This document shows, piece after piece, positions 1 through 32,000 of a DNA stretch of 32,000 nucleotides. The translations under genes were made by a program, and so were the position numbers. The notes beneath the pieces are model-generated. The model saw only the letters and a program-made list of their open reading frames with translations. It had not been told where the DNA came from and made no database searches. Position 1 is the stretch's first letter; every line of letters starts with the position of its first letter. The DNA comes from Candidatus Jordarchaeales archaeon (GTDB lineage: Archaea; Asgardarchaeota; Jordiarchaeia; Jordiarchaeales; Freyrarchaeaceae), in contig JAWCFL010000007.1 in the NCBI GenBank assembly GCA_038858525.1, positions 11,940 to 43,939 of the forward strand, read 5' to 3'.

Positions 1-1
1 A

Positions 2-478
2 ATTGCTGACGATTACCCTGTAGAGGAAGCAGTGGTCTACGGAATCTACAAAGGGGAGAGCATGCTTGCTGGCGCCGTGGGGCCTATATGCCGAAGGTTT
101 GGCAAGGAAGCACCTAAAAAATTGGTTCAAAGCCTTGAGGCTACAAATGTGCTTAAGGAATCAAGGGGGCTTTACGATTGCTTATCGAAGTATAAGGATA
201 TTCTGGTTAAGATAGGCTTCATCAAAAACGAAGACTTGGTTTTAGAGGATTTAGGCGATGAAGTTCTTGTCAAGCTTGGAGGACGTTGCACTTACCTTAA
301 CGTTTGCACTCAGCTCAACAAAGAGGAGGTACGCGATGTTTATGGCCTTATGCCGTGCGGCAGGTTAATCGCGCTCGCCGGAATAGCTGAAGCCTCCCTA
401 AACAAAATCTTTGACGCTAAACTCGTAAGCTATAATCCTCCAAATTGCTCAGGGAAAATCTTTGAGTACAAAAAATAA
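2..478 (+). CDS. 5'-truncated protein, possibly V4R/ligand-binding-like domain with conserved Cys
   Basis: Frame is open from base 2 (IADDYPVEEAVVYG...), so the gene starts upstream of the window. The C-terminal pattern 'CTYLNVC...PCGRL...C' resembles V4R-type small-molecule-binding domains. Confidence 0.45.
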   Translation: MADDYPVEEAVVYGIYKGESMLAGAVGPICRRFGKEAPKKLVQSLEATNVLKESRGLYDCLSKYKDILVKIGFIKNEDLVLEDLGDEVLVKLGGRCTYLNVCTQLNKEEVRDVYGLMPCGRLIALAGIAEASLNKIFDAKLVSYNPPNCSGKIFEYKK

Positions 479-537
479 GCAAGCGTTTTAGAGTTATGAG
501 CAAAGAAACAGTGATGCTTCCAGCTTCTTGCGGAAAA

Positions 538-933
538 TTAATCACACGCTTCTCCGCCTTTCATTTTTCTGCTACTTTGCTCCTCCTTTTTTAGTATTAT
601 GCCTTCCTTTAGTGCTTCTAATATTAGACTGTTCTTGCTGTTCAACATTTCTTCGAATTCGTTTTCTGTGTAGCATAAAGGTTCAATTGGAAGATCAGTT
701 AACCCAATTACTTCAGCCGTTCTCTCATGAAACCTACGTTTGAAGCTTCCTACTATGAGCAAGTCTATGTCACTTCCCTCATTGAGCTCTCTTCTGGCGT
801 ATGAGCCAAAGGCAACAACCAACTTCACATTAAACTCTTTCTCCAGTAACTTGACGAACCCACAGAGTTTCTCCTTTATTTCTCTATAAGCTTCTTCGCC
901 TCTCTCAATATCGATTCTGCGTAACTCACACAC
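538..933 (-). CDS. mntA: Minimal nucleotidyltransferase (MNT) antitoxin
   Basis: GS-x10-DxD motif (FGSYARRELNEGSDID). GTG start with upstream AAGGAGG. Lies downstream of, and overlaps, a HEPN gene. Confidence 0.9.
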   Translation of the reverse strand: MCELRRIDIERGEEAYREIKEKLCGFVKLLEKEFNVKLVVAFGSYARRELNEGSDIDLLIVGSFKRRFHERTAEVIGLTDLPIEPLCYTENEFEEMLNSKNSLILEALKEGIILKKEEQSSRKMKGGEACD

Positions 934-1286
934 TTCTCTGCATCCTCCTTCCCGTAATATTCAAACGGAGCTAAGCTTCCGGCTATGGCATTCGGATACC
1001 TAGAAGAAATGTAGGTGCTATCAAGCACCTTGGCAGCCCAACTTAGCTCCTCAAGCCTAACTCCGAAAACACTCTCTACCTTTCTTAAAAGCTCGAAAAC
1101 AGAGTGAGTGAGCACCTTTCTAAAACCCCTAAAATACAGGACAGCCTTTAATGCTTTCTCAGCAGCCTGCTGTGACTGAAAACACGCCCACTCATAGTCG
1201 CCAGACCGAATACTGTTTTTTGCACTGATCACATCCTTTTCAGCCTGCTTCATCCACCGAGAAGCCTCCTCAATGTTCCCGCTCAA
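876..1286 (-). CDS. hepT: HEPN domain protein (toxin of HEPN-MNT pair)
   Basis: 'ACFQSQQAAEKALKAVL', an R-x4-H motif (RKVLTH) and 'YISSRYPN'. TTG start at 1286 preferred; the ORF track start is 1304. Confidence 0.88.
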   Translation of the reverse strand: MSGNIEEASRWMKQAEKDVISAKNSIRSGDYEWACFQSQQAAEKALKAVLYFRGFRKVLTHSVFELLRKVESVFGVRLEELSWAAKVLDSTYISSRYPNAIAGSLAPFEYYGKEDAEKCVSYAESILREAKKLIEK

Positions 1287-1419
1287 CCCAACGCACCCTA
1301 ACAAGCAAGCCTACAAAAATTAAAACTGCCTCATATTTATCAAATTTCTCCCTTTTAACATGGCACAAATGTTCAAGAAGAAACAGGAGGAGTAAAAACG
1401 AGTTTGGGTGATTTTTGGT

Positions 1420-1430
1420 AACCTTTAAAT
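1420..1430 (+). promoter_or_regulatory. Putative archaeal TATA box (AACCTTTAAAT) for the GH1 gene
   Basis: TTTAAA box about 35-50 nt upstream of the start. The same AACCTTTA(A/T) context recurs at 6753 and 24646. Confidence 0.5.
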
Positions 1431-1476
1431 GTTAGCGTCTTTCTTCATGATCATTTAAGACTTTATGGTGGTGTTT

Positions 1477-2781
1477 ATGGGCGAGTTTAGGGATTTGGTT
1501 TTTCCAAGTGGTTTTCTCTGGGGATGTGCCGTTGCTGCCCATCAGGTTGAGGGAAACAACACGAACAATAATTGGTGGAAATGGGAGCAGGAGGGGCACA
1601 CGCTTGACCCTTCAGGGATAGCATGCGACCATTACAACAGGTATGAGGAAGATTTGGACATAGCGAAGAAGCTCAGCTTAAACACTTTCAGGACGTCAAT
1701 CGAGTGGAGCAGGATAGAGCCCAAGGAGGGTGTGTGGAGCGACAAGGAAATTAAGCATTACCGCAGAGTGCTGGAAGCGATGAAGGAGAGGGGGCTCACC
1801 CCTATGATAACGCTGCACCATTTCACAGACCCGTTATGGTTCGCTGAGAAGGGAGGCTGGGAGAAGCCAGAGAGCATTGACATATTTGCGCGCTTTGTGA
1901 GGAAGGTGGTGGAAGAGCTAGGCGACTTAATACCCTTCTATAACACGATAAACGAGCCCATGGTATACGTGGTTCTAGGATACGCCTTCGGCGTGTTTCC
2001 TCCGGGAGAAAGAGACATAATAAAGGCATTAACAGTAGCTAAGCACCTCCTACTAGCTCACGCCAAAGCATACAGGGTGATACACGAAGTGTGCAAGGAG
2101 AAAGGCTACCCAAAACCCAAAGTGGGGGTAGTTCACAACATGATGGTTTTCGAGCCCCTAGACCCGAACGACGAAAGACACGTCAACGAGGCTAACACGA
2201 GCGACGCAATATACAACAGGTGGTTCCTGGAAAGTATACACGCAGGAGCAGTCCAACCTCCAGCTGGGCAGGGCGAGGAATTTGAAGAACTGAAGGGGGC
2301 TTGGGACTTCATAGGTCTAAACTACTACACGCGTAACATATGTATTTCATCTCCCGACCCGACAAGAAGGTTCAACGTAGTTCCCATGGATGCTGAGCTC
2401 ACCGACATGCACTACGAAGTCTACCCTGAAGGGCTCTATAAGCTTCTCGTAAGCCTCAAAAAGTATGGGAAGCCAGTATACATAACTGAGAACGGCATCG
2501 CAACGTCAAATGACAGGCAGAGGTGCAGGTTCATCCTGCGCCACATAGCAGAAGCTCACAGAGCGATGCGCGAAGGAGTAGACTTGAAAGGCTACATTTA
2601 CTGGTCACTCATAGACAACTTCGAGTGGAACGAAGGATTCAGCAAGAGGTTCGGGATAGTAGAAGTAGACTACAAGACGCTTAAGAGGACGCCGAGGGAA
2701 AGCGCCTACATGTACGCTGAAATAGCAGGGAAAAACAAGGTTACCTCAGACCTCATGCAGAAATACCTTGGACGAAAATAA
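1477..2781 (+). CDS. Glycoside hydrolase family 1 (beta-glucosidase/galactosidase)
   Basis: FLWGCAVAAHQVEG, TINEP (acid/base Glu), YITENG (nucleophile Glu), WSLIDNFEW. ATG 1477 follows GGTGGTG; alternative start 1465. No signal peptide. Confidence 0.95.
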   Translation: MGEFRDLVFPSGFLWGCAVAAHQVEGNNTNNNWWKWEQEGHTLDPSGIACDHYNRYEEDLDIAKKLSLNTFRTSIEWSRIEPKEGVWSDKEIKHYRRVLEAMKERGLTPMITLHHFTDPLWFAEKGGWEKPESIDIFARFVRKVVEELGDLIPFYNTINEPMVYVVLGYAFGVFPPGERDIIKALTVAKHLLLAHAKAYRVIHEVCKEKGYPKPKVGVVHNMMVFEPLDPNDERHVNEANTSDAIYNRWFLESIHAGAVQPPAGQGEEFEELKGAWDFIGLNYYTRNICISSPDPTRRFNVVPMDAELTDMHYEVYPEGLYKLLVSLKKYGKPVYITENGIATSNDRQRCRFILRHIAEAHRAMREGVDLKGYIYWSLIDNFEWNEGFSKRFGIVEVDYKTLKRTPRESAYMYAEIAGKNKVTSDLMQKYLGRK

Positions 2782-2862
2782 GGATTTTTTCTCACCTAAG
2801 CTCAAAAGTCATTTCTTTTATCATGAAAAAAGATGGAAAAAGGCGAAATTTTATGTCGAGAA

Positions 2863-4410
2863 TTAAATTGGCATGGTGGGTTGTCTGCGGAAGAGTTGGT
2901 TGTCTTGGATGCAAATGCATTGAGAAGCTGAATTCACGATGACTATCTGGGGCTGCGTGTCCCCCTCAGGTGAGTCGACGCTTTGAGCTGCGTGAAGAAT
3001 TGCCTTGGAGGAGCTGACTGATTGCGCATAATCGTTGAAGTGAACCGTTATCCTATGACCTCCATCGCTGGAGTTTGAAGGCCAGTTGGGGACGTTTATA
3101 GTTTGGATGGCTTCACCGCCCCGCGATATGAGCGTGATGTTTAACACGCCTGCTCCGTTTGGACTTGCGGGGACGTAGAGGTCAACTCCTGTCTGGAACA
3201 GTAAGCTGTGGAAAACTTGGATCGGTGTTTCGGTGTTGCTTACTCCATCCGAATCCTTGTCGTAAACCCATATTCCGCACACAAGTTTGCTGACAGGGCA
3301 GTGGTTCGGCGTAATTACGTTAGTTCCGTTAATCAGGAGAATATCGTTCTTATCTCCTTGGTCGCCCCAGAACTCCTTGTTCCTCATGAAGAGTAGCATT
3401 ACGTGGCTCTCGCTCACGTTAACGTTGTCCGATATTCCCCCCGGAGCAGAGGTAAGCAGTGTAACCCAGTAGTTGCTCCTTATGAACGGCTCACGGTAAA
3501 TGTGGTGGATTGGTCTCCCATCGCGGACGATCTCAAACTCGTAGTATGTGCCACGCGTAGCATTGAAAGGACCCCACTTCCCATCGGGAGCCGTTATGCT
3601 GAAAACAGCAACTGGGTCGCTTCCAACTCTGTGACCCGTCTCATTGTCGAGCTTCCATATACGCAAAGTCCCGTTAATGTCGTTATAAGTGTTCTGTGGG
3701 AAGATGACGACTCTTCCCGCAACTTGGATCTCGTCCTCAGGAATTATGTTTACCGTATTAGGCTCCTTTCCGGTGAGGAACTTGTACATTTCAGCGAACG
3801 TCTCAGCTGATGTACATAACTGAGTGTGAGTCTGCTCTGGAACCCAAATGTTTTTCACTGCACCTAATAATTCATGTACCGTAGAAAGGTTTGACCACAA
3901 CGCTAGGGTGGGTATCCCTCTAGGCGCTCGCAGTCCACCGCTACCGTCTATATTTACGTAGTGGGCTACTTTTAAGCGGTGCGGAGCGTAGGCAAGATAC
4001 TGCAGGGACACCACTGTTCCAAGCGAGTGCCCAACAAGGTCAACCTTGTCAGCACCCGTCTCCTCTAGGACCCTATCGATGAATGCGTCGAGTCGTTCCA
4101 AGACCTTGGCGAAGGTCTCTACTGTAAAGCTTGAGTCGTACTCGAATACTTTCAGGTATTCTGGTGGGTAGCCGTTGCTCGTGAAACGCATGGCCTGTGA
4201 CTCAAACTGCTGAGCTGAACCTGCGCCACCATGGACAAAAACGATGGGCCTAATTTCGGGTTGAGCTATAGGCTGACTGACGCTGAGTAGCAATGAAGGC
4301 AGCCAGTACTGCTCGCTTGGAATTTTCGACGCGTTCACACCAATAGCAATTCCGCACGATAACCCCGCAAGGATTATCACTGTTAAGACCAGACTGACAG
4401 CTCCGCGCAT
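2863..4410 (-). CDS. Secreted alpha/beta-hydrolase lipase, Archaeoglobus AFL-like, with C-terminal beta domain
   Basis: N-terminal hydrophobic signal, 'RPIVFVHGGAGSAQQFESQAMRF..NGYP', GHSLG nucleophile, IDG acid, 'THTQLCTS' His. The C-terminal 'CPVSKLVCGIWVYD' region resembles the AFL lipid-binding domain. Confidence 0.88.
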   Translation of the reverse strand: MRGAVSLVLTVIILAGLSCGIAIGVNASKIPSEQYWLPSLLLSVSQPIAQPEIRPIVFVHGGAGSAQQFESQAMRFTSNGYPPEYLKVFEYDSSFTVETFAKVLERLDAFIDRVLEETGADKVDLVGHSLGTVVSLQYLAYAPHRLKVAHYVNIDGSGGLRAPRGIPTLALWSNLSTVHELLGAVKNIWVPEQTHTQLCTSAETFAEMYKFLTGKEPNTVNIIPEDEIQVAGRVVIFPQNTYNDINGTLRIWKLDNETGHRVGSDPVAVFSITAPDGKWGPFNATRGTYYEFEIVRDGRPIHHIYREPFIRSNYWVTLLTSAPGGISDNVNVSESHVMLLFMRNKEFWGDQGDKNDILLINGTNVITPNHCPVSKLVCGIWVYDKDSDGVSNTETPIQVFHSLLFQTGVDLYVPASPNGAGVLNITLISRGGEAIQTINVPNWPSNSSDGGHRITVHFNDYAQSVSSSKAILHAAQSVDSPEGDTQPQIVIVNSASQCICIQDNQLFRRQPTMPI

Positions 4411-4753
4411 CTCTTCTTCCTCCCCTTCTACCTCCTACACTCATCAACTTTGTAGTTACTCCATAACAGCTTCGCTTTCTTAAATAAATTTTTGCATACA
4501 CTTTTCCCTCCTTTTTCCGATCTCCACATAGAAGCGGTGCGTCAACTTAACATTTAGAGCTCATCCTCTCACTTCCTCATGCATACTGGAAGTCTAATTC
4601 TCTTCTTTGTAGGCACAAAAAATGCACTTATTGGTTGCAGGGAGAAAAGATAGAGTATAGTAATAATGAAGAAAACGCTTCGGAGAAATAGATTTATATC
4701 TAAATGAATTTCAAAATTGAGTTAAAACTCTACTTGAAAGGGAGAGGAGTTGG

Positions 4754-6157
4754 ATGGAGAGCGAAGGGAAGTTTAAGCAGCCATGGCGGGGAGTTTTATC
4801 TCTCCTCACAATATACGGCATCAGCTACACTGCCTATGCAGTATTCCTAAATCCGACGGGAGGATTACTCTCGAGGATAGTGGTAGGGAACGCCTTCCTC
4901 CTAAGATATCTGTTAGAGTACGCTGTTAGCAAGGAGCTAGCGGCACTTTTGGCCCCCGTGTTAGCCTTGCGTTCCGCTGAGTTCGTTGCTTTTAACCCGC
5001 TGGGTTACCCACTGGACTGGATGAGCGTGGTGGTCTTCGGCATTGTCTGGTTCATAGCGATCGCCGTGCTCTGCGCCCCCCTGCAGAGGACGGCGCCACC
5101 CAAGCAGCCCAGAACCGGGCTAATCGTTGCAGCTCTCTCATTGATCCTAGCGTTTGCAACGTTCTGGGTTCTCGGCTCAGTATTCAAAATGACCGGCTAC
5201 GAAATGCTGTTACTGGGCACCTGCGGCTTCCTAGTATTCCCGGTATGGGCGACATTGTTCAATTACTGGCCTTTCGTTCCCAAGAAGCCGGACATGCACC
5301 CCGTTGCAAGAGGAGCCATATACACGGCGCTTTCTTGGGCTATAGCAGCTGCACTTTACTACGTCTTCAACACGCTGGCTTGGCGCGGAGCAGTGTTCTT
5401 CGATATGTACACTCTCGGCCACGACCTCTTCACAACTCTGCTCAGACCACTCTTCCCGTTTAACCACTACGATAAGTGGATGTCCCTCTTGGTCGCCGTG
5501 ATCTTAGGGTGCAATATCGTGGGGCTAGTTAACCCGTTCGAGAAGAAGAGCCAACCAGTCAGGGGAGTCATAAATCTAGTCATAGCGGCAGTAATTGGCG
5601 TGGCTCTCTGGTTGGTCCTAACGCCTATTCTGGGCAAGGCGCCTCACGTTTCCACCATAACCATAGAAGCAATAGTTACAGTGAGGATCCCCTTAGTGGT
5701 CACTGTGAGCTCGCCCGGCAACGTGACGGTTTACTTACTCTACGTCATCCTATCCATGCTAATAATCAGACACGTGTTCGAGATGCACTGGTTCGCCGGC
5801 AAGGGCACTAAAGGCAACGTTCTAGCGGTAGCGTCTGCCTTCGTAGCTGGCACCCTACTGTTCTTCGCGACCACAGCCATCACTCCCGTGGCCGTATTCC
5901 TTTCAGGGGCAGATGCAGCCATGTGCGCTTCAGGATTACAAGCGATCACGTACGACACAGTAATAACGTATATCGGATACGCGCTTGGGTTGCGATGGTA
6001 CGCTGGACCAATGCTGCTGACCGCAATGAGTTACATGCTGGAGGCTCAAGCAGCAGTGCAACACCTAGCTGTGACGCTGACCTTCGGATGGTTCGTGCTA
6101 GCCAGCATCATGTGGCTCTTAATATACCTGTCATTCGACCATTGGCCATGGAAGTAA
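4754..6157 (+). CDS. Polytopic membrane protein, putative transporter, with repeated WP(F/W) and QPxRG motifs
   Basis: About 12 hydrophobic segments, GGAGAGGAG RBS, ends HWPWK. A paralog C-terminus lies at 31834-32000. Confidence 0.75.
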   Translation: MESEGKFKQPWRGVLSLLTIYGISYTAYAVFLNPTGGLLSRIVVGNAFLLRYLLEYAVSKELAALLAPVLALRSAEFVAFNPLGYPLDWMSVVVFGIVWFIAIAVLCAPLQRTAPPKQPRTGLIVAALSLILAFATFWVLGSVFKMTGYEMLLLGTCGFLVFPVWATLFNYWPFVPKKPDMHPVARGAIYTALSWAIAAALYYVFNTLAWRGAVFFDMYTLGHDLFTTLLRPLFPFNHYDKWMSLLVAVILGCNIVGLVNPFEKKSQPVRGVINLVIAAVIGVALWLVLTPILGKAPHVSTITIEAIVTVRIPLVVTVSSPGNVTVYLLYVILSMLIIRHVFEMHWFAGKGTKGNVLAVASAFVAGTLLFFATTAITPVAVFLSGADAAMCASGLQAITYDTVITYIGYALGLRWYAGPMLLTAMSYMLEAQAAVQHLAVTLTFGWFVLASIMWLLIYLSFDHWPWK

Positions 6158-6752
6158 CATTAACAAGGCTCCTCTTTCCCTTTTTTATGGATTAAGAACA
6201 ACAAGGTAAGCTGGTGCTTGTCATTCATGCTTTATCTAAAAGGTCACATTTCAGATTTGAGGGGGGGAAGGCAAGTTTTGCCAGTAATAAAAGTGCTTAA
6301 CAAAGACTCTTTCCCTACTCCTCCTCTTCTCTCATAAATCTCTAAGAAAGTTCCTTTCAAAACACTTGTATCAGACAACATAAAAACCCGATAAGAAAGT
6401 AACCTCTGAAGGGTGGCAAACTCCTTTATTCTCTGAAACGACTCAAAACACTCGTTTATGACCTTCATCATCTTAATTGCGTCAAGCCTTTGTTTGAGGC
6501 TTTATTTTCTGTGCTTCACTTAGTTGAACGTGCGCGTCCTCCATTCGGTTGAAATCCTTCTTAATGTAACCTCGAGCGTGCTCGATTGAATGTTGCAGAA
6601 ATATATCTACGAATGAAATGCGGAAAAGCGCGCTGCAAGGTAGCGGTGCTCAATGTTTTCCATAGGCATTATCAAAATTCTTAGAATGAGGAGTCACTTT
6701 TACAGACGTCTATTTCGCAGAATTTCTTTATCAAAAATTTTCCATGAGACGT

Positions 6753-6763
6753 AACCTTTATAT
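6753..6763 (+). promoter_or_regulatory. Putative TATA box (AACCTTTATAT)
   Basis: Matches the motif at 1420 and 24646, but lies about 150 nt upstream of the next start. Confidence 0.35.
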
Positions 6764-6909
6764 GAAATAAAAATCATTCTATTATTATCATTGTTTTTTA
6801 TTTGTCCCTGTCAGCAAGGGGGAGTTAAATAATCACCGGACTGTTTCGGTTCCCTTAGAAGAGAAGGGTGGCTGATGGGGGCAGAAAGAAAAATACAGGA
6901 GGGGTCATC

Positions 6910-7389
6910 ATGATGGAAATAGAGAAAGAGGAGAGCGTGGAGTTAAAGCTTGAGGAGCTGGAGAGACGGATAAGAATTCTTGAGGATATTGAAGCGATCA
7001 AAAGGCTTAAAGCAAAATATTGGAGGTGCTGTGATAAGAAGCTTTGGGATGAACTGGAGGAGTGCTTCACTGAGGATGCCATTGCGGACTACTTTCCGAA
7101 TTTGCACTTTGAGGGCAGAGACGCCATCATCAAGTTTCTAAAGGAAAGCTTAGGGCCCGACTACATGATCACCGCCCACGGAGGACATAACGCCGAAATT
7201 GAGATAATCAGCGAAACAGAGGCCAGAGGGATATGGGCGCTGAATGATTTGGTGATCATCCAGCCGGGGATAAGAATGCGAGGATACGGTCACTATGAAG
7301 ACGAGTACGTCAAAGAGAACGGCCGGTGGAAGATAAAACGCATAAAACAAACACGCATCATAGAGGAATGGATAATGGACAGACGCTAA
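6910..7389 (+). CDS. SnoaL/NTF2-like protein, BaiE (bile acid 7alpha-dehydratase)/LinA-like
   Basis: 'LEDIEAIKRLKAKYWRCCDKKLWDEL', 'HGGHNAEIEI', 'GHYEDEYVKENGRWKI', 'RIIEE'. ATG follows GGAGGGG; ORF track start is 6868. Confidence 0.85.
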   Translation: MMEIEKEESVELKLEELERRIRILEDIEAIKRLKAKYWRCCDKKLWDELEECFTEDAIADYFPNLHFEGRDAIIKFLKESLGPDYMITAHGGHNAEIEIISETEARGIWALNDLVIIQPGIRMRGYGHYEDEYVKENGRWKIKRIKQTRIIEEWIMDRR

Positions 7390-7744
7390 AAATCAAGAAG
7401 CGAATTTTTTCACACCATCATCTGGAAAGCGCACTGTTACCCTCCTCTTTTTTTTGAACTGATACCTGAATCATCAAGGCCCTCCCTGTTCTCCGCCGAG
7501 ACCCGGCTATTTTGCTGAGTGTTTCAGAAAAAGTGGGTGAGGCTTGCATTGAGGTAGCGTAGTTTGACGTTTTTTGATGTGAAGGAAGATTGTAGCGGCG
7601 TCGATGTTTAGTGTTGGCCCCCAACAGTTTAATTGCTGGCAGGTTGACTTAATTACTACTTCCCAGTTTCCTCTGCTGTTAAGGAAAATGAGAGGACATT
7701 TTATTTTTTAATCCCGGTGAAAAACACCTAGATGTCCCCTTAAT

Positions 7745-9196
7745 CTAAATGCTCTTGTTTTTGTCCGTCTTGTTTTTTAATTTCTTGTACTCGTATAGTG
7801 ATGCTACAGCTTTGGCTGTTAGTGTCAGGTTTCTTAGGACTGGGATGCGTGATTTTCCGAGTCCTTTTTCGGCCATTTTTATTATTCTTTCATCTCCGAA
7901 CCCTAAGGTTACCGTTGGTTTCCCCGTTTTCGACGCTGTTTCGCCGAGGATTTCGAAGAAGGGGGTTAGGTCTGCGTTGAAGTAGCGTGGGCTAGATACT
8001 ATTCCTGGTATGGCGAAGATCATCACGATGAAGCCGACGTTCTGGTCGCGTCCCAGAATCTCGATGGCTGGTATGGCTGACTCTATTATGGCTGGCCCGA
8101 CGTCAACAGGGTTTCTGCATGAAGCCCATGGAGGTGTTACCTTCCTAAGTTTGTCTACCGTTTCAGGTAGTAGAACTGCAAGTTTTAGCCCCAGCAGTTC
8201 TAACTCATCACACATCATGGCTCCGAGAGAACCTGAGTTCGTGATTATGGCCACGTCGCCGTCGGGTGGGAGGGGCTGAGAAGCCAGGACCATGGCGGTA
8301 TAGAACAGCTCATCTATGCTTTCCACTCTTATCGCCCCCGACTGCTTTACGGCTGCGTCAAAGACCTTATCGCTTCCAGCCAAGCTTCCCGTGTGGCTCT
8401 TCACAGCTTTGGAGCCAGCCTCAGTCCTCCCAGACTTCAACACTAATATGGGCTTCTTCGCCGACGCCGCTCTGAAAACATCGATCATCCTTCTTCCCCT
8501 TCTAGGCTTAACACCCTCAACGTATAGCCCTATAACTTTCGTTTCTTCATCGTCTGCTAGGTACTCTACTAGGTCTATTTCGTCTACGTCGCACTTGTTG
8601 CCCAAGGTGACGACCTTGCTCAAACCTAGCCCCTCCGAGCATGCCCTGTCAACTAGGGCTGTTCCGAAGACGCCTGACTGGGCGACGAAGGCGACGCCAC
8701 CCTTCACGAGAACCGCCACGTCCACGTCAGCCGTTGTGAACATGTTAGACGTGTTGACCACACCGACACAGTTGGGCCCTATTACTCTCATGCCGTTAGC
8801 CCTAGCTATCTTTACAACTTCTCTCTCCAGCCTTGCTCCCTCGTCTCCCGTCTCTGAGAAGCCTGCCGACTCTATTATGACGTGGCGGATCCCTTTCTCG
8901 GCGCACTCCTTTACAACATCTATGACTGAGCTGCTCGGAACCATGATGACGGCGAGGTCGACGCCCTCGGGGAGCTCCCTTACAGTCCTGAGCACGTCGA
9001 CCCCCATAACTTTCCCCCCCTTGACGTTCACAAGGAACTTTTTGATTTTGGGGTGGGATAGGATGTTCTTCGTCGGGGCGTGGCCGAAGCCGAGGGTTTC
9101 CGTCGCACCTATAACAGCCACCGAGCGAGGGTTAAAGAAGGCGTCAAGAGAGCGGTCGCACTTCAAAGCATCACGCTCCTCAGCTTTCCTACACAT
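7745..9196 (-). CDS. acdA: ADP-forming acyl-CoA synthetase alpha subunit (CoA-binding, ACD family)
   Basis: 'FFNPRSVAVIGA', 'GPNCVG', 'QSG', 'GNKCDV', phospho-His motif 'SHTGSLAG', 'NPVDV'. No ATP-grasp domain. ATG is 1 nt after the TSUP stop. Confidence 0.9.
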   Translation of the reverse strand: MCRKAEERDALKCDRSLDAFFNPRSVAVIGATETLGFGHAPTKNILSHPKIKKFLVNVKGGKVMGVDVLRTVRELPEGVDLAVIMVPSSSVIDVVKECAEKGIRHVIIESAGFSETGDEGARLEREVVKIARANGMRVIGPNCVGVVNTSNMFTTADVDVAVLVKGGVAFVAQSGVFGTALVDRACSEGLGLSKVVTLGNKCDVDEIDLVEYLADDEETKVIGLYVEGVKPRRGRRMIDVFRAASAKKPILVLKSGRTEAGSKAVKSHTGSLAGSDKVFDAAVKQSGAIRVESIDELFYTAMVLASQPLPPDGDVAIITNSGSLGAMMCDELELLGLKLAVLLPETVDKLRKVTPPWASCRNPVDVGPAIIESAIPAIEILGRDQNVGFIVMIFAIPGIVSSPRYFNADLTPFFEILGETASKTGKPTVTLGFGDERIIKMAEKGLGKSRIPVLRNLTLTAKAVASLYEYKKLKNKTDKNKSI

Positions 9197-9197
9197 G

Positions 9198-10001
9198 TTA
9201 GAGAAGCTGCTCTGCAATCATCATCACCCCAAGTAACATAAAAATTGCCCCTATGATCTTTGCGAGCCTCTCCTCCGGCGCCTTGTTGGCGTAGAGAGCC
9301 CCAGCCCTACCTCCAATAACGGTTCCAGCGCCAACAACGATTGCAGTTAAGAGGCTCACATTCCCATTTAGGGCGTATCCTACTGTGCCTGAAAGCGCTG
9401 TCACAGCCATGATGAGCGTTGAAGTTCCAATCGCCCTGTGAATAGGATACTTGAGAAGAAATACTAGGACGAGAAGGAACATGACTCCACCCCCAGCACC
9501 GAAAACCCCACTCACAACACCGATTAGGAAGCCTATGACGAAAGACATCGCAGCCTGCCTCGACACGACACTCACGTTGCCCCCAGCCTCTACGTCGGAC
9601 GCCGAGGCTCCCGAGAACAGGCGTAGCCTGCGGCGAACATTCTCCCTCCACAACCCGACCCCGCTTATCATCAGGAAAACTCCAAATCCCCCTCCAAGCT
9701 CGAGCTCAGGTATGTGTGCTGCCAGAATGCTGCCAGCCTGCGCTCCGAGCACTGCGCCCGAGGCCAGCCAAACACCAGACCTCAAATCCACGTTTCCACG
9801 CCTGTAATAGACGTATGCTACTATTAGAGAGGCGGTCACGTCCACCGCGAGGCTGGTTCCGATCGCGACATGGACGGGTAGCCCTAGGGCCATTGTGAGG
9901 GCTGGCACGACGATAAGCACGCCGCTCGCACCCATCAGCCCAGTAACACAGCCGGAGCAAAGCCCTATTGCGACTGAGGCGATGGCTGAAAGCCAATCCA
10001 T
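9198..10001 (-). CDS. TauE/SafE (TSUP) family exporter
   Basis: Two repeats, 'GLMGASGVLIVVP...AIGTSL' and 'GVFGAGGGVMF...AIGTST'; about 8 TM segments. ATG at 10001 preferred. Confidence 0.9.
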   Translation of the reverse strand: MDWLSAIASVAIGLCSGCVTGLMGASGVLIVVPALTMALGLPVHVAIGTSLAVDVTASLIVAYVYYRRGNVDLRSGVWLASGAVLGAQAGSILAAHIPELELGGGFGVFLMISGVGLWRENVRRRLRLFSGASASDVEAGGNVSVVSRQAAMSFVIGFLIGVVSGVFGAGGGVMFLLVLVFLLKYPIHRAIGTSTLIMAVTALSGTVGYALNGNVSLLTAIVVGAGTVIGGRAGALYANKAPEERLAKIIGAIFMLLGVMMIAEQLL

Positions 10002-10173
10002 ACCGCAACACCCTGGTGGAGCGCATCCTGGCACACGTCACCTAGTCAGAAAAGTCGACCTTAAAAAGTTCCCGTATGAAGACAAAAAGAAAAGGTGGAC
10101 GCTTAGGCTTTCACGTCGCCTTATCCATCACGTTTCCGGCTTCGAGCAGCTGGGCCTCGGTTCTTCACTGCAC

Positions 10174-11298
10174 TTATCCCTTTATGTACCCCAGAACCTT
10201 TGACATGGCGCTGAACGATGGACGCACCTTCTTCATGTCGCCGAAGAAAGTTATGTTCCAGAGCACAACATGCCTTAGCCCTACCTTAGCGAAATCCTCC
10301 AGCTTCTTGATGACCTCGTCGGGCGTCCCGTTAAGCGTATACCTCTCACAGACCTCGACGGGGACCTTCTCCAGAGCCTTAAGCACTTCCTCTCTCCCAT
10401 ACCTCGTTGGCACGTAGTCGGAAAATGGAACAGCCTTCTCCCCTAAGGGATGCTTGTAGCCCAGCTCCTCGAACGCATAGTAAGGCATAGTCAACGTGAA
10501 AGCTTTGATCATCGGTGAAGCAAGCACTCTACGGCACTCCCCTGGATCCTCATCTATAACCACGTAGCACCACATGGCGGGCGTCACGCTCTCCGGATCC
10601 CTACCAGCCCTCCGCGCCGCGTCCTTCACAACCCTTAACCCCTCCCTGTACCTTTCAATTGGCATGTATGTGGGGAACCAGCCGTCTCCCAGCCTCCCCG
10701 CGATCCTCATCGTCCTCTCACCGTGGGCTGCAACCCATATGGGCGGATAGCGCCCCTCCCTATATGGTTCAAGGGTGAGCACGGCATCCTTAAGCCTCCA
10801 GAACCTCCCCTCGTAGTTCACCTTACCCTTGTTTTCCCAGAGGAGCCTTATGATCTCCAAGGCTTCCTCAAGCCTAGATGCGGGCTTCTCGTACCTTATC
10901 CCGTATGGCTCAATGTTCTCGTACTCTCCTGCTCCTATGCCGAGGATGAAGCGCCCCCTCGATATGTGGTCCAAGGTTAGGGCTTCCTGAGCAAGCATCG
11001 CCGGGTGCCTCCTGAAGCACTCGGTCACGCTTGTCCCGAGCAGGATGCGGGACGTGTGGCAGGCGACGGCAGCTATGGTGGTGAGGGCGTCGAAGTACGT
11101 GTGCGGGCTCTTCTGGTAAGCTGCGATCTCAGCGACATCCGGCGTCCATATAGACTCCGGAATCCAACCCATGAGGTGGTCAGGCCACCAAGCAGAGTCA
11201 TACCCCAGCTCCTCAGCCCTCCTCGCGTTCTTCACCACGTTGTCGAAGGGGGGAAGAATAGTCCCGGGAGTTCCAACCTTAAGTTCATGCACATCCAT
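10174..11298 (-). CDS. LLM-class (luciferase-like) oxidoreductase, probably F420-dependent
   Basis: 'GYDSAWWPDHLMGW', 'LTLDHISRGRFILGIGAGE', 'PPIWVAAHG', 'GDGW', 'GTPDEVI'. ATG at 11298 after GTGGGG. Confidence 0.9.
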   Translation of the reverse strand: MDVHELKVGTPGTILPPFDNVVKNARRAEELGYDSAWWPDHLMGWIPESIWTPDVAEIAAYQKSPHTYFDALTTIAAVACHTSRILLGTSVTECFRRHPAMLAQEALTLDHISRGRFILGIGAGEYENIEPYGIRYEKPASRLEEALEIIRLLWENKGKVNYEGRFWRLKDAVLTLEPYREGRYPPIWVAAHGERTMRIAGRLGDGWFPTYMPIERYREGLRVVKDAARRAGRDPESVTPAMWCYVVIDEDPGECRRVLASPMIKAFTLTMPYYAFEELGYKHPLGEKAVPFSDYVPTRYGREEVLKALEKVPVEVCERYTLNGTPDEVIKKLEDFAKVGLRHVVLWNITFFGDMKKVRPSFSAMSKVLGYIKG

Positions 11299-11442
11299 AA
11301 ATAACCCCACCCAAAAACCGTTAAGAACAACAACTTAAAAAACTAACTCTGACTGCCGCTTCTATGGCTAGTGGGAGCTCGGTAACCTGCCAGCTTAGCT
11401 TGCTTATGACGCTTTTATCACGCTGAACACTAAGTGGTTCAC

Positions 11443-11561
11443 GCCTATAAAGACTACTTATTATTCCATATTTTTGAAAGAAATATTTAAATAATTAGAT
11501 AGCCTATAAAGACTACTTATTATTCCATATTTTTTGAAAGAAATATTTAAATAATTAGATA
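11443..11561 (+). repeat. Tandem direct duplication (59 + 60 bp) of the AT-rich promoter region upstream of acr3
   Basis: GCCTATAAAGACTACTTATTATTCCATATTTTT(T)GAAAGAAATATTTAAATAATTAGATA occurs at 11443-11501 and 11502-11561; the copies differ by one T. Confidence 0.97.
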
Positions 11562-11603
11562 GATCAATGCTTTCTCAACCTGGGAGCAGTGGAGGTTGTA
11601 GCT

Positions 11604-12770
11604 TTGAGTGGTAGCGTTAAGCTTGGCTTGCTGGACAGGTATCTGACGTTGTGGATATTCCTAGCGATGGCGCTCGGCGTCGGGTTGGGTGCTGTTCTGC
11701 CGGAGTTCAGCAGCTTACTTAACAGGCTTAGGTTGGATACGGTGTCGCTCCCCATAGCTGTAGGGCTGCTGCTCATGATGTATCCTCCTCTCGCTAAGGT
11801 GAAGTATGAGGAGCTGTCAAGGCTCAAGAACATTAAGGGTGCTTTCGGCGTCTCGCTAATACAGAACTGGGTTATAGGACCAGCACTAATGTTCACGCTG
11901 GCGTGGACTCTGTTACCTGACTTGCCAGAGTACAGAATTGGGTTGACCATAGTTGGGCTTGCGCGCTGCATAGCGATGGTTCTAGTCTGGAATCAGCTTG
12001 CTAGGGGCGACAATGAGCTCTGCGCTGTCCTAGTGGCTCTAAACTCGTTTTTCCAGATGCTAATGTACTCGATACTGGCTTACCTGTACGTTACTCTGCT
12101 TCCGGCATGGCTTAGCGGTGTGCCTGTGTGGCTCGCCGAGGTTCCGGGATGGGTTTGGATGCTGACCCCGGAGCTTTCACTCGTCAGGTTTGCCGTGTTT
12201 TCCTCTGGGGCATCAACGGTCAACGTGTCCATAGTTGACATAGCGAAGAGCGTGCTCGTATACCTCGGGATCCCATTTGCTGGAGGCATTATAACTCGCT
12301 ACACGCTTACGAAGAGAAGAGGCAGGGAGTGGTATGATACTGTTTTCGCGAGGAAGATTAGCCCCCTCACCCTTGCAGCGCTGCTCTTCACGATAGTCGT
12401 CATGTTCTCGCTTAAAGGCGGAACCATAGTTGCGTTGCCGGTCGACGTGTTAAGAGTAGCTGTTCCTCTGGTGTTCTACTTCGTGGCTATGTTCTTCCTG
12501 TCTTTCCTCATGGTTTGGAGGCTCGGCTTCAACTACCCCGAGACGGCGACCATCTCCTTCACTGCGGCGAGCAATAACTTCGAGCTCGCAATAGCGGTCT
12601 GCGTCGGAGTCTTCGGCATAGCTTCGGGGCAAGCGTTCGCGGCAGTCATAGGGCCACTCATTGAGGTTCCAGTACTCGTAAACCTAGTCAACGTTTCGCT
12701 GTGGCTTGAAAAAAGGCTCTTTAAGCCTTTCAGCTTCCGTCCGATGATCGAGGTCGCAACTGAAAAGTAG
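11604..12770 (+). CDS. acr3: Acr3 family arsenite efflux transporter
   Basis: '[13 protein letters not shown]', 'MMYPPLAKV', '[19 protein letters not shown]', '[15 protein letters not shown]', 'GPLIEVP'. TTG after GGAGGT; alternative start 11589. Confidence 0.95.
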
Positions 12771-12792
12771 CTTCCTCCTTTTTTCGTTTTTC
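12771..12792 (+). terminator. Pyrimidine/oligo-T tract after acr3 (putative archaeal terminator)
   Basis: CTTCCTCCTTTTTTCGTTTTT directly follows the stop codon. Confidence 0.4.
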
Positions 12793-12860
12793 CGCCGTGC
12801 GAAAGCTTATTTTTAAAGTGTTTCCCTTTGTCTCCCGATGACTGAAGGGAGGGTGGTCGC

Positions 12861-14108
12861 TTGAGGAGCGTCGAGGAGATTAACGATAGAATACTTAGTG
12901 GGGATGCTGTTGTCCTCACAGCTGAGGAGCTTAAGCGCATGATTAGGAGTGGCGAGGAGGTTCGGGCCGATGAAGTCGACGTTGTTACAACTGCGACCTG
13001 CGCTGTTATGTCGGGTACTGCGGCTATTCTGGTTATTCCCGTATCTGAGAGGGGTGTTTTTGAGAGGGCTGAAATGGTTTGGCTTAACGGCGTCCCCGCA
13101 CTTCCGGGTCCCTGCCCAAACGAGAGGCTGGGCGTCGTCGACGTTGTTGTTTACGGGACAGCTGGTGCGAGCCGCGAGTATGGTGGAGGCCACCTTTTCC
13201 GCGAGCTGGTTGAGGGGGAATCCGTTGAGGTTAGAGTTGAGGCTGGAGGACGTGTTTTCGAGAGGGAAGTGACGCTCAGCGATATCTCTTTTGCCCGCAT
13301 GTTTACTACTCGTTCAGCTTTTAGGAACTACGCCGCTATGGTGAACCCGAGGGAGGGCGTTGTTAAGACAATATTCTCTGTTACCGGGCTTAGGGGGCCA
13401 CTTGTTGAGGCTACTGTTTCCGGCTCAGGGGAGGTTAATCCTCTTGAAAACGACCCGGCGCTAAGGGTTATAGGGGTTGGCACGAGGATTCTGCTCAACG
13501 GGGCTGTCGGCTACGTTGTGGGTGAGGGAACGAGGAGCAGCGTGGAGCATCCGAACATCTCCGCAGTTGCAGACATGAAAGGTATGAACCCTGAGTTTAT
13601 GGGTGGCTTCGTGACTTCCGCGGGCCCTGAGTGTATAACTTCTATTGCTGTGCCTATACCCGTGCTCGACGAGCAGGTGCTCAGAGGACTCATGGTGCTG
13701 GACGAGAACGTAAAGCTCCCGGTAAGGGACATCCACACTAGGGTTGAGATCGCTGAGAGCAACTATGCATGTGTCTGGCAGGGGGCTCCGCTGGAAGTCA
13801 AGTTTGACGCCAGAAAGTGTGAAGGATGCACTATGGAGGTCTGCGAGGCTGAGATGATGTGCCCGACTAGGGCGTTCTCTAGAGGCAGGATAAACAGGAG
13901 GAAATGCTTCAACTGCCTTACATGTATCCACCTTTGCCCGGAGCAGGATAAAATTTACTCCACAATAGAAGTGAACGGCAGAACTGTTCCCATTGTCCTG
14001 AGACAGTCTAACAGAAGTAGGGCGAACATGCTGGCGACGAGACTCAAAAAAATGATAGAAGCTGGAGAGTTCCTATTGACGAGCCCCCTACGGCTCCTTC
14101 ACCGGTAG
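12861..14108 (+). CDS. DUF39/homocysteine-biosynthesis-like protein with C-terminal ferredoxin (methanogenesis marker 16-like)
   Basis: 'RSVEEINDRI..GDAVVLTAEE', 'VDVVTTATCAVMSGT', 'GPCPNERLG', 'SGSGEVNPLENDP'. C-terminal CxxC-x4-C-x5-CP and CxxCxxCxxxCP. Confidence 0.8.
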   Translation: MRSVEEINDRILSGDAVVLTAEELKRMIRSGEEVRADEVDVVTTATCAVMSGTAAILVIPVSERGVFERAEMVWLNGVPALPGPCPNERLGVVDVVVYGTAGASREYGGGHLFRELVEGESVEVRVEAGGRVFEREVTLSDISFARMFTTRSAFRNYAAMVNPREGVVKTIFSVTGLRGPLVEATVSGSGEVNPLENDPALRVIGVGTRILLNGAVGYVVGEGTRSSVEHPNISAVADMKGMNPEFMGGFVTSAGPECITSIAVPIPVLDEQVLRGLMVLDENVKLPVRDIHTRVEIAESNYACVWQGAPLEVKFDARKCEGCTMEVCEAEMMCPTRAFSRGRINRRKCFNCLTCIHLCPEQDKIYSTIEVNGRTVPIVLRQSNRSRANMLATRLKKMIEAGEFLLTSPLRLLHR

Positions 14109-14158
14109 GAGCCAAAACCACCTGTAACCTGATCTCTTTTCCAAGTTCACGGTCCCGA

Positions 14159-14806
14159 GTGGTGGCTGCCTTGTTGATGGAAGCGGTAATGAAACTTACG
14201 GAGGGAATCGATGTAAGTGGCTTCACAATTAAAGCTGGAAAGGTTTCTAGGGGCAGGTTCAAGGAGGAGGTGAACTTAGACATCTATTTGTCGGGCGAAG
14301 GTGGAGCGGCTCTCCTGCTTTACGTTAAAGCCTTTTATGGGCGGTGGCCGCATTACTATCCCTGGGTTGAACTCTTCGGCTTTAGGAGAAACGTCTCGGT
14401 TGGAGGATCCACTGTAAAGTACTTTGACTCCGTCTTTGAGGACACGCTTTTATCCCTCTTTGGGGGAGCCCTCGAGCCTGGGGGCAGCATTTTTGTGGAG
14501 TATCAGGAGGACTGGGAGACGAGAAAACAGCTTGAACGCGGCTTCCCTCCTCCAGTTTCGCGCTTAGGCTACAAGCTTTTAGAGTTAGGATTCACTTGGT
14601 TCAAGGACTGGTACTTCCCTGAGGGGTTCCTTGAGGGGGGCATGAAGATTCAGGGCGACAAGCCTGTCAGTGACGAGGAGAGGGCGAGGCATTTAGAAAG
14701 AGTGAAAGGGGAAATTAAATTGTTCCTGGAGAGGCATCATCTAGAGAGTGAGGAATACGTGGTGCGCGCCATCGGGAGAGCGAGAGAGATCCTCAGGAGG
14801 CTTTAG
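14159..14806 (+). CDS. DUF1122 family protein
   Basis: 'YYPWVELF', 'FVEYQED.ET', '[26 protein letters not shown]'. Start uncertain (14159/14177/14189). Confidence 0.8.
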
Positions 14807-16902
14807 TCTCGTTTTTCGTAAGCGCCTAGAGCTCTTAATGCTTCGTCAAGGCTTTTTGTTGGACGCTGGCAAGCGTGACCGAAACAGACGTATATCGCGC
14901 TTTCACCGTCGATTTCCTTCATTCCGCTAGTGAATGGTGCCAGTCGCTCTATACTTGGCTCTTCTGAAGAGTGGAAAAGGACTACCTTTCTTGGAATGAA
15001 AGGCTTCTGTAGAGCTTTGAGCTTTCTCTCAGTGTCTTCGCTTCTCCTAGGCCCAGCAACCACCACCTCGTATGTGGGGCCCAGGGCGAAATCGAGTGCG
15101 GACAGCATATGCGTGTATGACTCAGGTCTATTCTTGATGTCCCTTGAGAAAGCTTTGATGACTTCCTCTGCCCTCTCCTCATAATCCACCCTGCCAGTCA
15201 TATGGCTGAGACGGAGCAAGTTCATCATAGCAACAGAGTTGCCGGATGGGTATGGTCCATCATGCCCCTCCTTCACGTTAACTAAGACGTGCTCCGCGTC
15301 GCTTGCTGCGAGGTGAAATCCGCCTGTCTCGCTGTCCCAGAAGAGGCGTAACGCTTCATCCATGAGCGTGACGGCTTCCTCCAAGTATTTCTCCTCGAAG
15401 CATGCCTCGTAAAGCTCCAGTAGCCCCCACGCTAGGAAGGCGTAGTCGTCGAGAAATCCTCTGACTGATGGTCCGTCCTCAAAGTAGACGTGGCATAACT
15501 CTCCACCAGACCCGCGCGCCTTGTCAAGTATGAAGTCTGCTGTTTCGCGGGCAGCCTGAAGATACTCATTGTCCCCGAGCACTTGGAACGCTTTGGAGAG
15601 GGCCGCTATCATGAGGCCGTTCCAGTCTGTGAGGGCCTTCGTGTCCTTTTCCGGGTGTGCTCTTCTCTCCCTGAACCTGAAAAGCTTTAGCCTGGATTTC
15701 TCGATGATCTCCTCTAGTTCTTCCACTGGTAGACCGGCTTCTGCGGCGAGCGCCGGGATGGGCTTCGAGAAGTACAGCACGTTTTTCCCTGTTCTCTCAC
15801 CTAGAGGACCGGTGAAGTTTCCCTCTCTGGTTACATTGAACATTTTCATCACGAGGTCTGCATCTTCCCCGTGAAGCGCCTCTCTGACTTCTTCCTCAGA
15901 CCAGAGGTAGAACCCTCCCTCCTCTCCGCCACTTTCCGCGTCCTCAGCCGAGTAGAAAATGTTTTTAGGGCTTTTAAGCGTCCTCAAAACGTAGCTCAAA
16001 ACCTCCCTTGCTGTCCGCGCGTAAAAATCTTCCCCCGTCACCTGGAAAGTTTCTAGGTAAGCTATGGTGATCATAGCTTGGTCGTAAAGCATCTTCTCGA
16101 AGTGGGGGAACCTCCACCTTGAATCCGTAGAGTACCTGTGGAAGCCGAAGCCAACATGGTCGTATATGCCGCCGAGCCTCATCCACCTAAGAGTTTTCTC
16201 AACCATCGAGAGAGCTCTGCCCTCACCAGTTCGCTTCCAGTAACGTAGCAGGAAGCATAGCCTATGTGGCTCTGGGAACTTCGGAGCGTACCCGAAACCT
16301 CCAACTCTCTCATCGAAAAAGGATGATAAAGCCTCGTATGCCCTGTGAAGCGCATCATCACCCGGTGCTTCTCCCGCGTGAAGCTTCACGCTAAGCATAG
16401 AAGTTGCCACGTCAGCGGCTTCCTCCACCTCTCTTCTTCTGTTCCTCCAAGCTTCTAAGATCCGCGGTACAAGCTCCCTGAGACCCATTATGCCAAACCT
16501 GCTCTCCCTCGGAATGTATGTTGCGGCGAAGAACGGCTTCTTGTCGGGCGTCATGATCACGGTAAGAGGCCACCCCCCAACCCCAGTCATCGCTTGACAA
16601 ACTTTCATGTAAACAGCATCAATGTCCGGCCTCTCCTCCCTATCAACCTTCACGCACACAAACGCTTCATTCAGCATTTTCGCCACTTCAGGATCCTGAA
16701 ATGACTCCCTCTCCATAACGTGGCACCAGTGACAGGTAGAGTATCCCACAGAGAGGAAAACAGGCTTGTCCTCCTTCTTGGCCTTTCTGAACGCCTCGTC
16801 TCCCCAGGGATACCAGTCAACAGGATTATACGCGTGCCTTCTAAGGTAAACGCTTCTCTCAGACGCAAGCCTGTTAGGCTTACTCCCCCTAAAATCATCC
16901 AA
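14803..16902 (-). CDS. yyaL: YyaL/SSP411-type thioredoxin-like + (alpha/alpha)6 domain protein
   Basis: '[26 protein letters not shown]', '[15 protein letters not shown]', 'KVDREERPD', 'FEKMLYDQA', 'FLDDYA'. The TTG start at 16902 is preferred over the 17145 extension. Confidence 0.9.
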
Positions 16903-17347
16903 ACCAACCACCACGAAAACGAGGAAGCTACCCCGGGTAAAATCCTTTACTAAAATTAGTCGTAAAGCTTCCTTGAAGATCAGTAATTTTCTCCCGGTTT
17001 CTATCATGAAACCCCAAAAACCAGTGTTCCTTTTCAAGCACAATGCTTTTTTCATAGGAGGAACACTCTTTATGGGCAACCATACGTGCCACTCTTTATC
17101 CACACGTCGCCTTGACTTACCTTGCACTTTGACTTGAAAAATCACTCAATCATTAAGGGAGCCTTCCCATATTCGTCGTTGCCAGACGAACCACTCAATC
17201 TACGGAAACATTTTATCTAAAAAAAGTAAATTTTACTCTCATTTTCGCCGTAAAAGCATCAAAGCCTAGCATCCTCTGCAAAGGTAACCGCTAGTAACTT
17301 TAAACCATTATTTAAGTAACAAAAAAGGGGGGTTTAAGCGTTCATTC

Positions 17348-19351
17348 TTAGTCTTTCATGTATATGACTGCTGTGGTGTCTGTGGCGTCGAAGATTATCC
17401 GTTCATATCCGATGAGGTCCTTGTAGTTGTCCCATCTAGGTAGCTTTCCAAGTAATCCGTCAGGGTCTCCTGGATACCCGTTCCTCATGAAGTTGCTGAT
17501 GTAAGCTATGATGGCGTTGGACAGTGCGATCCTTCCAGGCTCGTTCTGCTTGGTCCATGCGAAGTTGCAGTAGGGGAACCCTTCGCCTTCACCTACATTG
17601 CCGAGCACGAATGGGACGTCGATGGAGTGGCATGCTCCCAGAAGGAAGTCGAGTGGCTTAGGCTCCTGGTTCCAGCAGAATCTGAATACGTAAACGTTGC
17701 TCTGATGCTTGCTCATAAACGTCGCAACAAGGTCTGTTCCCACAGCTTCCCACAGCTTCGTGCTTACCGTTGAGATAAGGTCGTATCCGACCAAGAGCAG
17801 CCAGTCCAGGAACGGTGCCAGTTCCTCTGGCCATGGGCGCATGGCTTCCAGGTACTCTGAGAGGCTTGGAATGTAGCGTCCAAACGTCGTGTTAAGGTAG
17901 CTTGCCATGTCAGAGAGCCCCATTGAAAGGAAGAACTTGAATTCCTCCTCGCAACTACCTATGATCACTGGCACCTTGACGTAGTTTCCGTCTCTGAGCC
18001 TAATGTATGGGTTCTCAGCTACAACGTATCCGTCCGCATAAGTCATAGAGACCACGCTCATCAGGCCCATTAGGTACTTGCCCGCTGAGTCTTCAGGCAT
18101 CAGGCTGGAGAGTAGTTCAGGTGGAACCAGACTCATGATAGTTGTAATCAGCTTGTTCATCTGGTCAACTAGGTCGGACACTACCGGTTGTATGCTGGAA
18201 GGTAGAAGACCTATGAGTAGGTTTGATGGCAGTAGGCTGGTCATAAGGGAGAGCAGGTCTACTTGAGCTCCGCTATAGTCTCTTACAGCTTCATAGAGCT
18301 CCTTCATGTCCGCGTTTCTCAGCAGGCTTGCAATCTTATCCTGCGTCATGTTTGCAATGATGTTCAATGCCTCGTTTATGTTGTTCGCGTTTCCCCTCTT
18401 GACCAGCAGGCTGGCTAATATGAGGTTCGCTGACCGCTCAGCCGCCTCAAGTGACGCCGTCATTATTCCTCCACTCTCCAATATAGCTCTGTGGAACAGC
18501 TTGATCCCCTTATCGAAGTACTGCTGCTTAACGTAGGGCGAGGTAATTAGGGCGAGTATGTTCATGGCGCCAGCCGACTCTCCTGCGATGGTTACGCAGT
18601 CAGGGTTCCCTCCGAAGTTCTTTATGTTCTTCTTCACCCATTCAAGCGCCTTCACGATGTCAAGCAGACCGTAGTTACCTGAGTCGTTTAATGGATCACC
18701 AGTCTTGAGGGCTGGGTGATAAAGCCACCCCTCTATTCCAACTCTGTAGTTGAAGGTGACGACGACGGCGTTAGCTTTGCGAGCCAAGTTCGCGCCATAG
18801 TAGAGCGGCATTGAGCTACTGCCGGACACGTCGGCGCCACCGTAAACCCAGACGAAAACTGGAAGGTTGCTAGGTAAACTTCCATCCCTTGTCTTCGGCA
18901 CCCATATGTTCAAGTAGAGACAGTCCTCGCTTCCAATCACGGCGCCAGTAGCTATTTCGTCTTCATAGCTTTCATCTGCAACACACATTACGGACGCAAT
19001 CTGCATCGGTATGTCGGAGAAGCTCGTCGCGTTAAGCACACCTTGCCATGGGGTAGGGTCTTGAGGCGCCTTCCAGCGCAAGTCACCTACAGGTGGCTTC
19101 GCGTAAGGAATGCCGAGCCAAGCATAAGTATAATTGTCCCATGCAAAGCCACGAACAAGCCCGTATGCTGTTTTTACGAGTAGTGGGTCATTGCTGGCTT
19201 GAGAAGCGACGGCAAACGATGCTGTTCCCGTATTAAGGCTAACCAAGAACCAAGAGGATGACGCAGCGCTTGCTAATGCGCCACCTTCCATGCTTACGAT
19301 GATCAATGCACAAAGAAGCACTGCGGTCACAGCCAGATGTTTCCTCCTCAC
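17348..19351 (-). CDS. Secreted type-B carboxylesterase/lipase (COesterase family)
   Basis: Signal peptide (RRKH + hydrophobic stretch), 'LGIPYAKPPVGDLRWKAPQ', 'SEDCLYLNIWVP', GESAG nucleophile, 'GSCEEEF' acid, 'GACHSIDVPF' His. GTG start after GGAGGAGG. Confidence 0.92.
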   Translation of the reverse strand: MRRKHLAVTAVLLCALIIVSMEGGALASAASSSWFLVSLNTGTASFAVASQASNDPLLVKTAYGLVRGFAWDNYTYAWLGIPYAKPPVGDLRWKAPQDPTPWQGVLNATSFSDIPMQIASVMCVADESYEDEIATGAVIGSEDCLYLNIWVPKTRDGSLPSNLPVFVWVYGGADVSGSSSMPLYYGANLARKANAVVVTFNYRVGIEGWLYHPALKTGDPLNDSGNYGLLDIVKALEWVKKNIKNFGGNPDCVTIAGESAGAMNILALITSPYVKQQYFDKGIKLFHRAILESGGIMTASLEAAERSANLILASLLVKRGNANNINEALNIIANMTQDKIASLLRNADMKELYEAVRDYSGAQVDLLSLMTSLLPSNLLIGLLPSSIQPVVSDLVDQMNKLITTIMSLVPPELLSSLMPEDSAGKYLMGLMSVVSMTYADGYVVAENPYIRLRDGNYVKVPVIIGSCEEEFKFFLSMGLSDMASYLNTTFGRYIPSLSEYLEAMRPWPEELAPFLDWLLLVGYDLISTVSTKLWEAVGTDLVATFMSKHQSNVYVFRFCWNQEPKPLDFLLGACHSIDVPFVLGNVGEGEGFPYCNFAWTKQNEPGRIALSNAIIAYISNFMRNGYPGDPDGLLGKLPRWDNYKDLIGYERIIFDATDTTAVIYMKD

Positions 19352-20340
19352 TCTTCCTCCTCCCAAAAACTTTGTTGGGTATTAACTTCTCAATAATTTA
19401 TAAATTTTTACGTCGAATGTGTGATGTATAAAAGCATATAACAAATAAAAATTCTCTATTCGGTGAACCATAAGAAACCCTTTCTCGTTCCCCCCGCTTT
19501 CTTCCCCCTTTTTTGTTGCACCAGCTACTTGATGACTATCATGTTGACGGCGTTCTGCCGGCTTTATCGCGCTGAAAATGCTTCCCCCTTTCAGGGATAA
19601 ATTGCGGCGAAGAGAGCTTTCTTGTCCGTTTTTCATGACCGAACGCTATTCATCGTCTGGCAGACATCACGCAGGTCATGTCCGTACAGCCCGTCAACTT
19701 TCATGCGCAGCCGCCTCTTCAACCCCTTCCATTCTCTGTGTTTTTAGAGCAATTTTCCTCTAAGCGTGGAGCCTGTAGCAGGTAGAATAAAGAGGGCTGT
19801 CCTTTTTCTGGTTCTCCCCTTAAGCTCTCTTAAGGGGCTGGTTAACGGTAACGTTACGTTTTGTTTTTGATGGCCTTTTCATTCAAACAGGAGCCTATGT
19901 TTTCGCCCTCTTCGACTTTAGCTGAACTGCTAAAATATAAAGAGAGGGAGCATTGTTGTAAATTATGCTTGGCGCGGCGTTCCTTAATACAGATGTCCCT
20001 CCTGTTGGAGGACTCTTTTCAAGGTGTTTTGAAAAAAGCTTGGCTCAAGTGACCGAAGTTTTTATGAAGGCTAACGAGTTTCCTTTTACTGATATTGCAC
20101 TCCCCAAAAGTGAAGCTACCGCTAGTGCTGGCTCCGGACGCGGCTCATGGAGTGGTGGGAGCGTGAAAGCGCTGCTCAGGTGGTAATGCAGAGGAGTGGC
20201 AGAAGAGGAAATAGCTGAGAAACTAAGAGCAGTGTACTTCGTTAGCTGGGGCAGAAGGCCGCTTTACTGTGACACGCCTGCTCAGGAACACCGACAGAGA
20301 CGTATAAAGTACCTTTCCTTTATTCTATTCGCTGAATCCG

Positions 20341-21132
20341 TTACTCTAGTGGGATTTTCTCTCCTGGTCTTGGTGGCGTCAGCGTGAAGGCTTCCTCCAC
20401 GCTTATTACTCCCACCTGTCCCAGTATTGTTCTTTTCTTCCCTTCGTAGACTCCTTTGACTTGGTATGCCATGGCGTCCATTGTTAGGACTGCAGCCGCT
20501 ACTTGCTCCCCCGGCTTTAGTCTCTCTGTTTCCGTTGAGCGGGTACCGAAGACCAGCTTTGAGCCTGCAACGACTCGTGCGGAGATGGCTGGAGTTATAA
20601 TTGGTTGTCCGTCCTCGAGCTTAGCTATAACTTTGACCGCGTTAATCCTGTTAAACTTCTCGGCAATGTTCGGGTGTATCCTTCTCCCACCTTTCAGCAT
20701 AGGTGCAAGCATCGCCGCTAAGACATCAAGTAGTATATTAGCTTTGGACTTCGCTTTTTCAACCTGCCACACCTTTTCGATCTTAATTATTCCGGCAGCC
20801 CTCGCTCCAGTATAGGCGTTATACTTGAAGAGTGGAATCTCTGATATGAAGTCGTAATGCTCCCCCTTTCTCTCGAATCCATTGAAGATGCCCGTGGCGA
20901 CGTAGTTTTCAAGCTTCTCTGTCACAACGCAGACGCACACCTTGCACCCCTCAGTAAGGTTTCTCCTCGTTTTGAGCATCATGAACTCGCCGAAGACGAG
21001 CGTCTCCTCGTCGAATGCCCTTATGGAAATTACGGGGACGACGTTAGGTTTTCCATCCCCGCCCGCCGTAGCAAGGAACTTGCCCGCCATTTCAAGGTTG
21101 AACGCTTCAACAGCCTCGCGTGGAAGAACCAT
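20341..21132 (-). CDS. Tandem pyridoxamine-5'-phosphate-oxidase-like (split-barrel flavin-binding) protein
   Basis: Domain 1 'KFLATAGGDGKPNVVP...ETLVFGEFMMLKTRRNL'; degenerate domain 2 'GQPIITP...KLVFG...AYQVKG'. The ATG overlaps the activase stop (TAATG). Confidence 0.85.
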   Translation of the reverse strand: MVLPREAVEAFNLEMAGKFLATAGGDGKPNVVPVISIRAFDEETLVFGEFMMLKTRRNLTEGCKVCVCVVTEKLENYVATGIFNGFERKGEHYDFISEIPLFKYNAYTGARAAGIIKIEKVWQVEKAKSKANILLDVLAAMLAPMLKGGRRIHPNIAEKFNRINAVKVIAKLEDGQPIITPAISARVVAGSKLVFGTRSTETERLKPGEQVAAAVLTMDAMAYQVKGVYEGKKRTILGQVGVISVEEAFTLTPPRPGEKIPLE

Positions 21133-22061
21133 TACTTCACCTCCCTTTCAACCATCCCACTCCAAGTGACTCTTTTTACCCCCTCCTCCTCAGCTACCCT
21201 GACTAGTTTTTCCATTTCCTCCCGCTTCATGAGCCTCGCTCCCTCCAGCGGAAACCTCAACCCCAAACGCTTGTACTTTGACGTGCAAAGGTTGTTGAAT
21301 GCCAGCAGGTCGTAGCGCTCAACGGTCGGTAGCTTATCCGTTATGAAGCGAGATATAGCCCTCACGTTCTCCTCACCATCAGTCATCCCAGGTATGATTG
21401 GCGTCCTGATCCACATGCGCACCCCCTCCTCAGCCAGTTTAACCGCGTTTTCCCATATCAGCTCTGGGTCAACTCCCGTAAGCTCCCTGTGCCTTGCAGC
21501 ATCCATGAGTTTCAAGTCGTATAGGACGAGGTCAACCCATTTAAGTACCTCCTTAAACCTTTTCCATGGAGCGAAGCCGCTGGTGTCTAGGGCAACGTGG
21601 ACGCCGTGCTCCCTAATCGCCGGGAGAACCTCCATTAGGAAATCCGCCTGCAGCATGGGTTCCCCTCCCGAAAAGGTAACCCCGCCCTCCGACGTCTCGT
21701 AGAATACTCTGTCGCGCAGAACCTCCTCCACAAGTCTCTCAGCACTATACTCAACACCTATGACTTCCAGCGCACCTGTGGGGCATGCCTTTACGCATAA
21801 CCCGCACACCGTGCATTTCCCCCTGTCCACGTGAAGCCCGTCCCTATTCAGCCTGAGCGCCCCAGCACTGCACGTCTTGATGCATGCTCTCACTCCAATG
21901 CACCTTACATCATACCATACGAGCTCCGGCTTGGGGTTGATCCCTTCAGGGTTCTGGCACCAGGCACACCTGAGAGGGCACCCCTTCATGAAGACAGTCG
22001 TCCTTATTCCGGGTCCGTCTTCGGTTGAAAACCTCTGAACATTAAAGATTACTCCTCCCAA
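21132..22061 (-). CDS. Glycyl-radical enzyme activating enzyme (radical SAM) with ferredoxin-like insert
   Basis: 'FNVQRFSTEDGPGIRTTVFMKGCPLRCAWCQNPEG' (CxxxCxxC), ferredoxin insert, 'GGVTFSGGEP', 'DTSG', 'IRTPIIPG'. Confidence 0.95.
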   Translation of the reverse strand: MGGVIFNVQRFSTEDGPGIRTTVFMKGCPLRCAWCQNPEGINPKPELVWYDVRCIGVRACIKTCSAGALRLNRDGLHVDRGKCTVCGLCVKACPTGALEVIGVEYSAERLVEEVLRDRVFYETSEGGVTFSGGEPMLQADFLMEVLPAIREHGVHVALDTSGFAPWKRFKEVLKWVDLVLYDLKLMDAARHRELTGVDPELIWENAVKLAEEGVRMWIRTPIIPGMTDGEENVRAISRFITDKLPTVERYDLLAFNNLCTSKYKRLGLRFPLEGARLMKREEMEKLVRVAEEEGVKRVTWSGMVEREVK

Positions 22062-22074
22062 GGGACCCCGCTCC

Positions 22075-24441
22075 TTAGAGGCCGTGGCATGCCCTAGCTA
22101 TTATTTCCTCCTGCTGTTCTCTTCCCAGTGTTACGAAGTAAGCGTTGTATCCCGTTACTCGGACAAGGAGGTTCCTGTACTCTTCAGGCTTCCTCTGGGC
22201 CTCCCTCAGGATCTCTGGGTCTATCATGTTGACTTGCAGGCTTGTGCCTCCAACTTCGCAGCACGCTAGTAGGAATGCTGCCAGCTTCTCCAAGTGTTCC
22301 GCGTCCCTCACCATTGAGGGGCTAAGCGTTATGACTTGCGATGCTCCATTGGGCGCTGTCTCAAGCCCGAGCTTCCCAACTGATCGTATCACGGCTGTTG
22401 GCCCCTTCGTGTCCATTCCCTGAACAGGCTGGACTCCGTTCGACAAGAACCTGCCCCTAGGTCTCCCGTCTGGTGTAGCCGCTGTCTTGGGTGCGAAGTC
22501 TATGTAGTAGTTCCACGAGAGGTAGCCTCCCCTGTATCTTCTCCCAGTTGCTGGGGAAATGTGTTTGAACACTTCCTGCGTCCAGTACATCGACACCTTA
22601 CTAGCTATTTGGTCTGCGTAGTCGTCGTCGTTGCCGAACTTTGGCGCCTTGAAGAGTAGCCGCCTCTGAAGCTCCTCGAACCCTTCAAAGTTCCTCTTTA
22701 TGGCCTCCATGAGCTCCTCCATTTTTACTTCCTTCTCCTCAAAGACAAGCTTCTTGACCGCAGCTAGGCTGTCGGCGGCCGTTGCTAGCCCTACGCCCTC
22801 GACCGTTATAAAGTTGTAAATCGCTCCCCCTTGCCTCACGTCTATGCCTTTTTCAGCGCACCCGTCTACGAGAGCGGAGAGATATGGAACCGGCTCCCAG
22901 CGTGCCCTTATCGCGTCAGCCTCTGAAGCAAGCTCCAGTGTTCTCTCAATACACTTTTTGAGCTGGGCGAAGTATGCCTCCTCAAATTCCTCATAACTCT
23001 CGAAGCTTCTAGGGTCCTTGGTCTTTACTCCTATCATCTCGCCGGTTTTAAGGTCGCAGCCCATGCCGAAAACCAGCTCTACAGGCTTGGCGAGGTTTAT
23101 GTTGACATCCACGGTCCCAGACCTATCTTTCCCCTGAGCCGTGTTTTCAAGGCAACCCACAACTCCATAGTCCCAAGCTTCATCCTCTGGAATCCCCTCC
23201 CAAACCATTCCTTTTATCGCATTCTCGTCGAAGTTTATCAGGAAGGGTGAGCCCTGCGTCCGCGTCAAAACCTCGCAAACCCTGAGGAGAAACTCCCTCG
23301 AAATGTTCCTGTGTATTCTGACGTTGAGCTTCGGTTCGAGCATGTTCATTTCCTCGGCGACCTCGAGGACGAGCCAGGTGAGCTCGTTCACGGCGTCGCC
23401 CCCATCCTTTTTTATTCCGCCTATTGTTATTAGCTGGCCGAAGCCCGAGTTGATCCCTTGGTTCCCTATTTTGCCCATGTAGTCGTAAGCGTAGTTGTGC
23501 TTCACCCAGAAGCACTGGAGAAGCTCCTTCGCCATCTCCCTCGTAAGCCTACCCTTCTCTATGTCCCTCTTGTAGTATGGATACATGTACTGGTCGAGCC
23601 TCCCATGGGATAGCCCTGGTCCCGGGTAGCTCTCAGCGGCCATCACGAGCATGTGCGTGAACCAGACCGACTGCAAAGCCTCCCAGAAGGACTCGGCAGG
23701 CTCCCATGGAACCTTCCTGCATATTCTGGCTATCTCGAGTAGCTCAGCCCGCCTTCCCTCATCCTTCTCTTTTTCCGCTAGTCTTTCAGCCTCCTCAGCG
23801 TATCTCTCAGCAAACCTTTTGACGGCTTCGACAGCTATCACCATGGCCCTCACGTAGTCCTTCTTCGCCTTATCCCTGTGCTTATCCATCCAATGGAGGA
23901 GCTCGTCCCTTATCCCTCTGAACCCCTTCTCGAGAACCTTCCTGTAGTTTGGGATTATGTGTCCCGGTATGGCGCCACAGTTCATAACGCCTAAGTCGGA
24001 GAGCTTAACCATCCTTCTAAACCAGCTCTCCTCAGCCTTCCTCCACTTTTCCGCCTCCTTCTTTGTGAAGCACTTTGAGAGGGCAGTGTTGAAGTTGAAG
24101 CCGACTATTAGCTCACCGTCAAGTATCCTAACGGGGAGATACTCCTCGATCACCTTTCTAAAGAATATAGCCCTCCTGACGGGCAGGCTCTCCCTCCAGA
24201 ACTCCTCGGGGAGTTCAACTCTGACCGCTATCGTTTTGAGCGTGTCCCTCATCGCAGGGAGGAAGGGGAACAGTTCAGGAACTACTCCCCAATCATGGTA
24301 AGAAAACACTTCGTCCCACGGCGTCCCAGTAGTGTAAGCGATCACCTCGTTGGTGGGTCTCGTTTCGAATGAGAAGTACTCGCTCCTAAGCTTTCTAACC
24401 CTAGCGGAGAGCTTCTCGGAGGGAGCCCAAATTCTTATCAT
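22075..24441 (-). CDS. Glycyl radical enzyme, single-Cys (non-PFL) type, substrate unknown
   Basis: Gly loop RVTGYNAYF (Gly764, nt 22150-22152). Cys loop VVGCLEN (Cys430, nt 23152-23154; Glu432). Also 'GRLDQY', 'PKFGNDD', 'ATPDGR'. Confidence 0.95.
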   Translation of the reverse strand: MIRIWAPSEKLSARVRKLRSEYFSFETRPTNEVIAYTTGTPWDEVFSYHDWGVVPELFPFLPAMRDTLKTIAVRVELPEEFWRESLPVRRAIFFRKVIEEYLPVRILDGELIVGFNFNTALSKCFTKKEAEKWRKAEESWFRRMVKLSDLGVMNCGAIPGHIIPNYRKVLEKGFRGIRDELLHWMDKHRDKAKKDYVRAMVIAVEAVKRFAERYAEEAERLAEKEKDEGRRAELLEIARICRKVPWEPAESFWEALQSVWFTHMLVMAAESYPGPGLSHGRLDQYMYPYYKRDIEKGRLTREMAKELLQCFWVKHNYAYDYMGKIGNQGINSGFGQLITIGGIKKDGGDAVNELTWLVLEVAEEMNMLEPKLNVRIHRNISREFLLRVCEVLTRTQGSPFLINFDENAIKGMVWEGIPEDEAWDYGVVGCLENTAQGKDRSGTVDVNINLAKPVELVFGMGCDLKTGEMIGVKTKDPRSFESYEEFEEAYFAQLKKCIERTLELASEADAIRARWEPVPYLSALVDGCAEKGIDVRQGGAIYNFITVEGVGLATAADSLAAVKKLVFEEKEVKMEELMEAIKRNFEGFEELQRRLLFKAPKFGNDDDYADQIASKVSMYWTQEVFKHISPATGRRYRGGYLSWNYYIDFAPKTAATPDGRPRGRFLSNGVQPVQGMDTKGPTAVIRSVGKLGLETAPNGASQVITLSPSMVRDAEHLEKLAAFLLACCEVGGTSLQVNMIDPEILREAQRKPEEYRNLLVRVTGYNAYFVTLGREQQEEIIARACHGL

Positions 24442-24645
24442 TTAAACCACAACCAAAAGCGTGCTTATCAACGTCTAAAATTAGGGTTCACTTTGATTTT
24501 AAACGTTTTTCCAGACTGCTGCACGGGTAAAGCGGGCGAAGCAATTCCAGCGTAGACTTGTCTCGGTTACCACCTTCTTAGGTCATTAATTCGCCTTGTT
24601 TTTTCGTATCAGCCCGGTTTGGCGGCTTCGCCGACGTTTGACCGC

Positions 24646-24669
24646 AACCTTTAAGGGTGAATTACGTAA
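24646..24669 (+). promoter_or_regulatory. Putative vapBC promoter (AACCTTTAAG) with adjacent 8-bp palindrome TTACGTAA
   Basis: TATA-like box about 25 nt before ATG 24678; palindrome at 24662-24669. Confidence 0.4.
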
Positions 24670-24677
24670 AGTATTTC

Positions 24678-24911
24678 ATGGTGGTGTTCTTGTCTGTAAT
24701 TACGATCAGAGTTCCTGACGACTTGAGAAAGAGGATGCGCCGCGTGAAGGTTAACTGGAGCGAGGAGATAAGGAGGTTTATTGCTCAGCGCGTTGAGGAG
24801 GAGGAGCGTAAAGAAAACCTTGAAAGGGCCATCAAGATGCTCAGGGGGAGAAAGGGTGTCGAGAAAGGTTTCTCGGCGGCGTCTGTGAGGGAGGACCGTG
24901 AATGTGGTTGA
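24678..24911 (+). CDS. vapB: VapB-like antitoxin (RHH-type)
   Basis: 'SVITIRVPDDLRKRM...VNWSEEIRRFI', C-terminal 'VREDRE'; overlaps the downstream PIN gene. Confidence 0.8.
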   Translation: MVVFLSVITIRVPDDLRKRMRRVKVNWSEEIRRFIAQRVEEEERKENLERAIKMLRGRKGVEKGFSAASVREDRECG

Positions 24912-25290
24912 CGCCTCATCCCTCGCCAAGGTTCTTCTACAGGAGGAAGGGTGGGAAGAAGTCGACCTGACCGATAGGACGGCGACACTCGACCACGCGC
25001 TTATAGAGACTCTCAACGCCGTGTGGAAAGCTGCAATACAAGGAAGGCTGAGCGAGGAGGACGCCATGGAGAGAGTCGAGGCGTTGAAGCTCATCGGCAG
25101 CGGGCTCCTAGTCTTCAAGGCTCAAGATTACTTCAAGCGATCGATTGAGATAGCCCTAGCAGAAAAAGTCACGGTTTACGACGCAGTATACATAGCTCTC
25201 GCCGAGCAACTTGGAGCAGAACTTCAAACCTCAGACGCCAAACAGTTTCTAGCAGCTAAAAAGTATGTGAAAGCAAAACTCATAAAGTAA
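24898..25290 (+). CDS. vapC: VapC PIN-domain toxin
   Basis: 'VVDASSLAK', 'IETLNAVWK', 'TVYDAVYIALAE', 'TSD'. Confidence 0.9.
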   Translation: MNVVDASSLAKVLLQEEGWEEVDLTDRTATLDHALIETLNAVWKAAIQGRLSEEDAMERVEALKLIGSGLLVFKAQDYFKRSIEIALAEKVTVYDAVYIALAEQLGAELQTSDAKQFLAAKKYVKAKLIK

Positions 25291-25431
25291 ATGTGAAGTG
25301 CCAATTGCTGCGACGTGAAGCCAACTTGCTCCCAACTTGGGTTGTCGGCTCCCAAGTCCTTTGGAAAGGGAAATGGTCAGCAACTCTGGCTGATAGTCTC
25401 TATCTCCTAAGGCTACTGATTCTTTGGGCTC

Positions 25432-25575
25432 GGTCCATATGAGTTTTAGTTTGAGTTCTGGAAACAATTACTGGATTTTCTCGAAGTCTTCGTCTTTTGA
25501 CCATAGCTCTAAGTTGTAGGTTACGGTGTTGCCGCTATGTAGACGTCGTTTTCACTTACGCTGATCCCCCCTTCT
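25432..25575 (-). pseudogene. vapC: 3' remnant of a PIN/VapC toxin gene
   Basis: Manual translation with frameshifts and an internal stop: RRG-ISVSENDVYIAAT-VTYNLELWSKDEDFEKIQ*LFPELKLKLI, matching PIN C-terminal 'ND..IAATA...L.S.D.DF'. Confidence 0.65.
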
Positions 25576-25988
25576 CTTATTGTGTAGTGTTATCCAGCCC
25601 TTGACGAGCTCGATAACCAAGTTTATTGCTGAGTCCACGTAGTGCTTGGAGAAGCTCCAGCCGCCAGTAGTTCACGCCTAAGCCTCCTCCTATCCTCCTC
25701 GGTGAGGGTTAGGTGGGCTTTGCTTGAGAACTTCACGTGGGGGTAAGATATACTCCAACCCTCGGCTTGACCTTAAAGTAATCCTCGATTAGGCCTTTTG
25801 GAGCCTCTACTGGGCCCGTAGCCTTTGACTGCTTCCATGTTTTTCGCCCTCGCTTTTAGGGTGGTTGAGCTTGCCGGTGGGGGCTGACCGCTTTAATATC
25901 CCCCTTTCTTCTGCCACTTCCACGAGGTCTTAAATGTCGTGCCGAGCTTCTTGGCAACCTTGGAGGGACGTAGGAGTTATTCCTCCAT
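25576..25988 (-). mobile_element. tnpB: Degraded IS607-like element: tnpA HTH fragment followed by 5' part of tnpB
   Basis: From 25988: MEE*LLRPSKVAKKLGTTFKTSWKWQKKG/IKAV (MerR-like HTH typical of IS607 TnpA). From 25838: MEAVKGY/PKGLIEDYFKVK/HVKFSSKAHLTLTEEDRRRLRRELL/FSKHYVDSAINLVIELVKGWITLHN (archaeal TnpB N-terminus). Multiple frameshifts; no RuvC portion. Confidence 0.7.
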
Positions 25989-26196
25989 CAAGGTGATGGA
26001 GGAGTTAGAGCACCATTTAATTTATCTATCCAAAACTGCTAACGAGGGCAACGAAATAGCTGATAAGGGGAAATTAGAGTTTGGGATCCTGGAGCATGCA
26101 TCTCCAAGTTGACCTTTTTTTGATTGGTTGCAGAGCCTTTTTTAAACTTAGAATTTATCTAATTCATGGTGAGAAATATTCTTGGTGGGCTTAGGC

Positions 26197-26670
26197 ATGG
26201 AAGGGTTGTCGTTTGAGGAGCTTATGGGGCGTCTGGATGTGGCCTCCCGGGAGCTGAAGCGGTTTTTCGGGGGGGCTTACGCTGGGCTGATGCTTTTCGG
26301 AAGTTGGGCTAGGGGTGAGGCTGGGGAGAAGAGTGACGTCGACGTCCTCGTAGTGTTAAGGGGGGCTGAAGGGTTAAGGGTTAGGGGTGAAGTCTACAGG
26401 GTTTTGGCTAGGCATGTTGGAAGGCCTCTTACTCTAGTGGACGTCGAGCTGAGTGAGGTTTCAAGGGATAACTTTGAGGTTACGCCTCTGCTTCTCAACG
26501 CGCTCTATGATGGTGTGGTGGTCTACGATGAGTTTGGAGTTCTTGGGGCGCTTAAGCAGAAGACCGCCAAACTAGTCAAAAAAGCGCGCCTAACAAGGTA
26601 CAGGACGCCAGACGGGAAGTACGGGTGGAGGAGGGTTGACGGAAAACCCTTGGAGGCTGTGGAGGTTTGA
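26197..26670 (+). CDS. mntA: MNT nucleotidyltransferase
   Basis: GS-x10-DxD (FGSWARGEAGEKSDVD); overlaps the downstream HEPN gene by 4 nt. Alternative start 26182. Confidence 0.88.
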   Translation: MEGLSFEELMGRLDVASRELKRFFGGAYAGLMLFGSWARGEAGEKSDVDVLVVLRGAEGLRVRGEVYRVLARHVGRPLTLVDVELSEVSRDNFEVTPLLLNALYDGVVVYDEFGVLGALKQKTAKLVKKARLTRYRTPDGKYGWRRVDGKPLEAVEV

Positions 26671-27095
26671 AGTTTAACCCAGCCAACGAGGTGTCCTACA
26701 GAGCTAGGCTCGCCGCCCGCTACTTGGAGGAGGCAGAGGATGCGCTCAGGCGGCGAGATTACAGGGGGGCTGTAGCTTCATCTCAGCTTTCCACTGAAAA
26801 CTCGGCTAAGGCTGTCATCGCCTTGTTTAGTATACCCAGCTGGAGCCATGACCCTTCCCACGAGCTTCTCGAGGTCCTACACATGTTGCCAGAAAACATG
26901 AGGAGACTGGCTGAAGAGCTCGCGGAAATTGCAAGGCAGCTTGCCCCCGAGCATGGAAGAACCACGTATGGTGAACCCGTAAAGAGACTTACACCATGGG
27001 ACATCTACGATGAGGAAAGCGCTTCAGAAGCCCTTTCAAAGGCCACCAGAGCCCAAGAAATAATGAACATGATACTTAGCAAGATGAGGACATAA
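26667..27095 (+). CDS. hepT: HEPN domain protein
   Basis: 'YLEEAEDAL...AVASSQLSTENSAKAVI', 'PSWSHDP', 'TYGEP...PWDIY'. Confidence 0.85.
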   Translation: MKFNPANEVSYRARLAARYLEEAEDALRRRDYRGAVASSQLSTENSAKAVIALFSIPSWSHDPSHELLEVLHMLPENMRRLAEELAEIARQLAPEHGRTTYGEPVKRLTPWDIYDEESASEALSKATRAQEIMNMILSKMRT

Positions 27096-27455
27096 ACCCT
27101 GCGAAGAAGACCTGTCTGAATCTTCGTTGGGCCCCTCGGCGGCACTTACTTCATCCACTAAACTGAAGCTTAGCATGCACGAGGAGCCCAGCTCAAAAAC
27201 AGCTTTCTCCGGTCATCCTATCAGATTTTATGTTTCCAACTAAACCTTTGCCAGCGGTGGTTTCCCTCGCATCTCCAAAGGGACGAGGAATTGTAACAGT
27301 GCTCCCTCCATACCCCCTAGTCATATCAAAGATGTTTCTGTTCTCCCATTTAATCTTCCGCTTCGTGCGCCTCGGCTCCCTGTTTCACCCTCGCTTTCTT
27401 CGACACTTGACTGCCTCGACGCATATAACCTTCTCTTCTTCTCTCAAGTTTCCCT

Positions 27456-27866
27456 TTAGAGCTGTGTTCCCCTTAGCTTTTCTACAAGCTCTGATGTTTT
27501 GATGGCGCCTCGCTTGAGTAAGTCTGCATCCTCCGAGACCAATATTAGCTTTTCCACCCTGCTGACGTAGATATATGCGGCGTCGTAGAACGTCAGTTTC
27601 TCCTCGACGGCTAACTCTACAACTCTTGTCCAGCTGTCCCGGACGTCTAATAGCTTGATGCTCTTGAGGAACTCGTGGAGGAGCTGCGCTACTGGCTCCA
27701 CCCTCCTCACCCTTCCTGTTAGGGCCTCTTTCCAAAGGGCGTTTCCCACCTCGTAGGGCGTAAGGGTTAAAGCTACCAGCCTACTAACATGGTCAAAAAC
27801 CTCATGCCCCAACTGGAGTATTAGGGGGAGAAGAGCTGATGCATCCAGCAAGTACTCTGCCACCAC
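27456..27866 (-). CDS. vapC: VapC PIN-domain toxin
   Basis: 'YLLDASAL', 'YEVGNALWK', 'LTFYDAAYI', 'LVSED'. Confidence 0.9.
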   Translation of the reverse strand: MVAEYLLDASALLPLILQLGHEVFDHVSRLVALTLTPYEVGNALWKEALTGRVRRVEPVAQLLHEFLKSIKLLDVRDSWTRVVELAVEEKLTFYDAAYIYVSRVEKLILVSEDADLLKRGAIKTSELVEKLRGTQL

Positions 27867-27867
27867 A

Positions 27868-28098
27868 TCACCTCTTATCCCTAGACTCCCTTACCGCCCT
27901 CGCCCAGTCCTCAGCGGTGAAGTCGATGTTCCTCAGAGCCTCTTCGAGCAGCCTCTTAAGCTTCTCCTTCTTCACTCTCCTGACTTCACTCTCGATCGCC
28001 TTCTCGACCACGCTCCTCAAGTCTATCCCAAGTTTCTCTGCTTCCTCCTTAAGCTCGCGCTTAACCCTGACGGACACAACGGAAGTAGCCAGGACCAC
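27868..28098 (-). CDS. vapB: VapB/CcdA-like antitoxin
   Basis: 'TSVVSVRVKRELKEEAEKLGIDLRSVVEKAIE', C-terminal 'WARAVRESRD'; stop is 1 nt before vapC. Start uncertain (GTG 28101/28098, possibly CTG 28092). Confidence 0.82.
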   Translation of the reverse strand: MVLATSVVSVRVKRELKEEAEKLGIDLRSVVEKAIESEVRRVKKEKLKRLLEEALRNIDFTAEDWARAVRESRDKR

Positions 28099-28118
28099 CA
28101 CCTCTCCGAAAAGTAGAG

Positions 28119-28134
28119 TATACATGCATGTATA
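28119..28134. promoter_or_regulatory. Perfect 16-bp palindrome TATACATGCATGTATA overlapping the vapBC TATA box (putative operator)
   Basis: Self-complementary; overlaps TTTTTATA on the minus strand, about 20-35 nt upstream of the vapB start. Confidence 0.7.
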
Positions 28135-28511
28135 AAAATATTTTGTAAACAAAAAATTGTAGACAGAGCCATGTCTAGGCGGTGGAAACCGTAGCGGCAT
28201 TCTTAAGCCATAGCCTACGAAGACACCGCAGAGAAAACTTAACGCTCCATTTCACCGTGGAGACAGGCGAACCAAAGAAGTCAATGTTCACTTGCTGGTT
28301 GCTACGTCATCCGCGAAGCATAAACAAATCAACATCTACCTCTAACACGGGGGAAGCCATATAGCGTAACCTATAGAAAGCTACATCCTCAAGGGCTAAC
28401 GAGCATCGTAAACCCAGAATGCGCACTTCACCGGATAAAACACCAGATAACTGCCTCTTTAACAGTTAAGGTTGGAAAAACGTATCGAGGAAGTAGGCTA
28501 CGTTTTCGTAG

Positions 28512-29915
28512 CTACCGCTTTATTTTTTCTGCTGGTAGTGTGTCGAGCTCATTTATTATGTCAATGAACATCCTCGCTAGTTTTTCAAGCTGGTCCCTGG
28601 CAACCTTGTCAGGCGTATCCGTGGCGTCGAAGAGGTATACGGGCCCACTTATCAAGCTATATATTGGGACCCCATTTTTCCAGAACAAGTGCGCGTCAGT
28701 TGGCACATCTATCGGCGTCGTCGTCGGCAAGACGAGTATTCTCTCAACTCCATTCTTAACTATAGCTCTCTTTGCAACATCAACCATGACGGGGTTATCA
28801 GTCGTGAAGAGGCCTCTCGGCTCCACCTCCCCAGTCACGACCGCCACTCCCTCCTTTTCAAGGCACTCTTTGGCGACGTGCTCCACCGCTATGTCCACCA
28901 ACGCCCTAGCCACAATGTCACTCTTATGTGCCTCTATGAATGCCTTCTGCCCTATCCCCTCAGCACCCCCATAAAAGTGGCCGGCCGTGAATAGGAAGAC
29001 CAAGGTTCTCCTCATCCGCTTCCCCAGCTGAGCGAAGTACTTAGCTAACGCTAGGACAACAGAGCAGCCCGAAGCATCCTCTACAGCACTCTGGAACGGG
29101 CCATCATGATGAGAGTGGACGATTATGACTTCATCCGTCTCACCAGGCAGAACCCCATAAACGTTGTGCGTCACCGCAGGCTTAACTTCCGCCTTAAGCA
29201 CAATCTTAGCCTTCACCCTCCCTTTGTTCAGCATTTCCTTCAGCTTCATTCCGGTCTCCCTGCTAACCCAAATACCAGGCATCGGCCTCATAACTCCATC
29301 GTAGGGGGCGTAGTAAGTTAACTCTTTCCCGAGCTTCGGGTAGTCCTCAAGTATACCGATAAACCCCACCGCTCCACGCTCGCGCGCCATCTCGTAGGCA
29401 TCGTAGCCACCCTGTATGAGACCCATACCCATGCAGTTTGGGCGTATCCAAGTTGCAGGGTGCACCCAGTCAGGCGTTATGGTTTCCCCCGGGTCATACG
29501 TGAAGTACGCTATCGAGCGTAGAAGAGACACCGGAAGAGGAAGGAACCTAACGCTGACCACCACTATTTTTCCCTTCACGTCAGCCTTCCCGAAGTCCTC
29601 AGCGCGCCCCTCGCCAACATAGACTAACTCGCCCTCCAAGCCGCTGGTGGGAGCCGAGTAGGGAACATAGAAGCACGGCAATTTCGCAGCCTTCCCCCCT
29701 TCAGGCCACACCTCCAAGCTCCACTTCTTAGCCGTCCAAAGGGTTATATTTATGGGCTCCATGCGGACATCCCTAAAGCCGAACTCCAGAAGCTTGTCGC
29801 GAAGATACTTTTCAGCCTTAAGGTCGCCTTTGCTCCCCGGAACCCTTGGCCCCATGGAATAAAGGTCCAGCACCCACCGGAAAATCTCACCCTGAAAAGA
29901 CACACTAGAAACCAA
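28512..29915 (-). CDS. M28-fold metallohydrolase with PA domain, non-canonical active site
   Basis: 'GPRVPGSKGD..A', PA-like 'GELVYVGEG...DVKGKIVVV', 'HSHHDG', 'EDASG', 'FTAGHF'. No signal peptide. Confidence 0.8.
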   Translation of the reverse strand: MVSSVSFQGEIFRWVLDLYSMGPRVPGSKGDLKAEKYLRDKLLEFGFRDVRMEPINITLWTAKKWSLEVWPEGGKAAKLPCFYVPYSAPTSGLEGELVYVGEGRAEDFGKADVKGKIVVVSVRFLPLPVSLLRSIAYFTYDPGETITPDWVHPATWIRPNCMGMGLIQGGYDAYEMARERGAVGFIGILEDYPKLGKELTYYAPYDGVMRPMPGIWVSRETGMKLKEMLNKGRVKAKIVLKAEVKPAVTHNVYGVLPGETDEVIIVHSHHDGPFQSAVEDASGCSVVLALAKYFAQLGKRMRRTLVFLFTAGHFYGGAEGIGQKAFIEAHKSDIVARALVDIAVEHVAKECLEKEGVAVVTGEVEPRGLFTTDNPVMVDVAKRAIVKNGVERILVLPTTTPIDVPTDAHLFWKNGVPIYSLISGPVYLFDATDTPDKVARDQLEKLARMFIDIINELDTLPAEKIKR

Positions 29916-30049
29916 AACAGGTCTCCCTCCTTAAATTAAATGTAACAAGTGTGCCTAAAAAGGTTTCCAAAAAATGATCCGGAGAAGTGGACGCTAAAAG
30001 AGGAGACAAAGGAAAAATAACTGGAAATGCAATATCTATTTGAGGGAAA

Positions 30050-30447
30050 ATGATGTCTGAGGGTTTCAGGGAGGAAGTGCTGGACTGGTGGAGGGAACAG
30101 GGCACAACCTAAGGCAGGCGGCGAAGAACATCGAAATAGAGGAATACAGCGTAGCAGCCTTCCTTTGCCATCAAGTCGCAGAGAAAGCTTTGAAAGCGCT
30201 CTACATGGCTAAGAAGGCGCGTATCCCTCCGAGGGGATATGACCTTCTTAAGCTTGGACGAGCTGTTGAGGCTGAGGAGGTTATGAGAGAGCTGAAGCTC
30301 CTTAACCCGCATTATACAGTTGCAAGGTATCCCAATGCAGCTAACACTGTTCCAAGCGAGCTCTACACGAGGGAAATGGCCGAGGCTTGTTTAGACGCCG
30401 CTAGGAGAGTGGTAGAGTGGGCGAGGCGCTCAGGAGGACTGCCATGA
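30050..30447 (+). pseudogene. hepT: Frameshifted HEPN toxin gene
   Basis: ATG 30050 frame reads MMSEGFREEVLDWWRE then stops at 30110-30112. The HEPN body (HNLRQAAKNIE...HQVAEKALKAL...YTVARYPNA) continues in the -1 frame from about 30098. Confidence 0.75.
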
Positions 30448-30779
30448 GTCTAAGGTGTGTGAAGCTCTCCGAAAAACAGAAGAGGGAGCTTGCCTCCTAC
30501 TTGTTGAAGTTAAAGAAGTTAAACGTCACCGAGGTTTACTTGTTCGGTTCAAGGGTTCACGGTGTCCCTTTCGAAGACAGCGACCTTGACATTATAGTGG
30601 TCTCAGAGGAGTTCGGCAAGCGCAGCTTCATCGAGAACATGCAGTTGCTGAGCGAGCTGTGGGACGGCTCATTCACAATAGAAGCCTTCCCCTACACCCC
30701 TGAGCAGATAAGGAAATATAAAGGGAGAAAGGTCACGGTGACCGAGGCGCTGGAGAAGGGAATCAGGATCGAGCTCTGA
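30444..30779 (+). CDS. mntA: MNT nucleotidyltransferase antitoxin
   Basis: GS-x10-DxD (FGSRVHGVPFEDSDLD). The ATG overlaps the HEPN stop (ATGA) and follows GGAGG. Confidence 0.9.
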   Translation: MSLRCVKLSEKQKRELASYLLKLKKLNVTEVYLFGSRVHGVPFEDSDLDIIVVSEEFGKRSFIENMQLLSELWDGSFTIEAFPYTPEQIRKYKGRKVTVTEALEKGIRIEL

Positions 30780-30793
30780 GCAGCGCTCAAGGT

Positions 30794-31630
30794 TTACCTC
30801 GGTTTGAATGCTAAGACGCACTTCTCCTTTCTGACAACGCTCGCCACGAACCCCACGCTCCCAAGCCTAGCGGCGACACCCTTAGCCAAGTCCTTCCCAC
30901 GTATAAGCTGCCCGGGGGAGCCAACATAGTGGAATAAGGAGCCGCCCGGCTTAAGCACCCTGAAAAGCTCCCTGTAAAAGTCCTGCGAGTAAAGCTCGCC
31001 AGCCAGACCGAAGCGGGGAGGGTCGTGGAGCACCCTGTCAAAGGAGCAGTCACCAAACTCACCTATGACTTCGAAGGCGTCACCATGAATCACCGTAACC
31101 TTCTCCAACTCCCGGGACCACGGATTATACTCCGCGAACCTCAGCACGGTCTCAGACTTCTCAATGCTCGTAACCCTAGCCCCCCTACGCAGAGCGTGAA
31201 TAGCAGTGTAACCAAGACCCGTACACACATCCAGAACCCTATCCCTCGGCCTGACGCCGAGCACCCTAACCTTCCGCCTCGAGTCATCCCACGGAGTCAT
31301 ACCCAAAACCCTATGCATGTAGACGCCATTAATCTGGAGAGTCGGAGCAGACCCCTCAACCACACACCTAAGCTTGTAATACGTTTCCTCCTCGGGGCTC
31401 CACTCCTCAAGCAGCCTAACCCCCCCGTCCTCAACCACGCAGACCGAGCCATCACACCTCCCAGCAAACTCGCGAAGCACACCAACCTCAACACCGACAC
31501 CATTAGGCAGAAAAGCCACACCACCCTCAACCCTAACACTGCTAACAGACAAGCCGAGGTCCAAGCTCACCTCCACCACCCCCTCCCCCCCAGCAATACG
31601 ACCAGCACCCCAACAGGACAAAACAGGCAA
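30794..31630 (-). CDS. Class I SAM-dependent methyltransferase (archaeal, spermidine-synthase/MnmC-like)
   Basis: 'VLDVCTGLGYTA', 'TSIEKS', 'GDAFEV', 'HDPPRFGLAGELYS'. TTG at 31630 preferred; ORF track start is 31690. Confidence 0.85.
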   Translation of the reverse strand: MPVLSCWGAGRIAGGEGVVEVSLDLGLSVSSVRVEGGVAFLPNGVGVEVGVLREFAGRCDGSVCVVEDGGVRLLEEWSPEEETYYKLRCVVEGSAPTLQINGVYMHRVLGMTPWDDSRRKVRVLGVRPRDRVLDVCTGLGYTAIHALRRGARVTSIEKSETVLRFAEYNPWSRELEKVTVIHGDAFEVIGEFGDCSFDRVLHDPPRFGLAGELYSQDFYRELFRVLKPGGSLFHYVGSPGQLIRGKDLAKGVAARLGSVGFVASVVRKEKCVLAFKPR

Positions 31631-31833
31631 ACCCCTAAACCTGAAACCCCAAACCCTCAAACCCAACACCACACACGACAAATACACCAAACAACAAAAA
31701 ACACAAAAATATCTACCTTACGCAAAACCAGAACAAACCGGAAAACCCACAGAAAAAGGCGGACAAGACACACGTAAAATACAACAACAAGAGAAAAAAG
31801 ATAAAATTAGGGAAGCAGTCATTCAGTCCCTGC

Positions 31834-32000
31834 TCACTTCCAAGGCCAGTGAGTGAACGACTCGTATATCAGGAGCCACAGGATGCCGCCAAGCACGAAC
31901 CAGCCAAGGACACACGAAGTGGCCAAGTGCTGCATCGCCGCCTGAATCTCCATGAACGGCAGCATGCCGTTTAGCAGAAGGTATGGTGCAAGCCCTGATA
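31834..32000 (-). CDS. 3' end of a membrane protein paralogous to 4754-6157 (gene runs off the window; absent from the ORF track)
   Basis: Manual translation ...APYLLLNGMLPFMEIQAAMQHLATSCVLGWFVLGGILWLLIYESFTHWPWK*; 26 of the last 40 residues are identical to the 4754-6157 product. Confidence 0.9.
   Translation of the reverse strand, partial: SGLAPYLLLNGMLPFMEIQAAMQHLATSCVLGWFVLGGILWLLIYESFTHWPWK

Follow-up and report, generated by a model that had tools for sequence, protein, structure and literature searches.

In a hot-spring Asgard archaeon, a glycyl radical enzyme (GRE), its activase and a small two-barrel protein, here called P3, form an operon which, with a probability that we put at roughly 60%, encodes a heteromeric (two-component) GRE of the eliminase type with a new kind of subunit, plus the activase. 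P3 is co-inherited with the GRE throughout its clade, in archaea as well as bacteria, and is predicted to dock physically onto it. For this reason, the GRE would be neither a pyruvate formate-lyase (PFL) nor a hydrocarbon-activating enzyme, the names that such proteins usually receive. We found no published description of a GRE-P3 module.

Organization of the operon

All three genes appear on the minus strand in the open reading frame list of the window, by which we mean the whole stretch of 32,000 nucleotides that was analysed (Table 1). Reading the junctions directly, the TAA stop codon of the GRE is followed after 13 nt by the TTG of the activase, and the last A of the activase TAA is the first letter of the ATG of P3 (TAATG). 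The open reading frames and junctions are therefore those on which the sequence-only reading had based its claim of three co-oriented, coupled genes. Its statement that no microcompartment genes or obvious substrate genes are adjacent also agrees with our inspection of the neighbouring genes in the window. At this and other loci of the module, the neighbours give no clue to the substrate, and the flanking genes vary by locus. The activase matches TIGR02494 with 347.5 bits (cut-off 174) as well as the Radical_SAM and ferredoxin-type 4Fe-4S (Fer4) families of Pfam, and carries the CX3CX2C motif CPLRCAWC and a two-cluster ferredoxin insert.

Table 1 Genes, motifs and predicted interface regions of the operon, with positions in the window
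Feature	Position	Strand	Basis
GRE, 788 aa	22075-24441	(-)	
Activase, radical SAM, 309 aa, TTG start	21132-22061	(-)	
P3, tandem split-barrel protein, 263 aa	20341-21132	(-)	
TTTAAAAT, putative TATA box of archaeal type, ~55 nt before the start of the GRE	24496..24503	(-)	Read from sequence only
Clade-specific N-terminal insertion of the GRE, ~residues 30-80, predicted P3 docking site	24202..24354	(-)	1r8w alignment, model contacts
His161 codon (PGH), equivalent to His164 of glycerol dehydratase	23959..23961	(-)	1r8w alignment; invariant in clade
Cys loop G-C430-L-E432-N, single Cys, Cys-x-Glu	23143..23157	(-)	Sequence, 1r8w alignment, invariant in clade
Glycyl radical motif RVTGY (Gly764)	22147..22161	(-)	Invariant in 35 clade members; inside Pfam Gly_radical
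P3 loop F-K-Y-N-A-Y-T-G, residues 102-109, consensus RYNAYxG	20806..20829	(-)	Predicted GRE interface; model contacts 103-109
P3 C-terminal tail P-P-R-P-G-E-K-I, residues 253-260	20353..20376	(-)	Predicted GRE interface; contacts 250, 252-255, 258, 260

Linkage of GRE and P3 across genomes

The synteny check supports the proposal that P3 is a dedicated partner. Of 18 loci located by their P3, 17 have a GRE of the same clade immediately upstream; the eighteenth is a 2-kb contig, which leaves 17/17 informative ones. In the reverse direction, a P3 of 261-276 aa follows the GRE in 4/4 look-ups that started from the GRE. Among 301 sampled Asgard genomes, 120 encode the GRE, 118 encode P3 and 109 both, leaving 11 with the GRE alone and 9 with P3 alone. 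No P3 match was found in those 11 GRE-positive genomes, several of whose GREs lie at contig ends. Over 20 loci, the pairwise identities of GRE and P3 are correlated with a Pearson coefficient of 0.95. The module is also present in Nitrospiraceae, Hydrogenedentota, Actinomycetota, Armatimonadota and Dehalococcoidia; the earlier description of a new enzyme in an archaeon is right about the host, but the enzyme is not confined to archaea. What the sequence-only reading had named as grounds for its rejection, a close relationship of the GRE to a characterised enzyme or a flavoprotein gene unlinked to this GRE clade elsewhere, was not encountered, since the GRE is uncharacterised and P3 is conserved with its clade.

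Fold of P3 and its predicted complex with the GRE

P3 has a split-barrel fold, with a Foldseek probability of 1.0 and a TM score of ~0.8 for each half against HupZ or the Desulfovibrio vulgaris FMN-binding protein (AF2 model with pLDDT 89 and pTM 0.88). Pfam detects PNPOx_N in the N-terminal half only (29.3 bits, cut-off 28.1), for which the profile E-values are 1.5e-10 to HupZ and 4e-8 to 3in6. An HMM of either half matches the other half, and P3 is a pseudo-dimer that arose by internal duplication. HupZ (5esc), the D. vulgaris protein (1axj, 1wlk) and Swol_0183 (3in6) share the single-domain fold of each half, whereas P3 is fused, has the family-specific motifs RYNAYxG and PPxPG and is strictly linked to a GRE. 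No solved structure matched both halves together; every match of the PDB searches with P3 was a free-standing protein with one barrel, none of them in complex with a GRE.

Conservation within the P3 family is highest in the loop (R/K103 in 60, Y104 in 57, N105 and Y107 each in 59 of 64 members) and in the tail (P253 in 61/64, P254 in 64/64, G257 in 60/64), while no conserved Cys was found in the 64 members. In the tandem protein, K-T-x-x-N and RYNAY are confined to the N-terminal half and YQVKG and the PPxPG tail to the C-terminal half; a single-domain P3 beside a clade GRE (locus L025) carries every motif. The tandem form has thus retained one copy of each motif and, in the complex model, these copies are on the docking face.

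Modelling of the complex, which had been suggested as a check, gave an ipSAE of 0.75 (runs 0.76, 0.73 and 0.75) compared with 0.16 for the best control; the mark that it passed is reached by 58/80 solved complexes and by 2/110 mismatched pairs. At least 73% of the contacts are common to the runs, with a partner pLDDT of at least 85. Memory of a similar complex is an unlikely source of this result because the PDB searches gave no GRE complex. According to the model, P3 residues 103-109, 153-159, 219-223 and 250-260 contact GRE residues 32-33, 41, 54, 56-71, 272, 644, 647-651 and 663, so that the most conserved motifs of P3 are predicted to meet the N-terminal insertion and the edges of the pocket-forming segments. 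In this single model, the GRE was truncated at residue 737 and therefore lacks the glycyl radical domain; the nearness of P3 to the active site is suggested by the sequence positions of the contacts.

The model bears on the question whether P3 is a subunit at all. The sequence-only reading had taken it for a free FMN/F420-binding partner that handles the product or the radical state, and a free-standing FMN- or F420-dependent oxidoreductase processing the GRE product, hence a pathway partner, would fit a fold shared by FMN-binding proteins and F420 reductases, the conservation of K54-[T/S]55-x-x-N58 (48, 64 and 54 of 64 members, respectively) and the presence of cofH above cut-off in this genome. 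We nevertheless consider this unlikely and a bound subunit likelier, as the score of the modelled complex stands clear of all controls and the most conserved residues are on the docking face, not in a recognisable second-substrate site. Furthermore, F420 cannot be the general cofactor, because none of the four other host genomes searched gave a cofH match above cut-off. P3 scores 17.7 bits against the F420-dependent PPOX-class model TIGR03618 (cut-off 79). Of the earlier description, the two split-barrel domains hold, F420 does not as a general cofactor, and the fold by itself does not establish the flavoprotein label. The nearest solved relative of the N-terminal half is HupZ, followed by FMN-binding proteins; a protein may belong to the split-barrel superfamily and yet not bind FMN, some members are without flavin, and no flavin is known for HupZ (PMC11602992).

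A flavodoxin-like one-electron donor to the [4Fe-4S] cluster of the activase is a still less probable role. Among the structural neighbours of P3, the FMN-binding protein of D. vulgaris is a small low-potential flavoprotein with a redox role, and in the window translation of P3 is coupled to that of the activase. Yet P3 follows the GRE directly, with no intervening activase, at loci L009-L011, L021 and L026, and no activase was found within 8 kb at L021. Moreover, the same genome has a second GRE (38% identical, with a canonical N-terminus and its own activase) with no P3 beside this pair, and the model puts P3 on the GRE.

Family placement of the GRE

The barrel with its RVTGY domain, the finger-loop Cys430 and the nearby radical SAM activase place the protein in the glycyl radical enzyme superfamily, in line with its Pfam matches (PFL-like, PF02901, 512 bits; Gly_radical, PF01228, 94 bits, residues 667-770). 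The residues highlighted in the sequence-only reading, Gly764, Cys430/Glu432 and His161, are all present and invariant in 35 clade members of 59-92% identity. In the alignment with the B12-independent glycerol dehydratase 1r8w, Cys430/Glu432 correspond to Cys433/Glu435 and His161 to His164, which confirms the proposed C-x-E and His layout; a Cys-x-Glu loop with a general acid at the GH position is that of GRE 1,2-eliminases. None of the curated NCBIfam cut-offs was reached by the GRE, which scores 555 bits with the subfamily model TIGR01774 (cut-off 678), 495 with HypD (1100), 487 with HpsG (1000), 429 with CutC (1050) and 423 with HpfG (1000). It is 56-92% identical to clade A homologues and 44-49% to clade B, and high identity to a characterised enzyme was not seen. 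Judged by its sequence, the GRE thus belongs to an uncharacterised, strongly conserved clade, as had been claimed. Homologues are named "pyruvate formate lyase family protein" in the databases.

Those names, and the 2-oxoacid-formate lyases assumed by Imachi et al. 2020 in the Asgard archaeon MK-D1 (PMC7015854), would make the GRE a formate-lyase acting on pyruvate or another 2-oxoacid, the role given to such genes in annotation and in metabolic models of Asgard archaea. The loop VGCLE with its one Cys speaks against this reading, which we regard as very improbable. PFL chemistry requires an adjacent Cys-Cys pair. The scores agree with the earlier exclusion of PFL, with 108 bits for TIGR01255 (cut-off 994), 388 for NF007437 (cut-off 1109) and 92 for PFL structures compared with ~420 for eliminases.

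We give just as little weight to a fumarate-adding alkyl- or benzylsuccinate synthase. Zhang et al. 2021 (PMC8163825) assigned this function to GREs of Hermodarchaeota and Thorarchaeota on the strength of their single Cys and an identity of 29-33% to AssA/BssA, and Thorarchaeota proteins are 59-61% identical to our GRE. The alpha subunit of BSS and MasD score 245 and 265 bits against 407-422 for the eliminases among the PDB matches, His161 and the Glu two residues past the Cys are features of eliminases, and the activase reaches 240 bits with BssD (cut-off 496). Benzylsuccinate synthase (4pkc) and 4-hydroxyphenylacetate decarboxylase (2y8n) are hetero-oligomeric GREs with dedicated small Fe-S subunits. 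Genes for such subunits are absent from the operon and its neighbours, so that in similarity, small subunits and activase type the system differs from the X-succinate synthases (BSS, ASS/MAS). P3, in contrast to those subunits, is a split barrel without conserved Cys, and the large subunits of 4pkc and 2y8n are distant (245 and 176 bits).

The closest matches are DhaB1/DhaB2 of Clostridium butyricum (1r8w/1r9d) and the GRE 1,2-propanediol dehydratase (5i2a) with 422 and 412 bits. With DhaB1, the GRE shares the glycyl radical motif, Cys-x-Glu loop, GH-motif His, a conserved Tyr640 and an activase with ferredoxin insert. It differs in the split-barrel partner, the score below the TIGR01774 cut-off, and the substrate site: the glycerol-specific H281/S282 are replaced by P275/G276, Y339 by Gly and D447 by V444, all invariant in the 35 clade members. 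Since residues 48-96 of glycerol dehydratase align with GRE 87-136, the GRE is ~39 residues longer near the N-terminus and ~43 residues shorter before the GH motif. HypD (6vxc) and CutC (5a0u, 9f3w) have the superfamily and the eliminase-type catalytic loop in common with the GRE; they differ from it by the scores given above and, for HypD, by Asp278 and Tyr450, which align with Pro275 and Asn447. To our knowledge, both work without an extra subunit. Archaeoglobus fulgidus PFL2/PflD (2f3o), an archaeal GRE of unassigned function, shares the single Cys (411 bits); its alignment begins at residue 160, it does not share the N-terminal insertion and its pocket segments differ.

The segments ESYPGPG, NQGINSGFGQ, SGTVDVN, YLSWNYY and TTGTPWD..HDWGVVPE are nearly all invariant in the 35 clade members, as are W42, D43, W51 and P55 of the insertion, while its contact helix 56-71 is only moderately conserved. 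Pocket segments and N-terminus are unlike those of every solved GRE, and the suspicion that they are not those of characterised enzymes proved correct. An ordinary orthologue of glycerol/propanediol dehydratase, HypD, CutC, IslA or HpsG with the same substrate, suggested by the best PDB and NCBIfam matches, is hence the least probable reading of all, given equivalog scores of at most half the cut-offs, the replaced contact residues of glycerol dehydratase and HypD, the remodelled N-terminus and P3 as obligate partner.

Proposed function

For the two-component eliminase-type enzyme, we propose that the activase would install the glycyl radical on the GRE, which retains both the radical relay (Gly764, Cys430) and the eliminases' acid/base pair, Glu432 and His161. 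Its pocket was probably remade with small and polar residues (ESYPGPG, GFGQ, DRSGTVD, GGYLSWNY), and its N-terminal region is remodelled too. P3 is predicted to dock through three elements (RYNAYxG loop, the stretch preceding YQVKG, PPxPG tail), on a face that the model places at the clade-specific N-terminal insertion and beside two pocket-forming segments. The reaction would most likely be a radical 1,2-elimination or a related rearrangement of a polar, possibly anionic substrate larger than glycerol or proline. P3 may complete or gate the substrate site, or hold a phosphate-bearing cofactor such as FMN there.

More tentatively, we speculate that P3 is an integral catalytic subunit, with the RYNAYxG loop and the PPxPG tail lying as a lid across the active site of the GRE. 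These elements would then contribute residues to substrate binding, or keep a flavin near enough to the radical site for electron or hydride transfer. If so, the enzyme would be the first GRE to need a second subunit of the cofactor type for its chemistry, which could be, for instance, a reductive or redox-neutral radical reaction new to the GRE superfamily. Such an enzyme would be encoded in ~40% of the sampled Asgard genomes. GRE and P3 genes can also lie apart: in one family (f13), a single-domain P3 is located 20-24 kb away from the GRE in two genomes.

Operon structure and conservation

The glycyl radical enzyme (GRE), its radical SAM activase and the tandem split-barrel protein P3 are encoded by three co-oriented ORFs. 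Direct reading of the junctions confirmed the tight coupling proposed in the sequence-only reading: the TAA stop codon of the GRE gene is followed after 13 nt by the TTG start of the activase gene, whose own TAA overlaps the ATG of the P3 gene as TAATG. All residues and motifs named in that reading were found in the GRE sequence. A TTTAAAAT box ~55 nt 5' of the first ATG of the operon is, from reading the sequence alone, a candidate archaeal promoter. Contigs from a single metatranscriptome library of sediment (X14; ~99% identity, patchy cover) span both junctions and give a weak hint of transcription, because DNA carry-over is possible.

Positions of the operon genes and of related genes used for comparison (plain coordinates refer to the window; G, sampled Asgard genomes, G000 being the window's own; L, collected homologous loci; C, contigs)
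Feature	Position	Strand	Description
GRE	22075-24441	-	ORF, 788 aa; Pfam PFL-like and Gly_radical
Activase	21132-22061	-	ORF, 309 aa, TTG start; Pfam Radical_SAM and ferredoxin-type clusters
P3	20341-21132	-	ORF, 263 aa; Pfam PNPOx_N marginal, N-half
Second GRE	G000 contig C15 28067-30076; locus L023:1063-3588	-	841 aa; GCVE loop, canonical N-terminus
Activase of second GRE	L023:81-1016		Own activase of second GRE
Single-barrel P3	G028:C1:305462-305824; locus L025:2427-2912	-	All family motifs

The closest GRE homologs are named Jordarchaeales (92% identity) and Nezhaarchaeales (84-86%); proteins with 59-69% identity come from Thermoproteota, Geothermincolales/Solincola, Dehalococcoidia, Thorarchaeota and Armatimonadetes. 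The window belongs to a genome of 2.09 Mb (92.7% complete), and the stretch occurs in hot-spring metagenomes of several studies; this thermophilic origin makes the window copy a sensible choice for expression and structural studies. A Thermoproteota-like contig (L019:17037-18376) carries the module with a GRE of 69% identity; behind it come nrdR, a ribonucleotide reductase gene and another, different GRE (809 aa), which runs off the end of the locus.

The operon is genuine, and its conservation is robust. Relatives of P3 formed 17 clusters in a word-based search and 236 representatives in an exhaustive HMMER search, ~100 of them full-length with two domains. Starting from P3 (18 loci; the related-locus search used a 15-sequence P3 alignment), a GRE of the same clade (56-90% identical) was located directly upstream in 17 loci, the 18th being a 2-kb contig. 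Among the hosts are Jordarchaeum, Nezhaarchaeota, Thermoproteota, Nitrospiraceae, Hydrogenedentota, Armatimonadota and Actinomycetota. From the GRE side, four relatives on long contigs were picked regardless of their neighbors, and each has an HMM-confirmed P3 of 261-276 aa immediately after the activase or the GRE. Among 301 Asgard genomes, a GRE (E ≤ 1e-150) was present in 120, P3 in 118 and both in 109; the GRE occurred without P3 in 11, several of these GREs being at contig ends, and P3 without the GRE in nine, four of which were weak single-domain matches. A sister clade of GREs (44-49% identical to the window GRE) is accompanied in the same arrangement by P3 proteins of 21-29% identity, and in one genome (G212) P3 lies 1.4 kb downstream of such a GRE. 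Pairwise identities of GRE and P3 across 20 loci gave a Pearson coefficient of 0.95, with pairs that are non-independent. The synteny seen in the window thus recurs across genomes, and P3 is a clade-wide partner of the GRE; a general loss of linkage elsewhere, which would have spoken against the partnership, was not seen.

The split-barrel partner and its predicted complex with the GRE

The AF2 model of P3 has two split barrels (pLDDT 89, pTM 0.88). Each half resembles HupZ, the D. vulgaris FMN-binding protein, Swol_0183 and F420 reductases (target TM ~0.8), and the structure search returned no solved structure matching both halves. The family profile matches HupZ (1.5e-10) and 3in6 (4e-8) via its N-half. 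HMMs built from either half match the opposite half, so P3 is the product of an internal duplication. In genomes from the order of the window's organism, the partner adjoining GRE and activase is a single barrel of ~140 aa with the motifs K-T-x-x-N-L, KYNAY, YQVKG and a PxPG tail. In tandem P3 the motifs are divided, K-T-x-x-N and RYNAY being confined to the N-half, YQVKG and the PPxPG tail to the C-half. These motifs show the strongest conservation across 64 family members. The single-barrel protein looks like the unfused ancestor of tandem P3, and we propose that after fusion one composite face would have been retained while the symmetry-related face decayed. G012 and G023, two genomes from a different family, have the single-barrel gene and the GRE 20-24 kb apart.

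The split-barrel superfamily includes heme binders and cofactor-free proteins (PMC11602992), and P3 scored far below the cut-off of TIGR03618. A cofH gene was above cut-off in the window's genome but was not found in the four other host genomes searched; thus F420, one of the two cofactors initially suggested, cannot be upheld as a general ligand of P3, and FMN is a possible one.

The complex was predicted in one controlled job with GRE residues 1-737 and P3, with family alignments for both chains and without FMN; the last 51 GRE residues (738-788) were omitted because the full pair (1051 residues) was over the size limit. The median ipSAE was 0.75 (runs 0.76, 0.73 and 0.75) versus 0.16 for the best of three controls. 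Among solved complexes used for calibration, 58 of 80 attained the ipSAE mark, as did 2 of 110 mismatched pairs; these counts apply only roughly here because we supplied our own alignments. The runs had at least 73% of contacts in common, and the partner pLDDT was at least 85. PDB searches with P3 returned free-standing single-barrel proteins only and no GRE complex, so that the score is unlikely to reflect a similar complex already known to the predictor. The model supports physical binding of P3 to the GRE but is not proof of it.

Predicted GRE contacts fall in a clade-specific insertion (32-33, 41, 54 and 56-71) and at Tyr272 in ESYPGPG, Asn644, 647-651 just past the pocket residue Tyr640, and 663. 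By sequence position, the predicted interface is a few residues away from two pocket-forming segments of the GRE. On P3, the contacts comprise 103-109 (RYNAYxG), 153-159, 219-223 and 250-260 (PPxPG tail). Since the retained motifs coincide with these contacts, the face that survived duplication would be the GRE-facing side. We predict from the model that the operon encodes a GRE whose accessory subunit is of a new kind; that P3 is instead a free flavoprotein handling the GRE product appears unlikely.

P3 directly adjoins the GRE with no activase gene in between at five loci (L009-L011, L021 and L026), which ties P3 to the GRE and not to the activase. The window's genome encodes a second GRE (38% identical to the window GRE), which has an activase of its own, and no split-barrel partner lies beside it at its locus; it also misses every curated cut-off (TIGR01774, 538 bits vs 678). 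A role of P3 as electron donor to the activase is, on both counts, distinctly improbable.

Family placement and catalytic residues of the GRE

The GRE was placed by curated NCBIfam HMM cut-offs and PDB bit scores, and reached none of the cut-offs: TIGR01774 subfamily, 555 bits (cut-off 678); HypD, 495 (1100); HpsG, 487 (1000); CutC, 429 (1050). By these scores, the close match to a characterized enzyme that would have contradicted a new dehydratase or lyase was not found. The top solved relative is glycerol dehydratase 1r8w (422 bits), with scores near it for the structures of CutC, propanediol dehydratase, A. fulgidus PFL2 and HypD. Genes of this kind carry the annotation pyruvate formate-lyase (PFL). 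Classical PFL chemistry is ruled out because the active-site loop has a single Cys, as the sequence-only reading held, and a PFL identity was rejected at 108 bits against a cut-off of 994 (E. coli PFL structure, 92 bits); it is very hard to see the enzyme as a PFL or 2-oxoacid formate-lyase. A fumarate-adding synthase is just as implausible, as the BSS and MasD structures score 245-265 bits versus 422 for 1r8w.

In alignment, His161, Cys430 and Glu432 correspond to His164, Cys433 and Glu435 of glycerol dehydratase and Tyr640 is retained, which bears out the eliminase-type layout recognized earlier. The substrate-site residues differ, again as anticipated: H281/S282 of glycerol dehydratase are replaced by Pro275/Gly276, Y339 by the second Gly of GFGQ and D447 by Val444, and Asp278 and Tyr450 of HypD are not retained. 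With these replacements and scores below every cut-off, orthology to a known eliminase deserves next to no credence. Alignments to solved relatives all start near residue 160; residues 48-96 of glycerol dehydratase pair weakly with GRE 87-136, so that the GRE is ~39 residues longer near the N-terminus and ~43 shorter before the GH motif. The catalytic residues and rebuilt pocket segments are invariant in 35 relatives (59-92% identity), as are Arg440, Asp445, Arg637, Ser642, Trp643 and Asn644 and the N-terminal W5, R19, R28, N31, E32, G39, W42, D43, W51 and P55. Judged by motifs, alignments and family cut-offs, the GRE thus combines an eliminase catalytic apparatus with a different substrate site, outside every named family.

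Proposed mechanism and genomic surroundings

We propose that the activase generates a radical at Gly764, which would be handed to Cys430, with Glu432 as base and His161 as acid as in eliminases. The pocket, probably widened by Gly/Pro and lined by Arg440, Asp445, Arg637, Ser642, Trp643 and Asn644, might accept a larger polar, possibly anionic molecule. P3, seated on the N-terminal insertion, could complete or gate the pocket or present a phosphate-bearing cofactor. If P3 is indeed an obligate subunit, such a split barrel would add a new type to the GRE accessory components and offer a handle on the reaction of the GRE.

A literature search on GREs with a split-barrel, PNPOx or flavin partner found no paper on the GRE-P3 module. 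In the papers found, the sole PNPOx-like gene mentioned for a GRE operon is LssP, an expressed member of the limonenylsuccinate synthase operon in a MAG of Syntrophobacteraceae (PMC12583861); its GRE clade differs from that linked to P3, and LssP is a second, unrelated split-barrel gene in a GRE operon. The model for the Asgard archaeon MK-D1 assumes 2-oxoacid formate-lyases, with formate passed on in syntrophy (PMC7015854); in another study, GREs with a single Cys from Hermodarchaeota and Thorarchaeota were interpreted as alkyl- or benzylsuccinate synthases (Ass/Bss; PMC8163825). Neither reading agrees with the sequence tests on the window GRE. The clade is widespread, in 120 of the 301 Asgard genomes and several anaerobic bacterial phyla, and if enzymes of this type are those annotated in the two studies, the conclusions there need direct assay.

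Outside the three-gene module, neighborhoods vary between the compared loci and give no pointer to the substrate. The region downstream of the operon (19382-20340) has few genes over some 0.7-0.95 kb, unusual for an otherwise compact genome; its sole ORF (84 aa) has no Pfam match, and an Rfam scan of the gene-free 19300-20400 gave no match. On the same side and strand, 14803-19366 (-) encodes a 672-aa carboxylesterase-family and a 780-aa DUF255 thioredoxin-like protein, neither of which accompanies the module in other genomes. Immediately 5' of the operon lie toxin-antitoxin-type genes, namely a PIN-domain gene at 24898-25290 (+) and a nucleotidyltransferase/HEPN pair at 26182-27095 (+).
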